Shown: positions 1-64,000 of the stretch, piece after piece
Layout of the letters: the number at the start of each line of letters is the position of its first letter
Numbering within the stretch: position 1 is the first letter of the stretch
NCBI RefSeq assembly: GCF_003018115.1
Contig: NZ_CP027457.1
Source: Escherichia coli
GTDB taxonomy: Bacteria; Pseudomonadota; Gammaproteobacteria; Enterobacterales; Enterobacteriaceae
Strand: one strand, 5' to 3'
Length of the DNA: 64,000 nucleotides
The notes under the pieces: model-generated
The model's database searches: none
The model's input: only the letters and a program-made list of their open reading frames with translations
What the model was told of the DNA's origin: nothing
Position numbers and translations under genes: made by a program

Positions 1-1
1 A

Positions 2-691
2 ACCATCACCGTGATGCCGAAAACGCCTAACGAAGCACAGATGGAAACCTTGCTGAATACTGTTGGTTTTATCGGCGCACAGACGGGCTTCCCGGCGATT
101 AATCTGACGGTGACCGATGATGGCAGCACCATTCAGGGCAAAGATGCCGACATCATGATCATCGGTGGTATCCCGGACAAACTGAAAGACGATAAGCAGA
201 TCGACCTATTGGTGCAGGCGACCGAAAGCTGGGTGAAAACACCGATGCGCCAGACCCCGTTCCCCGGCATTGTGCCGGACGAGAGCGATCGCGCGGCAGA
301 AACCCAGTCAACGCTGACCTCTTCCGGTGCGATGGCGGCGGTGATTGGCTTCCAGTCGCCATATAACGACCAGCGCAGCGTGATTGCGCTGCTGGCAGAT
401 AGCCCACGCGGTTATGAAATGCTTAACGATGCGGTGAACGATAGCGGCAAACGCGCCACCATGTTCGGTTCGGTCGCGGTGATCCGCGAGTCCGGTATCA
501 ACAGCCTACGTGTTGGCGACGTTTATTACGTAGGTCATCTGCCGTGGTTCGAGCGCTTGTGGTATGCGCTGGCAAACCATCCGATTCTGCTGGCGGTGCT
601 GGCGGCTATCAGTGTGATATTGCTGGCATGGGTACTGTGGCGTCTGCTGCGAATTATTAGTCGTCGTCGTCTTAACCCGGATAACGAGTAA
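2..691 (+). CDS. bcsB: Cellulose synthase periplasmic subunit BcsB, C-terminal part (5' end lies upstream of window)
   Basis: ORF 11..691 is in frame from the window edge; C-terminal hydrophobic anchor and ...RRRLNPDNE end; followed by bcsZ and bcsC as in the bcs operon. Identity by recall, not search. Confidence 0.8.
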   Translation, partial: TITVMPKTPNEAQMETLLNTVGFIGAQTGFPAINLTVTDDGSTIQGKDADIMIIGGIPDKLKDDKQIDLLVQATESWVKTPMRQTPFPGIVPDESDRAAETQSTLTSSGAMAAVIGFQSPYNDQRSVIALLADSPRGYEMLNDAVNDSGKRATMFGSVAVIRESGINSLRVGDVYYVGHLPWFERLWYALANHPILLAVLAAISVILLAWVLWRLLRIISRRRLNPDNE

Positions 692-697
692 TTGAAG

Positions 698-1804
698 ATG
701 AATGTGTTGCGTAGTGGACTCGTGACGATGCTGCTGTTGGCTGCCTTTAGTGTTCAGGCAGCCTGTACCTGGCCTGCCTGGGAGCAGTTTAAAAAGGATT
801 ACATCAGTCAGGAAGGGCGCGTCATCGACCCCAGCGACGCGCGCAAAATCACCACCTCTGAAGGGCAAAGTTACGGCATGTTCTTTGCCCTGGCGGCTAA
901 CGACCGTGCAGCTTTCGATAATATTCTCGACTGGACGCAGAACAATCTTGCTCAGGGTTCTTTAAAAGAACGTTTGCCCGCCTGGCTGTGGGGCAAGAAA
1001 GAGAACAGTAAGTGGGAAGTGCTGGACAGCAATTCGGCCTCCGATGGTGATGTCTGGATGGCCTGGTCGTTGTTGGAGGCGGGTCGTTTGTGGAAAGAGC
1101 AGCGTTATACCGACATCGGCAGCGCGTTGCTAAAACGTATTGCGCGGGAGGAAGTGGTGACGGTGCCTGGGCTGGGTTCCATGTTGTTACCGGGCAAAGT
1201 GGGTTTTGCTGAGGATAACAGCTGGCGTTTTAACCCCAGCTACCTGCCGCCGACGCTGGCGCAGTATTTCACCCGCTTTGGCGCGCCGTGGACTACGCTG
1301 CGCGAAACCAATCAACGTTTATTGCTGGAAACCGCCCCGAAAGGCTTTTCGCCAGACTGGGTGCGTTATGAGAAAGACAAAGGCTGGCAGCTAAAAGCCG
1401 AAAAAACATTGATCAGCAGCTACGACGCCATCCGCGTTTACATGTGGGTAGGCATGATGCCTGACAGCGATCCGCAGAAAGCGCGGATGCTCAACCGGTT
1501 TAAACCGATGGCGACATTCACTGAGAAAAACGGTTATCCGCCGGAAAAAGTGGATGTGGCTACGGGGAAAGCGCAGGGTAAAGGACCGGTCGGTTTTTCT
1601 GCCGCCATGCTGCCCTTTTTACAAAACCGCGATGCGCAGGCCGTTCAGCGCCAGCGCGTGGCCGATAACTTTCCCGGCAGCGATGCCTATTACAACTATG
1701 TGCTGACCCTGTTCGGACAAGGCTGGGATCAACACCGTTTCCGCTTCTCGACAAAAGGTGAGTTATTACCTGACTGGGGCCAGGAATGCGCAAATTCACA
1801 CTAA
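698..1804 (+). CDS. bcsZ: Endo-1,4-beta-glucanase (cellulase, GH8) BcsZ
   Basis: ORF 692..1804; signal peptide then mature protein matching recalled K-12 BcsZ; start probably the second Met (MNVLRSG). 3' end overlaps bcsC start. Confidence 0.9.
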
Positions 1805-4800
1805 ACATATTCACGCTTTCCCTCGGTCTGGCCGTCATGCCGATGGTCGAGGCAGCACCAACCGCTCAGCAACAGTTGCTGGAGCAAGTTCGGTTAGGCG
1901 AAGCGACCCATCGTGAAGACCTGGTACAGCAGTCGTTATATCGGCTGGAACTTATTGATCCGAATAACCCGGACGTCGTTGCCGCCCGTTTCCGTTCTTT
2001 GTTACGTCAGGGCGATATTGATGGCGCGCAAAAACAGCTCGATCGGCTGTCGCAGTTAGCGCCGAGTTCAAATGCGTATAAATCGTCGCGGACTACGATG
2101 CTACTTTCCACGCCGGATGGTCGTCAGGCACTGCAACAGGCAAGATTGCAGGCGACTACCGGTCATGCGGAAGAAGCTGTGGCGAGTTACAACAAGCTGT
2201 TCAACGGTGCGCCGCCGGAAGGTGACATTGCTGTCGAGTACTGGAGTACGGTGGCGAAAATTCCGGCTCGCCGTGGCGAAGCGATTAATCAGTTAAAACG
2301 CATCAATGCGGATGCACCGGGCAATACGGGCCTGCAAAACAATCTGGCGCTATTGCTGTTTAGTAGCGATCGCCGTGACGAAGGTTTTGCCGTCCTGGAA
2401 CAGATGGCAAAATCGAACGCCGGGCGCGAAGGGGCCTCTAAAATCTGGTACGGGCAGATTAAAGACATGCCCGTCAGTGATGCCAGTGTGTCGGCGCTGA
2501 AAAAATATCTCTCGATCTTTAGTGATGGCGATAGCGTGGCGGCTGTGCAATCGCAACTGGCAGAACAGCAAAAACAGCTGGCCGATCCTGCTTTCCGCGC
2601 TCGTGCGCAAGGTTTAGCGGCGGTGGACTCTGGTATGGCGGGTAAAGCCATTCCCGAACTACAACAGGCGGTGCGGGCGAACCCGAAAGACAGTGAAGCT
2701 CTGGGGGCGCTGGGCCAGGCGTATTCTCAGAAAGGCGATCGCGCCAATGCAGTGGCGAATCTGGAAAAAGCCCTCGCACTGGACCCGCACAGCAGCAACA
2801 ACGACAAATGGAACAGTCTGCTGAAAGTAAACCGCTACTGGCTGGCGATCCAGCAGGGCGATGCTGCGCTGAAAGCCAATAATCCTGACCGGGCAGAACG
2901 CCTGTTCCAGCAGGCGCGTAATGTCGATAACACCGACAGTTATGCAGTGCTGGGGCTGGGCGATGTGGCGATGGCGCGAAAAGATTATCCCGCCGCCGAA
3001 CGTTATTATCAGCAGACCTTGCGTATGGACAGCGGCAACACTAACGCCGTGCGCGGGCTGGCAAATATTTACCGCCAGCAATCGCCAGAAAAAGCTGAAG
3101 CGTTTATCGCCTCGCTCTCTGCCAGTCAGCGGCGTAGCATTGATGATATCGAACGCAGCCTGCAAAACGACCGTCTGGCACAGCAGGCAGAAGCACTGGA
3201 AAACCAGGGCAAATGGGCGCAGGCGGCAGCACTTCAGCGGCAACGACTGGCGCTGGACCCCGGCAGCGTATGGATTACTTACCGACTTTCGCAGGATCTC
3301 TGGCAGGCCGGACAACGCAGCCAGGCCGATACGTTAATGCGCAATCTGGCGCAGCAGAAGCCGAACGACCCGGAGCAGGTTTACGCTTACGGGCTGTACC
3401 TCTCTGGTCATGACCAGGACAGAGCGGCGCTGGCGCATATCAACAGCCTGCCGCGTGCGCAGTGGAGCAGCAATATTCAGGAGCTGGTTAATCGACTGCA
3501 AAGCGATCAGGTGCTGGAAACCGCTAATCGCCTGCGAGAAAGCGGCAAAGAAGCTGAAGCGGAAGCGATGCTGCGTCAGCAACCACCTTCCACGCGTATT
3601 GACCTCACGCTGGCTGACTGGGCGCAGCAGCGACGTGATTACACCGCCGCCCGCGCTGCATATCAGAATGTCCTGACGCGGGAGCCAACTAACGCCGATG
3701 CCATTCTGGGGTTGACGGAAGTGGATATTGCTGCCGGTGACACAGCAGCGGCACGTAGCCAGCTGGCGAAACTGCCCGCTACCGATAACGCCTCGCTGAA
3801 CACACAGCGGCGCGTGGCGCTGGCGCAGGCGCAGCTTGGCGATACCGCAGCGGCGCAGCAGACGTTTAATAAGTTGATCCCGCAGGCAAAATCTCAGCCA
3901 CCGTCGATGGAAAGCGCGATGGTGCTGCGCGACGGTGCGAAGTTTGAAGCGCAGGCGGGCGATCCAAAGCAGGCGCTGGAAACCTACAAAGACGCCATGG
4001 TCGCATCCGGTGTGACTACGACGCGTCCGCAGGATAACGACACCTTTACCCGACTGACCCGTAACGACGAGAAAGATGACTGGCTGAAACGCGGCGTGCG
4101 CAGCGATGCGGCGGACCTCTATCGCCAGCAGGATCTTAACGTCACCCTCGAGCATGATTACTGGGGTTCGAGCGGCACCGGTGGTTACTCCGATCTGAAA
4201 GCGCACACTACCATGTTGCAGGTGGATGCGCCGTATTCTGACGGGCGGATGTTCTTTCGCAGTGATTTCGTCAATATGAACGTCGGCAGTTTCTCCACGA
4301 ATGCCGATGGTAAATGGGATGACAACTGGGGCACCTGTACATTACAGGACTGTAGCGGCAACCGCAGCCAGTCGGATTCCGGTGCCAGCGTGGCGGTCGG
4401 CTGGCGAAATGACGTCTGGAGCTGGGATATCGGCACCACGCCGATGGGCTTCAACGTGGTGGATGTGGTCGGCGGCATCAGTTACAGCGATGATATCGGG
4501 CCGCTGGGTTACACCGTTAACGCCCACCGTCGTCCCATCTCCAGTTCTTTGCTGGCCTTTGGTGGGCAAAAAGACTCCCCGAGCAATACCGGGAAAAAAT
4601 GGGGCGGCGTGCGTGCCGACGGCGTGGGGCTAAGCCTGAGCTACGATAAAGGTGAAGCAAACGGCGTCTGGGCATCGCTTAGTGGCGACCAGTTAACCGG
4701 TAAAAATGTCGAAGATAACTGGCGCGTGCGCTGGATGACGGGCTATTACTATAAGGTCATTAACCAGAACAATCGCCGCGTCACAATCGGCCTGAACAAC

Positions 4801-5259
4801 ATGATCTGGCATTACGACAAAGATCTGAGTGGCTACTCACTCGGTCAGGGCGGTTACTACAGTCCGCAGGAATACCTGTCGTTTGCCATACCGGTGATGT
4901 GGCGGGAGCGCACGGAAAACTGGTCGTGGGAGCTGGGGGCGTCTGGCTCGTGGTCGCATTCACGCACCAAAACCATGCCGCGTTATCCGCTGATGAATCT
5001 GATCCCGACCGACTGGCAGGAAGAAGCTGCGCGGCAATCCAACGATGGCGGCAGCAGTCAGGGCTTCGGCTACACGGCGCGGGCATTACTTGAACGACGT
5101 GTTACTTCCAACTGGTTTGTTGGCACGGCAATTGATATCCAGCAGGCGAAAGATTACGCGCCCAGCCATTTCCTGCTCTACGTACGTTATTCCGCCGCCG
5201 GATGGCAGGGTGACATGGATTTACCGCCGCAGCCGCTGATACCTTACGCCGACTGGTAA
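1786..5259 (+). CDS. bcsC: Cellulose synthase outer-membrane/TPR subunit BcsC
   Basis: 1157-aa ORF; signal peptide, long TPR-like Ala/Leu-rich repeat region, C-terminal beta-barrel-like Gly/Tyr/Trp-rich domain; overlaps bcsZ stop by 19 nt. Confidence 0.92.
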
Positions 5260-5340
5260 GTTTTCAGATAGCGCCTCTCTTAATGCCGCTGCGATCGGGT
5301 ATACTCGGGCGGCAATCTGGGATTTCCGGGGGGAGACAAT

Positions 5341-7329
5341 TTGCGCGTAAGTCGCTCGTTAACAATCAAGCAGATGGCAATGGTGGCAGCCGTTGTCCTG
5401 GTGTTCGTTTTTATTTTTTGCACCGTTTTGCTGTTCCATCTGGTCCAGCAGAATCGCTATAACACGGCTACGCAACTGGAAAGCATTGCTCGCTCTGTCC
5501 GCGAACCCTTATCTTCAGCTATTTTGAAAGGCGATATTCCCGAAGCGGAAGCTATTCTTGCCAGCATTAAACCGGCAGGCGTGGTCAGCCGTGCCGATGT
5601 AGTGCTGCCCAACCAGTTCCAGGCGCTGCGTAAAAGTTTTATTCCAGAGCGCCCGGTGCCGGTAATGGTTACTCGCCTGTTTGAGCTACCGGTTCAAATC
5701 TCGCTGGGCGTTTACTCGCTCGAACGTCCGGCAAATCCGCAGCCAATTGCCTATCTGGTGCTACAGGCGGATTCCTTCCGTATGTATAAGTTCGTGATGA
5801 GCACCCTCTCAACGTTAGTGACCATTTACTTACTTTTGTCGTTAATATTGACGGTGGCGATTAGCTGGTGCATTAACCGCCTGATTTTGCATCCGTTACG
5901 CAATATTGCTCGCGAACTTAACGCCATCCCAGCCCAGGAGCTTGTTGGTCACCAACTGGCATTACCGCGTCTGCATCAGGATGATGAAATCGGTATGTTG
6001 GTGCGCAGTTACAACCTCAACCAGCAATTGCTGCAGCGCCATTATGAAGAACAGAACGAAAATGCGATGCGCTTCCCAGTGTCGGATTTGCCGAACAAAG
6101 CCTTGCTGATGGAGATGCTGGAGCAGGTTGTCGCGCGTAAACAAACCACCGCGCTGATGATCATCACCTGTGAAACCCTGCGTGATACTGCGGGTGTGCT
6201 GAAAGAGGCGCAACGAGAAATTCTGCTGCTGACGCTGGTGGAAAAACTCAAATCGGTACTGTCGCCACGTATGATCCTCGCGCAGATTAGCGGTTATGAC
6301 TTTGCTGTCATTGCCAATGGTGTACAGGAACCGTGGCACGCAATCACCTTAGGTCAGCAAGTGCTCACTATCATGAGCGAGCGCCTGCCGATTGAACGTA
6401 TTCAACTCCGTCCGCACTGTAGCATTGGCGTGGCGATGTTCTACGGCGATCTCACCGCCGAACAGCTTTACAGTCGCGCTATTTCTGCGGCATTTACCGC
6501 TCGCCATAAAGGCAAGAATCAGATTCAGTTCTTTGATCCGCAGCAGATGGAAGCCGCCCAGAAGCGGTTGACGGAAGAGAGCGATATCCTTAATGCACTG
6601 GAAAATCATCAGTTTGCTATTTGGTTACAGCCACAGGTCGAGATGACCAGCGGTAAACTGGTCAGTGCGGAAGTGTTACTGCGTATCCAGCAACCGGATG
6701 GCAGTTGGGACCTGCCGGATGGCTTAATCGAGCGCATTGAGTGCTGTGGGCTGATGGTTACCGTCGGTCACTGGGTGCTGGAAGAGTCCTGTCGATTGCT
6801 TGCAGCCTGGCAAGAGCGCGGCATTATGCTGCCCTTGTCGGTAAACCTCTCTGCGCTGCAACTGATGCACCCGAATATGGTGGCGGATATGCTGGAACTG
6901 TTAACCCGCTATCGCATTCAGCCGGGAACACTGATTCTGGAAGTGACAGAAAGCCGACGTATTGACGACCCTCATGCTGCGGTGGCAATCCTCCGTCCGC
7001 TGCGCAATGCTGGAGTTCGGGTGGCGCTGGATGATTTCGGCATGGGCTACGCAGGGCTGCGTCAGCTGCAGCATATGAAATCGTTGCCAATCGACGTTCT
7101 GAAAATCGACAAAATGTTTGTTGAAGGCTTGCCGGAAGATAGCAGCATGATTGCTGCAATTATCATGCTGGCGCAGAGCCTGAACTTACAAATGATTGCC
7201 GAAGGCGTGGAGACTGAAGCACAACGCGACTGGCTGGCAAAAGCGGGCGTTGGTATTGCCCAGGGCTTCCTTTTTGCTCGTCCACTCCCTATTGAAATCT
7301 TCGAAGAGAGTTACCTGGAAGAAAAGTAG
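5341..7329 (+). CDS. pdeK: c-di-GMP phosphodiesterase PdeK (YhjK/HmsP-like; TM-HAMP-degenerate GGDEF-EAL)
   Basis: 662-aa ORF with N-terminal TM segments and C-terminal EAL domain motifs (EVTE, DDFG(M)GYAG, KIDK); apparent TTG start codon. Confidence 0.88.
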
Positions 7330-7361
7330 CTACCCCAAACTGATTACAAAACTTTAAAAAG

Positions 7362-7396
7362 TGCTGGTTTGTGCGAGCCAGCTCAAACTTTTTAAC
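7362..7396 (+). terminator. Putative stem-loop terminator after pdeK
   Basis: Imperfect inverted repeat (gctggtttgtgcgagccagc) followed by a T-rich run. Confidence 0.4.
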
Positions 7397-7475
7397 CTTT
7401 TTGTTTCAATTATGATCCAGGTACATTTCTGTGATGTTGTCTGGGTGTTATTTTAAGGCCGCAGGTACCCCATAA

Positions 7476-8798
<1,323 letters not shown>

Positions 8799-8812
8799 TC
8801 TCATCACTTATG

Positions 8813-8845
8813 CCCGCACTCCCTTCCCCGAGTGCGGGTGTTTGC
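8813..8845 (+). terminator. Rho-independent terminator of dctA
   Basis: GC-rich inverted repeat cccgcactc...gagtgcggg followed by tgtttg. Confidence 0.6.
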
Positions 8846-9018
8846 GCATAATTGACCCCTGTGCCTGAACTTACCACCTGGGTGAGTTCAGGTTTATTTC
8901 ACTTCTTCCGTGACATTTTCATGTTCTTGCGGTCTAACACGAAGTGTTTTTAACGTCATTTAGACTGACCGACAACGGGCAGTTTTTTTATTACCAGGAT
9001 AGTTGATCAGGGGTTCAC

Positions 9019-10515
9019 ATGCAGGGCACAAAAATTCGACTTTTAGCGGGCGGTTTGCTGATGATGGCCACTGCTGGCTATGTGCAGGCAGATGCGCTCC
9101 AGCCTGATCCAGCATGGCAACAGGGGACGCTTTCCAACGGTTTACAGTGGCAAGTGCTGACCACCCCCCAGCGTCCCAGCGATCGTGTTGAAATTCGCCT
9201 GCTGGTTAATACCGGTTCGCTCGCCGAAAGTACACAACAGAGCGGTTACAGTCACGCCATCCCTCGTATTGCGCTAACGCAAAGCGGTGGCCTTGACGCA
9301 GCACAGGCGCGTTCATTGTGGCAGCAGGGGATCGACCCTAAACGCCCGATGCCGCCGGTAATTGTCTCTTATGACACCACGCTGTTTAATCTGAGTTTGC
9401 CCAATAACCGTAACGATTTGCTGAAAGAAGCGCTCTCTTATCTGGCAAATGCCACTGGCAAATTGGCCATCACACCAGAAACCATCAACCACGCGCTGCA
9501 AAGTCAGGACATGGTGGCAACTTGGCCTGCCGATACTAAAGAGGGCTGGTGGCGCTATCGTCTGAAAGGGTCAACCTTGTTAGGTCACGATCCTGCCGAT
9601 CCGCTGAAACAACCCGTTGAAGCGGAAAAAATTAAAGATTTCTATCAGAAATGGTACACCCCGGATGCAATGACGCTACTGGTGGTGGGAAACGTGGATG
9701 CGCGCTCGGTTGTCGACCAAATAAACAAAACGTTTGGCGAACTGAAAGGCAAACGTGAAACGCCAGCTCCGGTGCCGACGCTTTCTCCGCTGCGTGCGGA
9801 AGCGGTGAGTATTATGACTGACGCGGTGCGTCAGGACCGGTTATCTATCATGTGGGATACGCCGTGGCAGCCGATTCGTGAATCAGCCGCACTGCTGCGC
9901 TACTGGCGTGCGGACCTGGCCCGCGAGGCGCTGTTCTGGCATGTTCAGCAAGCGTTAAGCGCCAGTAACAGCAAAGACATCGGTCTTGGATTTGACTGCC
10001 GTGTGCTGTATCTGCGTGCGCAGTGTGCCATCAACATCGAATCACCAAACGACAAGCTGAACAGCAACCTTAATCTGGTGGCGCGTGAACTGGCGAAGGT
10101 TCGCGATAAAGGTCTGCCGGAAGAAGAGTTCAATGCGTTAGTGGCGCAAAAGAAACTGGAGCTGCAGAAACTGTTTGCCGCCTATGCACGGGCTGATACC
10201 GATATTCTGATGGGCCAGCGGATGCGTTCGTTGCAAAATCAGGTCGTCGATATCGCGCCGGAGCAGTATCAGAAACTGCGGCAGGATTTCCTTAACAGCC
10301 TGACTGTGGAGATGTTAAATCAGGATCTGCGTCAGCAGTTGTCGAATGATATGGCGTTAATACTGCTGCAGCCGAAAGGCGAGCCGGAATTTAACATGAA
10401 AGCGTTGCAGGCGGCCTGGGATCAAATCATGGCCCCATCTACCGCCGCTGCGACCACCTCTGTCGCCACGGATGACGTACATCCTGAAGTGACGGATATT
10501 CCACCTGCACAGTAA
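9019..10515 (+). CDS. yhjJ: Periplasmic M16-family (insulinase-like) zinc protease homolog YhjJ
   Basis: 498-aa ORF with signal peptide; position between dctA and kdgK as in K-12. Confidence 0.88.
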   Translation: MQGTKIRLLAGGLLMMATAGYVQADALQPDPAWQQGTLSNGLQWQVLTTPQRPSDRVEIRLLVNTGSLAESTQQSGYSHAIPRIALTQSGGLDAAQARSLWQQGIDPKRPMPPVIVSYDTTLFNLSLPNNRNDLLKEALSYLANATGKLAITPETINHALQSQDMVATWPADTKEGWWRYRLKGSTLLGHDPADPLKQPVEAEKIKDFYQKWYTPDAMTLLVVGNVDARSVVDQINKTFGELKGKRETPAPVPTLSPLRAEAVSIMTDAVRQDRLSIMWDTPWQPIRESAALLRYWRADLAREALFWHVQQALSASNSKDIGLGFDCRVLYLRAQCAINIESPNDKLNSNLNLVARELAKVRDKGLPEEEFNALVAQKKLELQKLFAAYARADTDILMGQRMRSLQNQVVDIAPEQYQKLRQDFLNSLTVEMLNQDLRQQLSNDMALILLQPKGEPEFNMKALQAAWDQIMAPSTAAATTSVATDDVHPEVTDIPPAQ

Positions 10516-10610
10516 TGCCTGATGGTGATGAGTTAGCACAACCATCAGGTATTTATGGATGAGCTGGATAGAGGGGTAACACTTTATCCAGCCTTTTGCA
10601 TATGCTGCGT

Positions 10611-11540
10611 TTACGCTGGCATCGCCTCACGCGGGATAATCGCGCCGCGATACTGAATAACGGTACTTGCGGTCAGGTGCCCGCGTTTCGCCGCGTTTTC
10701 CGCACTGCCGCCCGTCAAACGTACCGCCAGATAACCGGCGCTGAAAGAGTCGCCAGCTGCGGTGGTATCGATCACTTTTTCTTTCGGCAGTTTCACCGCC
10801 GGAACATCAACTAACGCTTCACCAGCAATGGACACCAGGCAAGAATCCGCCCCGCGTTTCACCACCACTTCTTTCACGCCCGCGTTATGGGTGCGCGCAA
10901 TGACGTCTTCCACCGGCTGTTGACCCCACAGCGCGTCTTCGTCGTCCAGCGTCAGGAAGGCGATATCCGTGCATTCCAGCATTTGCTGGTACACCTGCTG
11001 TGTCTCTTCTTTGCTGGCCCACAGGCGCGGACGATAGTTATTGTCGAAAATCACTTTTCCGCCTTTGGCGCGGCATTCGCGCAGCAGGGAAAGCAGCTTT
11101 TCGCGGCTGGTCGGGCTTAAGATCGCCAGGCTAATCCCGCTCAGGTAGAGATAATCGAAATTCGCCAGCTCTTCGCAAATCGCCGCAGACTGCTCGCTCT
11201 CCAGCCAGAATTTGGCGGCGGCTTCGTTCCGCCAGTAGTAGAACGTACGCTCGCCGGTGCTGTCGGTTTCAATGTAGTAAAGGCCCGGCAGACGGTTTTC
11301 CATCCGTTGGGTCAGGGAAGTATCAACGTTCTCGCCGTGCCAGGCGTCCAGCATTTGCTGGCTAAAACTGTCCGTTCCCAGCGCCGTTACGTAATGAACG
11401 GTTAATGCCGCAGGATCGACCTGACGGGCGATATAGACGGAAGTGTTCAGGGTATCGCCGCCGAAACCGCGCTTAACGTCCGCGCCTTTCTCGGAAAGCT
11501 CAATCATGCATTCGCCAATCACGGCAATCTTTTTGGACAT
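10611..11540 (-). CDS. kdgK: 2-dehydro-3-deoxygluconokinase KdgK
   Basis: ORF track gives 425 aa (10611..11888) but the PfkB-family kinase begins at internal MSKKIAVIGECMIEL (Met117), giving 309 aa; the N-terminal extension is spurious. Confidence 0.92.
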   Translation of the reverse strand: MSKKIAVIGECMIELSEKGADVKRGFGGDTLNTSVYIARQVDPAALTVHYVTALGTDSFSQQMLDAWHGENVDTSLTQRMENRLPGLYYIETDSTGERTFYYWRNEAAAKFWLESEQSAAICEELANFDYLYLSGISLAILSPTSREKLLSLLRECRAKGGKVIFDNNYRPRLWASKEETQQVYQQMLECTDIAFLTLDDEDALWGQQPVEDVIARTHNAGVKEVVVKRGADSCLVSIAGEALVDVPAVKLPKEKVIDTTAAGDSFSAGYLAVRLTGGSAENAAKRGHLTASTVIQYRGAIIPREAMPA

Positions 11541-11771
11541 AGTCGTGAACCTGATCTGTAAAAAATTAGCGTTAGTTTGCGCTGTGGTGGTTTGCTGGTC
11601 AACCATATTAAAACAGTGTTCCATTATTTTTTTGAGCCAGAACGTATTCCTGAAAGATTCCGTTGTGGAGTGAGGAAATTTACCCCGGCCAGGCGGTAAA
11701 GTTCTGCCCTTGCGCGCCGATAATCTTTGTCGAGTCCGGGCAGCATCACTTTTAAACACAGGACATCTTTG

Positions 11772-12539
11772 ATGATAAGGCAGGTTATCCAGCGAATAAG
11801 CAACCCTGAAGCAAGCATCGAGAGCTTGCAGGAACGGCGTTTTTGGTTGCAGTGTGAGCGTGCTTACACCTGGCAGCCGATCTATCAAACATGCGGACGG
11901 TTAATGGCCGTGGAGCTATTAACGGTGGTCACGCATCCCTTGAACCCTTCGCAACGCCTGCCGCCGGATCGCTATTTTACTGAAATCACCGTCAGCCATC
12001 GGATGGAGGTTGTGAAAGAGCAGATTGATTTGCTGGCGCAAAAAGCCGACTTCTTTGTAGAGCACGACCTGCTGGCATCGGTCAATATTGATGGCCCTAC
12101 GCTCATCGCCCTGCGTCAGCAACCAAAAATCCTGCGCCAGATTGAGCGTCTTCCCTGGCTGCGTTTCGAACTGGTGGAGCATATCCGTCTGCCGAAAGAT
12201 TCAACCTTTGCCTCGATGTGTGAATTTGGCCCGCTGTGGCTGGATGATTTTGGTACCGGGATGGCAAATTTCTCTGCACTAAGTGAAGTGCGTTATGACT
12301 ACATCAAAATCGCGCGAGAACTGTTTGTGATGCTGCGTCAGTCGCCGGAAGGCCGCACACTCTTTTCTCAGCTTTTACATCTAATGAATCGCTATTGTCG
12401 CGGGGTGATTGTCGAGGGCGTAGAAACGCCGGAAGAGTGGCGTGATGTTCAGAACTCGCCCGCATTCGCCGCACAAGGCTGGTTTCTTTCACGCCCGGCA
12501 CCGATAGAAACGCTGAATACGGCGGTTCTGGCGCTATAA
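11772..12539 (+). CDS. pdeH: EAL-domain c-di-GMP phosphodiesterase PdeH (YhjH)
   Basis: ORF 11727..12539; protein from internal Met (MIRQVIQRISNPEAS) matches recalled 255-aa PdeH; EAL motifs (ELLTVV, DDFGTG). Confidence 0.9.
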   Translation: MIRQVIQRISNPEASIESLQERRFWLQCERAYTWQPIYQTCGRLMAVELLTVVTHPLNPSQRLPPDRYFTEITVSHRMEVVKEQIDLLAQKADFFVEHDLLASVNIDGPTLIALRQQPKILRQIERLPWLRFELVEHIRLPKDSTFASMCEFGPLWLDDFGTGMANFSALSEVRYDYIKIARELFVMLRQSPEGRTLFSQLLHLMNRYCRGVIVEGVETPEEWRDVQNSPAFAAQGWFLSRPAPIETLNTAVLAL

Positions 12540-12608
12540 GCTGCCTCATTTTCCGCCTGGCTGGACTATCTTTAGGACTGGCACAGGAAGAATATGAGGA
12601 AGCGAACG

Positions 12609-14669
12609 ATGAGCAAGGCAGGCAAAATAACCGCTGCGATTTCAGGGGCTTTCTTGTTGTTGATTGTCGTGGCGATCATTTTGATTGCAACTTTTGACTG
12701 GAATCGACTCAAACCGACCATCAACCAGAAAGTCTCTGCGGAGTTGAATCGTCCGTTCGCTATCCGTGGCGATCTGGGCGTTGTGTGGGAGCGGCAAAAA
12801 CAAGAAACTGGCTGGCGCAGCTGGGTGCCGTGGCCCCATGTACACGCGGAAGACATCATTCTTGGCAATCCACCGGATATTCCCGAAGTCACGATGGTGC
12901 ATTTGCCACGCGTAGAGGCAACGCTGGCACCGTTGGCGCTGCTGACCAAAACGGTCTGGCTACCGTGGATCAAACTGGAAAAGCCCGACGCACGCCTGAT
13001 TCGCCTCTCTGAAAAGAACAATAACTGGACGTTTAATCTTGCCAACGATGACAACAAAGACGCGAATGCAAAGCCGTCGGCATGGTCGTTTCGGCTGGAT
13101 AATATTCTTTTCGATCAAGGGCGGATCGCCATTGATGACAAAGTAAGCAAAGCGGATCTGGAGATTTTTGTTGATCCGTTAGGCAAGCCGCTGCCGTTCA
13201 GCGAAGTTACTGGATCGAAAGGTAAAGCGGATAAAGAAAAGGTGGGCGATTACGTTTTTGGCCTGAAGGCGCAGGGACGTTATAACGGTGAACCGCTCAC
13301 GGGTACGGGAAAAATAGGCGGTATGCTGGCGCTGCGTGGCGAAGGGACGCCGTTTCCGGTACAGGCTGATTTCCGCTCTGGTAACACCCGTGTTGCTTTT
13401 GATGGCGTCGTGAATGACCCAATGAAGATGGGCGGTGTCGATTTACGGCTTAAATTTTCTGGCGATTCACTGGGTGATCTCTATGAACTGACGGGCGTTC
13501 TGCTGCCCGATACCCCGCCGTTTGAAACGGATGGTCGGCTGGTAGCGAAAATCGACACTGAAAAATCGTCGGTCTTTGATTATCGCGGTTTTAATGGGCG
13601 AATTGGCGATAGCGATATCCACGGTTCTCTGGTCTACACCACCGGAAAGCCACGACCAAAACTGGAAGGTGATGTCGAGTCGCGGCAATTGCGGCTGGCG
13701 GACCTGGGACCGTTGATTGGCGTTGATTCCGGGAAAGGGGCAGAAAAGTCGAAACGGTCTGAACAGAAGAAGGGCGAAAAAAGCGTTCAGCCTGCGGGCA
13801 AAGTGCTGCCTTATGACCGCTTCGAAACCGATAAATGGGATGTCATGGATGCCGATGTTCGCTTCAAAGGGCGGCGCATTGAGCATGGCAGTAGCCTGCC
13901 GATTAGCGATCTTTCTACTCATATCATCCTCAAAAATGCTGACCTGCGCCTGCAACCGCTGAAATTTGGCATGGCGGGTGGCAGCATTGCGGCGAATATT
14001 CATCTGGAAGGCGATAAAAAGCCGATGCAGGGGCGGGCAGATATTCAGGCTCGTCGACTGAAACTGAAAGAACTGATGCCCGATGTGGAACTGATGCAGA
14101 AGACGCTGGGGGAAATGAACGGTGACGCAGAACTGCGCGGTAGCGGTAACTCGGTGGCGGCACTTTTAGGCAACAGTAACGGCAACCTGAAACTGTTGAT
14201 GAATGACGGGCTGGTGAGCCGCAACCTGATGGAGATTGTTGGGCTGAATGTCGGCAACTACATTGTCGGTGCGATATTTGGTGATGATGAGGTGCGGGTG
14301 AACTGCGCGGCGGCGAATCTGAATATTGCCAACGGCGTGGCGCGCCCGCAGATTTTTGCTTTCGATACTGAGAACGCGTTGATTAACGTTACCGGCACGG
14401 CAAGTTTTGCTTCCGAACAGCTGGATTTGACTATTGATCCGGAGAGTAAAGGGATTCGGATTATCACACTGCGTTCGCCGCTGTATGTGCGTGGGACGTT
14501 TAAAAATCCGCAGGCTGGGGTGAAAGCCGGGCCGTTGATTGCCCGTGGTGCTGTTGCTGCGGCACTGGCAACGCTGGTAACACCGGCGGCGGCGTTACTG
14601 GCACTGATCTCACCTTCCGAAGGGGAGGCTAATCAGTGTAGGACGATATTGTCGCAGATGAAGAAGTGA
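12609..14669 (+). CDS. yhjG: AsmA-family inner-membrane-anchored protein YhjG
   Basis: ORF 12594..14669; N-terminal TM anchor then large periplasmic AsmA-like domain; likely start MSKAGK giving 686 aa. Confidence 0.88.
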   Translation: MSKAGKITAAISGAFLLLIVVAIILIATFDWNRLKPTINQKVSAELNRPFAIRGDLGVVWERQKQETGWRSWVPWPHVHAEDIILGNPPDIPEVTMVHLPRVEATLAPLALLTKTVWLPWIKLEKPDARLIRLSEKNNNWTFNLANDDNKDANAKPSAWSFRLDNILFDQGRIAIDDKVSKADLEIFVDPLGKPLPFSEVTGSKGKADKEKVGDYVFGLKAQGRYNGEPLTGTGKIGGMLALRGEGTPFPVQADFRSGNTRVAFDGVVNDPMKMGGVDLRLKFSGDSLGDLYELTGVLLPDTPPFETDGRLVAKIDTEKSSVFDYRGFNGRIGDSDIHGSLVYTTGKPRPKLEGDVESRQLRLADLGPLIGVDSGKGAEKSKRSEQKKGEKSVQPAGKVLPYDRFETDKWDVMDADVRFKGRRIEHGSSLPISDLSTHIILKNADLRLQPLKFGMAGGSIAANIHLEGDKKPMQGRADIQARRLKLKELMPDVELMQKTLGEMNGDAELRGSGNSVAALLGNSNGNLKLLMNDGLVSRNLMEIVGLNVGNYIVGAIFGDDEVRVNCAAANLNIANGVARPQIFAFDTENALINVTGTASFASEQLDLTIDPESKGIRIITLRSPLYVRGTFKNPQAGVKAGPLIARGAVAAALATLVTPAAALLALISPSEGEANQCRTILSQMKK

Positions 14670-14689
14670 TGAGGTTGGATTGTGTTTGC

Positions 14690-14895
14690 TGGTGAGTTCG
14701 GGAGCAGCGTGTTCCCCTCACCCTAACCCTCTCCCCAAAGGGGCGAGGGGACTGTTTTGTGCGTGTTGAAACAACGAGTACCGCTTTTCCGTTCACTTTC
14801 TGGGGGAGGGCTGTTATGTTCGCGATATAACATCTCGCTCCGCTTTTCTCCCTCTCCCTTTCAGGGAGAGGGCTGGGGTGAGGGTGGCTGCCCAC
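14690..14895. repeat. Intergenic repetitive stem-loop element(s) between convergent yhjG and yhjE
   Basis: Two near-perfect palindromic units (ccctctcccc aaa ggggcgaggg; ccctctccc tttca gggagaggg) with flanking gtgaggg/cctcaccc motifs; convergent 3' ends, so likely bidirectional terminator or repeat family. Confidence 0.6.
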
Positions 14896-14902
14896 ACGAT
14901 AC

Positions 14903-16225
14903 TTACAACGACTGATGTCGCGTCTCATGGGTCAGCAGCAGGGCGATTAACGTCAAGCCAGCCATCGCCGCCAGATATAACCCCACCGCACCTAACCCGT
15001 AGTTAGCCTGCAACCAGGCTGCGATATATGGTGCAACGGAAGCCCCGAGAATCGACGCTACGTTGTAAGAGAACGATGCTCCGGTGTAACGCACTTCTGT
15101 CGGGAACAGCTCTGGTAACAGCGCGCCCATCGGCCCGAAGGTCAGTCCCATCAGACTTAACCCCAGCAGCAGGAAGGCAAAAACCAGAATCGGGTTGCCA
15201 GAACCGAGCAGCGGGTTAAAGGCGAACAGCGCGAACAGGATGATCAGCGTGGTGATGATTACCATGCTTTTACGGCGACCAAAGGCATCAGCCAGTAATC
15301 CGGCGACTGGCACCATCACGCCAAAACCAATAACTGCCATCATCAGCATCCACAACACTTCGTTACGCGGCAGGCCAAGCCCAACTGGCGCGGCGGCGGT
15401 ACTGAAGGTCATAGAGTAGACCGTCATGATGTAAAACAGCGTATAGGTTGCCAGCATAATGAACGTACCCAGTACGGTTACGCGAACATGTTTGGTCAGC
15501 AGCGTACCCAGCGGGATCTTCACCTGTTTTTTCGCTTTAGCGACTTTCTCAAACACCGGCGACTCATGCAGCGACACGCGAACATACAGGCCGATAATGA
15601 CCAGCACCGCCGAGAAGATAAATGGCACACGCCAGCCCCAGCTCATAAACTGCTCGTCGGTCAGTAGCCAGGAAAGCAGCAAGAAAGTGCCGTTGGCAAA
15701 GAAGAAGCCAATCGGTGCGCCCAGCTGTGGGAAGGAGCCATACAGTGCACGTTTGCGCGGTGGGGCGTTTTCAGTCGCCAGCAGCGCCGCGCCGCCCCAT
15801 TCACCGCCTAAGCCCAGACCCTGACCAAATCGAGCCAGCGCCAGCAGCAGCGGGGCGAAAATACCAATCGTGGCATAGCCCGGCAGCAGACCAATCACCA
15901 CGGTCGAAATCCCCATCGTTAGCAACGAGGCGACCAGCGTCGCTTTACGCCCAACGCGATCGCCAAAATGACCAAATACGGCAGAGCCAATGGGGCGTGC
16001 GACGAAGGCGATGGCGAAGGTGGCGAGCGACTGTAGCGTTGCTGCCGTAGGATCGCCCTGCGGGAAGAAGATATGCGGAAATACAATAACGGCCGCAGTG
16101 GCGTAAATATAAAAGTCGAAGAACTCAATGGCCGTGCCAATGAGAGAGGCGACAAGGACTTTATTACGCGAGTTGATCGGCGTGTATTCTTGCTCGTGGT
16201 CGAGTGTTGTGGCTGTTGCTTGCAT
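14903..16225 (-). CDS. yhjE: MFS metabolite:H+ symporter-family transporter YhjE
   Basis: 440-aa ORF, 12-TM MFS signature; synteny. Confidence 0.9.
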   Translation of the reverse strand: MQATATTLDHEQEYTPINSRNKVLVASLIGTAIEFFDFYIYATAAVIVFPHIFFPQGDPTAATLQSLATFAIAFVARPIGSAVFGHFGDRVGRKATLVASLLTMGISTVVIGLLPGYATIGIFAPLLLALARFGQGLGLGGEWGGAALLATENAPPRKRALYGSFPQLGAPIGFFFANGTFLLLSWLLTDEQFMSWGWRVPFIFSAVLVIIGLYVRVSLHESPVFEKVAKAKKQVKIPLGTLLTKHVRVTVLGTFIMLATYTLFYIMTVYSMTFSTAAAPVGLGLPRNEVLWMLMMAVIGFGVMVPVAGLLADAFGRRKSMVIITTLIILFALFAFNPLLGSGNPILVFAFLLLGLSLMGLTFGPMGALLPELFPTEVRYTGASFSYNVASILGASVAPYIAAWLQANYGLGAVGLYLAAMAGLTLIALLLTHETRHQSL

Positions 16226-16538
16226 AATCTTTTCTTATTTTTTGGCTAACGAATAGCCATATTACGCACAGCAAAAGTGATATTTCAATGTGTAACAAAT
16301 CGCGGAAATGGTCAAAAACCAGGCAAAAAGGGGATAATGTTTAGGCCAGTGATTTTTCTTCTATGAAATGCTTCACATAATTTTATAAATAGTGGATAAA
16401 ACTGGTTTCAGGTTAAATAAAAGTTACCAACTGGATTTATATGCTGGGGTTATGAGTTGGCATGAAATTGTTTGCTCCCAAATAGATGGCTGAAGAGGCT
16501 CTGGGGAAGAGTTTCAAGAGGTTATGTGCGCATTATAG

Positions 16539-16616
16539 CCGGATGCGATGCTGGCGCATCTTATCCGGCCTACGGGGAGCCAGGCCGAATAAATTCGTAC
16601 GCCGCATCCGGCCTAG
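16539..16616. repeat. REP/BIME element (two inverted REP units)
   Basis: gccggatgcgatgctggcgcatcttatccggcctac and inverted partner aggccgaataaattcgtacgccgcatccggcctag match the canonical E. coli REP (PU) consensus. Confidence 0.8.
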
Positions 16617-16617
16617 T

Positions 16618-17631
16618 TTAAGGCTGCGTTTTCCCCGGCATTCGCGGGTCGTCTTTATATTCGGCGGTGGCAATCCACGCCGCGCAAAACAGCGTCAAAC
16701 GGGCGAAGAAGTAGAAAAATGCCATCAGCCCCAGCACGGAACCAAATGCTGCACCAGAGGGGGATTTCATCAGCGATGGCAGGGTGTAGGTCATCACGAT
16801 TTTAATCACTTCAAAACCAATAGCAGCCAGAAATGTTCCGCGAATCAGGGCTTTTTTGCGCGGACGGTGGCGCGGTAACCGCCAGAAGATCCAGAAGAAA
16901 AGCAGATAGTTGGCGAAGATGGAAATCGCCAGGCCAATCAACCGCCACGTCGGTTTCAGCCACTCAATGCTGTTCAGGTGCAGGGCGCTAATAATCATTT
17001 GCTGCGCCGAACCGGCAACCGAGGTGATCGAAAGCGTCACAATCAGCGCAATCAACAAACCAATCAGCGAAATAAAATCACGCAGATATTTTACCCAGAA
17101 CTTCTCCTGATCTTGCGGCGAGCGTTCCCAGACATCGCGCGACTGGGCGCGAATCGCTTCACGCAGGTTACCCATCCAGTTGATGCCGGAATAAAGCGCC
17201 ACCGCCAGGCCGACAAGTCCTACAGTCGTACGCTGCTGAACGGCAGTGTTGATGGTGTTTTTCAATGTGGCGGCTAGCGTCGGATCGCTGATGTTTTGCA
17301 GAATTTTGTCGAAGATATCCTGTAGCAACATCGGATGGGAGGCCAGAACAAAGCCCCCTGCGGCAAACGACACCATCAAAATCGGGATCATCGACAAAAA
17401 TGAGAAATAGGTGATAGCCGCACCAAACTGGTTACCCAGCCGATCGTTAAAGCGTTCTGTCGCGCGAATAAGGTGCGCAATAACCGGTTGGCGTTGGACT
17501 TTTTCGGCAGTGGTGGTGACGGTTTCCAGCGCCTGGCTAACTTTGCCGCCTTTCTCGCTATTATCCAACTGCTTAATCGGCTCGTGCTCCAGATCCTGGG
17601 TGGGACGTTTGATCTCGTTTTCCTGCGTCAT
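16618..17631 (-). CDS. yhjD: Inner membrane protein YhjD (YihY/BrkB family)
   Basis: 337-aa polytopic membrane ORF; synteny. Confidence 0.88.
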   Translation of the reverse strand: MTQENEIKRPTQDLEHEPIKQLDNSEKGGKVSQALETVTTTAEKVQRQPVIAHLIRATERFNDRLGNQFGAAITYFSFLSMIPILMVSFAAGGFVLASHPMLLQDIFDKILQNISDPTLAATLKNTINTAVQQRTTVGLVGLAVALYSGINWMGNLREAIRAQSRDVWERSPQDQEKFWVKYLRDFISLIGLLIALIVTLSITSVAGSAQQMIISALHLNSIEWLKPTWRLIGLAISIFANYLLFFWIFWRLPRHRPRKKALIRGTFLAAIGFEVIKIVMTYTLPSLMKSPSGAAFGSVLGLMAFFYFFARLTLFCAAWIATAEYKDDPRMPGKTQP

Positions 17632-17679
17632 CCGCTCTTTTGTCCTTCTGTCGTGGTCATTCTTAAAAAGTATAGTCGG

Positions 17680-18579
17680 TCAGTCCAGGTGCTCTTTCAT
17701 TACGCCAGCCAGCCACTGCATAAACAGGTTTACACGCCGGGAAAGCTCCCGACGCTGCGGGTAAACCAGCGAAAGGGAGAGCGGCTCGGCACGGTAGCCT
17801 GGCAACACTTCAATAAGCCGCCCGGCACGCAGGGCTTCGCGCACGGCAATGCGCGGGATCTGAATAATCCCCAGACCGGCAAGACCGGCGGCGAGATAGT
17901 TTTCGCTACTGTTTACCGTCAACATGCCGCCAGACTTAAACCACTGGACGCCATTAACGCTGGCAACCTCAAAACCTAACGGATGTACACCCAGGTGCGG
18001 TGTATAACGCACTATTGCGTGTGAAGTCAGATCATCGGGGCTTTGCGGATAACCAAAGCGCGTCAGATAGTGCGGACTGGCACAGTTGACCATGGTCAGT
18101 TTGCCGAGGGGACGGGCGATAACGCCATCTTCCGGTAACGCGCCAGTGCGTATCACGCAATCAAAACCATCATGAAGAATATCTACCGGACGGTCATGGC
18201 TACTCAGTTCCAGCTCAATTCCCGGATGCTGATAGAGAAATTCCGACAGGCGCGGCAATAACAGGCTTTTCGCGATTCCTGGCGGGATGTCGATGCGTAA
18301 TTTACCGCTGATACTGGTGGCATCCTGCTGAAACAGACCGTCCAGTTCGTTGAGATTACTCAACACATCTTTTGCTCGTTGATAATAGGTCATGCCTTCT
18401 GGCGTGAGTTTGACCCGTCGCGTGGTGCGCTGGAGAAGCTGGGTGCCAAGTTGATGTTCCAGTGCCTGTATCTGGCGCGAAACACTTCCTTTTGGCAAAG
18501 CAAAGAAATCCGCCGCGCGGGAAAAACTTTCCAGCTCCGCGACTTTGATGAACAACTGCATTGCGTGAATTTTATCCAT
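17680..18579 (-). CDS. yhjC: LysR-family transcriptional regulator YhjC
   Basis: ORF 17680..18651; N-terminal HTH (MDKIHAMQLFIKVAELESFSRAA) from internal Met gives about 299 aa. Confidence 0.88.
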   Translation of the reverse strand: MDKIHAMQLFIKVAELESFSRAADFFALPKGSVSRQIQALEHQLGTQLLQRTTRRVKLTPEGMTYYQRAKDVLSNLNELDGLFQQDATSISGKLRIDIPPGIAKSLLLPRLSEFLYQHPGIELELSSHDRPVDILHDGFDCVIRTGALPEDGVIARPLGKLTMVNCASPHYLTRFGYPQSPDDLTSHAIVRYTPHLGVHPLGFEVASVNGVQWFKSGGMLTVNSSENYLAAGLAGLGIIQIPRIAVREALRAGRLIEVLPGYRAEPLSLSLVYPQRRELSRRVNLFMQWLAGVMKEHLD

Positions 18580-19098
18580 TTCTTTGACCGATTGTTGTTC
18601 ACAGCGAAACAGTAACGCGCATATGGCATTGTTTATTGTTTTTTCTAACATCTAATGCCGGGTTTCACAATGTTGTCATAACGAATGTGGCGATTTCTCA
18701 GCAGGAAAAGGGCGGAATAGCTTTCTGAGAATGGTGAATCCCCTTAAACAGAGCGTATTTTTCAGCGATTCCCTTTAAAGTGAATAGAGGACGTATTGGC
18801 TATTTGTGCTTATTTTGGTCTCATTGCCGTTTGTTATTTTGGCTTGTGGTCGCGGAATTTCATTTTTAATTGCATGCGTACTAACCATCAATATAAGGAA
18901 ATCCTCAGAATTGTTTTAAATAGTGCCCTCGACATGTAATTTCAGGCGTTTAGCTGTAACTATTTATATCGGTAACTATTTTCTACGCGTCATCTCTGTA
19001 GAATGGCCACCGCCAAATGGCGAATTCTTATTTTTTCTCGCGGGTAATACCCTTCCACTACTTAAGTCTTTTTAACGTATTCAGGTGGAGATTCAGTT

Positions 19099-19701
19099 AT
19101 GCAAATAGTCATGTTTGACAGGCAGTCAATATTTATTCATGGAATGAAAATCAGTTTACAGCAGCGTATTCCAGGAGTGAGTATTCAGGGGGCCAGTCAG
19201 GCAGACGAGTTATGGCAAAAGCTGGAAAGTTACCCTGAAGCCTTAGTTATGCTCGATGGCGATCAGGATGGTGAGTTTTGCTACTGGTTGCTGCAAAAAA
19301 CCGTGGTGCAATTTCCTGAGGTTAAGGTGTTAATTACGGCGACGGATTGCAATAAACGGTGGTTACAGGAAGTTATTCATTTTAATGTGCTGGCCATTGT
19401 GCCTCGTGATTCAACCGTCGAGACATTTGCGTTGGCGGTAAATAGTGCGGCGATGGGGATGATGTTTCTGCCTGGAGACTGGCGGACGACGCCGGAAAAG
19501 GACATTAAAGATCTCAAATCGTTAAGCGCCCGCCAGCGGGAGATTTTAACCATGTTAGCGGCGGGCGAATCAAATAAGGAGATCGGCAGAGCGCTGAATA
19601 TCAGTACCGGAACGGTAAAAGCGCATCTGGAATCCCTGTATCGCCGTCTGGAAGTGAAAAATCGCACCCAGGCGGCAATGATGTTAAATATCTCCTCCTG
19701 A
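19099..19701 (+). CDS. yhjB: LuxR/FixJ-family response-regulator-like protein YhjB
   Basis: 200-aa ORF with C-terminal LuxR HTH (REILTMLAAGESNKEIGRALNISTGTVKAH). Confidence 0.9.
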   Translation: MQIVMFDRQSIFIHGMKISLQQRIPGVSIQGASQADELWQKLESYPEALVMLDGDQDGEFCYWLLQKTVVQFPEVKVLITATDCNKRWLQEVIHFNVLAIVPRDSTVETFALAVNSAAMGMMFLPGDWRTTPEKDIKDLKSLSARQREILTMLAAGESNKEIGRALNISTGTVKAHLESLYRRLEVKNRTQAAMMLNISS

Positions 19702-19751
19702 AGAGGATAATTTTACAGCCAGCAGGAAGTTAGCGGCTGGCTGTAAAAATA

Positions 19752-21431
<1,680 letters not shown>

Positions 21432-21804
21432 TTATCGGCTTTTCTTTAAGGGTAGTCATTCGCTCCGCCTGGTGGGCGACAAAGCGTGCGGTGGATCACG
21501 TTTATTAACCTGTCAAAAAATATAACGCACTAATATCAATGGAATTTATAAAAATACAGATTTCGTGTTGTTTTTCATTTTCAGAACATTCAATCCTGCT
21601 TTCGCCGCAATCATGATATGCCATTCCTGATCTGGGTAATAGGCACAGGCTATCTTATTGATAGTTTATATTCATGTAATTGATTGATTCCTATCAAAAA
21701 GTGTATCTCCCTGTTTTTTATGATGGCTTTGTCTCGCAGAGACGTTTGCAGCATTCAGGAAAATTTTCTGGGTCACAATAACTCACCACCGTGAGGGAAG
21801 AATA

Positions 21805-23202
21805 ATGAAAATGGTCTCACGTATTACCGCGATCGGCCTGGCTGGCGTCGCGATTTGCTATTTAGGGTTATCTGGTTATGTGTGGTACCACGATAATAAA
21901 CGCAGTAAACAGGCCGATGTTCAGGCATCTGCTGTCAGTGAAAATAATAAGGTTTTGGGCTTTCTCCGCGAAAAAGGATGCGACTATTGCCACACGCCTT
22001 CGGCAGAATTACCCGCCTATTATTATATTCCTGGCGCGAAACAGTTGATGGATTACGACATTAAGCTTGGATATAAATCTTTTAACCTCGAGGCCGTGCG
22101 TGCTGCTCTGCTGGCTGATAAACCCGTTTCGCAAAGCGATCTGAATAAGATTGAATGGGTGATGCAGTATGAAACTATGCCGCCAACGCGTTATACCGCG
22201 CTTCACTGGGCGGGTAAGGTGAGTGATGAAGAGCGGGCGGAAATACTGGCCTGGATTGCAAAACAGCGCGCAGAATATTACGCCAGTAATGATACTGCTC
22301 CGGAGCATCGCAATGAACCGGTGCAGCCCATCCCGCAAAAACTGCCTACCGATGCGCAAAAAGTGGCGTTGGGCTTTGCGCTGTATCACGATCCCCGTTT
22401 ATCGGCTGATAGCACCATTTCATGCGCTCATTGCCATGCGTTGAATGCGGGGGGCGTCGATGGCAGAAAAACATCAATTGGTGTTGGTGGCGCAGTTGGG
22501 CCGATTAACGCGCCGACGGTATTTAACTCAGTATTTAACGTTGAGCAGTTCTGGGATGGTCGTGCGGCAACATTGCAGGATCAGGCTGGTGGACCGCCGT
22601 TGAACCCGATTGAAATGGCGTCAAAATCCTGGGACGAAATTATTGCTAAGCTGGAAAAAGATCCGCAGCTTAAAGCGCAGTTCCTCGAAGTCTATCCGCA
22701 AGGTTTCAGTGGCGAAAATATTACTGATGCCATTGCTGAATTTGAGAAAACATTAATTACGCCGGATTCCCCATTTGATAAATGGTTGCGTGGAGATGAG
22801 AATGCGCTGACGGCGCAACAGAAAAAAGGCTATCAATTATTTAAAGATAATAAATGTGCAACTTGTCATGGTGGTATTATTCTCGGCGGACGTTCCTTCG
22901 AACCGTTGGGGCTGAAAAAAGACTTTAACTTTGGTGAAATTACGGCGGCGGATATTGGTCGTATGAATGTGACTAAAGAAGAGCGTGATAAATTGCGTCA
23001 GAAAGTACCCGGTTTACGTAACGTTGCTTTAACGGCACCGTACTTCCATCGCGGTGACGTGCCGACGCTGGACGGGGCGGTGAAACTGATGTTGCGCTAT
23101 CAGGTAGGCAAAGAGCTGCCGCAGGAGGATGTGGATGATATCGTAGCTTTCCTGCACAGTCTGAACGGGGTGTACACGCCGTATATGCAGGATAAACAAT
23201 AA
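21805..23202 (+). CDS. ccp: Di-haem cytochrome c peroxidase Ccp (YhjA)
   Basis: 465-aa ORF with CxxCH haem-binding motifs (CDYCH, CAHCH, CATCH) and N-terminal membrane anchor. Confidence 0.92.
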   Translation: MKMVSRITAIGLAGVAICYLGLSGYVWYHDNKRSKQADVQASAVSENNKVLGFLREKGCDYCHTPSAELPAYYYIPGAKQLMDYDIKLGYKSFNLEAVRAALLADKPVSQSDLNKIEWVMQYETMPPTRYTALHWAGKVSDEERAEILAWIAKQRAEYYASNDTAPEHRNEPVQPIPQKLPTDAQKVALGFALYHDPRLSADSTISCAHCHALNAGGVDGRKTSIGVGGAVGPINAPTVFNSVFNVEQFWDGRAATLQDQAGGPPLNPIEMASKSWDEIIAKLEKDPQLKAQFLEVYPQGFSGENITDAIAEFEKTLITPDSPFDKWLRGDENALTAQQKKGYQLFKDNKCATCHGGIILGGRSFEPLGLKKDFNFGEITAADIGRMNVTKEERDKLRQKVPGLRNVALTAPYFHRGDVPTLDGAVKLMLRYQVGKELPQEDVDDIVAFLHSLNGVYTPYMQDKQ

Positions 23203-23211
23203 TTAATTTGA

Positions 23212-23244
23212 TCGCCCGAACAGGAATGTTTGGGCGATTTTTTA
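23212..23244 (+). terminator. Rho-independent terminator of ccp
   Basis: Hairpin cgcccgaaca...tgtttgggcg followed by a tttttt run. Confidence 0.65.
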
Positions 23245-23314
23245 TTACGATAATAAAGTCTATTTTTAATATTATCATGTTAAATGTTTATATTATAAAA
23301 AGTCGTTTTTCTGC

Positions 23315-23334
23315 TTAGGATTTTGTTATTTAAA
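23315..23334 (+). promoter_or_regulatory. GAD box (GadE/GadX-W binding site) in the gadA promoter
   Basis: ttaggattttgttatttaaa matches the recalled 20-bp GAD box consensus, about 80 bp upstream of the gadA start. Confidence 0.7.
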
Positions 23335-23413
23335 TTAAGCCTGTAATGCCTTGCTTCCATTGCGGATAAATCCTACTTTTTTATTGCCTTCAAATAAATT
23401 TAAGGAGTTCGAA

Positions 23414-24814
23414 ATGGACCAGAAGCTGTTAACGGATTTCCGCTCAGAACTACTCGATTCACGTTTTGGCGCAAAGGCCATTTCTACTATCGCGGAGTCA
23501 AAACGATTTCCGCTGCACGAAATGCGCGATGATGTCGCATTTCAGATTATCAATGATGAATTATATCTTGATGGCAACGCTCGTCAGAACCTGGCCACTT
23601 TCTGCCAGACCTGGGACGACGAAAACGTCCATAAATTGATGGATTTGTCGATCAATAAAAACTGGATCGACAAAGAAGAATATCCGCAATCCGCAGCCAT
23701 CGACCTGCGTTGCGTAAACATGGTTGCCGATCTGTGGCATGCGCCTGCGCCGAAAAATGGTCAGGCCGTTGGCACCAACACCATTGGTTCTTCCGAGGCC
23801 TGTATGCTCGGCGGGATGGCGATGAAATGGCGTTGGCGCAAGCGTATGGAAGCTGCAGGCAAACCAACGGATAAACCAAACCTGGTGTGCGGTCCGGTCC
23901 AAATCTGCTGGCATAAATTCGCCCGCTACTGGGATGTGGAGCTGCGTGAGATCCCTATGCGCCCCGGTCAGTTGTTTATGGACCCGAAACGCATGATTGA
24001 AGCCTGCGACGAAAACACCATCGGCGTGGTGCCGACTTTCGGCGTGACCTACACCGGTAACTATGAGTTCCCGCAACCGCTGCACGATGCGCTGGATAAA
24101 TTCCAGGCCGACACCGGTATCGACATCGACATGCACATCGACGCCGCCAGCGGTGGCTTTCTGGCACCGTTCGTCGCCCCGGATATCGTCTGGGACTTCC
24201 GCCTGCCGCGTGTGAAATCGATCAGTGCTTCAGGCCATAAATTCGGTCTGGCTCCGCTGGGCTGCGGCTGGGTTATCTGGCGTGACGAAGAAGCGCTGCC
24301 GAAGGAACTGGTGTTCAACGTTGACTACCTGGGTGGTCAGATTGGTACTTTTGCCATCAACTTCTCCCGCCCGGCAGGTCAGGTGATTGCACAGTACTAT
24401 GAATTCCTGCGCCTTGGTCGTGAAGGCTATACCAAAGTACAGAATGCTTCCTACCAGGTCGCTGCCTATCTGGCGGATGAAATCGCCAAACTGGGGCCGT
24501 ATGAGTTCATCTGTACGGGTCGCCCGGACGAAGGCATCCCGGCGGTTTGCTTCAAACTGAAAGATGGTGAAGATCCGGGATACACCCTGTACGACCTCTC
24601 TGAACGTCTGCGTCTGCGCGGCTGGCAGGTTCCGGCCTTCACTCTCGGCGGTGAAGCCACCGACATCGTGGTGATGCGCATTATGTGTCGTCGCGGCTTC
24701 GAAATGGACTTTGCTGAACTGTTGCTGGAAGACTACAAAGCCTCCCTGAAATATCTCAGCGATCACCCGAAACTGCAGGGTATTGCCCAGCAGAACAGCT
24801 TTAAACACACCTGA
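23414..24814 (+). CDS. gadA: Glutamate decarboxylase alpha GadA
   Basis: ORF 23351..24814; true start at [15 protein letters not shown] with RBS aaggag 7 nt upstream, giving 466 aa; adjacent to gadX, so gadA rather than gadB. Confidence 0.93.
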
Positions 24815-25183
24815 TAACATAACGTTGTAAAAACCGAATGCCCAGCCTTTAAAAAAACAGCTGGGCATTCGGTTGCTTATTAATCGCAATAATATATTGG
24901 CTGTCTATTCATCGTGTTGATAAGATATATGTTATATGAATGTTTATTAAATGTAGCGATTACCTTTAATGTCACGAAAAGGAATTATTTGCTTACTATT
25001 AATTTCCCTGCGTTCTTAAACACGTATTTGTATTATAAATCCAGTCATCCTGCCCGTAGAATATCACACATTATCATCCTGTTCTCCCGCTTCGTTTAAA
25101 TTTATTTATCAATCAATTTGACTTAAGAGGGCGGCGTGCTACATTAATAAACAGTAATATGTTTATGTAATATTAAGTCAACT

Positions 25184-48102: not shown

Positions 48103-49116
48103 TTAAAATAGCATTTGAGTCAAATAGCCCATTAAGATAGCCATACCTAAGATAACCGTCAGGAATGCAACTATCATCGGTATTCTGAACATTGATTTAA
48201 GTAATATCACTTCCGTCAGGCTTGCGCCCGCACTACCGATGATTAATGCCATTAATGCTCCCAGACCCATTCCTTTTGTCATCAAAACAGATGCCAGAGG
48301 GATAACTGCCTCTGCCCGGATATACAGCGGAATACCGATAACGGCGCTCAATGGGATGGCGAAGGGATTATCTGTCCCTGCATGAGCGGCAATCCATGCA
48401 GAGGGAATAAAGCCATAAATAAAAGAGCCTATTAATACCCCTAACAAAAGATATGGCAGTACATCTTTAAACTGTTGCAACGCATCTTTGGTGGCTAGTT
48501 TTATGGGATTAATACTTACCACAGCTTTGGTACTGCAACAGTTAACGACGGGTTTCTCAATGGCTTTAGCCACTGGATTACAGCAACTCACTTTTATTGG
48601 CGTATATGTCGTCCCCGGCGAAGTTTTGGCTGGAGTACAACAACTTGTTGATGAGCTTTTACTGGCAATGATATGACGTTCAAACCCCAGAGAATCCAGG
48701 ATAATACTGGCAAGTACGGAGACGCCGGCGGCGATAATCGCGTACAACAAGGTAACTTTCCAGCCAAAGGTCACCCACATTAGTCCGACGATAATGGGAT
48801 TAAGTAACGGAGAAACAAATAAAAAAGTGAGAGTCGGACCGAACCCAGCTTTCGCTGACAACAATCCACGTAACATGGGTATTGTCGAGCAACTACAGAA
48901 CGGGGTAACGGCTCCCAACAGAGCAGCCAGGAGATAGCCTCTCCCTTTTCTGGCCCCCATCATCTGCTGGATTTTATGGTCTGGCACCTTTTGTCTTATC
49001 AGGCTGACACCGGCACTAATCACTATAAACAGCAAAGAAAGCTCGACGGCGAGAAACACAAACATCTCTGCGGCATCTTGCAGCATCGCAAGCCAACTAC
49101 TCATACATAACCTCAT
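48103..49116 (-). CDS. ArsP-like (DUF318-type) membrane permease, putative organoarsenical/metalloid efflux
   Basis: 337-aa polytopic membrane ORF with TPFCSCSTIP motif, recalled as the ArsP signature, and a central loop with three vicinal Cys pairs (SCC, SCC, NCC). Not in K-12 at this position by recall. Confidence 0.75.
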   Translation of the reverse strand: MRLCMSSWLAMLQDAAEMFVFLAVELSLLFIVISAGVSLIRQKVPDHKIQQMMGARKGRGYLLAALLGAVTPFCSCSTIPMLRGLLSAKAGFGPTLTFLFVSPLLNPIIVGLMWVTFGWKVTLLYAIIAAGVSVLASIILDSLGFERHIIASKSSSTSCCTPAKTSPGTTYTPIKVSCCNPVAKAIEKPVVNCCSTKAVVSINPIKLATKDALQQFKDVLPYLLLGVLIGSFIYGFIPSAWIAAHAGTDNPFAIPLSAVIGIPLYIRAEAVIPLASVLMTKGMGLGALMALIIGSAGASLTEVILLKSMFRIPMIVAFLTVILGMAILMGYLTQMLF

Positions 49117-49210
49117 TGAATAAATCTATATTTCCAGAATAATCGAAATGAAATTCAGATCAAGATATTTCTGGTATTATCGAAATATCAACCAGACAGA
49201 GGGGTGTCAT

Positions 49211-49531
49211 ATGCAGTTAGAAGAAGTCGCTAAAGCGCTGAAAGAGCTAGGTCACCCGACCCGTTTGTTCATATTTAAACATCTTGTCAAAGCAGGGGAA
49301 CAAGGGTTGCCGGTCGGTGAGTTGCAAAAGCAGCTTGGGATACCTGGCTCCACACTCAGCCACCATATATCAGCACTGGTATCGGTAGGACTGGTCAAAC
49401 AAAACCGTGAGAGTCGGACGCTGATGTGTGTTTCGCAATACGCAATGCTGGAAGCGATAATTGAATTCTTACGCGAGGAGTGCTGCGTAAATAGCAAAAC
49501 ACTTGGCGAAGGGGCCACGAAGAACAAATAA
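49211..49531 (+). CDS. ArsR/SmtB-family metalloregulator, atypical, with C-terminal Cys-Cys
   Basis: ORF 49148..49531; likely start MQLEEVAKALKELGHPTRL (106 aa) with a GGGG RBS; wHTH of ArsR family; lacks the N-terminal CVC site but has C73 and C91-C92 (EECCVNS). Divergent from the permease. Confidence 0.75.
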   Translation: MQLEEVAKALKELGHPTRLFIFKHLVKAGEQGLPVGELQKQLGIPGSTLSHHISALVSVGLVKQNRESRTLMCVSQYAMLEAIIEFLREECCVNSKTLGEGATKNK

Positions 49532-49551
49532 GGGGGCATATCCCCCTTAAG

Positions 49552-49977
49552 CTATTTCAGGCGCTTACCCGCCTCATCAACCACTTTCTCGCCATCTTCC
49601 TTGGCGAACGCGCCTTTTTGCGCATCTGGCAGAATTTCCAGCACCACTTCTGAAGGGCGGCACAGGCGAGTTCCCAGCGTCGTCACCACAATCGGGCGAT
49701 TAATCAGAATCGGGTGCTGAAGCATAAAGTCGATTAACCGATCGTCAGTAAATTTATCTTCCGCAAGGCCCAGCTCCTCATACGGTTCGACGTTTTTACG
49801 CAGCAGCGCGCGTACGGAAATCCCCATATCGGCAATAAGTTTGACCAGTTCATCGCGCGTTGGCGGAGTTTCCAGATAATGGATAATGGTCGGTTCTGTG
49901 CCGCTGTTGCGGATCATCTCCAGCGTATTACGCGACGTGCCGCAGGCCGGGTTGTGATAAATGGTAATGTTGCTCAT
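49552..49977 (-). CDS. arsC: Arsenate reductase ArsC (glutaredoxin-coupled)
   Basis: 141-aa ORF matching recalled ArsC (MSNITIYHNPACGTSRN). Confidence 0.94.
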   Translation of the reverse strand: MSNITIYHNPACGTSRNTLEMIRNSGTEPTIIHYLETPPTRDELVKLIADMGISVRALLRKNVEPYEELGLAEDKFTDDRLIDFMLQHPILINRPIVVTTLGTRLCRPSEVVLEILPDAQKGAFAKEDGEKVVDEAGKRLK

Positions 49978-49989
49978 ATCAGTATCTCA

Positions 49990-51279
49990 TTACAAAGTGA
50001 AAGAGAGACGTAGCGCCAGCGCAGCCAGCGTCACAAACAGCACAGGCAGGGTCATGATAATCCCTGTACGGAAGTAATATCCCCAGCTGATAGTCATATT
50101 CTTCTGCGAAAGTACGTGCAGCCAGAGCAGTGTCGCCAGGCTACCAATCGGGGTGATTTTCGGCCCCAAATCGCAGCCAATCACGTTGGCATAAATCATC
50201 GCTTCTTTGATAACGCCAGATGCCGTGCTGCCATCAATGGACAACGCGCCAACCAGTACCGTCGGCATATTGTTCATAATAGAAGAGAGGAAGGCGGTGA
50301 GGAATCCGGTGCCGAGCGTCGCGGCCCACAGGCCGTTATCCGCCAGCACGTTGAGTACGCCAGAAAGATATTCCGTTAATCCGGCATTGCGCAGGCCATA
50401 AACCACCAGATACATGCCGAGCGAGAAGATGACAATCTGCCAGGGTGCACCGCGCAGGACTTTACCCGTATTAATCGCATGACCGCGTTTAGCGACGACA
50501 AACAAAATCAGCGCGCCCACAGCTGCAATGGCGCTCACCGGAATGCCGAGCGGTTCCAGGACGAAAAATCCCACCAACAGAAGCAGTAAAACAACCCAGC
50601 CTGTTTTGAACGTAGCAGGATCTTTAATCGCTTCTGCGGGAGATTTCAGCAGCGCCATGTCGTAGTTCTGCGGAATATCTTTGCGGAAATAGAGATGCAG
50701 CATCACCAGCGTGGCAACAATCGCGGCGATATCCACCGGCACCATCACCGAGGCATATTCGCGAAAGCCGAGGCCAAAGAAATCAGTGGAAACGATATTC
50801 ACCAGGTTGGAGACAATAAGCGGCAGGCTGGCGGTGTCGGCAATGAATCCGGCCGCCATCACGAACGCAAGCGTCGTGCCTTTACTGAATCCTAAGGCCA
50901 GCAGCATGGCGATGACAATCGGCGTCAAAATAAGCGCCGCGCCATCATTGGCAAACAGGGCGGCAACGGCGGCACCGAGCAGGACAATCCAGGTAAACAG
51001 CAAGCGACCGCGTCCATTGCCCCAGCGTGAAACGTGCAGCGCCGCCCATTCAAAAAAGCCGGACTCATCCAGCAGCAGGCTGATGATAATGACGGCAATA
51101 AACGCAGCCGTCGCGTTCCAGACGATATTCCACACCACCGGAATATCGCCCGGATGTACTACGCCCGTAACTAACGCCAGTACCGCGCCGAGCGTTGCAC
51201 TCCAGCCGATGCCTAAACCTTTCGGCTGCCAGATAACCAATACAATGGTCAGGACAAAGATAGCGCCTGCCAGTAACAT
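49990..51279 (-). CDS. arsB: Arsenite/antimonite efflux pump ArsB
   Basis: ORF 49990..51300; start likely [11 protein letters not shown] giving 429 aa; polytopic membrane protein. Confidence 0.93.
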
Positions 51280-51333
51280 AATGCCTCCCGGATAAAACAC
51301 ATGTGAAAATCCATATGTGTTTAGCTAAATTTT

Positions 51334-51687
51334 TTAACTGCAAATGTTCTTACTGTCTGCGGAACAGTTTTGTCGGGCCAGGTTGTGGACAATCGCCTGA
51401 ACCTTTTCCTGTTCACATCGCCAGGCTTCATCAATAATTTTCGCCGCCCATGCTGGAATATGCGGCGATAAGCGGTAATGAACCCACTTACCTTGCTTGC
51501 GGTCCAGCAATAGCCCGCTTTCCCGAAGTAACGCCAGGTGGCGGGATATCTTGGGCTGCGACTGATCGAGGGCAGTGCAGAGATCGCAGACGCATAACTC
51601 TCCCAGTTCGCTGAGCAGTAAAACGATGCCCAGACGGGTTTCATCAGCAAGAATTTTGAACAATTGGATGGGTAACAGAAATGACAT
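51334..51687 (-). CDS. arsR: Arsenite-responsive repressor ArsR
   Basis: 117-aa ORF with metalloid-binding ELCVCDLC motif and wHTH. Confidence 0.94.
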   Translation of the reverse strand: MSFLLPIQLFKILADETRLGIVLLLSELGELCVCDLCTALDQSQPKISRHLALLRESGLLLDRKQGKWVHYRLSPHIPAWAAKIIDEAWRCEQEKVQAIVHNLARQNCSADSKNICS

Positions 51688-51838
51688 ATTGCGCTCCTGA
51701 TTGTTGCAGGTAGTGTCTCTCTTCGAAGCGGATAAGTCAAAAACATATATGACTTAACGAATATGTAAGTGTAGAGAAAGGTATAGGTGTGAATTTTGAG
51801 TTGGGTATTCATTTGAAAGGAGGTCTGGATCAGGACGT

Positions 51839-51925
51839 AAAAAAACCGACTTTGCGTCGGTTTTTACTCTTCAGCCTGAGTTGGTGGCTCTGGCCGGAGT
51901 GAGAATGCCCACATCTAACGGTTCA
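51839..51925 (-). ncRNA. agrB: AgrB-like small RNA (antitoxin sRNA of the dinQ type I TA locus), approximate
   Basis: First copy of a roughly 235-bp tandem repeat; minus-strand hairpin (aaccgacgcaaagtcggtt) plus 7-U terminator; position next to arsR as recalled for K-12. Boundaries approximate. Confidence 0.5.
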
Positions 51926-52070
51926 ATACTATTAGCCAGTGGCTAACATTGCAAGCGTTAGCGATTTCTTCAGCTGGAGAAGGGACAGTTTGCTATACAT
52001 GTTGGTGAAAGAGGATTTATATACGTTCATCGGGTCGCTGCCGTACCAAGCCTTGTCCGAATCCGGACGT

Positions 52071-52158
52071 AAAAAAACCGACTTCGCGTCGGTTTTTTTA
52101 CTCTTCAGCCCAGAGTTGGTGGCTCTGGCTGGAGTGAGATAGCCATCATCTAACGCAT
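52071..52158 (-). ncRNA. agrA: AgrA-like small RNA, second repeat copy, approximate
   Basis: Second tandem copy with the same hairpin plus U-run terminator on the minus strand; divergent from the LexA-box promoter. Boundaries approximate. Confidence 0.5.
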
Positions 52159-52218
52159 CAATGCTAATACCATACTGAAACTATTGCAAGGACGTGCTGG
52201 TTCTATAACCTGCATGTA

Positions 52219-52234
52219 CTGTATGATTATCCAG
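52219..52234 (+). promoter_or_regulatory. LexA (SOS) box, putative dinQ promoter operator
   Basis: CTGTatgattatCCAG fits CTGT-N8-ACAG with one mismatch; lies in the agrA/dinQ divergent region, with a tataac -10-like hexamer just upstream. Confidence 0.55.
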
Positions 52235-52311
52235 TTAGCTCTGAGGCATTTTCACTCTGGCAATGCGCTTGACATCCTCCACGCCCTAAAGGACGTGGAT
52301 TCCTGCTACGT

Positions 52312-53532
52312 TCAGGCTGTCGCCTGAATCATTTCGGTGGGTTCCTGCTTCAACGGGCGGCCTGACTGCACCATCCCTCCACAGGCAAGAACGGCGTGCC
52401 CCGCCGCTAAAATGTTACGAGCGCCGTTTACATCGGCGTTCGCTGTATATCCACATACCGGGCATCTGAATTGACTTTGTGACAGGCGATTTTCTTTCGC
52501 TGTATGACCACAGCACGCGCAACGCTGGCTTGTGTACGCTGGCGGAACAGCAAGCACCTGACCGCCACGCCAGAGCTGCTTGTACTCAAGCTGGCGGCGC
52601 ATTTCATACCAGCCCTGATCCAGTATCGAACGGTTTAAACCTGATTTTGCCCGGACATTGCGCCCCGGCAGGCTGACCGTACCCGATGCTGACTTTGACA
52701 TGTTGCTGACCTTCAAATCCTCAATGACTATCATTGCGTGGTTTTTGCTGACGGTCGTTGTGACTTTGTGAAGGTAGTCCCTGCGGATATTTGCGATACA
52801 GGAATGCAGTCGCTGTATTTTGCGTTTCTGCTTCTGCCAGTTGTTGCTGAATTTGACCTTGCGGCTTAACTGTCGCTGAAGTCTCGCCAGCTTCTTCTGG
52901 TTTTTCTGAAAACTGTTTACAGGCTCAAAGGCTGTGCCATCTGACAGCGTGGCGAGTTTAGCCACGCCAGCATCCAGCCCGACCATTGATGCTGAAGGGT
53001 GAACCGGAGTTGATACTTCACTTTCTGTCTGAATACTGATGTACCACTTACCGCAGGACTGGCTGACCGTGACATTTTTCACAACACCCGTGACCTGACG
53101 GCTATTCCGGTAGCGCATCCAGCCCAGTTTCGGCAGAAAAATACGGCTGTTTTCCTGATCGAGCTTAACGCCCTGCGGGTAGCGGAATGCATCATTCTGT
53201 CCCCGCTTTTTGAATCGGGGAAAAGCAGCCCGCTTCTGGAAGAAGTTTTTGTAAGCCCGCTCAAGGTCTTTCAGTGACTGTTGCAATGGCTGTGAGGGCG
53301 AATCTTTAAGCCATTGCGTTTCAGTGGCGTTTTTCCACTCAACCAGCCAGGAAGCCATTTTCCCGTAAGGGATGTATTTATTACCGGCCTCATGATTCTC
53401 ATTCTGACGTGCCAGAGCACGATTGAAAACGAAACGACATGCGCCTGCGAAGCGCCTCATTTCACGCTCCTGTTGACCACCGGGTCTTAACTGGAATTTA
53501 AATGCCTGTAGTCGTTTCATGGGCCAAATCAT
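52312..53532 (-). CDS. tnpB: TnpB (OrfB_IS605) RuvC-like RNA-guided endonuclease / accessory transposase protein
   Basis: 406-aa ORF (start may be Met5, [13 protein letters not shown]); RuvC-like acidic residues in [23 protein letters not shown]; zinc-finger CACCGH...CPVCGY. Confidence 0.85.
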
Positions 53533-53542
53533 ACTTTGGCCT

Positions 53543-53958
53543 ATGAAAAAAGAAACCGATATCCGACGCGGAAGGCATTGTGTTTTCCTGATGCATGTTC
53601 ACCTGGTCTTCGTTACTAAATACCGACGTCAGATTTTTGACTATGACGCGACAGAAAAACTACGCACTTACTTTTCAAATGTATGTGCTGATTTTGAAGC
53701 TGAACTGGTTGAAATGGATGGCGAACCAGATCACGTCCATTTGTTAATTAACTATCCTCCCAAACTGGCGATATCCAGTCTGGTAAACAGCCTCAAAGGC
53801 GTATCGGGTAGGTTACTGCGACGAGATCGACCAGATATTGCAGCCAGGTATTACTACAAAGCGTTTTGTGGAGTCCTGGCTATTTTGCCAGTAGCTGCGG
53901 TGGTGCACCAATATCCATCATCCGCCAATACATTGAACAACAGCAAACACCTGGTTAG
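53543..53958 (+). pseudogene. tnpA: IS200/IS605 Y1 (HuH) transposase TnpA, apparently frameshifted
   Basis: N-terminal HuH motif (HVHLVF, KYRRQ) and second HxH (DHVHLLI) in the ORF frame; conserved C-terminus LWSPGYFASSCGGAPISIIRQYIEQQQ is in another frame from about 53866, ending at 53958. The 175-aa track ORF (to 54046) is a frame-fusion artefact. Confidence 0.55.
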
Positions 53959-54015
53959 GTGGAAAACCGCACCTTATATCCCCGCCCTGAATGAACGGGG
54001 TTTTACGGCGCACCG

Positions 54016-54093
54016 GATAAAGCAATCATCGTTCTTGGGGCGTTAATTGCGCTGCTGGAACTGATCCGCTTTCTGCTTCAGCTTCTGAACTGA
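54016..54093 (+). CDS. dinQ: DinQ-like type I toxin peptide ORF (codons 3-27 present; no in-frame start codon)
   Basis: Encodes DKAIIVLGALIALLELIRFLLQLLN*, matching recalled DinQ from residue 3; upstream in-frame codons (TGFYGAP) contain no ATG/GTG/TTG back to a stop at 53992; convergent with gor. Confidence 0.5.
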   Translation, partial: DKAIIVLGALIALLELIRFLLQLLN

Positions 54094-54110
54094 TAGCGGA
54101 AACGTAATTA

Positions 54111-54139
54111 AGGGCTAAGAGCACACTACTCTTAGCCCT
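54111..54139. terminator. Bidirectional stem-loop between dinQ and gor
   Basis: Perfect 11-bp stem agggctaagag/ctcttagccct with 7-nt loop between convergent ORFs. Confidence 0.6.
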
Positions 54140-54146
54140 TTAACAT

Positions 54147-55499
54147 TTAACGCATTGTCACAAACTCTTCTGCCGCCGTTGGGTGAATGGCGACGGTATT
54201 GTCGAAGTCTTTTTTGGTTGCGCCCATCTTCAGCGCCACCGCGAAGCCCTGCAACATTTCGTCCATACCAAAGCCAATGCCGTGAATACCGACAATCTTC
54301 TCTTCCGGTCCAACGCACACCAGCTTCATGCGGCACGGCTGGCGGTGAGTGGTGACGGCGGTATACATCGCGGTGAAAGAGGATTTATACACTTTCACCT
54401 GATCGTCGCCGTACTGCTCGCGCGCCTGCGGTTCCGTTAAACCAACAGTACCAATCGGCGGATGGCTGAAGACCACGGTCGGAATGTTGCTGTAATCCAG
54501 ATGCTCATCCGGCTTGTTATTAAATAGGCGTTCAGAGAGGCGGCGACCCGCTGCAACTGCCACCGGTGTCAGTTCTACTGCACCCGTGTTATCGCCCACC
54601 GCGTAAATACCTTCAATATTGGTGTTTTGATATTTATCGACGACGATATAGCCTTTTTCGTTAGTTTTAACGCCAGCGGCTTCCAGGTTGATGTTGTCAT
54701 TGGCAGGCTCGCGACCAATCGCCCAAATCAGGCAATCCACCGTTTCACTGCGACCATCTTCCAGCTCCAGCGTCAGGCTGCCATCGGCATTTTTCACTAC
54801 CGCTTTCGGGATGGCGTTGGTGTGCAACTGCGGACCTTCGGCGTTCATCACTTCGACCAGCGTTTCAGAGATCATCGGGTCGAAGCTGCGCAGCGGCGCA
54901 TGTTTACGCACAAACAGATGCGTTTTCGCGCCGAGGCCGTTAATCACGCCAGCCAGCTCAACGGCGATGTAACCCGCGCCAACAACCGCCACGCGCTCTG
55001 GCAAAGCAGGAAGGGCGAAGAAGCCATCAGAATCAATACCGTATTCCACGCCCGGAATATCCGGGTGGCTCGGACGACCGCCGGTGGCGATCAGAATATG
55101 ATCGGCCGTGATGGTTTCACCGTTAACTTCCAGCGTTTTGGCATCAACGAAGCGGGCAAAACCTTTGATTACATCAACGTTATTTTTACCGAGCACGTTT
55201 TCATAGGAAGTATGAATACGGTCGATATAGGCGGTACGGCTGGCGATCAACGTTTCCCAGTTGAATTTATTGATAGTGGTATCGAAACCATAATCCGGAC
55301 CGTACATGTGGATCGCTTCACGGATTTGCGCCGCGTGCCACATCACTTTCTTCGGTACGCAGCCGACGTTCACGCAGGTGCCGCCCAGCTCTTTGGCTTC
55401 AATCAGTGCGCATTTCTGGCCGTACATAGCCGCGCGGTTGATGGAGGCGATACCGCCGCTGCCGCCGCCGATGGCGATGTAATCATAGTGTTTAGTCAT
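54147..55499 (-). CDS. gor: Glutathione reductase Gor
   Basis: 450-aa ORF with FAD-binding GGGSGG and redox-active CVNVGC motifs. Confidence 0.95.
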
Positions 55500-55570
55500 G
55501 ACAGAGTGTCCTTATCGTTGATTACCGCGATTGTAGCGCGAGACGTAATAGGTGCCAGCAATGGCTGCAA

Positions 55571-56413
55571 TTACTCCGGCACGATCCAGCTTACGGTGGC
55601 GTGCCCGGTGCCTGCCGGAACCAGTTTGCTGTGCAGCCACGGCAGCACGTTATTCATCTGTTGTTCCAGCTTCCACGGCGGGTTAATCACAATCATGCCG
55701 GAAGCGGTCATGCCACGGCGATCGCTGTCTGGCAATACCGCCAGTTCAATTTGCAGAATTTTGCGAATGCCGGTCGCTTCCAGGTCGTGGATCATGCGCT
55801 TGATTTGCTGACGCAGCACCACCGGATACCACAATGCGTAAGTGCCCGTGGCGAAACGTTTGTAACCTTCTGCTATCCCACTGACTACCGCCTGATAGTC
55901 GGTTTTCATTTCATACGGCGGATCGATAAGGATTAAACCACGGCGAGAAACCGGCGGCAGTTTGGCCTTAAGCTGCTGGAAACCGTCGGCTTTTTCCACG
56001 CGCGCACGGCTGTCTTTCTGAAATTCAGAACGCAGCAACGGGTAATCGCTCGGGTGCAGTTCGGTCAGTTGCAGACTGTCCTGCTCGCGCAGTAGCTGGC
56101 GAGCAATCAACGGCGAACCGGGGTAGTAACGCAACTGACCGCTACGGTTGAAGTGTTTTACCACATTGATGTACGCCTCCAGCTCCGCAGGCAAATCGTC
56201 CTGCTGCCAGATACGGGCGATACCTTCGAGATATTCGCCGGTACGCTCGGCATGTTCGCTACCTAACTGATAACGCCCGGCCCCTGCGTGGGTGTCGAGA
56301 TAGAGAAACGGTTTATCTTTCTCTTTCAGCGACTCGATGATCAGGCTCTGAACGGTATGTTTAAGGACGTCGGCGTGGTTGCCAGCGTGAAAGCTGTGGC
56401 GATAACTGAGCAT
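55571..56413 (-). CDS. rlmJ: 23S rRNA m6A2030 methyltransferase RlmJ (YhiR)
   Basis: ORF 55571..56464; start at MLSYRHSFHAGNHADV gives 280 aa. Confidence 0.9.
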   Translation of the reverse strand: MLSYRHSFHAGNHADVLKHTVQSLIIESLKEKDKPFLYLDTHAGAGRYQLGSEHAERTGEYLEGIARIWQQDDLPAELEAYINVVKHFNRSGQLRYYPGSPLIARQLLREQDSLQLTELHPSDYPLLRSEFQKDSRARVEKADGFQQLKAKLPPVSRRGLILIDPPYEMKTDYQAVVSGIAEGYKRFATGTYALWYPVVLRQQIKRMIHDLEATGIRKILQIELAVLPDSDRRGMTASGMIVINPPWKLEQQMNNVLPWLHSKLVPAGTGHATVSWIVPE

Positions 56414-56615
56414 GGGTAAAGGTGTTCCGGTAAGTAAAAATCGGCCCGTATTCGGGGCGCACAAAAGCCTATCAGGACAGTATACCGAAAAGAGGCCGCC
56501 GCCGCGAAAGCGTAACGTTTCTCATTGAAATTCACTACACTTAACCCCATGCTACACACATTATGTAAAGCGCCTGTTGAGCGCTTCCTTAACCTCTTTA
56601 ACCAGGACTGCGCTA

Positions 56616-64000: not shown

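Follow-up and report, generated by a model that had tools for sequence, protein, structure and literature searches.

The window analysed here, i.e. the whole stretch of DNA under study, is 64,000 nt of an Escherichia coli chromosome (GCF_003018115.1, contig NZ_CP027457.1) and includes two genes, pdeK and rsmJ, that an earlier note on this sequence had proposed to begin with non-ATG start codons. Annotation was referenced to E. coli F9792 (NZ_CP024273.1, minus strand; PGAP) and to K-12 MG1655 (NC_000913.3/U00096.3, curated). F9792 is the closest complete RefSeq genome, aligning to the window in two blocks at 99.9 % and 99.3 % identity that cover all except ~1.7 kb, and is 100 % identical over both 600-nt start regions (pdeK and rsmJ). 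The pdeK region at 5100-5700, identical in F9792, shows 99.7 % identity to K-12-derived strains.

Across the ~50 annotated CDS in the window, the start codon was ATG in 46, GTG in two (rsmJ and chuU), TTG in one (pdeK) and an artefactual ATC in one. Figures quoted in the literature put start usage in E. coli at 83 % AUG, 14 % GUG and 3 % UUG, and there are 81 annotated UUG starts in the species (Nakahigashi 2016, PMC4909307). One TTG and two GTG per ~50 genes matches the rate that is normal for E. coli; the count in the window is unremarkable and no more than expected by chance.

The second GTG-start gene, chuU/shuU (heme ABC permease), was without mention in the earlier note; its start codon lies at 37547-37549 on the minus strand, with GGAG 6 nt upstream. 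By F9792 annotation, a chu/shu heme-uptake cluster occupies ~27700-40750, between dctR and yhiD, and comprises chuS, chuA, chuT/shuT, chuW/hutW, hutX, chuY, chuU and an ATP-binding protein gene. K-12 is not known to carry this cluster. The ATC start belongs to the PGAP call for a 22-aa DinQ and was rejected as a real non-canonical start. An IS200/IS605-family element at 52269-54015, annotated in F9792 as a frameshifted tnpA and a tnpB, stands in place of 165 bp of K-12 sequence. Among the sequence lost with that segment are the 5' leader and the GTG start of dinQ (~54025-54093), a type I toxin gene; the ATC call is an annotation artefact because the insertion removed the true GTG start. The K-12 interval with agrA and agrB, which specify antisense sRNAs, can still be aligned to the window. 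Beside arsC, a 1.7-kb segment (47817-49552) is absent from both K-12 and F9792, where ~330 bp is found instead, and encodes an ArsP_1-family permease (337 aa, 48103-49116, minus strand) and a divergent ArsR-type HTH regulator (127 aa, 49148-49531, plus strand); the strain behind the window is accordingly distinct from F9792.

The pdeK and rsmJ loci

The features of the two loci, with the evidence on which each was placed or rejected, are as follows, where TetRP denotes tetracycline ribosome profiling.

5328..5336, plus strand: Shine-Dalgarno site GGGGGGAGA, the GGAG core of which ends 5 nt before the TTG
5341..5343, plus strand: pdeK TTG start codon (sequence, F9792/MG1655 annotation, TetRP, orthologues)
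5341..7329, plus strand: pdeK (hmsP/yhjK) CDS, 662 aa (ORF, Pfam/NCBIfam, annotation)
5374..5382, plus strand: rejected pdeK starts, ATG 5374 (Met12) and ATG 5380 (Met14) (no Shine-Dalgarno site)
56616..58658, plus strand: prlC (oligopeptidase A) CDS, with stop TGA at 58656-58658 (annotation, sequence)
58624..58626, plus strand: rejected rsmJ start, an in-frame ATG 14 codons upstream and inside prlC (no Shine-Dalgarno site, not conserved)
58649..58654, plus strand: Shine-Dalgarno-like TAAGGG within the final codons of prlC, its end 11 nt away from the rsmJ GTG
58659..58665, plus strand: 7-nt spacer tcattca from the prlC stop to the rsmJ start (sequence)
58666..58668, plus strand: rsmJ (yhiQ) GTG start codon (sequence, annotation, six genera, family model, PDB constructs)
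58666..59418, plus strand: rsmJ CDS, 250 aa, by annotation the 16S rRNA m2G1516 methyltransferase (Pfam SAM_MT, NCBIfam RsmJ)

The pdeK open reading frame opens with TTG at 5341-5343, as the earlier note had read it, and continues CGC GTA AGT CGC TCG TTA ACA ATC AAG CAG ATG GCA ATG GTG. The earlier note had allowed that an in-frame ATG might be found upstream; the nearest in-frame stop on the 5' side is TAA at 5281, and between this stop and the TTG there is no ATG, GTG or TTG. The PGAP hmsP of F9792 maps exactly to window 5341-7329, and MG1655 pdeK (b3529; 3683630..3685618, minus strand) has its TTG behind ggggggagacaat. The gene lies between bcsC (1786-5259) and dctA (7512-8798), in an order identical to that of MG1655. 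A consensus scan detected neither a sigma-70 promoter nor a terminator in the 81-nt bcsC-pdeK gap, and predicted RNA structure at the pdeK start was no better than that of shuffled sequence (z = 0.08).

The PdeK layout consists of a basic N-terminal tail, a first transmembrane segment (TM1), a GAPES3 periplasmic domain, HAMP, a degenerate GGDEF and EAL, with Pfam matches to GAPES3 at 36-155, HAMP at 178-231 (below cut-off), GGDEF at 247-394 and EAL at 415-648. Based on the EAL domain match, the protein is predicted to be an inner-membrane c-di-GMP phosphodiesterase. The gene identities given in the earlier note were borne out for both loci, with the NCBIfam equivalogs above cut-off in each case: HmsP (NF008807) at 782.8 bits against a cut-off of 733, with residues 2-659 aligned to profile positions 1-663 of 670, and RsmJ (NF008012; Pfam PF04445) at 538.7 bits against 422, with residues 1-249 aligned to positions 1-249 of 250.

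At the second locus, prlC and rsmJ lie on the same strand with a 7-nt gap. The earlier note had placed the rsmJ GTG at about 58666, 8 nt past the prlC stop, which holds in the sense that its G at 58666 is the 8th base after the stop. The codons following the GTG, AAA ATC TGC TTA ATT GAT GAA, give (M)KICLIDE. The PGAP rsmJ of F9792 maps exactly to window 58666-59418, and MG1655 rsmJ (b3497; 3642380..3643132, minus strand) likewise has a GTG 7 nt after the prlC stop, such that the two non-ATG starts proposed for pdeK and rsmJ coincide with both reference annotations. The translated RsmJ is identical to PDB 2PGX over residues 1-250, the crystallised E. coli, Shigella and Salmonella proteins (2PGX, 2OYR, 2PKW) begin MKICLIDE or MQICLMDE, and the N-terminal length of the Neisseria homologue 2R6Z equals that of RsmJ within one residue. 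The methylation of 16S rRNA G1516 is attributed to K-12 YhiQ (Basturea 2012). The start is GTG in 6/6 other genera (Citrobacter, Enterobacter, Cedecea, Mixta, Salmonella and Franconibacter), and a literal first residue of V or L in some JGI RsmJ proteins is indicative of GTG, or of TTG in some relatives. There were no rsmJ start-site or N-terminal peptide data in the TetRP tables (PMC4909307) or the Giess 2017 supplements. Within rsmJ codons 9-16 (58692-58711), ~26 nt after the start, a hairpin of 8 perfect base pairs (GGCACCGG-AGAC-CGGUGCC) is predicted, to which the folding z-score of 58615-58715 (-2.4) is mostly due.

Alternative starts and possible coupling to prlC

The 2006 K-12 annotation began yhjK at the ATG of Met14 (window 5380), giving a protein of 649 aa, and many automatically called E. 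coli PdeK entries in public genome and metagenome collections still begin there (MVAAVV; P0001-P0005 and others). That pdeK truly starts at this ATG or at Met12 (5374), with the TTG a mere mechanical opening of the frame, appears very improbable, even though ATG is the commonest start codon and Met12 is invariant among the orthologues. Ribosome profiling, one of the checks that the earlier note had named, has been published: TetRP assigned yhjK a new start at -39 with the codon TTG (Nakahigashi 2016, PMC4909307, Table S2 row 51), with normalised reads of 37.6/53.1/21.1 at the TTG, i.e. in 3/3 replicates, against 0/0/0 at the 2006 start, and a 2014 re-annotation moved the yhjK start likewise (Table S3 of PMC4909307). 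Apart from TetRP, nothing specific to the hmsP/pdeK TTG start was found in the literature. The duplex of GGGGGGAGA with the 16S 3' end has a predicted energy of -9.4 kcal/mol, a value that ranks within the top 0.4 % when set against random window positions, compared with +0.1 to -2.2 kcal/mol for the downstream candidates at 5374, 5380, 5383 and 5401; neither ATG 5374 (+0.1) nor ATG 5380 (-1.6) has a Shine-Dalgarno site. Codons 2-12 encode an identical 11-residue peptide in 80 Enterobacteriaceae sequences (window included) despite 40 DNA haplotypes, and of the 11 variable columns ten are third positions and the other is a first position at which the change is synonymous, such purely synonymous variation being the signature of translated sequence; within this stretch, codons 2-11 vary strictly synonymously across the 80 species. 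Further, the orthologues have M, A, T, I, L or V at the position of Met14, the alignment to the HmsP family model sets in at PdeK residue 2, and the 11-residue tail would lose its three basic residues, which by the positive-inside rule probably lie in front of TM1, if translation began at Met12 or Met14. Initiation at the TTG, which is the preferred reading, would then involve recruitment of the 30S subunit by the strong GGGGGGAGA 5 nt upstream, initiation at UUG 5341 and synthesis of the 662-aa PdeK. GTG 5383 and GTG 5401 were also rejected as pdeK starts, there being no Shine-Dalgarno site at either. TetRP reported a second, weaker yhjK candidate at +21 relative to the 2006 start (PMC4909307). 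In the window this is GTG 5401 (5401-5403; -1.8 kcal/mol, no Shine-Dalgarno site), an in-frame codon inside the first transmembrane segment, and minor internal initiation may occur there. For rsmJ, the mirror-image alternative is an upstream start at the in-frame ATG 58624 or a farther GTG, yielding a protein of 264 aa or longer that overlaps the end of prlC, and this too can be given very little credence. The rsmJ frame is open upstream as far as the stop at 58555 and holds ATG 58624 and GTG 58561, 58603 and 58609, all inside prlC, and several automatic calls place the RsmJ start at ATG 58624 (P0125, P0126, P0205, P0218; MRCWSIT...). An upstream in-frame ATG with a good ribosome-binding site would, in the terms of the earlier note, have overturned the GTG start; such an ATG does exist, having been missed in that note, but the good binding site is absent (+0.3 kcal/mol). 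This ATG is fortuitous, being formed where the Asp-Ala codons of prlC, GAT GCG, adjoin, and it is lost in 4/6 other genera because the Asp codon there is GAC, not GAT (GAC GCG). The prlC-rsmJ spacer is 6, 7 or 8 nt depending on genus, which puts the upstream region in different frames, and the N-termini of the RsmJ family model, the PDB proteins and the homologue from Neisseria all fall at the GTG position. GTG 58561 was rejected along with ATG 58624, as there is no Shine-Dalgarno site at either, and GTG 58603 and 58609 were rejected on the grounds that the upstream frame is not preserved across genera.

The proximity of the two genes had also led to the suggestion, in the earlier note, that translation of rsmJ is coupled to that of prlC. 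The spacer separating the prlC stop and the rsmJ start is 7 nt long here and 6-8 nt in six other genera, but its sequence is unconserved. UAAGGG, the only Shine-Dalgarno-like sequence near the rsmJ start, has a predicted energy of -4.9 kcal/mol, in the top 12 % of random positions, with a spacing too long for an optimal site. A weak start codon and a weak Shine-Dalgarno site, together with a conserved stop-to-start distance of 6-8 nt, constitute a typical re-initiation geometry, and on the basis of this geometry coupling of rsmJ to prlC has about an even chance of being correct, or slightly better. The alternative is that rsmJ is translated independently from its own weak UAAGGG and GUG, with the short spacer reflecting only a compact operon, which we regard as a real but lesser possibility, well short of even. 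The Shine-Dalgarno-like sequence could act alone at -4.9 kcal/mol, an AARGG motif recurs at this position in other genera, and no experiments on prlC-rsmJ coupling were found in the literature. However, 11 nt separate the end of the site from the GUG, which is beyond the usual optimum, and the site lies within codons that specify the C-terminus of PrlC, a location that might by itself account for the recurrence of AARGG; the geometry described above likewise favours re-initiation. Given a GUG 7 nt past the prlC stop and a poorly spaced Shine-Dalgarno-like site, re-initiation at rsmJ is thus probable. rsmJ is probably the second gene of a prlC-rsmJ operon, and prlC-yhiQ has been listed as one RpoH-regulon unit. 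Under coupling, much of its translation would come from ribosomes that had just terminated on prlC and then re-initiated. A 5-bp hairpin in which the prlC stop pairs with the first two bases of the GUG is predicted at the junction from the window sequence only, and was set aside as evidence since the spacer sequence differs in other genera.

Conservation of the pdeK UUG codon

The conservation of the pdeK start was determined by an orthologue scan of genome contigs covering 80 loci, i.e. the best 80 of 384 relatives at one per species, from the genera Escherichia, Salmonella, Citrobacter, Klebsiella, Enterobacter, Kosakonia, Kluyvera, Raoultella and others. The first codon was TTG in all 79 of the 79 loci aligned by motif search, and in one further locus (L030) by eye. 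The same codon was found in Pectobacterium, Sodalis and one further genome, and in three more relatives that are 55-58 % identical over the N-terminal 260 residues. Overall, the first codon was TTG in 87/87 orthologues read, down to about 50 % protein identity, and never ATG or GTG, and in each instance it stood behind a GGAG-type site. Upstream of the codon, GGAGA is conserved across the 80 Enterobacteriaceae, with variable flanks.

The codon was then compared with four-fold degenerate sites by counting parsimony changes on a neighbour-joining tree of the 80 Enterobacteriaceae sequences. The mean over the 34 four-fold sites was 16.4 changes, including 8.0 transversions, and the first T of the pdeK TTG had 0 changes; with two of the 34 sites being free of transversions, this is only a moderately strong test of conservation of the T.

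Genome-wide selection on start codons has been described as weak and favouring AUG, with non-AUG starts accompanied by stronger and more conserved Shine-Dalgarno sites (Belinky, Rogozin, Koonin 2017). From the presence of UUG in all 87 orthologues, it is conceivable that the codon itself is specifically selected at pdeK rather than being a tolerated weak codon, a tentative reading that we place a little below an even chance. The combination of a weak UUG with a strong and conserved Shine-Dalgarno site looks like a fixed, modest translation set-point for PdeK. If the UUG is indeed selected, a change to AUG or GUG would be harmful, and a possible explanation is that PdeK has to be kept at low abundance compared with the cellulose-synthase machinery, whose genes are adjacent. 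Alternatively, initiation at UUG might let PdeK synthesis respond to the condition of the initiation machinery. With the same UUG in every orthologue read, the gene offers a clean natural test case for selection on a weak start codon, which could interest specialists in translation or c-di-GMP signalling.

Significance and comparison with known systems

Taken together, pdeK and rsmJ very probably have ordinary near-cognate starts, decoded as fMet via the initiator tRNA and already present in the reference annotation, and coupling of rsmJ to prlC is plausible. As both start codons restate the current reference annotation, they are already known and routine, and the occurrence of two such starts matters little given that a minority of E. 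coli genes routinely start with codons other than ATG. The sole addition of the present work, the uniformity of the pdeK UUG in every orthologue read, is mildly new, and amounts to a minor observation on start-codon selection rather than a novel type of system. The two starts are nonetheless useful as an annotation check: many public automatic calls truncate PdeK at Met14, which removes the basic N-terminal tail, or extend RsmJ into prlC, which adds a spurious overlap.

Both loci closely resemble their K-12 counterparts. K-12 pdeK (b3529) has the same neighbours, the same 662-aa product and the same start region, including the TTG and GGGGGGAGA, with no differences at the start site. K-12 rsmJ (b3497) has the same GTG, the same 7-nt tcattca after the prlC TGA and the same 250-aa product, and the window differs from K-12 at the prlC end by a few synonymous differences. 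Among UUG starts more widely, yhjK is not named in the main-text account of lacZ fusions by Nakahigashi 2016, but it appears in the same table as the TetRP-remapped and lacZ-confirmed UUG starts of ftsH, ybeZ and yliA and is like them in that an upstream UUG outcompetes an annotated downstream AUG. With respect to the genome-wide trends of Belinky et al. 2017, the strong and conserved Shine-Dalgarno site of pdeK fits the pattern reported for non-AUG starts, whereas a UUG that is never replaced in 87 orthologues goes against the average, which is weak selection towards AUG.

Follow-up and report, generated by a model that had tools for sequence, protein, structure and literature searches.

An inverted pair of BoxC repeats between the convergent genes yhjG and yhjE of Escherichia coli

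The yhjG–yhjE intergenic region

The stretch of DNA considered here (hereafter the window) comprises 64,000 nucleotides of the Escherichia coli contig NZ_CP027457.1. Two genes of the window, yhjG and yhjE, converge on a gap of 233 bp, where an initial annotation of the sequence had described a cluster of palindromic repeats, and both the open reading frames and the annotation of matching genomes agree with that placement. The coordinates of the genes are those of the ORF list, whereas their names were taken from the annotation in more than 5400 matching E. coli genomes. The features framing the gap are the following:

12594–14669, + strand: yhjG, AsmA family protein, with a TGA stop codon at 14667–14669
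14670–14902: yhjG–yhjE intergenic region in its BoxC allele, 233 bp, the gap that separates the two convergent gene ends
14903–16225, − strand: yhjE, MFS transporter, with its stop codon at 14903–14905
14629–14928, − strand: ORF of 99 aa with an ATG start, spanning the whole gap

The last of these features, which has a regular start codon and crosses the entire region, could be read as an antisense gene for a small protein. However, this ORF runs into yhjG at one end and into yhjE at the other, covering the 3′ end of each gene, no annotated feature lies beneath its match in any of the genomes listed, its sole Pfam match falls below threshold (E-value of 0.084, 13.9 bits against a cut-off of 27.9), and the underlying sequence is missing from about 70% of E. 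coli genomes, which leaves a coding role with next to no credibility.

Two units of a family with several names

Dispersed intergenic repeats named BoxC have been known in E. coli since the 1990s (survey by Bachellier et al. 1999), and the family has been listed as a 56 bp sequence with 32 copies (PMC2267715). The name PIT, for potential intrastrand triplex elements, comes from the work of Hoyne et al. (2000, J Mol Biol 302:797) and Hoyne and Maher (2002, J Mol Biol 318:373). More recently, Holder et al. (2015, NAR 43:10126, PMC4666352) treated BoxC, PIT and TMECO as one motif, defined by the pattern 5′-CCCTCNCCC-N3-6-GGGNGAGGG-N3-GGGNGAGGG-3′, where a second loop of sequence TTA marks a type A unit and CCG a type B unit. 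This pattern has two exact matches in the window, at 14715–14749 on the − strand and at 14850–14884 on the + strand, against 0.00 expected from 100 shuffles. Judged from these matches, the yhjG–yhjE cluster is almost certainly an inverted pair of BoxC (= PIT = TMECO) repeats, in which the unit of the − strand belongs to type A and that of the + strand is type B-like. The elements that we distinguish within the gap are these:

14715–14749, − strand: left unit, BoxC/PIT/TMECO type A (“A mm”, one mismatch), matching the published pattern exactly
14850–14884, + strand: right unit, BoxC/PIT/TMECO type B-like, exact match to the published pattern
about 14793–14813, + strand: degenerate half unit, TCACTTTCTGGGGGAGGGCTG, a direct repeat 86% identical to 14855–14875
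14750–14810 and 14811–14872, + strand: a tandem pair of modules, diverged from each other and about 61 nt long, with direct repeats spaced 59–62 nt
14752–14847, no strand assigned: locus-specific spacer between the full units, single-copy and outside the dispersed repeat

Each unit is built from three blocks. The C-rich one pairs with the first of two G-rich blocks as a hairpin, and the other G-rich block, a mirror image of the first, gives G*G-C, A*A-T and T*A-T triads with that hairpin. The isolated G-rich strand of each unit can fold in this way as an intrastrand triplex of the purine motif. On the − strand, the left unit reads CCCTCGCCC-CTTTG-GGGAGAGGG-TTA-GGGTGAGGG, which corresponds on the + strand (14713–14751) to CCCCTCACCC-TAA-CCCTCTCCCC-AAA-GGGGCGAGGGG; both C blocks can serve as partner of its G block, with one mismatch in each case. 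Eight of the nine positions of blocks 1 and 2 form Watson-Crick pairs, and all nine triads are of the allowed purine-motif kind. With its flanks, the conserved extent of this unit reaches from about 14710 to 14755 and is by eye identical to the copy between ygfF and gcvP in K-12, while the unit together with the next base, a G, is identical to K-12 TMECO numbers 7, 11 and 15 of Holder Table 1.

The right unit, CCCTCTCCC-TTTCA-GGGAGAGGG-CTG-GGGTGAGGG, carries CTG in place of CCG as second loop, whereas the left one has the TTA of type A. This one-base variant has a precedent, given that the CTG-loop unit number 8 was filed as type B in Holder Table 1 (PMC4666352). Its hairpin is a perfect stem of 10 bp, CCCTCTCCCT/AGGGAGAGGG (14850–14859 and 14863–14872), closed by a 3-nt loop and followed by CTG-GGGTGAGGG; Watson-Crick pairs and allowed triads both amount to 9/9, and the DNA fold reaches −11.0 kcal/mol, with z-scores of −3.0 on the + strand and −3.7 on the − strand. 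The conserved extent of the right unit, about 14841–14885 with its flanks, includes upstream the sequence CGCTTTTC, common to the K-12 copy. Left and right units are inverted copies of each other over 35 nt, 83% complementary and 100 nt apart.

Between the two full units, the half unit at 14793–14813 keeps a loop, one G block (GGGGGAGGG at 14802) and the CTG, and has lost both the C block and the third block. It forms part of a longer duplication, since each of the modules of about 61 nt follows the layout CTGTT…AACA…CCGCTTTTC…TTTC-GGG.GAGGG, that is, a duplicated “spacer + hairpin arm”. The global alignment of both modules scores 21, compared with −11.1 ± 4.2 in 2000 shuffles, none of which reaches that value. 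Tandem Repeats Finder (TRF) reported no array in 14600–15000, as the duplication is too diverged for it. The divergence between the modules, about 30%, is far above that found within the species, indicating that the duplication is either old or imported.

A chance origin of the unit motifs is excluded. The 9-mers GGGNGAGGG or CCCTCNCCC occur seven times in the 64 kb of the window, all of them inside 14715–14884, and the 21-mer GGGAGAGGGYYRGGGTGAGGG, which covers two blocks, occurs twice against 0.01 expected. The initial annotation had described hairpin units with ccctctcc/ggagaggg cores and cctcaccc/gggtgagg flanks, which is accurate for the two full units found here. The exact motif that it derived from them, searched here as CCCTCTCCC-N3-6-GGGAGAGGG, has a single match in 64 kb (0.00 expected): it recovers the right unit and misses the left one because of the C/T mismatch in the left hairpin.

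A pair already present in the published catalogue

The close inverted pairs of K-12 always combine a type A with a type B unit (Holder et al. 2015, PMC4666352), and the yhjG–yhjE pair, with its A unit on the − strand and its B-like unit on the + strand 100 nt away, obeys this rule. Moreover, the same two 36-mers, 100 nt apart, are found in Supplementary Table S8 of the same study for the strains E24377A (entries 98/99, 3987937–3988108), SE11 (186/187) and IAI1 (216/217), and the E24377A coordinates fall between yhjE and yhjG. The sequence of the right unit (B) occurs 14 times in the text of that table. The pair is thus already known, down to the level of the locus, and as an annotation it carries little weight: a textbook-level E. 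coli repeat family, with a copy that had been catalogued.

Among the units reported for K-12 (23, against 26 in SE11; Holder et al. 2015, PMC4666352), four pairs show the “+−” arrangement with gaps of 16–27 nt and a single one the “−+” arrangement with a gap of 59 nt (Holder Table 1, PMC4666352). Compared with them, the yhjG–yhjE pair shows the less common “−+” configuration and a longer spacer of 100 nt, and the same locus in K-12 lacks BoxC. It differs from the published BoxC/PIT/TMECO description in the degenerate third half unit held by its spacer and in a CTG instead of a CCG loop, and in nothing essential. Its likeness to the family extends to the exact pattern, a type A unit identical to K-12 copies, the inverted A + B arrangement, and an intergenic, chromosomal and dispersed occurrence.

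The sole “−+” A/B pair of K-12, with its spacer of 59 nt, lies in the gap between lldD and trmL (positions 226–358 of the locus fetched for the comparison), and its units have immediate flanks in common with those of the window (GACYGTT… and …TTTTCT). When the spacers of both pairs were aligned, the score was reached by 128 and 21 of 3000 shuffles, a marginal likeness that is confined to those immediate flanks.

Distribution in E. coli and alleles of the gap

A blastn search with the 233 bp found 66,486 places of the BoxC family in 5388 of 5426 complete E. coli genomes, with a median of 14 places per genome (range 1–25) and 26 of the 66,486 on plasmids. The dispersed intergenic repeat family that the initial annotation had suspected is therefore real, and the contrary possibility, that the motif might occur at this place only, does not hold with about 14 occurrences per genome. 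The BoxC loci of E. coli number roughly 62. The 96 nt of the spacer (14752–14847) behave differently in the same kind of search: 1600 of the 5426 genomes have them, each at a single place and never at a second locus. It follows from this single-copy interior that what is dispersed is a unit about 45 nt long and not the composite of 170 bp.

The units of K-12 were reported as always intergenic (Holder et al. 2015, PMC4666352). In NZ_CM187532.1, a BoxC pair of 246 bp (3015831–3016076) lies beneath an annotated CDS, ycjD, for a DUF559 domain protein, which may be an over-extended gene call.

A six-strain alignment of the gap between yhjG and yhjE revealed five alleles:

BoxC long allele, 233 bp (this window): A unit, half unit and B unit
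BoxC short allele, 172 bp (O102:H6): 61 bp fewer, with the junction inside the repeated GGGGG/GAGGG and a canonical CCG loop
REP/BIME allele, 181 bp (K-12 and O157:H7): REP elements after a strong hairpin that abuts the yhjG stop codon
One-REP-pair allele, 117 bp (E400634): a shortened REP allele
Minimal allele, 40 bp (W224N): little beyond the hairpin

Of the 5426 genomes, 1616 (about 30%) carry the BoxC allele in its complete length of 233 bp, with the long spacer in 1469 of these; strain W (LY180) is, like SE11, IAI1 and E24377A, among the carriers of this allele, whereas the K-12-like REP allele accounts for 3578 (66%) and the remaining alleles for about 4%. The hairpin of the REP/BIME allele, a stem of 14 bp directly 3′ of the yhjG stop, folds with −15.4 kcal/mol (z-score of −8.7). 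The alleles differ over the entire gap, from 3 nt past the yhjG stop to the yhjE stop codon, which amounts to an allele replacement rather than a clean insertion into a conserved empty site. TMECO loci were reported to show far more “intergenic change” than control intergenic loci (Holder et al. 2015, PMC4666352), and the polymorphism between yhjG and yhjE fits this tie between the units and local instability. Taken as a whole, the region offers a natural allelic series between the same convergent genes, from a BoxC pair through a short BoxC, a REP/BIME and a one-REP-pair form to a hairpin of 40 bp.

The same gene gap thus holds unrelated repeat families, BoxC or REP/BIME, in different lineages of E. 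coli. As for the minimal gap of 40 bp, the yhjG/yhjE flanks of strain W224N (NZ_CP094339.1, 201698–203105) are 88.9% identical to the window, compared with 96–99% in other E. coli, which suggests either a divergent lineage or an imported segment.

BoxC among other structured repeats

Both BoxC and the REP/BIME (PU) elements are short, GC-rich imperfect palindromes scattered over intergenic regions, where they often separate convergent genes and alternate in orientation, and REP occupies this very gap in 66% of E. coli genomes. Their sequences are nevertheless unrelated: no GCCGGATG/CATCCGGC core occurs in 14670–14902, whereas a core of the GCCGGATG…CATCCGGC type is present in the K-12 allele of the gap and, within the window, at 16539–16612. 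A REP is, in addition, a two-arm hairpin without the third mirror block that BoxC has. The partners of REP include IHF, gyrase, Pol I and the RAYT transposase, whereas we know of none for BoxC. The yhjG–yhjE pair also resembles the REPIN and MITE doublets in its two inverted copies able to fold as one long hairpin, but its interior is locus-specific and single-copy, and neither a target-site duplication nor an associated transposase was found. With H-DNA and mirror-repeat tracts it shares purine/pyrimidine mirror blocks and a reported association with genetic instability (PMC4666352); unlike in H-DNA, the triplex of BoxC is intrastrand, made of a hairpin and a third block, and was shown for isolated single strands in vitro alone (PMC4666352).

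The canonical REP elements with which the units had been contrasted from the outset are genuine and distinct from them. They form an inverted pair at 16539–16612, downstream of yhjD, with GCCGGATGCGATGCTGGCGCATCTTATCCGGCCTAC (from 16539) followed by GCCGAATAAATTCGTACGCCGCATCCGGC. An Rfam search by E-value over 13500–17500 gave no match inside 14670–14902, and the REP-derived naRNA4 family had matches below threshold at 16521–16570 (for instance 16535–16569), with 30 bits against a gathering score of 59.5.

Possible roles of the units

Any RNA-level role would start from the fact that both convergent transcripts would enter the units, which could act as a bidirectional terminator, as the initial annotation had put forward, or as REP-like 3′-UTR stem-loops that block 3′-5′ exonucleases and so set or stabilise the mRNA 3′ ends of yhjG and yhjE. 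REP elements stabilise upstream mRNA, and REP together with a strong hairpin follows the yhjG stop at the same position in two thirds of E. coli genomes. The region itself folds strongly (251 nt, −106.3 kcal/mol with a z-score of −4.2 and −96.5 kcal/mol with a z-score of −5.0, one per strand), the A and B units pair as a long stem in the RNA fold, and on the + strand the left unit is followed by a weakly U-rich GACUGUUUUGUG. However, neither hairpin has a U-tract 3′ of it on either strand, there is no run of five or more U after either stem, and a scan of 14300–15300 on both strands yielded 0 terminator-like and 0 promoter-like sites. PIT elements, moreover, acted neither as promoters nor as terminators and left RNA polymerase unaffected according to Hoyne and Maher (2002), in the summary that Holder et al. 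give of that paper (PMC4666352). With no hairpin plus U-run, and with reporter tests negative in that same second-hand account, an intrinsic (Rho-independent) terminator finds no support. The K-12 family shows no orientation bias with respect to genes and is found upstream of ORFs oftener than downstream (PMC4666352), and the units of Mitsuaria chitosanitabida described below have no clear bias towards gene 3′ ends either (63 versus 46 among the matches listed, with crude GC3 gene calls), all of which makes an RNA-level role distinctly unlikely. Even less can be said for a binding site of a nucleoid-associated or other sequence-specific DNA-binding protein, the former also proposed initially, which we regard as very improbable. 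A conserved protein could explain why GGGAGAGGG and GGGTGAGGG show no base change from phylum to phylum whereas loops and flanks differ, but the IHF core consensus is absent from the region (its six matches in the window all lie elsewhere), in vivo DMS footprinting left the guanines unprotected (Holder et al. 2015, PMC4666352), and the BoxC/PIT/TMECO literature examined reports no binding protein. The initial annotation thus stands as regards the distinct hairpin units, the dispersed family and the position between yhjG and yhjE, whereas the terminator and nucleoid-protein functions find no support.

An origin by transposition would make the pair a non-autonomous element of the MITE or REPIN kind that entered the yhjG–yhjE gap, either with the inverted units as its ends or with single units mobilised in trans by some enzyme. 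In its favour, the terminal inverted repeat measures 35 nt (83%). The family is dispersed, with a copy number of 1–25 places per genome; strain 55989 has 29 units and IHE3034 just one (Holder et al. 2015, PMC4666352), type A always pairs with type B (PMC4666352), and, among the matches listed, identical blocks abound in a betaproteobacterium, a Methylomirabilota MAG and Ca. Contendobacter, with 27 “−+” against 0 “+−” close pairs in Mitsuaria. The single-copy interior of 96 nt nonetheless implies that the composite has not transposed as a unit, the Mitsuaria spacers are unrelated from locus to locus, and no target-site duplication is visible at the borders. Likewise, it is replacement of the whole gap, and no clean insertion, that separates the alleles, plasmids carry as few as 26 of the 66,486 places of the family, and no association with transposons, phages or plasmids was reported (Holder et al. 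2015, PMC4666352). The composite as a MITE is rejected on account of its single-copy interior and the missing border duplication, in spite of the inverted ends, and mobility of either kind appears unlikely on balance. We also know of no cognate transposase for the BoxC units.

Proposed local instability without a dedicated function

The reading that we prefer joins the identity of the pair with a mechanism and, taken as a whole, has in our estimation a probability of about 0.8. The units would serve no dedicated purpose in yhjG or yhjE expression, but would be structure-prone repeat DNA, selfish or neutral, tolerated between convergent gene ends. Whenever the DNA became transiently single-stranded, during replication or repair, a hairpin or triplex could stall the polymerase, and the hairpins of both units, being short direct repeats of each other, could promote slippage or unequal recombination. 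Such events could have produced the duplication of about 61 nt, the allele shorter by 61 bp and the unusual number of alleles. Since a hairpin, being palindromic, repeats its partner in direct as well as in inverted orientation, a duplicated “spacer + hairpin arm” would be expected from unequal exchange.

The mechanistic part on its own, local instability without a dedicated function, is one that we favour by a narrow degree. The indel of 61 bp is bounded by repeated G blocks, and the internal duplication is significant against shuffles. The TMECO oligonucleotides of types A and B form a triplex in vitro, as seen by CD and NMR (Holder et al. 2015, PMC4666352), but the double-stranded motif gave no triplex signal (Holder et al. 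2015, PMC4666352) and DMS footprinting in vivo found the guanines protected by neither protein nor triplex (PMC4666352). These negative results for duplex DNA and for living cells weaken the structural mechanism. The replacement of the whole gap is unlike simple slippage at the units, and could result from ordinary recombination between lineages that had diverged independently. In the literature from 2016 onward on TMECO and intrastrand triplexes, we found no later functional assignment. The exact conservation of the three blocks in very distant bacteria is, moreover, more than a model of structure-prone “junk” would predict.

The same motif in distant bacteria

When the TMECO pattern was scanned over species-representative genomes, at least 120 stretches were listed, which are to be taken as examples and not as a taxonomic census. 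Among the matches listed there were at least 150 units in Mitsuaria chitosanitabida (Betaproteobacteria, NZ_BCYP01…, fetched loci L016–L127), at least 13 on 8 contigs of a Methylomirabilota MAG (JACPAT01…, L008–L015) and at least three in Ca. Contendobacter (L023–L025). In these distant lineages, the blocks CCCTC[T/G]CCC, GGGAGAGGG and GGGTGAGGG agree with those of E. coli, whereas loops and flanks are genus-specific; in the matches listed for Mitsuaria, each unit is followed by TCTTCGGGCT.

The close pairs of Mitsuaria among these matches adopt, in all 27 cases and with no “+−” pair, the “−+” orientation of the pair in the window. Their spacers, of 30–272 nt, are non-homologous between loci, and 11 of the 27 contain a TRF array (periods of 7 to 73 nt, among the matches listed), compared with 0.75 expected from an even distribution of arrays across the entire DNA fetched, coding and non-coding alike. 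We found no description of this cross-phylum pattern of pairs and spacers in the literature examined, and the comparison suggests that the BoxC family could be more than local junk. On the grounds of the base-identical blocks, the “−+” bias and the tandem-array spacers, the BoxC/TMECO units could be conceived as recognition or stall sites of a conserved process, beyond triplex-prone junk, an idea that we regard as a long shot. If it were true, hypervariable sequence between genes would be generated, or else sheltered, by the pairs of units. This lead leaves the verdict on the yhjG–yhjE pair unchanged.

Several of the Mitsuaria arrays duplicate a “hairpin + spacer”, much like 14750–14872 in the window. 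Examples of the Mitsuaria pairs, in coordinates of the fetched loci, are L017:1626–1808, L032:1328–1477, L073:167–319, L074:1677–1854, L079:4816–5005 and L113:10466–10642.

Follow-up and report, generated by a model that had tools for sequence, protein, structure and literature searches.

What does a divergent pair of genes encoding a permease and an ArsR-family regulator contribute beside a canonical arsenic-resistance operon of E. coli? The pair lies between a yhiS-like gene and arsC in the 64-kb stretch of E. coli DNA that we analyzed (the window), where a preliminary description had read it as an extra arsenic-type module; its arrangement is visible both in the ORFs and in the raw sequence. 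An arsP-like permease gene occupies 48103..49104 on the minus strand (identified from its ORF, RefSeq annotation at a locus with 99.9% identity, and Pfam ArsP_1), and arsR2, encoding a 106-aa SpArsR-type ArsR/SmtB repressor (see below), occupies 49211..49531 on the plus strand (identified from its ORF, NCBIfam and Pfam matches, and the RefSeq call). Next to arsR2 is the canonical arsRBC operon, the inorganic-arsenic partner of the module (49552..51687, minus strand; NCBIfam and RefSeq annotation), made up of arsC (49552-49977), arsB (49990-51279), and arsR (51334-51687); in NCBIfam, its ArsC product scores 303 bits and its ArsR product 231 bits (PRK10141). Between arsR2 and arsC, which converge, a GC-rich hairpin, AAGGGGGCATATCCCCCTT (49529..49549), gives a terminator-like match and is likely, from its sequence, a bidirectional terminator. 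Current annotation names the two genes only "permease" (the WP_001614036 type in RefSeq) and "ArsR family regulator", and we found no experiments on the E. coli arsR2/arsP genes in the literature.

A blastn comparison of the window with K-12 showed that MG1655 has 331 bp in place of a 1733-bp segment (47820..49552), in agreement with the earlier statement that the pair is missing from K-12. This 331-bp filler contains a 55-bp remnant that is 85% identical to window positions 49445-49499, the 3′ end of arsR2, and we therefore conclude that the arsR2/arsP pair was lost there by deletion. A profile search of both proteins, which the preliminary description had proposed as a check, returned PF03773 (ArsP_1; E = 1.5e-52) for the permease, with residues 13-334 aligned to positions 3-293 of the 294-position model, and HTH_20 (E = 2.9e-14) for ArsR2. 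These matches, the former over the full length of the protein, and low dN/dS values (0.03-0.05 for the membrane part of the permease, outside its central loop, and 0.02-0.03 for ArsR2) show that the two genes are not chance ORFs, and that purifying selection on the pair is strong.

The permease ORF extends over 48103..49116 (minus strand, 337 aa) and has an in-frame upstream ATG at 49116 that is not conserved; RefSeq and all homologues use the start at 49104, which has a GAGG Shine-Dalgarno sequence upstream and gives a 333-aa protein beginning with MSSWL. The 106-aa form of ArsR2 starts at 49211 behind a GAGGGG Shine-Dalgarno sequence, in agreement with the RefSeq call. ORF starts yielding 127-aa and 337-aa products were rejected, as they are unconserved and are not spaced from a Shine-Dalgarno sequence as the shorter forms are.

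The permease carries TPFCSCSTIP at residues 67-76 (48877..48906, minus strand), which had been put forward as an ArsP motif, and the identical decapeptide is present in the characterized ArsP of Campylobacter jejuni (CjArsP; Cj1187c, UniProt B5LWZ8, TC 2.A.119.1.1). CjArsP belongs to the same Pfam family and is 37% identical to the permease over its full length (E = 4e-68). Residues T67-S73 are invariant among 54 homologues, and the alignment pairs Cys70 and Cys72 with Cys65 and Cys67 of CjArsP. Chen and colleagues reportedly found in 2015 that these two CjArsP residues are needed for MAs(III) transport; a literature text search for ArsP Cys65/Cys67 returned nothing useful. An AlphaFold 2 model of the permease places the motif at a break between predicted helices 52-66 and 71-83, and contains two helix repeats with a disordered loop between them, matching the TCDB description of the ArsP family (a 4+4 helix-bundle repeat with a hydrophilic central loop). 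A PDB sequence search with the permease returned nothing useful. CjArsP is encoded in an arsP-arsR-arsC-acr3 operon rather than forming a divergent pair with an SpArsR-type regulator of its own. A review describes CjArsP as exporting MAs(III) and trivalent roxarsone, and not As(III).

Besides Cys70 and Cys72, the eight cysteines of the permease comprise three vicinal pairs, all located in one segment of its hydrophilic central loop (48535..48645, minus strand). These pairs had been picked out in the preliminary description and are all present, as SCC (155-156), SCC (174-175), and NCC (189-190), compared with a single CC pair in the CjArsP loop. The loop spans 44-117 residues in the 50 aligned members of the permease's clade and 38-117 across all 54 sequences, and is hypervariable in sequence yet rich in cysteine (median 7 Cys, with at least one CC pair in 41 of the 54 homologues); its dN/dS is 0.3-0.5. 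AlphaFold 2 confidence (pLDDT) is below ~50 over most of the loop, with 10-residue block means of 47-52 for residues 151-190, and the loop is therefore predicted to be disordered. Positive-inside reasoning with a simple 8-TM model gave contradictory answers for the side of the membrane on which it lies.

ArsR2 has the signature of a winged helix-turn-helix protein, scoring 61.5 bits against NCBIfam HTH_metalloreg (cut-off 55) and matching Pfam HTH_5 (E = 1.6e-6) in addition to HTH_20. It has no CVC site and instead carries Cys73 (49427-49429) and Cys91-Cys92 (49481-49486), while the neighboring arsR encodes ELCVCDLC, all as first described. The type-1 site of R773/K-12 ArsR, Cys32-Cys34-Cys37 in the DNA-binding helix, has no counterpart in ArsR2, where the corresponding residues read GLPVGELQKQL versus LCVCDLCTAL in the neighboring ArsR. 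The best solved relative of ArsR2 is AfArsR from Acidithiobacillus ferrooxidans (PDB 6J05; E = 2.5e-10). In the alignment, the C-terminal helix of each protein terminates in (E/N)CC at an equivalent position (EECC aligned to ENCC), which places Cys91-Cys92 on AfArsR Cys95-Cys96. AfArsR has a type-2 As(III) site formed by Cys95, Cys96, and Cys102, whereas the ArsR2 tail after the CC pair, CCVNSKTLGEGATKNK, contains no further Cys and has no equivalent of Cys102. By the published logic, the absence of this third ligand would therefore mean that As(III) binding is lost and a two-ligand MAs(III) site is left. The C-x17-CC pattern is invariant in all 62 aligned ArsR2 orthologues, 22 of which have an extra Cys after the CC pair (mostly as CC-x4-C).

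A characterized MAs(III)-selective repressor with this cysteine pattern is SpArsR (Sput200_1227) of Shewanella putrefaciens 200, which published papers define by a CC pair with no AfArsR Cys102 equivalent; its sequence in Text S3 of PMC12124457 is identical to that of a Shewanella protein of 105 aa that contains Cys83, Cys101, and Cys102. In E. coli, a biosensor built from SpArsR and the arsP promoter responds strongly to 0.1-1 µM MMAs(III) and barely at all to 50 µM As(III), with 73% of full signal at 1 µM MMAs(III) versus 9% at 50 µM As(III). ArsR2 is 58% identical to SpArsR; its Cys73 corresponds to SpArsR Cys83 and its vicinal pair to Cys101-Cys102, and neither protein has a Cys after the CC pair. 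The likeness to methylarsenite-selective sensors that had been suggested for ArsR2 thus holds in alignments with both AfArsR and SpArsR. The permease in turn is 53% identical to the Shewanella arsP product (W3-18-1 copy; Sput200_1226 in strain 200), and three CC pairs are found in both loops. Both systems have the same divergent two-gene layout, and both adjoin other ars genes, which form a much larger ars/arr island in Shewanella and consist of arsRBC alone in E. coli.

The two systems also have an operator-like sequence, ATTTC-N10-GAAAT, in common. The E. coli intergenic region (106 bp; 49105-49210) contains two copies, site A (ATTTCCAGAATAATCGAAAT, 49130..49149) and site B (ATTTCTGGTATTATCGAAAT, 49167..49186), and the motif has no other match in the 64-kb window, where 0.15 matches would be expected by chance. 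With its flanks, site B forms a perfect 8-bp inverted repeat, GATATTTC-N10-GAAATATC, and it is almost base-for-base identical to GATATTTCTGGTATTATCGAAT of the S. putrefaciens 200 arsP promoter, the one that SpArsR controls in the biosensor. The Shewanella intergenic region is longer (222 bp) and has two copies at no more than one mismatch plus a further degenerate one. Across orthologous divergent intergenic regions, the Shewanella arsP promoter included, the motif occurs in 49 of 50, compared to 1.3 in shuffled sequences. Through this shared intergenic operator, ArsR2 would control the divergent arsP gene. Site A overlaps the −10 element of a weak plus-strand promoter-like site and site B occupies the spacer of a weak minus-strand one; promoter-like hexamer matches are no commoner than expected by chance, and these promoter positions are tentative.

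On sequence grounds, the E. coli pair and the S. putrefaciens SpArsR/arsP module are orthologous, and the E. coli pair probably constitutes an arsR-arsP module for trivalent organoarsenicals. This reading is based on homology, orthology, the operator, conserved cysteines, purifying selection, and repeated linkage to ars genes; we infer the inducer and substrate of the module, the role of the permease loop, and the positions of the promoters. In the mechanism that we propose, an ArsR2 dimer would bind both ATTTC-N10-GAAAT operators and repress arsR2 and arsP. Methylarsenite, for which two thiolate ligands are enough, would bind Cys91-Cys92 where the C-terminal helix ends, and reduced roxarsone, phenylarsenite, and similar R-As(III) species are probable further ligands of the same pair. 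Ligand-bound ArsR2 would then leave the DNA and the permease would be made, taking up the arsenical by Cys70 and Cys72 at the intramembrane helix break and exporting it. The disordered, Cys-pair-rich loop probably captures the thiol-reactive substrate and hands it over to the Cys70/Cys72 site. Together with arsRBC, the module would allow organic and inorganic As(III) to be sensed and exported separately.

The identity of only 37% to CjArsP, the sole transport-tested member, counts against the organoarsenical reading, as does the invariance of a third cysteine (equivalent to Cys73) in 62 of 62 orthologues, which the two-ligand model does not explain. Invariance of all three cysteines would fit a module that acts as a second pump for inorganic As(III)/Sb(III), with Cys73 and Cys91-Cys92 of ArsR2 forming a three-coordinate site. 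The extra Cys of 22 orthologues likewise resembles the CC-x5-C arrangement of the AfArsR As(III) site, and in Endozoicomonas and Craterilacuibacter the permease gene directly follows arsD and arsA, which encode an As(III) chaperone and an ATPase. Since these partners handle inorganic As(III), some members of the clade may carry As(III). For the E. coli pair, we nevertheless consider a second inorganic pump unlikely: SpArsR, with the same three cysteines, responds to MMAs(III) at a fiftieth of the As(III) concentration that leaves it nearly silent; arsenite is not extruded by CjArsP, according to the review; ArsB already adjoins the pair; and E. coli ArsR2 lacks the extra C-terminal Cys.

The preliminary description had also allowed for a soft metal as the substrate, which our analysis makes the less likely branch. 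The permease would then export soft metals (Cu, Zn, Cd, Hg) or thiol-reactive compounds in the manner of SO_0444 or SaoE, and would simply lie near ars genes. SO_0444 (Q8EJL9, TC 2.A.119.1.6), which exports Cu and Zn in Shewanella oneidensis, belongs to the same Pfam and TCDB family; it has both a C-S-C motif (LPLCSCGVIP versus TPFCSCSTIP in the permease) and, in its long central loop, recurring SCC pairs (six CC pairs in total), a further point against the organoarsenical reading. On account of these six pairs, we do not read a CC-rich loop as specific to arsenic, nor do we read the TPFCSCS/CSC motif as a stand-alone diagnostic, given that CSC is family-wide and SO_0444 has LCSC. Because neither feature is arsenic-specific, our case rests on orthology and context. 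The top NCBIfam matches of the permease are indeed SO_0444 (NF033936, 106.7 bits) and SaoE (85 bits), but both scores fall far under the respective cut-offs of 300 and 325. The permease is 22% identical to SO_0444 (E = 8e-13) and 29% identical to a thioredoxin-linked paralogue, and is thus nearer the characterized ArsP proteins (53% for SpArsP and 37% for CjArsP) than PF03773 members with other substrates. A neighbor-joining tree unites it with SpArsP in a clade; next to branch off, outside this clade, are TC 2.A.119.1.4 and then CjArsP, with the thioredoxin-linked paralogues and SO_0444 further out. The regulators differ as well, with a MerR/ZntR-like protein for SO_0444 and a linked SpArsR orthologue for the permease clade in 58 of 82 homologous loci.

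Gene context bears on the organoarsenical and soft-metal readings in both directions. Ars genes are absent from the vicinity of approximately 70 of the 82 homologous loci and of every plasmid copy examined, and hundreds of plasmids are without ars neighbors; context therefore does not tie the module to arsenic in most genomes. However, linkage of the permease clade to arsenic-resistance genes is present in several different gene orders: arsC-arsR2-arsP in E. coli and Citrobacter, arsR2-arsP-arsC-arsB-arsR-arsH in Buttiauxella, arsC-arsH-arsR2-arsP in Salmonella, and the arsD-arsA-permease operons mentioned above. We regard export of soft metals or other thiol-reactive compounds, with no more than proximity to ars genes, as quite improbable.

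It is very improbable that ArsR2, like BigR or YgaV, senses redox state or persulfides, with a sulfur compound as the substrate of the permease. Among solved structures, YgaV and BigR come second and third after AfArsR in similarity to ArsR2 (E about 2.5e-7), and there is a weak NCBIfam match to BigR, but the score against the BigR/YgaV model (NF040642) is 38.2 bits with a cut-off of 155; AfArsR is the best match, with its CC pair in register, and ArsR2 is orthologous to SpArsR with the same operator. A decaying pair without function in E. coli, as its deletion in the K-12 lineage and its absence from most complete genomes might suggest, is scarcely credible given two intact ORFs with good Shine-Dalgarno sequences, dN/dS values of 0.02-0.05, intact operators, and its retention in thousands of genomes and spread on plasmids.

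The pair is closely related to a system that was characterized earlier in Shewanella and Campylobacter, and in an earlier paper such E. coli operons were labelled ArsRBCRP and ArsRDABCRP. Of 5426 complete E. coli genomes, 2225 contain the pair and 59% lack it; at least 616 plasmids also carry it. Arsenic-methylating microbes produce methylarsenite, which is the most toxic of the common arsenicals, and related trivalent organoarsenicals come from arsenical feed additives. We tentatively suggest that arsR2-arsP might be an unrecognized resistance determinant for organoarsenicals (methylarsenite, reduced roxarsone) in the chromosomes of ~40% of complete E. coli genomes and on hundreds of conjugative multidrug-resistance plasmids. 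If the organoarsenical reading is correct, many natural E. coli strains, K-12 not among them, would have a sensing and efflux route for methylarsenite distinct from that for inorganic arsenite. This would bear on arsenic handling by the gut microbiome and on arsenic research that employs K-12 as an "arsP-free" host, and would allow precise re-annotation of two generically named genes in thousands of genomes.

In two plasmid regions that we inspected, resistance-gene predictors flagged the neighbors of the arsR2/arsP pair and not the pair itself. The pair forms a self-contained cassette on multidrug-resistance plasmids, and feed arsenicals or microbial methylarsenite could therefore co-select plasmid-borne antibiotic resistance, were the proposed function correct. 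The plasmid cassette adjoins IS26 and mph(A); the conjugative multidrug-resistance plasmids that carry it come from E. coli, Salmonella, and Klebsiella, and many are of poultry origin.

The window carries, between a yhiS-like gene and arsC, a divergent pair made up of a permease gene (48103-49104, minus strand) and a second arsR gene, arsR2 (49211-49531, plus strand), in the E. coli chromosomal order chuS, dctR, slp, yhiS-like gene, pair, arsC, arsB, arsR. ORF and sequence inspection bore out the preliminary description of this arrangement. The permease (333 aa, MSSWL...) starts at 49104 behind a GAGG ribosome-binding site, a start common to RefSeq and every homologue; a longer start at 49116 (337 aa) is not conserved and was rejected. 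ArsR2 starts at 49211, with GAGGGG ahead of it, and the earlier numbering of its cysteines (Cys73 and Cys91-Cys92) fits this 106-aa form. As described, ArsR2 lacks the CVC site, present as ELCVCDLC in the product of the neighbouring arsR (51334-51687, minus strand). The permease has eight cysteines: Cys70 and Cys72 within TPFCSCSTIP (residues 67-76), and vicinal pairs at 155-156, 174-175, and 189-190. The yhiS-like ORF (46300-47523) is intact, encodes 407 aa, and has no NCBIfam match; the K-12 copy is split by IS5, and the copy in EC1515 is annotated as frameshifted. Just past arsR lies an IS200/IS605-family element (52312-54046) encoding a 406-aa TnpB (guided_TnpB, 390 bits) and a TnpA that may be frameshifted, since its match ends at residue 111 of 175. 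This element is missing at the same position in the near-identical strain EC1515 and in K-12.

We compared the permease with Campylobacter jejuni ArsP (CjArsP; B5LWZ8, TC 2.A.119.1.1) and with five further members from TCDB, using sequences from a supplementary FASTA file. Identity is 37% to full-length CjArsP (E = 4e-68), 40% to TC 2.A.119.1.4 and 1.5 (E = 4e-71 and 6e-70), and 29% to the thioredoxin-linked paralogue of the Salmonella ars island (E = 1e-43). CjArsP contains the identical decapeptide TPFCSCSTIP (Cys65 and Cys67), in agreement with its earlier identification as an ArsP motif; its loop has one SCC, whereas the E. coli loop has three CC pairs. The CSC motif and CC-rich loop, from which the preliminary description argued, are both present, but neither is arsenic-specific by itself.

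Scanning one genome per species yielded 80 loci with permease homologues (48-69% identity). We analyzed 78 of these and four others, and an ArsR2 orthologue adjoins the permease in 58 of the 82, nearly always divergently. The Shewanella profunda orthologue has cysteines at 83, 101, and 102, and annotations of S. putrefaciens strains include the identical 105-aa protein. A 2025 biosensor paper (PMC12124457) gives SpArsR, the methylarsenite-selective repressor of S. putrefaciens 200, as Sput200_1227 and its target as the arsP promoter, 222 bp 5' of arsP (Sput200_1226). The arsR coding sequence in its Text S3 translates to that 105-aa protein, and the native arsP promoter given there matches the 222-bp intergenic region of the Shewanella W3-18-1 locus (L089) at 98% identity; SpArsR and its arsP therefore belong, with the E. 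coli pair, to one orthologous group. E. coli ArsR2 is 58% identical to SpArsR, consistent with its proposed likeness to methylarsenite-selective sensors, and the permease is 53% identical to Shewanella ArsP, whose loop also has three CC pairs. In an E. coli host, 1 uM MMAs(III) drove the SpArsR sensor to 73% of its full signal, and 50 uM As(III) to 9% (PMC12124457).

The best-supported reading, which we consider probable, is that ArsR2 is a methylarsenite-responsive repressor and its partner an efflux permease for trivalent organoarsenicals, which would complement arsRBC. The case, which upholds the preliminary description, is built on orthology, operator, and context, not on motifs. The pair is an uncharacterised E. 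coli representative of a known system, and its arrangement has been noticed, though not studied, in print: a gut-microbiome paper labels E. coli contigs 'ArsRBCRP' and 'ArsRDABCRP'.

An operator-like sequence, GATATTTCTGGTATTATCGAAT, lies in the Shewanella arsP promoter; its counterparts in the E. coli intergenic region are AGATATTTCTGGTATTATCGAAAT at site B (core 49167-49186) and ATTTCCAGAATAATCGAAAT at site A (49130-49149). The pattern ATTTC-N10-GAAAT matches the 64-kb window exactly twice, at these sites (chance expectation 0.15). Of 50 divergent intergenic regions from orthologous loci, 49 have it with at most one mismatch, usually as two copies spaced 37-50 bp apart; shuffled controls averaged 1.3 and never exceeded 5. 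Site B falls within the spacer of a promoter-like site on the minus strand and site A overlaps the -10 of one on the plus strand; these promoter positions are tentative, since hexamer matches in the region show no excess over chance frequency.

Several independent gene orders tie the permease clade to arsenic. The order arsC, arsR2, permease recurs beside arsRDABC in Citrobacter and Salmonella, with arsH (FMN reductase-type) inserted between arsC and arsR2 in Salmonella, while Buttiauxella has arsR2, permease, arsC, arsB, arsR, arsH. Endozoicomonas has arsR, acr3, arsD, arsA, permease, arsR2, and Craterilacuibacter has arsC (low-molecular-weight phosphatase type), arsD, arsA, permease, acr3. 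The island that surrounds the pair in the S. putrefaciens group also carries arsC, another arsR, a thioredoxin-linked permease, gapdh-arsJ, arsDA, arsB, and an arsenate respiratory reductase. No ars genes lie near the pair in about 70 of the 82 loci, those of Aeromonas and S. oneidensis MR-1 among them. Some ars islands (comparison loci L003 1-1899, L089 9264-10510, and L015 2231-4490) contain a further, distant paralogue of the ArsP_1 family (29% identity), whose partner is a small thioredoxin-like protein of the MTH895/ArsE type; the Salmonella copy is also paired with an ECF sigma factor. A thiol link is hinted at by several loci of Shewanella, Endozoicomonas, and Psychromonas (L033 9188-10621; L090 and L091 5176-6603; also L030 and L052), in which the permease gene directly adjoins one for a eukaryotic-type glutathione synthase. 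In several Vibrio loci (L020 6933-7505; cluster c3, eight loci), the neighbor of arsR2 encodes a SigZ-like ECF sigma factor whose C-terminus is Cys-rich.

The main rival is that the pair handles inorganic As(III)/Sb(III), as its arsDA-linked operons could indicate. All 62 ArsR2 orthologues including SpArsR (loci L019-L087, e.g. L020, L028, L035, and L047) also keep a third cysteine, located 18 residues N-terminal to the CC pair (Cys73 in E. coli, Cys83 in SpArsR), which a two-ligand methylarsenite model leaves unexplained. SpArsR, however, has the same three cysteines and hardly responds to As(III), and CjArsP, according to a review, does not export arsenite. The best solved relative of ArsR2 is Acidithiobacillus ferrooxidans ArsR (AfArsR; 6J05); EECC of ArsR2 aligns exactly over its ENCC (Cys95-96), and Cys102 is without counterpart. 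According to two recent papers, AfArsR binds As(III) through Cys95, Cys96, and Cys102, and SpArsR, with only the Cys101-102 pair, responds to methylarsenite and not to arsenite. In 22 orthologues, mostly from Vibrio, an extra cysteine follows the pair (CC-x4-C); these may sense arsenite too, as the spacing resembles the AfArsR site.

Profile searches, the check proposed in the preliminary description, matched the full length of the permease to Pfam ArsP_1 (E = 1.5e-52) and ArsR2 to HTH_20 and HTH_5. No NCBIfam model claims the permease. It scores 85 bits against SaoE (cut-off 325) and 107 against the SO_0444 Cu/Zn exporter (cut-off 300), so that a soft-metal exporter of the latter kind is unlikely, given also 22% identity to SO_0444 (E = 8e-13) and a different regulator type. 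ArsR2 passes the generic ArsR/SmtB metalloregulator model but misses the BigR cut-off, against a BigR-like redox sensor.

Comparisons with another E. coli allele, a plasmid copy, and a Salmonella copy gave dN/dS of 0.02-0.03 for ArsR2, 0.03-0.05 for the membrane part of the permease, and 0.3-0.5 for its loop, making functionless decay of the pair very improbable. Both the length of the loop (44-117 residues across the clade) and its sequence are hypervariable, yet it stays Cys-rich (median seven cysteines; at least one CC pair in 41 of 54 homologues). An AlphaFold2 model of the permease from 54 sequences is confident (pLDDT 87, pTM 0.82), with the loop disordered. The TPFC segment falls at a helix break, flanked by short helices 52-66 and 71-83, and the second repeat has an equivalent break. 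The comparison proteins, Pho90 (13.6), Drosophila INDY (12.9), LaINDY (12.1), ArsB (10tp; 11.6), and AbgT (10.2), are elevator-type transporters with helical hairpins, which, on this predicted structure, suggests a substrate site at the hairpin tips, where Cys70 and Cys72 would supply the two thiolates needed by a methylarsenical.

The 1.8-kb query is covered to 80% or more in 2225 of 5426 complete E. coli genomes. K-12 lacks the pair, as noted earlier: MG1655 (L094) has 331 bp where the window has 47820-49552. Because this filler, between arsC and yhiS and alongside REP-like sequence, holds a 55-bp remnant (L094 3315-3369) 85% identical to the arsR2 3' end (window 49445-49499), the pair is taken to be ancestral at this locus and to have been deleted in the K-12 lineage, not gained by the strain of the window.

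The most interesting angle is the presence of the cassette on plasmids. It stands alone on two of them, CP101357.1 (L007 3685-5150) and NZ_CP094513.1 (L008 8573-10038), with a permease about 80% and a regulator 92% identical to those in the window. At least 80% of it occurs in at least 616 PLSDB plasmid records. Conjugative plasmids make up 457 of the full set of 647 matching records, most of which come from E. coli and Salmonella and many from chicken. In the two plasmids inspected, PLSDB-listed resistance-gene predictors do not flag the cassette, and its neighbors are IS26, the macrolide-resistance genes mph(A)-mrx(A), and a ProQ/FinO gene.

What the first reader, a model, noticed from the sequence alone, without database searches (positions are those of the whole stretch)
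51832..52165. Tandem direct repeat of about 235 bp (agrB-like and agrA-like units), each with its own hairpin/U-run terminator
Two copies of ggacgtaaaaaaaccgact(t/c)(t/c)gcgtcggttttt(tt)actcttcagcc-(t/c)-gagttggtggctctggc-(c/t)-ggagtgaga begin near 51833 and 52068. The dinQ-proximal promoter region (52232..52262) resembles the reverse complement of the repeat's 5' part, so the divergent transcripts may start with homologous sequences. The two copies differ at several positions, which could tune antitoxin specificity.
Basis: partly seen in the sequence, partly recalled or inferred. Interest (0 to 1): 0.3.

Follow-up and report, generated by a model that had tools for sequence, protein, structure and literature searches.

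The report
Known agrA/agrB antitoxin RNA pair
The repeat is the well-known pair of small antisense RNA genes agrB and agrA that normally restrain the SOS-induced membrane toxin DinQ in E. coli; it is ordinary, except that in this strain an IS609 element has destroyed the toxin gene and left the two antitoxin RNAs without a target.

Summary
Two homologous units, 51823-51961 and 52055-52197, lie 232-235 bp apart with a unique ~93-bp spacer. Both are full-length matches to Rfam AgrB (RF02891; 79.5 and 90.7 bits, cut-off 40) on the minus strand. Each has a conserved promoter and an A-run/hairpin/U-run terminator. That segment is the published cis element "sequence 1".

- A 1,748-bp IS609 (52269-54016) replaces dinQ +36..+201. 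This removes the AgrB binding site, the Shine-Dalgarno sequence and the GTG start, so the agr genes are orphans here. The allele occurs in 6 of 5,426 complete E. coli genomes.
- About 29% of E. coli genomes have collapsed to one agr unit.
- In 6 of 9 sampled two-copy genomes the agrA-position copy, not agrB, best matches that genome's own dinQ target.

Verdict: already known, low interest. The modest extra value lies in the allele-switching and orphan-antitoxin observations.

The parts
51837..51918 (-). agrB-position sRNA gene (arsR-proximal unit). It has an unstructured 5' head with the antisense determinant (head nt 8-17 GUGGGCAUUC), stem-loop 1 and a terminator hairpin followed by U7.
   Evidence: Rfam RF02891 at 79.5 bits (cut-off 40), model positions 1-84. 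Aligns to K-12 agrB b4713. MFE -28.8 kcal/mol, z = -3.66. This is the lowest Rfam score of all agr units scanned: it has a 1-nt deletion in stem-loop 1 (CUCA-GGCUG) and a shorter A-run.
51926..51954 (-). agrB promoter: -35 TTGCAA (51949-51954), 17-nt spacer, -10 TAGTAT (51926-51931).
   Evidence: Read directly from the sequence. Both hexamers are conserved with K-12, where the start site was mapped by primer extension (PMC3567139). It scores 8 of 12, below the 9 of 12 that the consensus scan requires.
51962..52054 (.). Unique spacer between the two units; not part of the repeat.
   Evidence: No similarity to the sequence after unit 2 on either strand. It is the most divergent stretch in the K-12 alignment.
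52069..52153 (-). agrA-position sRNA gene (dinQ-proximal unit; head nt 8-17 GAUGGCUAUC).
   Evidence: Rfam RF02891 at 90.7 bits, model positions 1-84. In the first 33 nt it differs from K-12 agrA b4712 at one base. MFE -33.7 kcal/mol, z = -5.10.
52161..52189 (-). agrA promoter: -35 TTGCAA (52184-52189), 17-nt spacer, -10 TAGCAT (52161-52166).
   Evidence: Read from the sequence. This stretch is identical to K-12.
52219..52234 (+). LexA operator CTGTATGATTATCCAG, overlapping the dinQ promoter.
   Evidence: Identical to K-12. Described as the dinQ LexA operator in PMC3567139.
52234..52268 (+). dinQ +1..+35, all that remains of the dinQ 5' UTR. It holds the agr-like inverted partial repeat copy, 'sequence 1' (U16-C28 = 52249-52261).
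   Evidence: A 35-nt prefix identical to the K-12 dinQ transcript. 23/28 identical to the window's agrB head, with 0 of 2000 shuffles reaching the score. Numbering is anchored on PMC5066626.
52269..54016 (-). IS609 (IS200/IS605 family), 1,748 bp, with its top strand on the window's minus strand. The right end lies at 52269 and the left end at 54016. The tnpB ORF is 52312-53532 (-). The tnpA gene, from about 53519 (+), is frameshifted.
   Evidence: Full-length ~97% matches in other genomic contexts, with one copy's tnpA annotated as 'IS609 family'. Pfam finds OrfB_IS605, Cas12f1-like_TNB and HTH_OrfB_IS605 in TnpB, and Y1_Tnp in TnpA. Six copies all lie 3' of TTAT. An empty site reading TTTAT|CATATC fixes the ends of the element.
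54017..54146 (+). dinQ +202..+331: a DinQ remnant of codons 3-27 (DKAIIVLGALIALLELIRFLLQLLN, stop at 54091-54093) plus the dinQ terminator. It has no promoter, Shine-Dalgarno sequence or start codon.
   Evidence: Alignment to the K-12 dinQ transcript. The in-frame translation shows an upstream stop and no ATG/GTG/TTG. RefSeq calls a 22-aa 'DinQ' at this place in strain F9792.

Best explanation
The two repeat units are the paralogous small-RNA genes agrB (51837-51918) and agrA (52069-52153). [quoted passage not shown]

Each unit is a complete gene on the minus strand. It has a sigma-70 promoter (TTGCAA, 17 nt, TAGTAT or TAGCAT) and encodes an RNA of about 82-85 nt. The RNA has a single-stranded 5' head of about 31 nt, a short stem-loop and a Rho-independent terminator.

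In K-12 the mechanism has been shown experimentally (literature). The AgrB head pairs with G88-A119 of the LexA-controlled dinQ mRNA. That site is a third, same-strand copy of the repeat core. Pairing keeps the Shine-Dalgarno hairpin of the processed +44 dinQ mRNA closed and directs RNase III cleavage. AgrA has more mismatches and does not protect. The dinQ 5' end (+16..+28) is an inverted fourth copy of the core and competes in cis for the same site.

In this window (shown here) the toxin half is dead. IS609 occupies 52269-54016 and dinQ +36..+201 is missing. This removes the AgrB site, the Shine-Dalgarno sequence and the GTG start.

By inference, agrA and agrB are therefore orphan antitoxin genes in this strain. 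They are probably still transcribed, but they have no local target. Before the IS609 event the arsR-proximal copy was probably the cognate antitoxin, because it pairs with the dinQ target allele of strain 47258 at 30 Watson-Crick pairs plus one G·U.
For: - Rfam RF02891 matches both copies full length at 90.7 and 79.5 bits, above the cut-off of 40, and these are the only such matches in the window.
- The gene order arsB-arsR-agrB-agrA-dinQ-gor matches the K-12 annotation (b4713, b4712, b4613).
- Both RNAs fold into stem-loop 1 plus a terminator, with z-scores of -3.7 and -5.1.
- The Rfam structure is compatible with 97.5% of cells in 19 distinct agr RNAs, against 31-58% in slid controls.
- Promoter hexamers are conserved with K-12.
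- The mechanism and experiments are in PMC3567139 and PMC5066626.
- Loss of dinQ: the window equals K-12 dinQ +1..+35 and then +201/202..+331. The insert is a full-length IS609. The DinQ remnant has no start codon.
- No other agr-complementary core exists in the window.
- The window's agrB head is identical to that of strain 47258, whose dinQ target pairs with it at -61.2 kcal/mol, against -41.1 for the window's agrA copy.
Against: - No expression data exist for this strain. Transcription of both units is inferred from promoter conservation with K-12.
- The stems are nearly invariant, so there is no covariation support.
- The arsR-proximal copy has the lowest Rfam score of all units examined, with a 1-nt deletion in stem-loop 1. 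It may already be decaying rather than functional.
- 'Orphan' refers to the window only. A dinQ-like (dql) target elsewhere in this genome or on its plasmids could not be excluded. The F9792 chromosome shows only the two agr units, but toxin targets there were not searched.
Confidence: 0.93

Rival explanations
1. The repeat is an assembly duplication or a recent, functionless tandem duplication.
For: The two units are adjacent, similar and in the same orientation.
Against: The copies differ at about 20% of aligned columns and are separated by a unique spacer. The same two-copy layout occurs in about 3,825 of 5,426 complete genomes and in E. whittamii at the same 235-nt spacing. K-12 annotates both as genes, supported by Northern and primer-extension data.
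Confidence: 0.01
2. The units are only bidirectional intergenic terminators or REP-like palindromes serving arsR and dinQ, not sRNA genes.
For: The A7-hairpin-T7 element is symmetric and could terminate transcription on either strand. A weak plus-strand AgrB hit (26.8 bits, E = 0.25) reflects this palindrome.
Against: The homology extends about 100 nt beyond the hairpin, through stem-loop 1, the head and a conserved promoter. Full-length covariance-model matches occur on the minus strand only. Discrete transcripts were mapped in K-12.
Confidence: 0.03
3. Both copies remain functional here because they act on another target, for example a plasmid or chromosomal dinQ-like (dql) toxin mRNA. On this view they would be an anti-addiction or cross-protecting module rather than orphans.
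For: agr-like sequences occur at 553 plasmid places. One inspected plasmid locus has the same layout, with an agr-like asRNA upstream of dqlB. The predicted duplex of the window's agrB with that dqlB 5' UTR is -44.7 kcal/mol. Both agr promoters are intact although dinQ is lost.
Against: -44.7 kcal/mol lies within the non-cognate range seen among E. coli alleles (-35.5 to -56.0). The plasmid asRNA head is clearly different. No dql gene lies in the window. The dinQ::IS609 allele is rare (6 genomes), so retention of the agr genes may only reflect too little time for decay.
Confidence: 0.08
4. The naming is position-blind. In many lineages the dinQ-proximal 'agrA' copy is the real antitoxin and the arsR-proximal 'agrB' copy is the mismatched one, and the pair acts as an exchangeable reservoir of specificity alleles through gene conversion among the repeat copies.
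For: In 6 of 9 sampled two-copy genomes with intact dinQ, the agrA-position copy gives the stronger predicted duplex with that genome's own target. Examples are -49.6 vs -36.7 kcal/mol in WCHEC035148, ETEC-2265 and XH989, and -53.5 vs -36.3 in H9. Variation is concentrated in head columns 8-15 (p = 1e-5). Each genome's target pairs better with its own agr set (mean -52.7) than with sets from genomes carrying other target alleles (mean -45.8). The window's agrB 3' half carries agrA-type residues (GCUGAAGAG), which suggests exchange between copies.
Against: The case rests on predicted duplex energies only. The sample is small, not phylogenetically independent, and was chosen by similarity ranking. 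T1TAdb already selects whichever asRNA pairs best, so the idea is implicit in earlier work. It does not apply to this window, whose target is deleted.
Confidence: 0.35

Closest known systems
AgrA and AgrB sRNAs of E. coli K-12 (b4712, b4713; Rfam RF02891) of the DinQ/AgrB type I toxin-antitoxin family
   Same: The locus (arsR-gor), order, strand, promoters, stem-loop 1 and terminator are the same. The agrA-position copy differs from K-12 agrA at 1 of its first 33 nt.
   Different: The agrB-position head is GUGGGCAUUC rather than K-12's AAGAACUCUC, and stem-loop 1 has a 1-nt deletion. The dinQ target, Shine-Dalgarno sequence and start codon are absent because of IS609.
Plasmid dqlB loci with an agr-like asRNA (DinQ-like family, Kristiansen 2016)
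   Same: An asRNA is transcribed divergently upstream. Its head is repeated on the same strand inside the toxin 5' UTR. Stem-loop 1 and the terminator are homologous.
   Different: There is a single asRNA copy with a different head sequence. The similarity is only about 82% over about 60 nt, and the locus is plasmid-borne.
Other E. coli type I toxin-antitoxin loci with a non-overlapping, divergently encoded antitoxin: tisB/istR-1, zorO-orzO/zorP-orzP, shoB/ohsC
   Same: [quoted passage not shown] From my own knowledge: the complementarity is short, tisB is LexA-controlled, and zor-orz is tandemly duplicated.
   Different: No sequence homology was tested or is claimed. In zor-orz the whole module is duplicated. 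Here only the antitoxin gene is duplicated.
IS609 (IS200/IS605 family, TnpA plus TnpB)
   Same: The insert matches other IS609 copies end to end at about 97%. It has the same TTAT left-flank target and the same termini.
   Different: tnpA is frameshifted. The two flanks are not contiguous in the ancestral sequence: 166 nt of dinQ between two TTTAT sites are missing.

Membership tests
AgrA/AgrB sRNA (Rfam RF02891) | Sequence and structure match above the Rfam gathering score | tested here: met
   90.7 and 79.5 bits against a cut-off of 40. Both matches cover model positions 1-84 on the minus strand.
AgrA/AgrB sRNA (Rfam RF02891) | [quoted passage not shown] | tested here: met
   ORF map and K-12 alignment. 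ArsR confirmed by Pfam HTH_5.
AgrA/AgrB sRNA (Rfam RF02891) | Own promoter and Rho-independent terminator, giving an RNA of about 85 nt | tested here: met
   The -35 and -10 hexamers are conserved with K-12 at a 17-nt spacing. The hairpin plus U7 is seen in the folds. Actual transcription cannot be tested with these tools.
AgrA/AgrB sRNA (Rfam RF02891) | About 31 nt of 5' antisense complementarity to the dinQ mRNA of the same locus (G88-A119) | tested here: not met
   The target segment is deleted in this window, and the window holds no other complementary core. Against the dinQ allele of strain 47258, the arsR-proximal copy pairs at 30 Watson-Crick pairs plus 1 G·U.
Functional DinQ/AgrB type I toxin-antitoxin module | Intact toxin ORF with Shine-Dalgarno sequence, start codon and a LexA-controlled promoter joined to it | tested here: not met
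   The promoter and +1..+35 are separated from codons 3-27 by IS609. +36..+201, which includes the Shine-Dalgarno sequence and the GTG, is absent, and no start codon lies in frame.
Functional DinQ/AgrB type I toxin-antitoxin module | The antitoxin RNA represses toxin translation or stability | not testable with these tools
   Shown for K-12 AgrB only (PMC3567139, PMC5066626).
IS609 (IS200/IS605 family) | Y1 transposase plus TnpB, insertion 3' of a conserved short target, no target duplication | tested here: met
   Pfam finds Y1_Tnp, OrfB_IS605 and Cas12f1-like_TNB. TTAT lies 5' of the left end in 6 of 6 copies. An empty site shows precise insertion. tnpA is frameshifted here.

The most novel reading that the evidence does not exclude
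The agrA/agrB pair may not be one true antitoxin plus a defective paralog. It may instead be a two-slot reservoir of specificity alleles. The hypervariable 8-nt head and the matching dinQ target would be exchanged among the repeat copies by gene conversion, so that the cognate antitoxin sits at the agrB position in some lineages (K-12, 47258) and at the agrA position in others (O157, ETEC-2265, H9, WCHEC035148). The same direct repeats would also drive frequent collapse to one unit, seen in about 29% of genomes, including a class that loses both promoters. In the present strain the toxin was removed by IS609, leaving both slots orphaned.
Probability: 0.35. Interest if true: 0.4.

Novelty: already known. 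Interest (0 to 1): 0.15.

Why it matters
The finding itself re-discovers two annotated and experimentally characterised E. coli genes, so it adds nothing new.

The by-products are modestly useful.
- They warn that the K-12 rule 'AgrB is the antitoxin, AgrA is inert' may not transfer by position to other lineages. This matters for annotating type I toxin-antitoxin loci and for experiments in pathogenic strains.
- They show that natural null alleles of the DinQ system exist. One is the IS609 disruption in the O169:H41 ETEC lineage. The other is repeat collapse, which also occurs in Nissle-type strains. These alleles could serve as natural knock-outs for studying DinQ's role in the SOS response.
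- RefSeq annotates a 22-aa 'DinQ toxin' in the IS609-disrupted strains that has no canonical in-frame start codon and no promoter. This is probably an annotation artefact.

Tried and rejected
- **Consensus promoter/terminator scan.** It found neither agr promoter nor either terminator. The promoters score 8 of 12, and the U-run is probably absorbed into the extended A:U stem. I used folding and Rfam instead.
- **Megablast with one agr unit.** It saw one place per genome and only 3,203 genomes, because it needs a 28-nt exact word. I redid the search in distant mode.
- **Covariation test of the two hairpins.** It was uninformative. 17 of 21 pairs never vary and no pair changes on both sides.
- **Cross-talk of the orphan agr RNAs with a plasmid dqlB mRNA.** The predicted energy lies in the non-cognate range, so this is not supported.
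- **Sub-threshold Rfam hits.** Spy779816 and the plus-strand AgrB hit come from the terminator palindrome. HgcC, sot0042 and RAGATH-18 lie at the tnpB 3' end and right end of IS609. I treated all as chance, or at most as a hint of the TnpB guide-RNA scaffold.
- **Simple IS609 insertion as the whole explanation for the dinQ break.** Rejected, because the two flanks are 166 nt apart in intact dinQ.
- **Literature search on IS609.** It gave no mechanistic paper on its target site, so I derived the target from six copies and an empty site.
- **The agr core outside Escherichia.** The three non-Escherichia hits are contigs of 424 to 3,711 bp carrying E. coli-type agr units. I read them as contamination or mis-binning.

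Full report
**1. The observation**

The window around the finding holds two homologous segments in direct orientation. Word diagonals at offsets 232, 234 and 235 link 51833-51955 to the region 52065-52190. The repeat finder reports the same families. Taken from promoter to terminator, the units are 51823-51961 and 52055-52197, with 119 identical positions in 148 aligned columns. The RNA-coding parts differ at 10 of 84 columns.

The ~93 bp between the units (51962-52054) is unique sequence. This is therefore two ~140-bp units spaced 235 bp apart, not a head-to-tail 235-bp tandem. The 19-nt core occurs exactly twice in the 64-kb window, against 0.01 expected.
- Copy 2 starts at 52065.
- Only one loop position varies.
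- One of the listed differences includes an indel.

**2. What it is**

Rfam finds two full-length AgrB (RF02891) matches on the minus strand: 52069-52153 at 90.7 bits and 51837-51918 at 79.5 bits, with a cut-off of 40. They are the only such matches in the window.

The surrounding ORFs are arsB (49990-51300, -), arsR (51334-51687, -) and gor (54147-55499, -) (ArsR confirmed by Pfam). K-12 MG1655 annotates the same interval as gor, dinQ (b4613), agrA (b4712), agrB (b4713), arsR. The window aligns base for base with it in reverse orientation. The arsR-proximal unit is therefore agrB by position, and the dinQ-proximal unit is agrA.

Each unit has these features:
- A -35 TTGCAA, a 17-nt spacer and a -10 TAGTAT (agrB) or TAGCAT (agrA), conserved with K-12.
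- A fold made of an open 5' head, a short stem-loop and an A-run/CCGAC-loop-GTCGG/U7 terminator.

Across 19 distinct agr RNAs collected here, the Rfam structure fits 97.5% of cells, against 31-58% for slid controls. The stems never covary because they hardly vary at all.

**3. How it works (literature)**

Weel-Sneve et al. 2013 (PMC3567139) identified agrA and agrB in the 823-bp arsR-gor region and mapped their transcripts. They showed that 31 nt at the 5' ends are antisense to dinQ, at 30/31 for agrB and 25/31 for agrA. Only AgrB counteracts DinQ toxicity.

Kristiansen et al. 2016 (PMC5066626) showed that AgrB binds G88-A119 of dinQ mRNA. This keeps the Shine-Dalgarno hairpin of the active +44 transcript closed and directs RNase III processing. 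In the primary transcript, 'sequence 1' (U16-C28) pairs with 'sequence 2' (G94-G106), which lies inside the same site.

I anchored dinQ +1 at window 52234 with these coordinates. All published positions then fall on the expected bases in K-12.

**4.

dinQ +1..+28 (52234-52261) shares 23 of 28 positions with the 5' end of the window's agrB RNA, and both begin GUUAG. None of 2000 shuffles reaches the score. The match to agrA is weaker, with 44 of 2000 shuffles reaching it.

The divergent transcripts therefore do start with homologous sequence. This segment is the transcribed dinQ leader rather than the promoter, and it contains the published sequence 1. An intact locus carries four copies of the core:
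- two agr genes,
- the dinQ target on the same DNA strand (hence antisense to the agr RNAs),
- the inverted dinQ head, which mimics the antitoxin in cis.

**5.

The window is identical to K-12 dinQ for +1..+35 (up to 52268) and resumes at +201/202 (54016/54017). The intervening 1,748 bp is a complete IS609.
- It matches other genomic copies end to end at about 97%, and one copy's tnpA is annotated as 'IS609 family'.
- It encodes a TnpB (OrfB_IS605, Cas12f1-like_TNB and HTH domains) and a frameshifted Y1 transposase.
- All six copies examined lie 3' of TTAT and share the same termini.
- An empty site in another strain reads TTTAT|CATATC, which fixes the ends of the element.

The missing dinQ segment (+36..+201, 166 nt) contains the AgrB site, sequences 2-4, the Shine-Dalgarno sequence and the GTG start. 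The remaining frame reads stop-TGFYGAP-DKAIIVLGALIALLELIRFLLQLLN with no start codon. No other agr-complementary core exists in the window. Here agrA and agrB are antitoxin genes without a local toxin.

The junction occurs in 6 of 5,426 complete E. coli genomes. Five match at 99.5%: F9792, F8111-1SC3, two O169:H41 strains and LR882990. The sixth is GF4-3 at 95.5%, which has identical junctions but only one agr unit.

**6. Population context**

A single agr unit used as a query in distant mode finds 9,296 chromosomal places in 5,422 genomes. This implies that about 71% of genomes have two units and about 29% have one. It agrees with the 3,825 genomes that cover at least 80% of the two-unit query.

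The single-unit genomes inspected fall into two classes.
- **One agr gene plus an intact dinQ:** Z1322HEC0005, A21, MS8345, KKa014.
- **A collapsed hybrid:** EC32 and PBP8, with Nissle-type rows apparently the same. All three same-strand repeat copies have recombined into one. This removes the agr promoter, the LexA promoter and dinQ +1..~+113.

From evenly spaced result rows, the hybrid class makes up roughly 12-15% of genomes, but only two members were inspected.

Outside E. coli, the core was found only in other Escherichia: E. albertii and Escherichia sp. E1V33 with one unit each, and E. whittamii with two units 235 nt apart. Three further hits were short contigs that look contaminated.

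**7. Which copy is cognate?**

For each sampled genome I paired each agr head with that genome's own dinQ target.

| Genome | agrB-position duplex (kcal/mol) | agrA-position duplex (kcal/mol) | Better copy |
|---|---|---|---|
| K-12, CAVP766 | -53.6 | -38.1 | agrB position |
| 47258 | -61.2 | -47.0 | agrB position |
| O157 FDAARGOS_293, strain 110 | -41.3 | -46.8 | agrA position |
| WCHEC035148, ETEC-2265, XH989 | -36.7 | -49.6 | agrA position |
| H9 | -36.3 | -53.5 | agrA position |

Among the 19 distinct RNAs, 7 of 8 head columns (8-15) vary, against 8 of 76 elsewhere (Fisher p = 1e-5). Targets pair better with their own genome's agr set (mean -52.7) than with sets from genomes carrying other target alleles (mean -45.8).

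The window's agrB head is identical to that of strain 47258. It pairs with that strain's target at 30 Watson-Crick pairs plus 1 G·U (-61.2), against -41.1 for the window's agrA. The arsR-proximal copy was therefore probably the cognate antitoxin before IS609 arrived.

These are predicted energies on a small, non-independent sample. T1TAdb already chooses whichever asRNA pairs best and notes that AgrA is present only in some strains (PMC8594479). The idea is thus only a modest extension of what is known.

**8. Verdict**

The finding is a correct re-identification of known genes, so its novelty is 'already known' and its interest is low. The side observations deserve a note but not a high score: orphaned antitoxins after IS609 disruption, repeat collapse in about 29% of genomes, and position-switching of the cognate copy.

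Noticed in passing
window 52269-54016 (with flanks 52234-52268 and 54017-54146): A complete IS609 interrupts dinQ, and its two flanks are not contiguous in intact dinQ: 166 nt (+36..+201) are missing. On the IS top strand, both edges of the missing segment abut TTTAT, the IS609 target. In the K-12 antisense strand these sites read GCTTTAT|CAATCAC and GCGTTTAT|GCGCATT. Each junction therefore looks like a genuine IS609 insertion, but at two different sites. Possible histories are insertion followed by a TTTAT-microhomology deletion, recombination between two IS copies, or a transposase-mediated adjacent deletion. This is unresolved.
   Followed up: partly
window 52219-52320: The intact LexA-controlled dinQ promoter now points into the right end of IS609, antisense to the 3' end of tnpB, where the TnpB guide RNA would be made. 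Conversely, a guide read through from this right end would begin GCGCAUUGCCAGAGUG. That matches the intact dinQ site next to a TTAT, as expected for an element first inserted at dinQ +35/+36. Sub-threshold Rfam hits (RAGATH-18 at 28.1 bits, sot0042, HgcC) fall on this tnpB 3' region.
   Followed up: no
L005 (EC32) 801-1055; L015 (PBP8) 801-1053: A common E. coli allele class has all three same-strand repeat copies collapsed into one hybrid unit. An estimated 12-15% of complete genomes carry it, apparently including Nissle-type strains. It lacks the agr promoter, the dinQ LexA promoter and dinQ +1..~+113, and arsR and arsB are also absent. RefSeq still annotates an intact 27-aa DinQ there.
   Followed up: partly
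L002 (F9792) 6337-6405; L017 (GF4-3) 4456-4524; window about 54026-54093: RefSeq annotates a 22-aa 'damage-inducible type I toxin DinQ' in the IS609-disrupted strains. The frame has no canonical start codon, no Shine-Dalgarno sequence and no promoter, so this is probably a homology-driven annotation artefact.
   Followed up: yes
window 51837-51918: The arsR-proximal agr copy of this window has the lowest Rfam score (79.5 bits) of about 25 agr units scanned; the others score 88.9-108. It has a 1-nt deletion in stem-loop 1 and a shortened A-run, and it differs by one A from strain F9792. This could be early decay of an orphan gene or plain noise.
   Followed up: partly
L032 (plasmid pP15-385-b) 690-1148: The plasmid dqlB locus has the same architecture as dinQ/agr, with a single agr-like asRNA whose head is repeated inside the dqlB 5' UTR. 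It lies next to a Hok/Gef gene. One search found 553 such agr-like places on E. coli plasmids.
   Followed up: partly
window 26020-26133, 31912-31983, 41652-41683: Other known RNA elements score above the Rfam gathering cut-off: GadY (150 bits), ES205 sRNA (101 bits) and the shuA/chuA 5' UTR thermoregulator (60 bits). They fit an E. coli window that carries the chu haem-uptake locus.
   Followed up: no
L026 (Acinetobacter haemolyticus, 424-bp contig), L027 (Lachnospiraceae MAG, 1,061-bp contig), L025 (uncultured bin, 3,711-bp contig): Short contigs filed under non-Escherichia genomes carry E. coli-type agr units at 104-106 bits. They are most likely contamination or mis-binning in those public assemblies.
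   Followed up: no

Follow-up and report, generated by a model that had tools for sequence, protein, structure and literature searches.

The LDR ldr/rdl and QUAD sib/ibs repeats of E. coli are segmental tandem duplications of units that combine a small toxin with an antisense RNA. Partial gene duplicates can also mark insertion or duplication junctions, for instance where the 3' end of a tRNA or protein gene is repeated beside an integrated element. The closest described locus is the dinQ-agrAB type I toxin-antitoxin system of E. coli K-12 (PMC3567139; PMC5066626). A tandem duplication of agrA and agrB has been presumed there, and the LexA operator of dinQ was described in the same study (Weel-Sneve et al., 2013; PMC3567139).

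The stretch of DNA that we analyzed (64,000 nucleotides, hereafter the window) contains this same locus, with agrA and agrB recognized via RF02891. Its identity as E. coli is clear, as 51600..54300 is matched end to end by six complete genomes at 96-99.9%, O169:H41 strains included. The order arsR, agrB, agrA, dinQ, gor is that of K-12. Compared with the K-12 system, however, the dinQ of the window has been destroyed by an IS element. The interval between agrA and agrB, which is without any feature in the K-12 RefSeq annotation, holds a decayed copy of an internal part of gor, which we call gor'. The features of the locus are as follows.

51334..51687, minus strand: arsR
51837..51918, minus strand: agrB small RNA, copy 2 of the agr repeat (Rfam RF02891, 79.5 bits, E=3e-13)
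~51948..51953, minus strand: -35 box of agrB
51956..51993, minus strand: spacer tail of 38 nt from the relic to the agrB -35 box, possibly further gor' or dinQ' debris
51994..52046, minus strand (gor orientation): gor' relic, copy of gor nt 1085/1087-1139 (codons 363-380), 81% identity over 53 nt
52047..52054, minus strand: ~8 nt of junction or filler that separate the relic start from the 16-nt agr flank (gor-sense sequence AAGGCTTG)
52055..52070, minus strand: 16-nt flank past the agrA terminator, ACGTCCGGATTCGGAC, with a second copy after agrB at 51823..51838
52069..52153, minus strand: agrA small RNA, copy 1 of the agr repeat (Rfam RF02891, 90.7 bits, E=1e-15)
52217..52235, plus strand: LexA box of the dinQ promoter, TACTGTATGATTATCCAGT, identical to the K-12 dinQ promoter region
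52269..54015, no strand assigned: IS200/IS605-family (IS609-like) element, with tnpB at 52312..53532 on the minus strand and a frameshifted tnpA
54016..54140, plus strand: dinQ coding remnant (stop at 54093) and bidirectional dinQ/gor terminator (54110..54140)
54362..54414, minus strand: source segment inside functional gor (CDS 54147..55499, minus strand)

The agr direct repeats are spaced 232-235 nt apart. The relic lies between the agrA terminator with its 16-nt flank and the agrB promoter, 76 nt upstream of the agrB start. A gor-derived piece at this position is mentioned in neither PMC3567139 nor PMC5066626, nor did we find literature on a gor fragment or pseudogene here. It is thus apparently unreported, although a feature of this kind is ordinary.

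The first-pass annotation had noted a resemblance between 52001..52055 and 54361..54416. The similarity is real, but those coordinates were about 7 nt too high for the relic; the best local alignment pairs 51994..52046 with 54362..54414, with 43 of 53 positions identical (81.1%) and no gaps. The exact 18-nt core that it reported is present in the window (TATAAATCCTCTTTCACC in the relic, ggtgaaagaggatttata in gor), and the similarity extends beyond this core. In 5000 dinucleotide-preserving shuffles scored on both gor strands, the mean Smith-Waterman score was 11.2 (sd 1.3, maximum 19), and none reached the observed 33. By blastn, the relic matches gor with E=2e-10 and the whole 64-kb window with E=2e-9; the next-best match of the 150-nt spacer within the window has only E=0.31. 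The relic is on the strand of gor and in frame with it (frame 0) from gor nt 1087, which is codon 363, and its translation, YGSDPMNVYKSSFTNMY, shares 12 of 17 residues with the corresponding Gor segment. A Pfam scan of the translated relic was uninformative, as a genuine 25-residue Gor peptide likewise gave no match. The shortness of the match is the single point in favor of chance similarity, which becomes vanishingly improbable given the shuffles, the E-value across the window, the colinear in-frame register and the convergence of orthologous alleles on gor described below. The relic descends from gor.

The spacer tail (51956..51993) aligns best with the last codons of gor, at p ~0.05-0.08 against the 3' part of gor and ~0.27 against the whole candidate unit, and alignments with cheap gaps give three mutually exclusive placements. 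An extension of the E. coli homology past gor nt ~1141 was rejected on account of this non-significant match.

Differently decayed orthologous alleles of the relic are found in K-12, O157, Escherichia whittamii, a cryptic-clade E. coli and Escherichia albertii. Both ends are truncated, a TAA or the junction lies directly upstream, and most changes are non-synonymous. The K-12 allele has 76% identity to gor over 55 nt and a 4-nt deletion, strain AW1.7 has an additional 15-nt deletion, and the best-preserved allele, that of E. whittamii, is 85.5% identical to its own gor. Different lineages have kept different gor bases, with TCC TCT TTC ACC and ATG retained by the window/O157 type, and GTG AAA, GCG and ACC by the K-12/E. 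whittamii type. As read from the multi-allele alignment, 51 of 54 positions have the gor base in one or more lineages, and we infer an ancestor that would have matched gor at about that number of positions, much more closely than any living allele. The leftover differences (CAG to CCR, GTG to GTA and GAT to GAC) are common to all E. coli-type alleles, and one of the three is a state also found in the gor genes of E. whittamii and Citrobacter. Decay that is differently placed in each lineage, but converges backwards on gor, is the pattern expected if the alleles all descend from a gor copy. The relic decays in a lineage-specific manner that is consistent with an absence of purifying selection.

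Natural populations also do without the relic. The agrA-agrB spacer is present in 3841 of 5426 complete E. coli genomes, ~780 of which have a window-like spacer (at least 95% identity) and ~2977 a K-12-like one, ~80% identical to that of the window; the remaining ~1585 (~29%) have no match and possess a single agr. The relic is therefore dispensable in natural populations. Given its decay and its dispensability, gor' is very probably a functionless relic of gor.

The alternative, that the relic is a promoter element or gives rise to an antisense transcript that base-pairs with gor mRNA, had been raised in the first-pass annotation. A plus-strand transcript of 51994..52046 would indeed be 81% complementary to gor mRNA, with a perfect 18-nt core in the window haplotype, but no such transcript is known. 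The relic has the polarity of gor, and the only known transcripts on this strand (agrA and any read-through from it) would be sense-like to gor. A crude scan for sigma-70-like consensus sites on the plus strand of 51690..52300 returned no promoter-like site, and the relic, at positions -76 to -128 relative to the start of agrB, is outside the core promoter. Moreover, the segment that would pair is not conserved across strains. The majority allele, the K-12 type, has lost the 18-mer because of its 4-nt deletion and retains a longest exact gor match of 8 nt; across the ~2977 genomes of this type, AW1.7 and E. whittamii, this match is 8-9 nt, compared to 18 nt in the window and O157 types. The 4-nt and 15-nt deletions among the alleles and the disappearance of the whole spacer from ~1585 genomes also speak against a function. 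As the relic is dispensable and the 18-mer is missing from the majority allele, the data do not support a pairing-based regulation of gor mRNA, and we consider a functional relic highly improbable.

The two E. coli spacer types are deeply separated haplotypes. The spacer of the window (51956..52054) and that of locus L001 (2162..2278) are ~20% apart over ~75 nt, while their flanks differ by a few per cent, and the K-12 type groups with E. whittamii. Ancient polymorphism, introgression and gene conversion are possible reasons for their coexistence. We considered whether occasional gene conversion from gor has kept the window/O157 relic partly gor-like, a proposal that is compatible with either of the origins weighed below. 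It would fit the contrast between the spacers and their flanks, and also the identity of the window type to gor across the 18-mer, a stretch with shared derived changes in the other type. However, the window haplotype carries many unique non-gor changes on either side of the 18-mer (AGC, ATG, AAC and AGC), and plain retention of ancestral bases fits the pattern equally well, making conversion quite unlikely.

Several rearrangements of the spacer were also seen. E. coli strains AVS0533, FDAARGOS_1257 and AR_0374 (L020, L021 and L022) have a single hybrid agr and no spacer, and spacer loss would be consistent with recombination between agrA and agrB; in the first two of these strains arsR and most of arsB are missing as well, and agr adjoins arsC. 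In E. coli SCPM-O-B-8794 (L010, 1500..1720), a deletion that removes agrB, arsR and most of arsB fuses the agrB promoter region to the 3' end of arsB. The gor relic of this strain is an additional divergent allele with a small internal duplication, TAAATATAAAT. In the window, a GTG-to-ATG change in the relic opens a 32-codon open reading frame, MNVYKSSFTNMYSKLSLLQLKKSLTLAMLATG, across the agrB promoter (51932..52030, minus strand). It is unlikely to be a gene, because the K-12-type 4-nt deletion falls inside it.

E. albertii provides the clearest view of the earlier extent of gor'. A scan of reference genomes with a strict agr-core pattern gave 7 loci, with Escherichia fergusonii, Escherichia marmotae and Escherichia ruysiae not among them. 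In E. albertii, gor, dinQ and a single agr are followed by the same 16-nt flank and a short junction, and then by three colinear pieces of gor. The first, AGTACGGCGGCAATCAGGT, corresponds to gor nt 1085-1103, and the second resembles gor nt ~1241-1260 (p=0.011). The third, GCGGCGAAAGAATTCATGACCATG, matches the last sense codons of gor at 20 of 24 positions and runs into CGTTAA, which contains the stop; only 1 of 20000 shuffles reaches its score, and it matches Citrobacter gor ends at 27 of 31 positions (E=5e-5). The gor end is thus kept to the stop codon in E. albertii, and therefore the ancestor of E. albertii and E. coli had a second gor 3' end downstream of agr. The relic is old and was once longer. 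The ancestral second copy ran from nt ~1085 to the stop codon, with different internal deletions shortening it since.

In E. albertii NBRC 107761 (L007, 4117..4640), a phage-plasmid-like fragment starts exactly at the stop codon of the relic. It is 78-94% identical to ~90-kb E. coli phage-plasmids and includes a tail protein gene and a RelE/HigB toxin; arsRBC is missing from the E. albertii relic locus. The DNA after the stop was considered as the original terminator of gor and rejected, as it is 94% identical to the ~90-kb phage-plasmids. Because it belongs to a phage-plasmid fragment, this DNA is uninformative on the original neighbor. The regions downstream of gor in Citrobacter differ among themselves.

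The dinQ-agr module itself is mobile and of plasmid type. Homologues annotated DinQ or DqlB are found in 2747 plasmid records, the majority of them conjugative (IncX1, IncF and others), in agreement with the dql family of plasmid and chromosomal dinQ-like genes (Kristiansen et al., 2016; PMC5066626). In Hafnia paralvei ATCC 29927 (L009, 3957..4451), a dinQ-agr homologue is found near genes for ParA, a resolvase/recombinase and an SprT-like protein. Aligning the chromosomal, IncX1 plasmid and Hafnia modules (plasmid loci L018 and L019) delimits the module, with homology from TTAAAGG, 4 nt after the gor stop, to the T-run of the agr terminator. The left end of this plasmid-type module in the window is 54016..54140, at most 4 nt from the gor stop codon. 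The relic is not part of the module, since plasmid and Hafnia homology stops at the agr terminator and no plasmid match covers the relic. Nor is the relic a member of RF02891. It lies between the agrA and agrB matches, and the sole overlapping match (52002..52101, plus strand) stays at 26.8 bits, below the gathering threshold of 40, and owes this score to the palindrome of the terminator. We found no dinQ-agr module after gor in four Citrobacter-type gor loci. From these comparisons, the chromosomal locus is a plasmid-type module inserted at the gor stop, specific to Escherichia and predating the split of E. albertii and E. coli.

The 16 nt past the terminator (ACGTCCKGATTCRGAC) are chromosome-specific and outside the plasmid module, and they follow both agrA and agrB. 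As this flank is common to the two, agrB was copied in place rather than separately acquired. The junction of ~8 nt that comes next is variable in E. coli, E. whittamii and E. albertii (AAGGCTTA or AAAATTT) and is missing after agrB.

These observations suggest a model in which gor' marks a local duplication. The starting point would have been an early Escherichia ancestor with a dinQ-agr type I toxin-antitoxin module of plasmid type right after the gor stop codon. A unit comprising gor from nt ~1085 to the stop, dinQ, agr and 16 nt past the terminator would then have been duplicated directly. Most of gor' and all of dinQ' would later have been deleted from the second copy, leaving a short gor' stub and agrB, and the stub would have drifted freely in each lineage thereafter. 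A single duplication accounts for the relic, its orientation, its position after the agrA flank and the agrA/agrB pair, and it agrees with the tandem duplication already presumed in PMC3567139. Keeping only the second antitoxin makes selective sense because a second toxin would be a liability and a spare antitoxin would not. We infer that one tandem duplication is behind both gor' and the agr pair, and that loss of the second toxin was selectively favored. The divergences are compatible with one age for the two pairs, in that identity is ~62% (counted from the alignment) between the promoter regions of agrA and agrB, where either partner can change, and 76-89% between the gor' alleles and gor, with essentially one partner drifting.

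The first-pass annotation had suggested that the agr repeat units arose by partial duplication of the gor 3' region. The segment does derive from gor and is tied to the agr repeats, but the agr units are not gor sequence and plasmid dinQ-agr modules carry no gor piece; the gor piece is instead a passenger or boundary marker of the duplication. The tandem model comes at some cost. It must assume an 8-nt filler at the junction and leaves the E. coli spacer tail without a significant match to any part of the unit, and it predicts that dinQ' debris or a dinQ-type terminator was once present after gor', neither of which was found in the lineages examined. It also needs a secondary deletion in Escherichia sp. 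E1V33, which has a single agr and no gor'. In this genome (L012, 9900..10480), GGACAA and an AT-rich stretch of ~465 nt separate the single agr from slp-dctR-yhiD-hdeB, which is 86% identical to E. coli; the locus has no gor relic, agrB or ars operon.

An alternative origin is an insertion-coupled duplication. The incoming DNA would have contained the module together with a gor 3' fragment, and would have integrated through either a Campbell-type single crossover or illegitimate recombination facilitated by homology. The original 3' end of gor would then survive, displaced, as gor', and agrB would stem from a later, separate small duplication. The plasmid-type nature of the module, its left edge at most 4 nt from the gor stop and its homologues on plasmids and the Hafnia mobile element would all be natural under such a route, and so would a gor' that reaches the stop codon beside only one agr in E. 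albertii. However, this route requires two events compared to one for the tandem model. The donor must already have had gor beside the module, an arrangement that only Escherichia shows, and a gor fragment is found in no plasmid module. The synonymous states TCT and TTC in gor' are Escherichia-specific, with three Citrobacter gor genes having TCG and TTT/TTC, and sliding windows against Citrobacter reveal no divergence break at nt 1087 of functional gor. Together, these two results favor a local duplicate over a foreign gene. We accordingly regard insertion-coupled duplication as unlikely and rate it below the tandem model.

A foreign source for either gor copy was rejected. The few informative synonymous sites indicate Escherichia, and the Citrobacter divergence of gor nt 1087-1353, although slightly lower than upstream, is within the sliding-window range.

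Taken together, the best explanation overall is that gor' is a functionless relic of a duplication of the gor 3' end, dinQ and agr, probably the same event that gave rise to agrA and agrB, and we consider this reading rather likely. For the narrower claim that gor' and the agrA/agrB pair come from a single tandem duplication, the comparisons leave the chances about even.

On the tandem reading, the locus resembles the LDR and QUAD repeats as a chromosomal segmental tandem duplication of a toxin and antisense RNA unit. However, LDR and QUAD keep whole units, whereas all that is left of the second copy here is the antitoxin RNA, along with a stub of the neighboring housekeeping gene. The locus is also like the junctions of integrated elements in that inserted or duplicated DNA is bordered by a direct repeat of the 3' part of a gene, of which the redundant copy decays. 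Unlike such junctions, it has no integrase or att site, and the DNA between the repeats is only ~0.5 kb (dinQ plus agrA) in IS-free strains.

The relic provides physical evidence for a local duplication of agrA and agrB that has so far been presumed, with one edge fixed inside gor. It is also a caution for annotators and for those who predict RNA targets, since the complementarity to gor here is a fossil and not a regulatory site. How gor or dinQ work is understood no differently in its light. A broader reading is stepwise domestication, in which the module lands at most 4 nt after the gor stop, a tandem duplication of ~0.8 kb follows, the toxin copy is lost to leave an orphan antitoxin, and the cognate role diverges between haplotypes. 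We put this forward tentatively, as somewhat short of an even prospect; if true, the relic would make it possible to retrace, one step after another, the domestication of a plasmid-type type I toxin-antitoxin module.

One metagenome bin contains what looks like a transfer of this region. In contig CAJMPC010000160.1 (L008, coverage 1.7x), the first 1101 nt of gor are ~70% identical to E. coli, with AT-rich DNA upstream, and the sequence from gor nt 1102 through dinQ and agrA is 100% identical to K-12. The switch lies 15 nt from the 5' boundary of the relic, inside a highly conserved 12-residue stretch of Gor. A natural transfer of the gor 3' end, dinQ and agrA to another species was rejected in view of the complete K-12 identity and the 1.7x coverage, and the contig is probably an assembly chimera with K-12 DNA.

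Within the window, the IS junctions at 52268/52269 and 54015/54016 show that 165 bp of dinQ were replaced; with them went the 5'UTR and its agr target site, the Shine-Dalgarno sequence and the start codon, GTG. According to RefSeq, tnpB is intact and tnpA frameshifted, and a 22-residue 'DinQ' is still annotated. The toxin gene is dead in the strain of the window and both agr RNAs are orphans. The insertion in dinQ is found in 6 of 5426 complete genomes.

The two antitoxin copies can be compared by how well the 34-nt antisense segment of each fits the dinQ target (loci L001, L004, L005, L006, L011 and L013). In K-12, agrB has 3 mismatches and agrA has 9. In O157, SBF22, E57, E. whittamii and E69, agrA is the closer copy (4-5 mismatches) and agrB the worse one (6-8), and the copy that serves as cognate antitoxin may differ between haplotypes.

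Follow-up and report, generated by a model that had tools for sequence, protein, structure and literature searches.

A natural allele of the Escherichia coli dinQ/agrAB locus carrying an IS609-type element and lacking 166 bp of the toxin gene

In E. coli K-12 the toxin gene dinQ and its antisense RNA genes agrA and agrB lie between arsR and gor (Weel-Sneve 2013, PMC3567139; Kristiansen 2016, PMC5066626). The positions of the elements that control dinQ are given in these two papers, and the earlier one names three ATG starts upstream of the published GUG. IS609, for example the copy next to ydcO in K-12, is a 1748-bp element with divergent tnpA and tnpB/insQ genes, with subterminal hairpins and no terminal inverted repeats, and it inserts 3' of TTAT without target duplication. 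The homing systems formed by TnpB and omegaRNA in ISDra2 and ISGst are a third point of reference: there the right end and the 3' end of tnpB overlap, the guide comes from the right-end flank, and the target acts as TAM (Karvelis 2021, PMC8612924; Meers 2023).

A fourth comparison is with hok/sok of K-12. Chromosomal hok/sok loci are reportedly inactivated by IS150 and IS186, which are said to lie beside the hok frames without removing the start of the gene. These would likewise be cases in which an insertion sequence silenced a chromosomal type I toxin and spared the antisense RNA gene, although the toxin family and the IS families differ from dinQ and IS609. Our literature search found no paper that links IS609 with dinQ.

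The window analysed here, i.e., the whole stretch of 64,000 nucleotides of E. coli DNA from contig NZ_CP027457.1, holds these components at a single locus. The allele is very probably a dinQ null, made by an old, non-autonomous IS609-type element.

What is left of dinQ and of its antisense RNAs

The initial annotation placed an insertion sequence inside the dinQ/agrAB locus, and alignment with K-12 agrees: the element lies between the LexA box and the end of the dinQ frame, and is missing from K-12 and from nearly all other E. coli. The same alignment defined the junctions and revealed a deletion of 166 bp. The mRNA numbering used below takes the published GUG as G195 (PMC5066626) and was verified in the sequence against U16-C28 and U44; it puts +1 at 52234, the last base of the LexA box. 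The parts of dinQ that persist are the following.

52219..52234, plus strand: LexA box of the dinQ promoter, CTGTATGATTATCCAG, of the form CTG-N10-CAG; exactly where first reported and identical to K-12
52234..52268, plus strand: dinQ leader remnant, +1 to +35, which keeps "sequence 1" (U16-C28); homology with K-12 stops at 52268
54017..54093, plus strand: dinQ coding remnant, from the second base of codon 3 through codon 27 and the stop; start codon and Shine-Dalgarno sequence both absent
54110..54140, plus strand: dinQ terminator hairpin, retained and identical to K-12; a terminator scan gave the same hairpin on the minus strand

The 166 bp absent relative to K-12 correspond to +36 to +201 of the mRNA. 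With them went the +44 processing site, the AgrB target (G88-A119), the Shine-Dalgarno sequence (G184-G187), all four start codons (the GUG and the three upstream ATGs) and the first 2.3 codons. As for the DinQ-like reading frame proposed at 54016..54093, its coding part is genuine, being in frame with codons 3-27 of K-12 DinQ and identical to them save for one synonymous base, but its start codon is absent. Upstream, the first in-frame stop is the TGA at 53992-53994, after which no ATG, GTG or TTG occurs, and no ORF ending at 54093 is listed. RefSeq annotates here a 22-aa "dinQ" that would start at ATC (54025); the "DinQ" protein in these genomes is to be read as a remnant.

Does any route to the toxin persist? 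It had been proposed that a simple insertion merely parts an intact DinQ frame from its SOS promoter, and that read-through from tnpA could provide a new transcriptional input. The two genes do share a strand, and no strong plus-strand terminator is predicted between tnpA and the remnant. However, the gene was destroyed rather than split, its frame is closed upstream by the TGA, tnpA is itself a pseudogene whose frameshifted ORF enters the remnant in a different frame, and for the canonical DinQ peptide the proposal is already refuted. Next to no credence can be given to it. Because the Shine-Dalgarno sequence, the starts and the leader elements are missing, read-through from tnpA would be unable to yield DinQ. 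A fusion of TnpA with DinQ was also considered and rejected: the C-terminal part of tnpA shares its frame with dinQ but is separated from it by TAG 53956 and TGA 53992, and the 175-aa tnpA ORF is in another frame. As far as sequence can tell, no DinQ can be made from this allele, weak initiation at a non-canonical codon of the remnant being formally conceivable. The net effect, a disarmed toxin, was thus correctly foreseen, with the loss of the Shine-Dalgarno sequence and all start codons as its cause.

The antisense side of the locus has fared better.

51837..51918, minus strand: agr repeat distal to dinQ (K-12 agrB position); Rfam RF02891 AgrB, 79.5 bits (gathering score 40)
52069..52153, minus strand: agr repeat proximal to dinQ (K-12 agrA position); Rfam RF02891 AgrB, 90.7 bits

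Both matches exceed the gathering score, in line with the earlier description of the antitoxin repeats as intact. They are of the type found in strain A30 and not the agrA/agrB pair of K-12: the 5' part of the distal repeat is of the A30 and not the K-12 agrB type, and the proximal repeat matches K-12 agrA at 77 of 85 positions. Both agr antisense RNA genes are, by prediction, orphaned and without a target. Decay of the orphans was looked for and is not visible, the repeats being nearly identical to those of A30, in which dinQ is intact.

The IS609-type element and its genes

The element ends were set by alignment with eight other copies, six located elsewhere and two also at the dinQ locus. 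These move the bounds first given, 52261-54012, to 52269 and 54016.

52269..54016, minus strand: IS609-type element of 1748 bp, whose top strand corresponds to the minus strand of the window
starting at 54016, minus strand: left end of the element, CCGGTGCG...
finishing at 52269, minus strand: right end of the element, ...GATGTCAA
52278..52299, minus strand: right-end subterminal hairpin, a DNA fold of 9 bp and -7.7 kcal/mol, conserved among copies
53980..54000, minus strand: left-end subterminal hairpin, a DNA fold with the loop variant GAATGAAC
54017..54021, minus strand: insertion target and presumed TAM (TTTAT#1), TTTAT on the element strand and ATAAA on the plus strand, in dinQ codons 3-4
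53543..53958, plus strand: tnpA pseudogene (Y1 HUH transposase), with ORFs 53519-54046 and 53866-53958
52312..53520, minus strand: tnpB (insQ type), intact, 402 aa; NF040570 guided_TnpB, 390.6 bits

Over its 1748 bp the element is 97.0-97.7% identical to IS609 copies, which occur in 5015 of the 5426 complete E. coli genomes in which such copies and the dinQ allele were counted, K-12-derived strains included. It belongs to the IS200/IS605 family and is of the IS609 type, a name taken from the RefSeq labels (IS609 or insQ) of near-identical copies. The two same-strand flanking hairpins seen initially do fold; their folding energies are not significant by themselves (z of -1.5 and -0.8), and both occur at the same subterminal positions in the eight other copies. 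No inverted repeat linking the two element ends was reported. Compared with other IS609 copies, that of the window has about 20 private substitutions, the variant of the left-end loop (columns 53992 and 53994) and a frameshifted tnpA. A possible trace of a second copy in the window, an 18-mer at 60078-60095 that is similar to the right end but for 3 mismatches, lies inside a 489-aa ORF and was judged a chance match.

Profiles confirm both members of the divergent tnpA/tnpB pair that had been recognized from the start. PF01797 matches the 175-aa tnpA ORF and, with one frameshift repaired, tnpA scores 147.6 bits against the IS200/IS605 transposase profile NF033573. The frameshift is a 1-bp deletion at about 53860, where a G is missing relative to seven other copies, and it shifts the C-terminal part (SPGYFASSCGGAP...RQYIEQQ) into another frame; RefSeq likewise labels tnpA "frameshifted" in F9792. 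The catalytic Tyr is presumably in this part, so that the element would be unable to move by itself. With tnpA not open through this part, it is predicted to be non-autonomous.

The companion gene, tnpB, is in better condition; a further in-frame ATG is found at 53532. The protein aligns with ISDra2 TnpB (8bf8/8exa) over 370 residues (E 9e-57), from which it differs by 15 extra residues inserted after the RuvC-II glutamate and before the zinc finger. At conserved positions the alignment shows matches for both CxxC pairs and for the acidic residues in the motifs GLDAG, IEDL and ADVNGARNI; we take these acidic residues to be the RuvC triad (D-E-D). The exact TnpB protein has the gor-dinQ-ars context in all 24 of the 24 contigs read, and no other. 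Its dN/dS of 0.45-0.65, from 13-23 differences, is not clearly below the values of other copies, and selection on tnpB is weakly supported.

Origin of the 166-bp loss and of the allele

How does IS609 normally insert? At six independent insertion sites the left-end flank is TTAT in 6/6 and TTTAT in 5/6. Three other insertions (yajI, yfeD-gltX and yeaQ-yoaG) are simple, in that the joined flanks match the empty sites as one 400-bp piece, and these three seamless reconstructions give insertion 3' of TTAT without target duplication.

The dinQ copy follows the first half of this rule. Its insertion point is 3' of the TTTAT that lies within dinQ codons 3-4, and its top strand runs antisense to the gene. 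Unlike the three simple insertions, it comes with the 166-bp loss, and its right end abuts the base after the second TTTAT of the wild type (TTTAT#2, at +36). Both breakpoints are therefore exactly 3' of the insertion target of the element. In the 321 nt around the site, the element strand has three TTAT and two TTTAT, TTTAT#2 being the first one 3' of TTTAT#1; A30, the closest wild-type allele, has the same two TTTAT sites. The position of both breakpoints, together with the simplicity of the other three insertions, ties the loss to the transposon, and we infer that the allele originated by transposon-linked events at the two TTTAT sites.

Three routes fit: (i) insertion at TTTAT#1, after which TnpA would join the right end 3' of the next downstream TTTAT; (ii) insertion at TTTAT#2, which would be followed by deletion between the 6-nt repeats TTTATC; (iii) insertion at both sites, which would be followed by recombination between the two copies. 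Intermediate alleles were sought. A simple insertion at either site occurs in none of the complete E. coli genomes. For a deletion without IS, the best 25 matches to the joined flanks all cover 565-566 bp in two pieces, as in the wild type. Scans with the pattern ACGGCGCACCGGATAAASSMWTY, which stands for a left-end junction at one or the other TTTAT, gave 0 matches in metagenome contigs and 0 in one-genome-per-species contigs. The searched sets gave no intermediate allele, and any of the three orders of events may be the right one.

The first route deserves a closer look. We hold it a tentative possibility that the loss is the footprint of an adjacent deletion from target to target by TnpA, a reaction not described for IS200/IS605 transposases and of which we found no description in the literature. 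TnpA acting on the unexcised element would let the left-end guide capture the next downstream TTTAT on the same single strand; the right-end 3'-OH would then be joined to the captured site, and the intervening segment would be expelled as a circle. The outcome would be an element flanked by two legitimate junctions.

Alternatively, the loss may have had nothing to do with the element, as an ordinary spontaneous deletion whose endpoints met the IS boundary and a TTTAT by coincidence. Deletions adjoining IS elements are common in general, and the left-end side offers 6 nt of microhomology (TTTATC) usable by any slippage process. The breakpoints, however, fall exactly at TnpA cleavage positions and leave both element ends complete, and with two TTTAT in 321 nt a random endpoint there has a chance of about 1 in 100 or less. 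A chance deletion is accordingly unlikely, and a transposon-linked origin is preferred.

Another question is how often the allele arose. It is present in 6 of the 5426 complete genomes, and it occurs in enterotoxigenic O169:H41 and at least two other backgrounds. Six genomes cover at least 80% of the query, all with identical junctions, and at 98% or above the 60-nt left end has matches in six genomes only. The left-end loop variant is common to the window copy and to the divergent copy of GF4-3; as it is confined to copies at the dinQ locus, the allele probably arose once.

The opposite view, an independent insertion in the O169:H41/window lineage and in GF4-3 with the same deletion each time, has some points in its favor. 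The two copies differ at 48 of 1748 positions, that of GF4-3 is nearer in raw distance to copies at other loci (29-36 differences), and the two tnpA frameshifts are at different places. Yet the about 20 private changes of the window copy inflate its distance to every other copy, and the element has diverged by 2.7%, the same order as its flanks (gor side 1.4%, ars side 3.5%), a pattern to be expected of copies that diverged together with their hosts. Moreover, the change at 53992 and 53994 is shared, and among the genomes detected only the six carry it. Repeated origin is thus rather improbable; were it true, it would point to a deterministic reaction.

The predicted guide and the meaning of the allele

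In the TnpB family the guide is the flank after the right end, and the TAM is the insertion target (Meers et al. 2023, bioRxiv 10.1101/2023.03.14.532601). Transferred to the present copy, for which omegaRNA, TAM and cleavage are all predictions, this mechanism gives two features.

52269..52440, minus strand: predicted omegaRNA scaffold, which shares sequence with the tnpB 3' end and the right end
52249..52268, minus strand: predicted guide segment of the omegaRNA, GCGCATTGCCAGAGTGAAAA, immediately 3' of the right end, placed by position and family mechanism

In Rfam the omegaRNA region has sub-threshold matches only, to HgcC (24 bits against 50) and sot0042 (17.5 bits against 88), RNAs adjoining tnpB, and the z-score of its RNA fold is a modest -2.2. 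An omegaRNA made from tnpB and the right end, both kept intact, would have as its guide GCGCATTGCCAGAGTG... The sequence at the guide position directly follows TTTAT in wild-type dinQ, and by analogy with the family the copy would consequently target both the leaders of intact dinQ alleles and the joint left by its own excision. As a result of the 166-bp loss, TAM and guide together correspond to the wild-type leader at TTTAT#2, and it is TTTAT#1 that would serve at the excision joint.

Is this more than a coincidence of placement? Co-option by the host may be imagined, with tnpB and its omegaRNA acting, e.g., as an SOS-linked regulator or as a guard that cuts incoming wild-type dinQ DNA. In both divergent lineages tnpB is intact and tnpA was broken independently, the LexA-controlled promoter of dinQ is now directed into the right end and tnpB, antisense to them, and the predicted guide matches wild-type dinQ beside TTTAT. 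Against this, IS609 copies at other loci usually combine an intact tnpB with a broken tnpA, as does the family generally (Meers et al. 2023), the guide-target match follows automatically from the insertion mode, and tnpB does not clearly stand out in dN/dS. Co-option is very unlikely, and the match of the guide to the disrupted gene is a standard by-product of how the element inserts. Even so, the copy offers a natural case of a TnpB guide pointing at the wild-type allele of the gene that its element disrupted.

In summary, the allele is a new instance of known things, a rare natural toxin knockout and otherwise ordinary. Rebuilt as a substrate, its two TTTAT breakpoints could be used to examine whether adjacent deletions are a product of IS200/IS605 transposases. 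For the biology of E. coli, it represents a clean, naturally occurring knockout of a membrane toxin induced by SOS, in the clinically relevant enterotoxigenic O169:H41 lineage, and comparison with close relatives bearing an intact dinQ could reveal the role of DinQ in the cell.

Loss of the dinQ toxin gene

The arsB-arsR ... gor interval of E. coli is present in the window in the orientation opposite to that of K-12. From left to right it holds arsR, two agr repeats (the antisense sRNA genes), the dinQ promoter, tnpB, tnpA, the C-terminal dinQ codons with their terminator, and gor.

Features of the arsR-gor interval
51334-51687, minus strand: arsR
51837-51918: agr repeat (Rfam AgrB, 79.5 bits, exceeding the gathering score)
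52069-52153: agr repeat (Rfam AgrB, 90.7 bits, exceeding the gathering score)
52219-52234: LexA box CTGTATGATTATCCAG of the dinQ promoter, the same as in K-12
52312-53520, minus strand: tnpB, 402 aa (NF040570, 390.6 bits)
53543-53958, plus strand: tnpA, divergent from tnpB (NF033573, 147.6 bits after frameshift repair)
Between tnpA and gor: dinQ remnant, the C-terminal 25 codons and the terminator
54147-55499, minus strand: gor

The alignment to K-12 proposed in the initial annotation places the junctions at 52268 and 54017: homology on the promoter side ends at the former (...GGCAATGCGC) and restarts on the gor side at the latter (ATAAAGCAATC...), and the 166 bp of K-12 dinQ between these points are absent from the window. 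Counting from the dinQ GUG start as G195 (PMC5066626) puts the transcription start at 52234, and the sequence then shows the U16-C28 element and U44 at their published positions; the lost segment is dinQ mRNA +36 to +201. With it have gone the +44 processing site, which activates the mRNA (PMC5066626), the AgrB target G88-A119, structural elements 2-4, the SD (G184-G187), the GUG start and the first 2.3 codons, together with the three upstream ATGs of longer DinQ forms given in PMC3567139. The remnant frame is closed upstream by a TGA (53992-53994), with no in-frame ATG, GTG or TTG found between this stop and the remnant, and the 22-aa "DinQ" that RefSeq lists in matching genomes would need to start at ATC, without an SD. 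Because the segment with the SD and start codons is absent and the remnant frame has no start, the toxin gene is, as judged from its sequence, destroyed, and no translatable dinQ is left.

The core idea of the initial annotation, that the insertion disarms the toxin, was right, but dinQ itself is lost (166 bp, including the start codon) and not merely separated from its promoter. The suggested re-expression of the toxin by read-through from tnpA is removed by the loss of the SD and starts and by the closed frame upstream. The leader elements and start codon are gone, the LexA promoter and antisense genes are present, and dinQ/agrAB is predicted to form no working toxin-antitoxin system here. 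Natural silencing by IS elements has a precedent among chromosomal type I toxin loci, the hok loci of K-12.

Both agr repeats are intact, yet no target is left for them; they are of the type found in strain A30, which carries the closest wild-type dinQ allele. In the A30 leader the antisense target (reverse complement of TTAGATGACGACTATCTCAC) best fits the promoter-proximal repeat, while the K-12 leader carries the target TTAGATAAGAACTCTCTCAC, a fit to the distal repeat (agrB). From lineage to lineage the toxin leader and the antitoxin seem to vary together, and which of the repeats is the working antitoxin may differ as well. Between the repeats, 53 nt (51994-52046) are 81% identical to 54362-54414 within the 3' part of gor, and for this reason the arsR-gor repeats may have arisen long ago by duplication of the dinQ-gor end. 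Other Rfam matches above the gathering score in the window are GadY (26020-26133), ES205 sRNA (31912-31983) and the chuA/shuA 5' UTR thermoregulator (41652-41683).

The IS609 element

Alignment of the window with six copies inserted elsewhere in the chromosome and two more at the dinQ locus defined the ends of the element. On the window plus strand it runs from 52269 (TTGACATCC...) to 54016 (...GCGCACCGG), 1748 bp, which corrects the ends first placed at 52261 and 54012. Its top strand is the window minus strand, on which the left end begins CCGGTGCG and the right end closes GATGTCAA; TTAT precedes the left end at each of the six independent sites, extended to TTTAT in five of them. Copies found in 5015 of 5426 complete E. 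coli genomes are 97.0-97.7% identical to it, and the near-identical ones include the K-12-type copy adjoining ydcO and others that RefSeq names IS609; on the strength of this match, the element is the well-known IS609. All of the tested structural features of an IS609-type IS200/IS605 member are present except autonomy. The two same-strand hairpins fold as originally described, at 52278-52299 and 53980-54000; their folding energies by themselves are not significant, and what supports them is their conservation, at matching subterminal positions, in every other copy. An 18-mer at 60078-60095, considered as a second right end, has three mismatches, lies within a 489-aa ORF and was judged a chance match.

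In tnpA, one G near 53860, present in every other copy compared, is missing. The frameshift yields two ORFs (53519-54046 and 53866-53958) and leaves out of frame the C-terminal segment (...SPGYFASSCGGAP...RQYIEQQ), which we take to hold the catalytic tyrosine. RefSeq flags the same tnpA as "frameshifted" in the O169:H41 strain F9792, and the element is, by its sequence, non-autonomous.

The tnpB frame is open and aligns with ISDra2 TnpB (8bf8/8exa, E 9e-57), with the acidic residues of GLDAG, IEDL and ADVNGARNI, presumably the RuvC triad, and both CxxC pairs, presumably the zinc finger, at conserved positions. Its dN/dS is 0.45-0.65, based on few changes. An intact tnpB with a broken tnpA is the norm among IS609 copies at other loci, and is usual for the wider family too (Meers 2023). 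The window tnpB starts with ATG vs GTG in seven copies outside the window/F9792 allele, and has an additional in-frame ATG at 53532; the 22-bp tnpA-tnpB spacer holds a cluster of several substitutions private to the window copy. Between the tnpB 3' end and the right end, Rfam matches to tnpB-adjacent RNAs (HgcC, sot0042) are all sub-threshold and the fold is slightly better than that of shuffled sequence (z -2.2). From position and family knowledge, an omegaRNA across the tnpB 3' end and the right end is likely.

Junctions and origin of the deletion

On the element strand, K-12 reads ...GATTGC-TTTAT|CAATCACC...(166 nt)...GCG-TTTAT|GCGCATTGCC..., and what the element has replaced begins directly 3' of the first TTTAT (dinQ codons 3-4) and ends with the last base of the second (in the leader, at +36). 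The left end is preceded by the first TTTAT, and the right end abuts the sequence that follows the second in the wild type. Given this exact TTTAT-to-TTTAT exchange, both junctions are legitimate IS609 junctions. The 321 nt of element strand examined contain three TTAT in all, the second TTTAT being the first downstream of the first, and A30 has the same two sites. Because the IS609 insertions at yajI, yfeD-gltX and yeaQ-yoaG are seamless, their joined flanks each matching the empty site as a single 400-bp piece, the dinQ loss appears unusual for IS609; it also appears tied to target specificity.

How did the deletion arise? Three routes fit the junctions. Does it reflect insertion at the first TTTAT, after which TnpA linked the 3'-OH of the right end to the position following the second, with the same cleavage pair as in the normal integration step? 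Or, did insertion at the second TTTAT precede a deletion between the two occurrences of a direct repeat of 6 nt, TTTATC, formed by the first TTTAT with the next dinQ base and by the second with the first left-end base? Perhaps both sites were occupied, and the two copies then recombined. On the right-end side microhomology is absent. No simple insertion at either TTTAT is present among the 5426 complete E. coli genomes, the best 25 matches to an IS-less deletion joint are all wild type with no deletion-only allele among them, and scans of metagenome contigs and one-genome-per-species contigs gave no left-end junction at either TTTAT. One point, a harmful intermediate, speculatively favors a two-step history: insertion at +36 would give a dinQ RNA without the inhibitory 5' element, resembling the active +44 form, and since read-through from the element into such an RNA could harm, a second, inactivating deletion would have been favored.

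Distribution of the allele and predicted TnpB targeting

The same two junctions occur in six of the 5426 complete genomes, five of O169:H41 type and GF4-3 (guinea fowl). The index of the wider assembly collection lists this exact TnpB protein in 275 blocks; all 24 contigs read with it have the rlmJ-gor-dinQ remnant-IS-arsRBC context, and one carrier, assembly GCA_028184205.1, is 100% identical to the window across 7.2 kb. Compared with the O169:H41 genomes, the window differs at ~60 sites in arsB/arsR and at two across the IS and gor; compared with F9792, ~60 substitutions lie in 50602-51663 (arsB/arsR) and two differences in 51700-55650. This divergence beside near-identity indicates that the arsR end is a recombination boundary between the window and F9792, and the same dinQ::IS609 allele is therefore present in at least two ars backgrounds.

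The GF4-3 copy differs from that of the window at 48 of 1748 positions, and its tnpA frameshift is its own, at another place; the two copies have in common a left-end loop change (53992, 53994) that is confined, within the genomes detected, to the six with these junctions. We read the shared junctions, the exclusive loop change and the diverged copies as traces of a single old event; the resulting allele would since have diverged along with its hosts or been moved by recombination. In the window and GF4-3 lineages tnpB is open in both and tnpA was broken twice. The GF4-3 locus has a single agr repeat and is ~234 bp shorter.

The LexA-controlled promoter is now directed into the right end, in antisense orientation to tnpB, and an SOS-induced antisense transcript over the predicted omegaRNA region is possible. 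By the TnpB/omegaRNA mechanism used for the guide (Meers 2023), TnpB from the dinQ-locus copy would load an omegaRNA with the flank GCGCATTGCCAGAGTG... as guide. Because this flank directly follows the second TTTAT in wild-type dinQ, the enzyme would cut both intact dinQ leaders and the joint left by excision of the element itself. The predicted match to wild-type dinQ is a standard by-product of the insertion mode, with no special adaptation. Karvelis 2021 is reportedly also a source of the TnpB/omegaRNA mechanism.

The element and the locus are otherwise of known kinds, and only the deletion between two target sites is to some degree new. Bounded in this way, it may be a record of TnpA-mediated adjacent deletion.

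Follow-up and report, generated by a model that had tools for sequence, protein, structure and literature searches.

A dinQ-embedded IS609 copy in Escherichia coli with an intact tnpB and a predicted guide RNA matching the IS-free dinQ allele

The IS609 insertion in the arsR-gor spacer

The window (the whole 64,000-nucleotide stretch analysed, from E. coli contig NZ_CP027457.1) includes an E. coli arsR-gor spacer with arsB and arsR to its left and gor to its right. The usual contents of this spacer are dinQ, an SOS-regulated gene for a type I toxin, and the antitoxin sRNAs agrA and agrB. At gathering thresholds, Rfam returned only two AgrB-family sRNAs (agrA, agrB), at 52069-52153 and 51837-51918 on the minus strand, and no omega-RNA family, and the dinQ LexA box and promoter (52217..52236, plus strand; regulation described in PMC3567139) are colinear with K-12. 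Beyond them lies a complete, 1748-bp copy of IS609, an IS200/IS605-family element, at 52269..54016, with its top strand on the minus strand of the window such that its left end (LE) begins at 54016 and its right end (RE) finishes at 52269. It carries an intact, insQ-like tnpB of 402 aa (52312..53520, the ORF also being read to 53532; minus strand; identified by ORF, homology and profiles) and a tnpA pseudogene (53543..53958, plus strand), and is followed by a remnant of dinQ (54017..54093, plus strand). The stretch 52100-54150 matched five RefSeq genomes at 100%, the named strains being F9792, F8111-1SC3, F6326-C1 and 2014EL-1345-2, three of them O169:H41 or of the same series.

We mapped the element boundaries by aligning this copy with 8 further E. 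coli copies, each from its own chromosomal site, and with about 40 found on IMG/VR contigs. Some 20 independent IS609 copies ended in ...GGAGGATGTCAA and diverged at the very next base, with the last A of this terminus at window position 52269, and the LE started with CCGGTGCGCC at 54016 across copies, a few variants starting CCAGTGCGCC or CCAAAGCGCC. A sequence-only reading of this DNA had put the RE boundary at about 52261; the comparison of copies that it proposed moves that position by 8 nt and leaves dinQ as the flank, so that the outcome it had set against itself, an RE lying elsewhere beside DNA other than dinQ, is not what we found. The RefSeq mobile_genetic_element IS609 of K-12 MG1655 is also 1748 bp long with identical ends, and the window element differs from it at 52 positions over 1748 bp with identical termini. 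Neither terminus (CCGGTGCG..., ...GATGTCAA) is an inverted copy of the other, and terminal inverted repeats are absent; both ends instead carry subterminal imperfect hairpins (LE 53980-54000, RE 52278-52299), and BLAST found a single RE within the window. IS609 itself is an ordinary, already catalogued insertion sequence, carried near full length by more than 4300 of 5426 complete E. coli genomes.

The RE terminates in the tetranucleotide TCAA (52269..52272, minus strand), the TnpA right cleavage site or transposon-encoded motif (TEM), which forms part of GTCAA in nearly all copies; the concept of TEM and target-adjacent motif (TAM) follows bioRxiv 10.1101/2023.03.14.532601. The RE hairpin, TCCACGUCC-UUUA-GGGCGUGGA as RNA (52278..52299, minus strand), has a TTTA loop on a 9-bp stem (TCCACGTCC/GGGCGTGGA) that includes one G-T pair, is preceded on its 5' side by GAAT, and was assigned from its sequence and from compensatory changes in relatives; it had been noticed before at 52279..52298, one position short on each side. 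It is the predicted TnpA-binding DNA hairpin and would also be the 3'-terminal stem of the omega-RNA scaffold discussed below. The LE hairpin (CCCCGTTCATTCAGGGCGGGG; 53980..54000, minus strand) is preceded by the LE DNA guide AAAA (54004-54001), and in the window copy and the copy of strain GF4-3 it differs from that of every other copy (CCCCGTCCTTCAGGGCGGGG).

Abutting the LE is TTTAT (54017..54021, minus strand), which on the plus strand overlaps dinQ codons 3-4 (GAT AAA). Among 13 independent LE flanks, 12 presented TTAT (TTTAT in 7, GTTAT in 3, CTTAT in 1 and ATTAT in 1) and one presented TTAC. Immediately before the LE hairpin, that sole TTAC copy (L022) carries GTAAAG where the TTAT copies all carry GTAAAA, a joint change of AAAA to AAAG and of TTAT to TTAC that is expected if the LE guide tetranucleotide pairs with the target, which is the rule in IS608. 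From these insertion sites, TTTAT with a TTAT core is the predicted TAM of the TnpB. The IS609 copy in yajI is scarless relative to K-12 and shows no target duplication, as the family mechanism predicts (bioRxiv 10.1101/2023.03.14.532601). The dinQ copy has TTTAT at its LE, yet 166 bp of host DNA are absent.

Those 166 bp of dinQ, missing relative both to K-12 (1783-1948 of our K-12 locus, L001) and to the closer strain EC-16-35, contain the +44 processing region together with the repeat complementary to agrAB and the GTG start. Along the IS top strand, wild-type DNA reads GATTGCTTTAT[166 bp ending in GCGTTTAT]GCGCATTGCC, so the loss runs exactly from one TTTAT to the next, and these two TTTATs are the only ones on that strand in the 876-bp spacer. 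What is left of the toxin ORF, judged against K-12 and EC-16-35, extends from codon 3 to the stop, and the 22-codon 'dinQ' that PGAP annotates in these strains is this remnant only. With its GTG start and 5' UTR missing, dinQ has been inactivated by this insertion and loss, and the antitoxin sRNAs agrA and agrB and the SOS promoter remain. That promoter would now fire into the RE, antisense to the predicted omega-RNA and tnpB, and could interfere with them.

We used a chimeric query to look through 5426 complete genomes for an IS609 inserted at one or the other TTTAT while the 166 bp were still in place, and found none, the best coverage of 51% representing empty sites. Nor was there an IS-free allele already lacking the 166 bp among the best 40 IS-free matches, all of which were wild type and aligned as two pieces spanning 419 bp. 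Four histories are possible: a canonical insertion after the second TTTAT followed by slippage between 6-bp TTTATC repeats; two insertions followed by IS-IS recombination; a TnpA-mediated event using a second target site; or deletion first and insertion after. The 6-bp repeats of the slippage history are created by the first base of the LE, and such slippage might have been selected, in that tnpA read-through would give a 5'-truncated, +44-like, translatable dinQ mRNA. Every history but the TnpA-mediated one gives a canonical RE junction and, with it, the guide expected for homing to wild-type dinQ.

TnpB, tnpA and the structured 3' end of tnpB

The tnpB stop codon (tca/TGA) lies at 52312-52314 on the minus strand, where it had been read before. 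Searches with the ORF matched the ISDra2 TnpB structures at E = 9e-57, and this alignment pairs D183/E267/D363 with ISDra2 D191/E278/D361, such that the RuvC-like D-E-D triad is present, together with both CxxC pairs of the zinc finger (C334/C337 and C353/C356). The sequence-only reading was therefore right that the RuvC-like acidic motifs and the zinc finger are kept, and its view of a protein that looks catalytically competent agrees with everything legible in the sequence. Profile searches concur, with NCBIfam guided_TnpB at 390.6 bits against a cutoff of 100 and the Pfam domains HTH_OrfB_IS605, OrfB_IS605 and Cas12f1-like_TNB, and PGAP labels the protein 'RNA-guided endonuclease InsQ/TnpB family protein' in the matching genomes. 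On the omega-RNA, TAM or expression of IS609/insQ, our literature searches turned up only surveys and one screen; one IS609-family TnpB has been purified, as one of nine screen candidates (PMC12781874).

The companion gene tnpA, for a Y1 HUH transposase, has instead decayed. Aligned to the intact tnpA of another copy (L007), it shows a 1-nt deletion near 53860 that removes the C-terminal part with the conserved SPGYF...RQYIEQQ tail; the N-terminal 107 aa still match NCBIfam transpos_IS200 (111 bits), and PGAP flags the gene as 'frameshifted' in the identical strain F9792. Strain GF4-3 has the same junctions around a 97%-identical element with a different 1-nt tnpA deletion, so tnpA decayed twice at this site while tnpB stayed intact. 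Most other E. coli IS609 copies inspected likewise combine a pseudogenised tnpA with an intact tnpB, a pattern described as general in the family (bioRxiv 10.1101/2023.03.14.532601). Given the frameshift and the altered LE hairpin, the window copy is probably immobile unless TnpA comes from another copy, and the donor joint that a TnpB would police may never form here. This immobility weakens the case for a current guide RNA function and leaves the encoded content unaffected. The tnpA frameshift, the altered LE hairpin, the 166-bp loss and the resulting death of dinQ had no place in the sequence-only reading.

Evaluating the end of tnpB further, we found that the tnpB 3' end and the RE carry a conserved structured element on the tnpB strand. 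The predicted omega-RNA scaffold core spans about 150 nt (52269..52420, minus strand; 5' limit approximate) as delimited by a dip in synonymous change, a consensus fold and Rfam resemblance. Over the stop codon (52311..52328, minus strand) sits a hairpin earlier described as ttcagg/cctgaa, which is present and is better drawn as a 7-bp stem (TTCAGGC/GCCTGAA) closed by a GACA (GNRA) tetraloop, and a further helix, CCUGUGGAGGG...CCCGUUGAAGCAGGAA (52342..52385, minus strand), lies inside the coding region where the Rfam family RAGATH-18 matches. In a set of 21 distinct tnpB sequences, the last 35 codons had a synonymous diversity of 0.061 per codon versus 0.175 elsewhere with nonsynonymous diversity unchanged, making this the lowest of 368 windows (permutation p ~1e-4). 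From 52380 to 52315 synonymous change is nearly nil, with values of 0-0.04 across the 52342..52385 helix, and amino-acid changes are present, the mark of coding sequence that is also under a non-coding constraint.

Folding of the region gave z = -2.4 and an energy of -65.7 kcal/mol. A consensus fold of 22 sequences, fairly close relatives with a mean column identity of 90%, yielded ten helices in which 98% of cells were paired, as against 33-50% when partners were slid. Compensatory changes occurred in 5 pairs and 15 cells versus 4.0 +/- 1.6 in shuffles (0/500 reaching this), and G-C became A-U at columns 198:205 of the stop-codon hairpin in 2 sequences and at columns 145:165 of the 52342..52385 helix in 5. 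Since diversity is modest and covariation events are few, this covariation is support rather than proof, and with 5 covarying pairs and limited divergence we rate the structural and covariation support for an omega-RNA as moderate. In the RE hairpin, TnpA imposes a further constraint at the DNA level. Another set of relatives (group B: L022 and L048-L051, L050 included), whose hairpin module was compared by eye, keeps the upstream scaffold and the terminal GGAGGATGTCAA around a different intervening sequence; their stop-codon hairpins are built from new sequence and again have GNRA loops (GCUGA-GCAA-UCAGC, UCUGA-GCGA-UCAGA), and their RE hairpin shows compensating base changes. Conservation reaches 52269 and is lost from 52268 on, as judged at about 20 independent sites, and the scaffold of the window copy has no disruptive changes relative to the consensus.

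A search with the Rfam models, along the lines that the sequence-only reading had suggested, found three TnpB-guide families on the correct strand, all below gathering and appearing only in E-value mode. These were HgcC (RF00062; 52259-52379, minus strand, 24 bits versus gathering 50), sot0042 (RF02656; 52278-52439, minus strand, 17.5 bits versus 88) and RAGATH-18 (RF03064; the 52342..52385 helix, 28.1 bits versus 44.9), with the RE hairpin aligning to the 3' hairpins of HgcC and sot0042. The scores express resemblance, and by Rfam criteria the IS609 RNA is not a member of any of the three. Each of the three has been described from tnpB 3' ends, and RNAs derived from RAGATH-18 are proven guides of TnpB (PMC4615843, PMC11061315). 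Synonymous constraint, the consensus fold, the group B hairpins and Rfam resemblance, as four independent lines, together support the earlier proposal that the tnpB 3' end and RE form a predicted omega-RNA template. No Rfam family reaches threshold on this RNA, a gap in annotation that a model made from the present alignments would close.

The predicted guide, its target and rival readings

With the RE boundary at 52269, a flank-derived guide starts at 52268, and the first 16 nt past the boundary give the predicted guide GCGCAUUGCCAGAGUG (52253..52268, minus strand). Its 16-nt length would be that of ISDra2, carried over by analogy. The corresponding DNA (52268-52253, GCGCATTGCCAGAGTG) is dinQ leader just downstream of the LexA-controlled promoter and is colinear with K-12 up to 52268, which bears out the earlier claim that the flank beyond the RE is promoter-proximal dinQ DNA; the guide region had then been extended to 52245, too far for a 16-nt guide, which ends at 52253. 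We estimated the start of the dinQ transcript near 52233 by counting 331 nt, the length of the +1 transcript (PMC5066626), back from the dinQ terminator; on that count, the guide would lie antisense to the dinQ mRNA at about +20 to +35. Allowing up to 3 mismatches, the guide had no other match in the window. In wild-type alleles, both K-12 (L001 1944-1964) and EC-16-35, TTTAT stands directly before the guide sequence, and the flank occurs once in 4602 of the 5426 complete genomes. In the IS-bearing copy it is GTCAA, not the TAM, that precedes the target, so self-cutting would be avoided.

Taken together, we think it probable that this IS609 in the dinQ leader encodes a TnpB and an omega-RNA whose dinQ-derived guide is directed against the IS-free allele. 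By homology with ISDra2 and related elements, the minus-strand tnpB mRNA would continue through the RE, its last ~150 nt (~52420-52269) would fold into the omega-RNA (reRNA) scaffold, and the next ~16 nt, taken from the flank, would be processed into the guide. A TnpB-RNA complex would then cut double-stranded DNA bearing TTTAT (core TTAT) directly 5' of the 16-nt target, that is, the IS-free dinQ allele, which in K-12 reads TTTAT followed by GCGCATTGCCAGAGTG. The established role of such cutting is the destruction of empty sites or donor joints, after which recombination with an IS-bearing copy restores the element; any present-day benefit to this IS609 would be presumptive.

We also weighed whether the locus might be an inert relic, in which an omega-RNA template homolog survives within an immobilised copy whose TnpB and RNA are not usefully made or have no target. 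Such a reading would account for the frameshifting of tnpA here and, independently, in GF4-3 at the same site, for the altered LE hairpin, and for the pseudogenised tnpA of most E. coli IS609 copies; a consensus scan for sigma-70-like promoters found none on the element's minus strand, and convergent transcription from the dinQ promoter is expected. We nonetheless regard it as unlikely, as tnpB has stayed intact in the two dinQ lineages and in almost every copy inspected despite repeated tnpA decay, the scaffold has escaped disruption, and wild-type dinQ with TAM and target is common in the species, such that a target exists whenever such DNA enters the cell.

The two remaining alternatives keep the structures and deny them a guide. 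That the hairpins are solely TnpA signals for recognition and cleavage of single-stranded DNA fits the core CGTCC-TTCA-GGGCG shared by the RE and LE hairpins and the tetranucleotide rules of IS608 (TCAA with GAAT, TTAT with AAAA), but TnpA requires just the subterminal hairpin and a guide tetranucleotide, whereas here the constrained stretch continues upstream from the RE hairpin for over 100 nt, reaching into tnpB with synonymous sites frozen, the hairpin at the stop codon retains a GNRA loop even where its sequence has been replaced, and three RNA families match, albeit below threshold; we hold this to be very improbable. Slimmer still, in our estimate, is the chance that the structures serve the tnpB mRNA solely as a stabiliser or terminator at its 3' end. 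The stable hairpin over the stop codon and the low fold energy would suit that role, yet a terminator scan found none at either hairpin and no T-run follows either, conservation ends exactly at the transposon end and not at a terminator, and the region is homologous to guide RNA families.

A bolder extension of the guide RNA reading, which we consider a long shot, is that the dinQ IS609 is an SOS-controlled, allele-converting element targeting the intact dinQ of ~85% of complete E. coli genomes. Were it true, TnpB would cut an incoming or sister wild-type allele and repair templated by this copy would bring in IS609 while removing the 5' UTR and start codon of the toxin; antisense RNA from the LexA-controlled dinQ promoter would tie nuclease activity to DNA damage, and the TTTAT-to-TTTAT loss of 166 bp could reflect the element's own TnpA/TAM chemistry and not slippage. 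Otherwise the significance beyond annotation is small: an omega-RNA module can be recognised in IS609, an insertion sequence common in E. coli, and, with the RE boundary (GTCAA) and TAM (TTAT) defined, the guide becomes predictable for every IS609 copy. The loss from TAM to TAM, a toxin gene that is dead while its antitoxins survive, and the antisense SOS promoter are minor curiosities.

Comparison with known systems

The predicted guide RNA module of IS609 follows the known TnpB/omega-RNA pattern. Like ISDra2 of Deinococcus radiodurans (PDB 8EXA, 8BF8, 8H1J), IS609 encodes a TnpB of about 400 aa with a RuvC D-E-D triad and a zinc finger, has an RNA template that overlaps the tnpB 3' end and the RE, and would draw its guide from DNA just outside the RE with a TAM equal to the insertion target, these last features being read for IS609 from its sequence. 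The two differ in that tnpA and tnpB are divergent in IS609 and co-directional in ISDra2. Their motifs differ as well, the ISDra2 TAM being TTGAT versus TTAT/TTTAT in IS609. IS608 of Helicobacter pylori resembles IS609 in its subterminal imperfect hairpins, in inserting 3' of a tetranucleotide without target duplication, and in an LE guide tetranucleotide that co-varies with the target. Its RE, like that of IS609, closes with TCAA and has GAAT ahead of the hairpin on the 5' side, and its target is TTAC with the LE guide AAAG, where IS609 has TTAT with AAAA.

Among the RNA families, HgcC and sot0042 share with IS609 the 3' hairpin and a GGAGGAnGUCA tail, and the HgcC consensus ends in ...CCccCGcccUUuAgggCGggGAGGAGGUCAG followed by variable sequence, which is nearly the IS609 RE. 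RAGATH-18 has the CCUGUGGAG...GAAGCAGGAA helix in common with IS609. The families differ from IS609 in where they occur: HgcC and the sotRNAs come from archaea, and RAGATH-18 is found with IS607 TnpBs. For ISGst of Geobacillus stearothermophilus, Meers et al. described a TnpB that cuts the donor joint, after which recombination restores the element (bioRxiv 10.1101/2023.03.14.532601). Like IS609, ISGst has many copies without a working tnpA; unlike ISGst, the IS609 described here adjoins a 166-bp loss of host DNA, and its predicted RNA would match a common wild-type toxin allele.

Loss of dinQ sequence beside IS609

Next to the IS609 element (window 52269-54016, top strand on the window minus strand), 166 bp of the SOS-regulated type I toxin gene dinQ are absent relative to the K-12 reference locus (L001, 1783-1948), with junctions at 52268/52269 and 54016/54017, and with this loss have gone the 5' UTR, the repeat complementary to agrAB and the GTG start. 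A TTTAT marks each limit of the missing segment exactly, and the spacer contains no other TTTAT on the IS top strand. Among 5426 complete E. coli genomes, no intermediate allele carrying IS609 with the 166 bp kept was found, and the best 40 matches from complete E. coli genomes included no IS-free allele with the 166-bp deletion. What remains is a plus-strand dinQ remnant (54017-54093) that lacks the start codon and the region complementary to agrA and agrB, and for which the PGAP annotation of F9792, a strain identical over the locus, retains a 22-codon 'dinQ' CDS. Both antitoxin sRNAs, agrB (51837-51918) and agrA (52069-52153), are intact on the minus strand.

The retained promoter

The LexA-controlled dinQ promoter (52217-52236, plus strand) was also retained, with about 35 nt of the dinQ transcript left downstream of it ahead of IS609. 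Because this promoter now faces the right end of the element, SOS-induced RNA from it should be antisense to tnpB and to the predicted TnpB guide RNA (omega-RNA), and should run through the tnpA pseudogene in the sense direction.

tnpA decay and intact tnpB

The dinQ-site insertion is common to two lineages, the O169:H41 group and GF4-3, whose elements are about 3% divergent and carry different 1-nt tnpA deletions (window ~53860 in the former; position 1815 of locus L003 in GF4-3), with tnpB intact in both. IS609-like sequence at a query coverage of at least 80% occurs in 4307 of the 5426 complete genomes (median 3 places each), and the other E. coli copies inspected usually pair a tnpA pseudogene with an intact tnpB.

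Variation at the element ends

At the left-end hairpin (53980-54000), the dinQ copy reads CCCCGTTCATTCAGGGCGGGG in place of the CCCCGTCCTTCAGGGCGGGG of other copies, a difference that makes the inner base pairs weaker. At the right end, one insertion common to 14 IMG/VR viral contigs (loci including L017, L019, L020, L021, L028, L044, L052 and L056) reads GTCAC|GCTGCC rather than GTCAA; either the terminal motif differs in this insertion or the boundary lies one base away. Another IMG/VR locus, L022, one of a group of copies in which the right-end module is swapped, is the sole copy with TTAC in place of TTAT as its flank, and its left-end guide is AAAG instead of AAAA; this co-variation of target and guide in IS609 agrees with the rule known from IS608.

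Follow-up and report, generated by a model that had tools for sequence, protein, structure and literature searches.

A one-base deletion splits the tnpA reading frame of an IS609 copy beside dinQ in Escherichia coli

The IS609 copy beside dinQ in the analysed stretch of E. coli chromosome (64,000 nucleotides, hereafter the window) carries a genuine break in the reading frame of its transposase gene tnpA, which is confirmed by alignment, protein search and profile search. This break is almost certainly a simple, inherited deletion of one G in a known IS609 element, whose tnpA would thereby be dead and whose tnpB and right end are intact. Judged by its sequence, the copy is a member of IS609 in which tnpA is a pseudogene, of an ordinary and already annotated kind that presents nothing novel. 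In annotation, tnpA should accordingly carry the label of a frameshifted pseudogene, which PGAP already gives the gene in a sister genome, and the element should be described as a non-autonomous IS609.

The local gene order in the window is arsB-arsR, two AgrB-type small RNAs, IS609, dinQ, gor, and rlmJ. Matches to a 1.8-kb query around the tnpA site are found in 5416 of the 5426 complete E. coli genomes; where they are annotated, the element is named IS609. The ends of the element were set by comparing 12 copies at eight insertion sites (Table 1). Over its full length (1748/1748 bp), the window copy is 97.0% identical to the annotated IS609 of K-12 MG1655 (1503161..1504908). The start of tnpA (53543, plus strand) lies 22 bp from the start of tnpB on the minus strand, and both genes begin with ATG in the window, as opposed to GTG in most other IS609 copies.

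Table 1. Coordinates of the IS609 copy, its parts, and the adjoining dinQ sequences in the window
Feature	Positions	Strand	Description
LexA box of the dinQ promoter (presumed)	52217..52236	+	TACTGTATGATTATCCAGTT; flank aligns to K-12 up to 52268
Flank adjoining the right end	52249..52268	-	GCGCATTGCCAGAGTGAAAA on the tnpB strand; predicted guide sequence
IS609 (IS200/IS605 family)	52269..54016		1748 bp; tnpB and tnpA divergent; ends from the 12-copy comparison
Right end (RE)	52269..52311	-	downstream of tnpB; hairpin at about 52278..52299; terminus ...GTCAA at 52269
tnpB (insQ)	52312..53520	-	intact gene for a predicted RNA-guided endonuclease of 402 aa; ORF uninterrupted
tnpA, N-terminal in-frame part	53543..53860	+	codons 1-106; HUH motif HVHLL; from translation and Pfam Y1_Tnp
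Lesion site	53861	+	single G versus GG in other IS609 copies; 1-nt deletion; from the 12-copy alignment
tnpA, C-terminal part	53861..53958	+	-1 frame, (G)VLWSPGYFASSCGGAPISIIRQYIEQQQTPG and stop; RQYIEQQ; TAG stop at 53956-58
Left end (LE)	53959..54016	-	hairpin at about 53980..54000; additional T at 53992, G>A at 53994
Target and presumed TAM, TTTAT	54017..54021	-	ATAAA on the plus strand; abuts LE
dinQ remnant	54017..54093	+	codons 3-27 of the DinQ toxin; from comparison with K-12 dinQ

The gene reads normally up to K106 (53858-60), where AAAGGCG has become AAAGCG. IS609 copies elsewhere have TACAAAGGCGTTTTG in the alignment and the window has TACAAAGCGTTTTG, which places the absent G at 53861. 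The ORF at 53519..54046 (plus strand) reads ...RLLRRDRPDIAARYYYKAFCGVLAILP..., or in a fuller stretch ...ARYYYKAFCGVLAILP..., and a separate ORF of 30 codons, set one base back at 53866..53958, encodes (L/M)WSPGYFASSCGGAPISIIRQYIEQQQTPG followed by a stop. With the G re-inserted, translation continues as ...ARYYYKGVLWSPGYFASSCGGAPISIIRQYIEQQQTPG up to the stop and yields a canonical TnpA of 138 residues. When this repaired protein is compared with the window by tblastn, residues 1-136 match at 53543-53932 in frame 2 with 81% identity overall, and residues 106-138 match at 53857-53955 in frame 1 with 94% identity. The out-of-frame stretch is not a chance pattern, since it shares 94% identity with the C-terminus that the family conserves. 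The Pfam profile Y1_Tnp (PF01797) is matched by the actual ORF over positions 1-93 of 121, a match that stops at residue 106, and by the repaired protein over positions 1-121 of 121.

A preliminary description had regarded tnpA as frameshifted, with its C-terminus in the -1 frame from about 53866 and a stop at 53958; the former is borne out by the break at residue 106 in both tblastn and Pfam, and the latter agrees with the ORF list and tblastn. It had also counted two nucleotides too many at the junction, which has to be corrected to a deletion of one nucleotide on the basis of the alignment with IS609 copies, where the junction is ...ARYYYKGVLWSPGYF.... Removing two nucleotides would create ARYYQSVLW (...ARYYQSVLWSPGYF...), which occurs in none of the 12 homologues; the IS609 copies and the aligned homologues instead point to one absent G, the addition of which gives YYYKGVLW.

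The repaired TnpA matches homologues across Enterobacterales from end to end, and those of Photorhabdus, Proteus, Salmonella, Klebsiella, Yersinia, and further genera share its length of 138 aa and its C-terminus. All 12 aligned homologues carry this C-terminus in a single frame (YYYK[GN][VA]LW[ST]P[SG]YFA.SCGGAPISIIRQYIEQQ). Homologues ending in ...YYYKAFCGVLAI... had been named as evidence against a frameshift, and this C-terminus is present in 0 of the 12. In the TnpA structures of IS608 and ISDra2, the C-terminal helix (...QYIE.Q) is the counterpart of the out-of-frame part: RQYIEQQ, after the lesion, is paired with ...KQYIENQ of IS608, and HVHLL precedes the lesion. This helix bears the catalytic tyrosine (Y127 in IS608). 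In the window, a Y1 HUH transposase with its catalytic tyrosine is not encoded by a single ORF, as the HUH motif is present and the tyrosine helix is out of frame.

Apart from the lesion, tnpA still begins with ATG and ends with the canonical TAG. Compared with other copies, the G-restored gene has a dN/dS of 0.14-0.28 at an unusually high dS of 0.07-0.10, and the dN/dS values point to purifying selection until recently. The window tnpA was thus a well-kept gene until the frameshift, which is recent, and it belongs to an IS609 variant that has diverged somewhat.

The distribution of the allele was determined with a 70-bp query centred on the lesion in 5426 complete E. coli genomes. The query region is found at 7742 places in 4298 genomes, and only five of the 5426 genomes contain the exact deletion allele (F9792, F8111-1SC3, F6326-C1, 2014EL-1345-2, and LR882990), in every case at the dinQ locus. 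Another 35 of the places listed span 71 bp, which is consistent with the extra G. The gene is labelled “frameshifted” by PGAP in F9792, the one genome checked, and the lineage with the deletion allele includes strains of serotype O169:H41.

These counts bear on two other ways of explaining the missing G. One of them, already put forward in the preliminary description, is that the G was lost in sequencing or assembly and that tnpA is really intact. The lesion indeed falls into a short run (AAAGG) in which single-base indel errors can arise, and judging by accessions that look consecutive and by names in the CDC style, four of the five genomes with the allele may belong to one project. Such an error is nevertheless very unlikely, as five further complete assemblies have the identical allele at this locus, one of which, LR882990, lies outside this accession series. 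Moreover, the F9792 copy at ydcL-ydcO keeps AAAGGCG, which speaks against a systematic error at the motif, and the window element differs from the F9792 copy at the dinQ site by one other base only, next to an identical gor flank. According to the other explanation, ribosomal or transcriptional slippage produces full-length TnpA at a low level, as in IS1 and IS3. The frames overlap from 53809, where the C-terminal frame has its preceding stop, to the lesion, and a -1 slip within the overlap would give the full-length protein. However, no slippery heptamer of the type X_XXY_YYZ is present within 53809-53866, and the conserved frame change at such a heptamer that characterizes programmed -1 genes of the IS1/IS3 type is found neither in this interval nor in the aligned relatives. 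All other IS609 copies examined and the aligned homologues of other genera are in one frame, and the allele is confined to one lineage, which makes programmed frameshifting very unlikely. To our knowledge, recoding has not been described for tnpA genes of the IS200/IS605 family. Both the error and the recoding are disfavoured because the allele is rare and restricted to one locus, and the other sampled places have the extra G.

It is also conceivable that the truncated product, in which the HUH domain is joined to an unrelated tail, has been retained to serve a new function, for example, as a hairpin-binding regulator or an inhibitor of transposition. Its first 106 residues including the HUH motif are unimpaired and no stop interrupts the ORF before 54046, but the allele is rare and private, the new tail has no Pfam match, and other copies were killed by unrelated nonsense and frameshift mutations (codons 15, 25, 57, 71, and 91) in a manner that resembles neutral decay more than selection of a single truncated form. 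A new role of this kind is therefore highly improbable, and the inherited loss of one G is the preferred reading.

According to the preferred reading, the recent deletion (GG to G at 53861) would have inactivated the Y1 (HUH) transposase gene of the element. The TnpA product would keep the HUH metal-binding motif and lose the C-terminal helix with the catalytic tyrosine; because this helix is out of frame, the product is probably catalytically dead and would be unable to cleave the single-stranded ends of the transposon and join them again. The window IS609 would then neither excise nor insert alone and could be mobilised only by an IS609-type TnpA from another copy, provided that its weakened left end still works. 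The view of the element as non-autonomous with an intact TnpB, which had been expressed beforehand, is supported by the loss of the tyrosine helix and by the uninterrupted tnpB with its motifs. By analogy with related elements, the copy can probably still make a TnpB-guide RNA nuclease that recognises TTTAT followed by the flank sequence. In the work of Meers et al. (doi 10.1101/2023.03.14.532601), a Y125A mutant of the transposase serves as the dead control.

Subterminal imperfect hairpins are present at both ends of the element, and terminal inverted repeats are absent. The RE hairpin has a DNA folding energy of -10.8 kcal/mol (z = -2.5), and RE probably forms the 3′ portion of the scaffold of the guide RNA (omega RNA). 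At LE, a hairpin is likewise formed but weakened: with -9.3 kcal/mol in the window versus -14.2 kcal/mol in the ST2747 copy (L002), it is about 5 kcal/mol weaker because of the variants at 53992 and 53994. These two variants are common only to the copy of strain GF4-3 at the same dinQ locus. Their sharing suggests a single ancestral insertion, and they are possibly a second, cis-acting defect. At seven of the eight independent insertion sites LE is abutted by ATAAA, and at the remaining one by ATAAG; no flank repeat is found at the other end, which indicates that the element inserts 3′ of a specific short target and does not duplicate it.

The product of tnpB has the Pfam domains HTH_OrfB_IS605 (PF12323), OrfB_IS605 (PF01385), and Cas12f1-like_TNB (PF07282) and is homologous to the ISDra2 TnpB (8exa) over residues 3-376 (E = 9e-57). 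The RuvC motifs GLD183AG, IE267DL, and AD363VNGA are present together with a CxxC...CxxC zinc finger, as would be expected from a member of this nuclease group. Among the sampled copies, tnpB has a mean dN/dS of 0.28. The pairs that include the window range from 0.28 to 1.16, and the window gene shows four private amino-acid changes besides its start codon; because of these higher values and private changes, the window tnpB may itself be drifting.

The region where a TnpB guide RNA is expected, that is, the 3′ end of tnpB and RE, is spanned on the tnpB strand (52259-52439) by Rfam matches that all remain below threshold (HgcC with 24 bits versus a cut-off of 50, RAGATH-18 with 28 versus 44.9, and sot0042 with 17.5 versus 88). 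In the model of Meers et al., TnpB and its guide RNA cleave the joint of TAM and flank. Following this published IS605 model, the flank next to RE would act as the guide, and TnpB with a guide RNA from the window copy would recognise TTTAT followed by GCGCATTGCCAGAGTG. The same RE-flank sequence stands directly after a TTTAT in K-12, and TTTAT followed by GCGCATTGCCAGAGTG is the exact sequence of the uninterrupted K-12-type site. That TnpB and the guide RNA are produced and active is likewise presumed from their similarity to characterised IS605 elements.

The closest known system is IS609 of K-12 MG1655 (the yncK pseudogene and insQ), which shares the divergent layout, the ends, the TTTAT-adjacent left end, and the combination of a dead tnpA with an intact tnpB. 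It differs by its insertion site, ydcL-ydcO instead of dinQ, and by its lesion, as it has TGA at codon 91 and CAG in place of TAG, whereas the window copy has the -1 G frameshift, an ATG start, and TAG. The TnpA of IS608 from Helicobacter pylori (2a6o, 2vjv; E = 1.5e-19) is also a Y1 HUH enzyme with its catalytic tyrosine on the C-terminal helix, and the window TnpA aligns as well with the structures of the ISDra2 and Sulfolobus Y1 transposases. IS608 and IS609 are alike in their subterminal hairpins, in the insertion 3′ of a short target without target duplication, and in a right end terminating in ...TCAA; however, tnpA and tnpB are co-oriented in IS608, and the proteins are only distantly related. 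The target of IS608 is TTAC. ISDra2 from Deinococcus radiodurans, with the target and TAM TTGAT, encodes a TnpB (8exa, 8h1j) that has the RuvC triad and zinc finger in common with the window TnpB, but its tnpA is active, in contrast to the window copy. The motif of the IS609 target, TTTAT, is the TAM of ISGst2-type IS605 elements from Geobacillus stearothermophilus (GstTnpB2), which belong to another host and are distant in sequence.

In a survey of 12 sampled IS609 copies, to which the F9792 ydcL-ydcO copy does not belong, at least seven different tnpA lesions are found, some of which differ between copies at one orthologous locus, beside tnpB genes that stay open (full length in 10 of 12) under the low mean dN/dS given above. 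The TGA at codon 91 is shared by three copies (K-12 yncK, ST2747, and PCN033) and the -1 G frameshift at 53861 by two (window and F9792). One copy each has a 1-nt deletion near codon 9, a 1-nt deletion near codon 25, and a stop at codon 57. Three further copies lack an internal lesion, but their TAG stop is changed to CAG, so that the ORF extends across the left end and continues into the flank; a canonical tnpA is found in a single copy (Z1323CEC0015, WP_024170849.1). CAG in place of the stop (equivalent to 53956..53958) is seen in L002, L003, L005-L008, and L010-L012 and leads to products of 160-224 aa. The window copy and the homologues from other genera have a stop at this point, most E. 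coli IS609 copies have CAG, and of 4397 records only 545 match the TAG-stop allele best.

F9792 has three IS609 places. When an intact tnpA that could act in trans was sought in this genome, the copy at ydcL-ydcO (L014 29487..29993) was found to carry a stop at codon 71 (LLIN*PP), and the yfeD-gltX and lsrG-tam sites were found to be empty. The tnpA inactivations in F9792 and K-12 are independent, since the stops lie at codons 71 and 91 of the same ydcL-ydcO insertion. At the dinQ locus, the GF4-3 copy (L003) has the same site and the same 166-bp loss as the window; its IS is 2.75% different and its flanks 1.4-5.1%, and its tnpA is killed by another 1-nt deletion, equivalent to 53615. The tnpA lesions of the window and GF4-3 thus appear to have arisen independently after a shared insertion, or the copies have been reshaped by gene conversion.

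As far as the sampled sequences indicate, a dead tnpA beside an intact tnpB is very usual for IS609, including yncK/insQ of K-12. Only about a quarter of tnpB genes lie near a tnpA according to Meers et al., who also state that many elements rely on a transposase in trans and that autonomous ones may degrade readily. A literature search on IS609 and TnpB found no work specific to IS609. The window copy has little wider importance and is one further example of tnpB genes that greatly outnumber working tnpA genes. We regard it as possible, though rather doubtful, that the data hold something more, namely repeated independent decay of tnpA across E. coli and, separately, an unusual IS200/IS605 rearrangement (tandem insertion and recombination, or an adjacent deletion by TnpA) behind the 166-bp replacement that would silence the SOS-induced DinQ. 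The repeated decay, if true, would mean that E. coli retains a TnpB-guide RNA module that has lost its transposase, because of some benefit or by self-maintenance.

At the dinQ site, IS609 stands in place of exactly 166 bp of the K-12 sequence, and each of the two ends of this segment comes after a TTTAT. The sequence of the tnpB strand is ...CTTTAT[CAATCACC...GCGTTTAT]GCGCATTGCC... in K-12 and ...CTTTAT[IS609]GCGCATTGCC... in the window. The lost segment held the GTG start of dinQ, its first two codons, the ribosome-binding site, and the 5′ leader. PGAP still calls a 22-aa dinQ in F9792, which is equivalent to 54025..54093. The presumed LexA box now lies 1.75 kb upstream of the dinQ remnant, with the IS in between. 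As the insertion removed the start and the leader, the lineage probably has no functional DinQ, and the gene is probably silenced. Rfam gives full-length matches to the AgrB antisense RNA at 51837..51918 and 52069..52153 on the minus strand (79.5 and 90.7 bits); these matches are kept beside the disrupted dinQ, and therefore antitoxin RNAs remain next to a toxin gene without a start.

An IS609 at the dinQ site is present in only 6 of the 5426 complete genomes. The 166-bp deletion without the IS does not occur among the 25 best-listed genomes, all of which retain the 166 bp (two pieces spanning 287 bp). Possible routes to the loss are insertions at both TTTAT motifs followed by recombination, an adjacent deletion made by TnpA, or an earlier slippage deletion. 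The route by two insertions and recombination would explain why the tnpA half of the element is more divergent than the tnpB half.

The private substitutions of the window IS609 amount to 1.9 per 100 bp in tnpA versus 0.4 per 100 bp in tnpB, and three of them fall into the 22 bp of the divergent promoter region between the genes (53520..53543). In its composition, the element resembles a mosaic of two variants of IS609. On the arsB/arsR side (50750..51663), the window differs from F9792 by 55 substitutions in about 900 bp, and because of this difference the window genome is considered related to but distinct from F9792. With the ars side divergent and the IS and the gor side near-identical, the pattern resembles the boundary of a recombination tract in the ars genes.

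Follow-up and report, generated by a model that had tools for sequence, protein, structure and literature searches.

A dinQ remnant without a start codon at the left end of an IS609 element in Escherichia coli

Organization of the arsR-gor region

The window analyzed here is a 64,000-nucleotide stretch of Escherichia coli DNA (contig NZ_CP027457.1 of RefSeq assembly GCF_003018115.1). It carries an arsB-arsR-agrB-agrA-dinQ-gor region in the orientation opposite to that of MG1655, whose gene order (gor-dinQ-agrA-agrB-arsR) was used to assign the two agr repeats to agrA and agrB. The numbering of the dinQ transcript was anchored on the published sequence elements 1-4 (PMC5066626), all of which matched, and places +1 at window position 52234. 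The features at and around dinQ are:

51837-51918, minus strand: agrB by position (the copy nearest arsR); Rfam RF02891 AgrB, 79.5 bits, E=2.9e-13
52069-52153, minus strand: agrA by position (the second agr repeat, beside the dinQ promoter); RF02891 AgrB model, 90.7 bits, E=9.7e-16
52217-52236, plus strand: LexA box of the dinQ promoter, TACTGTATGATTATCCAGTT; identical to MG1655 and overlapping the transcription start at 52234
52234-52268, plus strand: retained dinQ nt 1-35, including inhibitory element 1 (U16-C28); no mismatches to MG1655; fused to the right end of the insertion sequence
52269-54016, minus strand (the top strand of the element is the minus strand of the window): IS609, IS200/IS605 family, 1748 bp; left end (LE) at 54016, right end (RE) at 52269
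54016-54093, plus strand: dinQ remnant, codons 3-27 and the stop, no start codon; NCBIfam NF041472 toxin_DinQ, 52.3 bits (25 aa)
54017-54020, minus strand: TTAT target motif beside the LE (ATAA on the plus strand), equal to dinQ nt 202-205
54110-54140: hairpin terminator common to dinQ (plus strand) and gor (minus strand), 14 pairs by scan; the 3' end of the 331-nt dinQ transcript

By blastn, the MG1655 intergenic region matches the window as far as 52268, and the match resumes at 54016. Between these two points 165 MG1655 bases are missing, and 1747-1748 bp of foreign DNA are found instead. A simple insertion without loss of sequence was rejected on account of these 165 bp.

The resident IS609 element

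The foreign DNA is about 97.7% (97.6-97.8%) identical to elements annotated as IS609. Its ends and target were defined by alignment with seven other copies that lie at five different chromosomal sites. At all five independent sites the LE reads ...CACCGG on the plus strand and is followed by ATAA (TTAT on the top strand), while the RE ends in ...GGATGTCAA at 52269 and terminates in TCAA. The element possesses no terminal inverted repeats and makes no target duplication; subterminal hairpins are found at both ends. Its internal features are:

52278-52299, minus strand: RE subterminal hairpin; DNA fold with a 9-bp stem, as for copy L004
52312-53520, minus strand: tnpB (insQ), an intact gene for a 402-aa RNA-guided endonuclease; identified by ORF, RefSeq annotation and Pfam
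53543-53958, plus strand: tnpA (Y1 transposase) pseudogene; one G lost after 53860, from alignment with the seven copies
53980-54000, minus strand: LE subterminal hairpin, with a T inserted at 53992 and a G-to-A change at 53994

Reading of the tnpB frame in the window revealed no internal stop, and its exact product is matched by the Pfam families HTH_OrfB_IS605 (PF12323), OrfB_IS605 (PF01385) and Cas12f1-like_TNB (PF07282). The tnpA gene call retains an HVH motif and a Pfam Y1_Tnp match, the frame is broken after 53860, and the RefSeq note on the gene is "frameshifted." By comparison with the intact TnpA of copy L007, the frameshift removes the C-terminal ~30 residues (GVLWSPGYFASS...RQYIEQQQTPG), a segment which in this family carries the catalytic tyrosine. 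By descent this tnpA encodes a Y1 transposase, and it is predicted to be non-functional. The LE hairpin folds at -8.0 kcal/mol in the window, compared with -13.8 kcal/mol in a typical IS609 copy, and the altered hairpin may add to the immobility of the element. Because of the broken tnpA together with the altered LE hairpin, this copy would be immobile and fixed in place.

In its length of 1748 bp, divergent tnpA and tnpB genes, subterminal hairpins and LE abutting TTAT, the element is a typical E. coli IS609. It is unusual in being accompanied by a 165-bp deletion of flanking DNA, whereas a simple peel-and-paste insertion makes none. A further peculiarity is the tnpB start codon, which is ATG in the window (53518-53520) and GTG in strain GF4-3 (described below) and in the seven other IS609 copies; substitutions specific to the window at 53520, 53521 and 53530 are clustered in the 23-bp region between the divergent tnpA and tnpB genes. 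Among the seven other copies, six (L004, L005, L006, L008, L009 and L010) have a tnpA annotated as a pseudogene, through internal stop, frameshift or truncation, and tnpA is intact only in L007. The tnpB gene is open in five of the seven and carries an internal stop in the other two; that TnpB outlives TnpA may be a general pattern in E. coli IS609.

Loss of the dinQ leader and start codon

Translation of DinQ starts at a GTG with an optimally positioned Shine-Dalgarno (SD) sequence, GGAG (PMC3567139). The message is translated only from the +44 transcript, the +44 processing of the leader serving to open the SD (PMC5066626). On the anchored numbering, element 1 spans U16-C28, element 2 G94-G106, element 3 U167-U178 and element 4, with the SD, A182-G187; the GGAG itself is G184-G187, the agrB site G88-A119, and the first two codons are GTG195 and ATT198. 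The deleted piece, nt 36-200, held the +44 processing site, elements 2-4, the agrB pairing site, the SD, GTG195 and ATT198. Of the leader switch only element 1 (nt 16-28) survives.

The locus shares with dinQ-agrB of E. coli K-12 (PMC3567139; PMC5066626) the arsR-gor site, the LexA-box promoter, the terminator and both agr genes; nt 1-35 and nt 202-331 match with 0-1 mismatches, and the 25 C-terminal residues are identical. It differs in lacking nt 36-200, with IS609 in their place, and with the processing site, elements 2-4, the agrB site and the SD-GTG-ATT start gone, dinQ cannot work here in the manner described for K-12. Both agr small-RNA genes are present, agrB being intact, and the agrB pairing site in dinQ has been deleted; the agrA and agrB RNAs would be left without a target.

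The coding end of the gene was examined by direct reading and translation. The frame DKAIIVLGALIALLELIRFLLQLLN, closed by its stop codon, occupies 54016-54093 and extends back to a TGA at 53992-53994; translation of 53992-54093 gives a stop, TGFYGAPDKAIIVLGALIALLELIRFLLQLLN and a second stop, the frame ending in ...LLQLLN and the stop at 54093. From this TGA to the stop codon (54091-54093) translation reveals no ATG, GTG or TTG in this frame, and the only in-frame starts admitted by table 11 are ATC 54025, ATC 54028, ATT 54046 and several internal CTG codons. The MG1655 gene reads GTG ATT GAT AAA GCA..., that is (M)IDKAIIVLG...LLN and a stop, and its first two codons are absent from the window. 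The Asp codon GAT of the remnant is completed by G54016, which is the terminal base of IS609.

An earlier note on this DNA, made from the sequence alone, had described a DinQ-like frame without an in-frame start, and translation together with the MG1655 alignment bears this out; the same two analyses rule out a miscounted frame or a hidden start codon. Comparison with the reference gene also shows that the upstream sequence of MG1655 is a different one, with SD, GTG and ATT in place. The proposal that reference dinQ might have the same upstream sequence as the window was rejected, MG1655, ETEC4088 and an O157:H7 strain all possessing GGAG-N7-GTG ATT before GAT AAA. The note's suggestion that the first two codons had been exchanged for sequence from the IS end was correct as far as it went, but the loss is not limited to them, since it takes in the whole 165 bp of dinQ nt 36-200.

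The note had also placed the LexA-box promoter on the far side of the IS, about 1.8 kb away, and it indeed lies 1.78 kb upstream of the ORF remnant. The promoter and nt 1-35 now abut the right end of the IS and read antisense into tnpB. Between the LexA box and the ORF are found the 1748-bp IS, a terminator-like hairpin on the plus strand (53310-53328) and tnpB, transcribed head-on. We surmise that the LexA-controlled dinQ promoter would still fire, into the IS right end and antisense to tnpB.

With the +44 site, the pairing site for agrB, the SD and codons GTG and ATT removed, the locus fits the first of the note's two options, an inactivated toxin. Judged from the sequence, dinQ is here very probably a 5'-truncated, non-functional remnant of an SOS-inducible type I toxin gene, in which IS609 has replaced nt 36-200.

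Residual expression and the RefSeq annotation

In every matching genome the RefSeq (PGAP) annotation has a 22-aa CDS that begins at ATC 54025 and is named "damage-inducible type I toxin DinQ"; Pfam PF28061 (DinQ) is recorded on this gene call. NF041472, the NCBIfam model, is just 22 positions long, with a cut-off of 30 bits; against it the 25-aa remnant scores 52.3 bits, the full MG1655 DinQ 54.0 bits and the 22-aa product 38.3 bits. So short a model accounts for the annotation, which need not imply expression. Upstream of ATC 54025 the anti-SD duplex amounts to -3.3 kcal/mol, compared with -6.4 kcal/mol at the native GTG site, and 41% of random 20-mers from the window reach -3 kcal/mol or lower. 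Because the SD match is at background level, the 22-aa DinQ looks like an artefact of the short family model.

The remnant is probably transcribed at some level, since tnpA points towards it and a scan found no recognisable terminator between the two. An in-frame fusion of tnpA to dinQ was considered and rejected: at its C-terminal end the original tnpA frame is that of dinQ, but two stops intervene (TAG at 53956-53958 and TGA at 53992-53994), and the ORF produced by the frameshift (53519-54046) does not share the dinQ frame.

The earlier note had offered two outcomes, inactivation or expression by read-through from tnpA with an unusual initiation. The first is the one that we retain, and the second is weak, given the closed frames and the background-level SD match. 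In its fullest form the second would have read-through from tnpA, or an outward promoter in the IS left end, supply a message on which a near-cognate start (ATC 54025, ATC 54028 or ATT 54046) yields a membrane peptide of 15-22 residues, free of LexA and agrB control. The annotated CDS is exactly such a product, at 38.3 bits above the cut-off, tnpA and the remnant are co-oriented and end at the common dinQ terminator, and the frameshifted tnpA ORF terminates at TAA 54044-54046, overlapping ATT 54046, which could allow termination-reinitiation. ATC and ATT can initiate translation at low efficiency in E. coli. With such starts, and with DinQ toxic already at very low induction (PMC3567139), trace activity is conceivable. 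The ORF is moreover undamaged in two long-diverged lineages, although its 75 nt are too few to tell constraint from chance. On the other side, there is no canonical start, the name given by a 22-position model reflects the surviving residues rather than expression, and the product would be 5-12 residues short at the N-terminus. An unregulated potent toxin would furthermore be counter-selected, but hundreds of assemblies carry this allele in stable form. We regard a working toxin as highly improbable, and absence of DinQ translation as the expected condition of this locus.

Origin of the 165-bp deletion

The tetranucleotide ATAA, with an expected frequency of ~0.0045 per position, is found at just two places in the 331-nt dinQ transcript, nt 36 and nt 202, and these are the two end points of the deletion. 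The same two positions are the only ones in each of three diverse intact alleles (MG1655, ETEC4088 and the O157:H7 strain). On the top strand the wild type reads tgcTTTAT^caatcac...(165 nt)...gcgTTTAT^gcgcattgcc and the window tgcTTTAT-IS-gcgcattgcc, the deleted piece spanning from one TnpA-type cleavage position to the other. Because both end points fall exactly at the only two TTAT motifs, the lesion appears to have been made by the site specificity of the transposon, which evidently shaped both junctions.

The most likely route comprises two steps. IS609 would have been inserted in the same orientation at both TTAT sites, for example by local transposition to the sister chromosome with retention of the first copy, and homologous recombination between the two copies would then have removed the intervening 165 bp. 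We favour this route because every step in it is well known.

A direct deletion by TnpA is also conceivable: starting from one IS copy, pairing of the LE guide with the second TTAT would be followed by TnpA cleavage there and at the IS end, and rejoining would excise the 165 nt. Each end point coincides exactly with a TTAT cleavage position, the transcript having no further TTAT on that strand, and TnpA recognises TTAT-type target motifs in trans during integration (PMC8612924). Nor was an intermediate with one or two IS copies seen. Insertions at nt 36 or nt 202 only were absent from the six complete genomes with a query coverage of 80% or more. Exact junction patterns gave no match in metagenome contigs, in scans run without a positive control that amount to a weak negative; an IS at nt 202 only would have CGGGTGATTG joined to TTGACATCC, and one at nt 36 only GCGCACCGG joined to ATAAACGCTTTC. 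For an old event, however, missing intermediates are uninformative, and two same-strand insertions followed by RecA recombination yield the identical product by well-known steps. A literature search on IS609 and its TnpB, on IS-disrupted dinQ and on TnpA-made deletions found nothing specific, and no report of such an adjacent deletion for the IS200/IS605 family. Direct excision by TnpA is thus the rather doubtful alternative, and two insertions with recombination the route that we prefer.

Distribution and age of the allele

The same junctions are present in five complete genomes of the O169:H41 type (ETEC) and in the divergent guinea-fowl strain GF4-3. The exact TnpB of the window is listed in 275 blocks of public assemblies in the collection index, and the 24 contigs read with it all displayed the gor-dinQ'-IS-arsR context. 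All five loci fetched for this TnpB carry both junctions; two of these, from draft assemblies (L015 and L016), are identical to the window over 50812-55020. An assembly artefact or a mutation private to one strain was ruled out by the identical junctions in other complete genomes and in the fetched public loci.

The IS copy of GF4-3 differs from that of the window at 46 sites, and its tnpA is frameshifted by another lesion, the loss of an A at 53615, so that tnpA has been frameshifted independently in the two lineages. By raw distance the two copies are not mutual nearest relatives, a finding that prompted the hypothesis of recurrent insertion. Independent insertions in the two lineages are disfavoured by the identical junctions, by the LE-loop changes (T insertion at 53992, G-to-A at 53994), which are shared by the window and GF4-3 and found in none of the seven other copies, and by the comparably diverged flanks (1.3-5% between the two alleles). 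The best fit to the data is one old event, after which the copies decayed independently and may have been transferred between lineages through recombination.

Two variations in the neighborhood were noted. GF4-3 (L003 988-1379) possesses one agr small-RNA copy rather than two, presumably the result of recombination between the agrA and agrB repeats. Strain F9792 (L001) is 99.9% identical to the window over 51700-54200 and shows ~26 differences in the adjacent ~400 bp covering arsR (51300-51700), which suggests a recombination boundary near arsR between F9792 and the window.

TnpB and its predicted guide

The omega RNA (reRNA) of TnpB comprises the 3' end of tnpB and the RE and ends in ~16 nt of RE flank, which act as the guide (PMC8612924). 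Applied to the window, the 20 nt flanking the RE (52249-52268, minus strand) would furnish a guide of 16-20 nt, GCGCATTGCCAGAGTG.... In wild-type dinQ (MG1655 dinQ nt 16-39) gcgTTTAT is followed directly by GCGCATTGCCAGAGTG..., identical to the RE flank of the window. The predicted target in wild-type dinQ is TTTAT plus GCGCATTGCCAGAGTGAAAA, and TnpB from this locus, if active, should cleave intact dinQ alleles.

Rfam reveals an HgcC match over 52259-52379 (minus strand) at 24 bits, far below the gathering score of 50. Other sub-threshold matches are to sot0042 (17.5 bits against 88; 52278-52439, minus strand) and RAGATH-18 (28 bits; 52342-52385). A curated model for the IS609 RNA seems to be absent.

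These features raise the question of whether the locus has been re-purposed. The SOS promoter, by directing antisense RNA over the RE and tnpB, could render the output of TnpB and its omega RNA damage-responsive, and TnpB, by cutting incoming wild-type dinQ, would protect the IS-bearing allele. In favour of this are an intact promoter and LexA box directly beside the RE, a tnpB that has stayed open in both old lineages whereas tnpA is broken in each (two of the seven other copies have a stop in tnpB), the match of wild-type dinQ to the RE flank after TTAT, and the weak HgcC match at the position expected for the omega RNA. But every step of this scheme is conjectural, a guide that matches the empty site is generic to every TnpB-bearing IS, and the Rfam match is far below threshold. 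As a gauge of domestication, the dN/dS of tnpB between the window and GF4-3 lineages is 0.54, based on only 23 differences, which suggests only mild constraint. We consider such re-purposing very unlikely. It is likewise unlikely that the TTAT-to-TTAT loss is the footprint of an adjacent deletion by TnpA and that the immobile IS behaves, in addition, as an RNA-guided drive against incoming intact dinQ. The dinQ remnant of this lineage is almost certainly dead, a loss of an ordinary kind.

Comparison with other dinQ lesions and precedents

Of 5426 complete genomes, 4604 match at least 80% of the dinQ transcript. In a spread sample of 30 complete E. coli genomes, four (the E11 type) match only dinQ nt 125-328. 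In E11 (L012 901-1104) dinQ is the immediate neighbor of arsC and lacks its LexA promoter and nt 1-124, with agrA/agrB and arsRB missing as well; it retains the SD, the GTG and the complete 27-aa ORF and is thereby a toxin gene with neither promoter nor antitoxin. In strain ZH177 (L011 1749-2567), with an IS1A beside arsR, an independent lesion has reduced dinQ to nt 249-331, a fragment annotated as a hypothetical protein of 15 aa. Both lesions differ from that in the window in their end points and agents. Since an IS1A lesion occurs in ZH177 and E11-type alleles in 4 of 30 genomes, loss or uncoupling of dinQ is not rare.

A precedent exists in K-12 itself, where chromosomal hok/sok type I loci have reportedly been inactivated by IS elements, in the account of Pedersen and Gerdes in Mol Microbiol in 1999. 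There, too, a small membrane toxin of type I has been silenced by an IS with its antisense RNA gene left behind. The elements at those loci are IS150 and IS186, while that in the window is IS609, and in the window the dinQ start and the whole leader have been physically removed, in a lesion bounded by the target motif of the IS.

The main value of the finding lies in annotation and in strain biology. The RefSeq label on a 22-codon fragment beginning with ATC means that counts of type I toxins based on annotation are inflated. The motif-to-motif deletion provides a small, clean natural example of a peel-and-paste element removing flanking DNA. The allele adds to the evidence that dinQ is dispensable and often damaged in nature, and it points to a lineage, including O169:H41 enterotoxigenic E. 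coli, that would be without functional DinQ while retaining agrA and agrB and an SOS promoter directed into a transposon.
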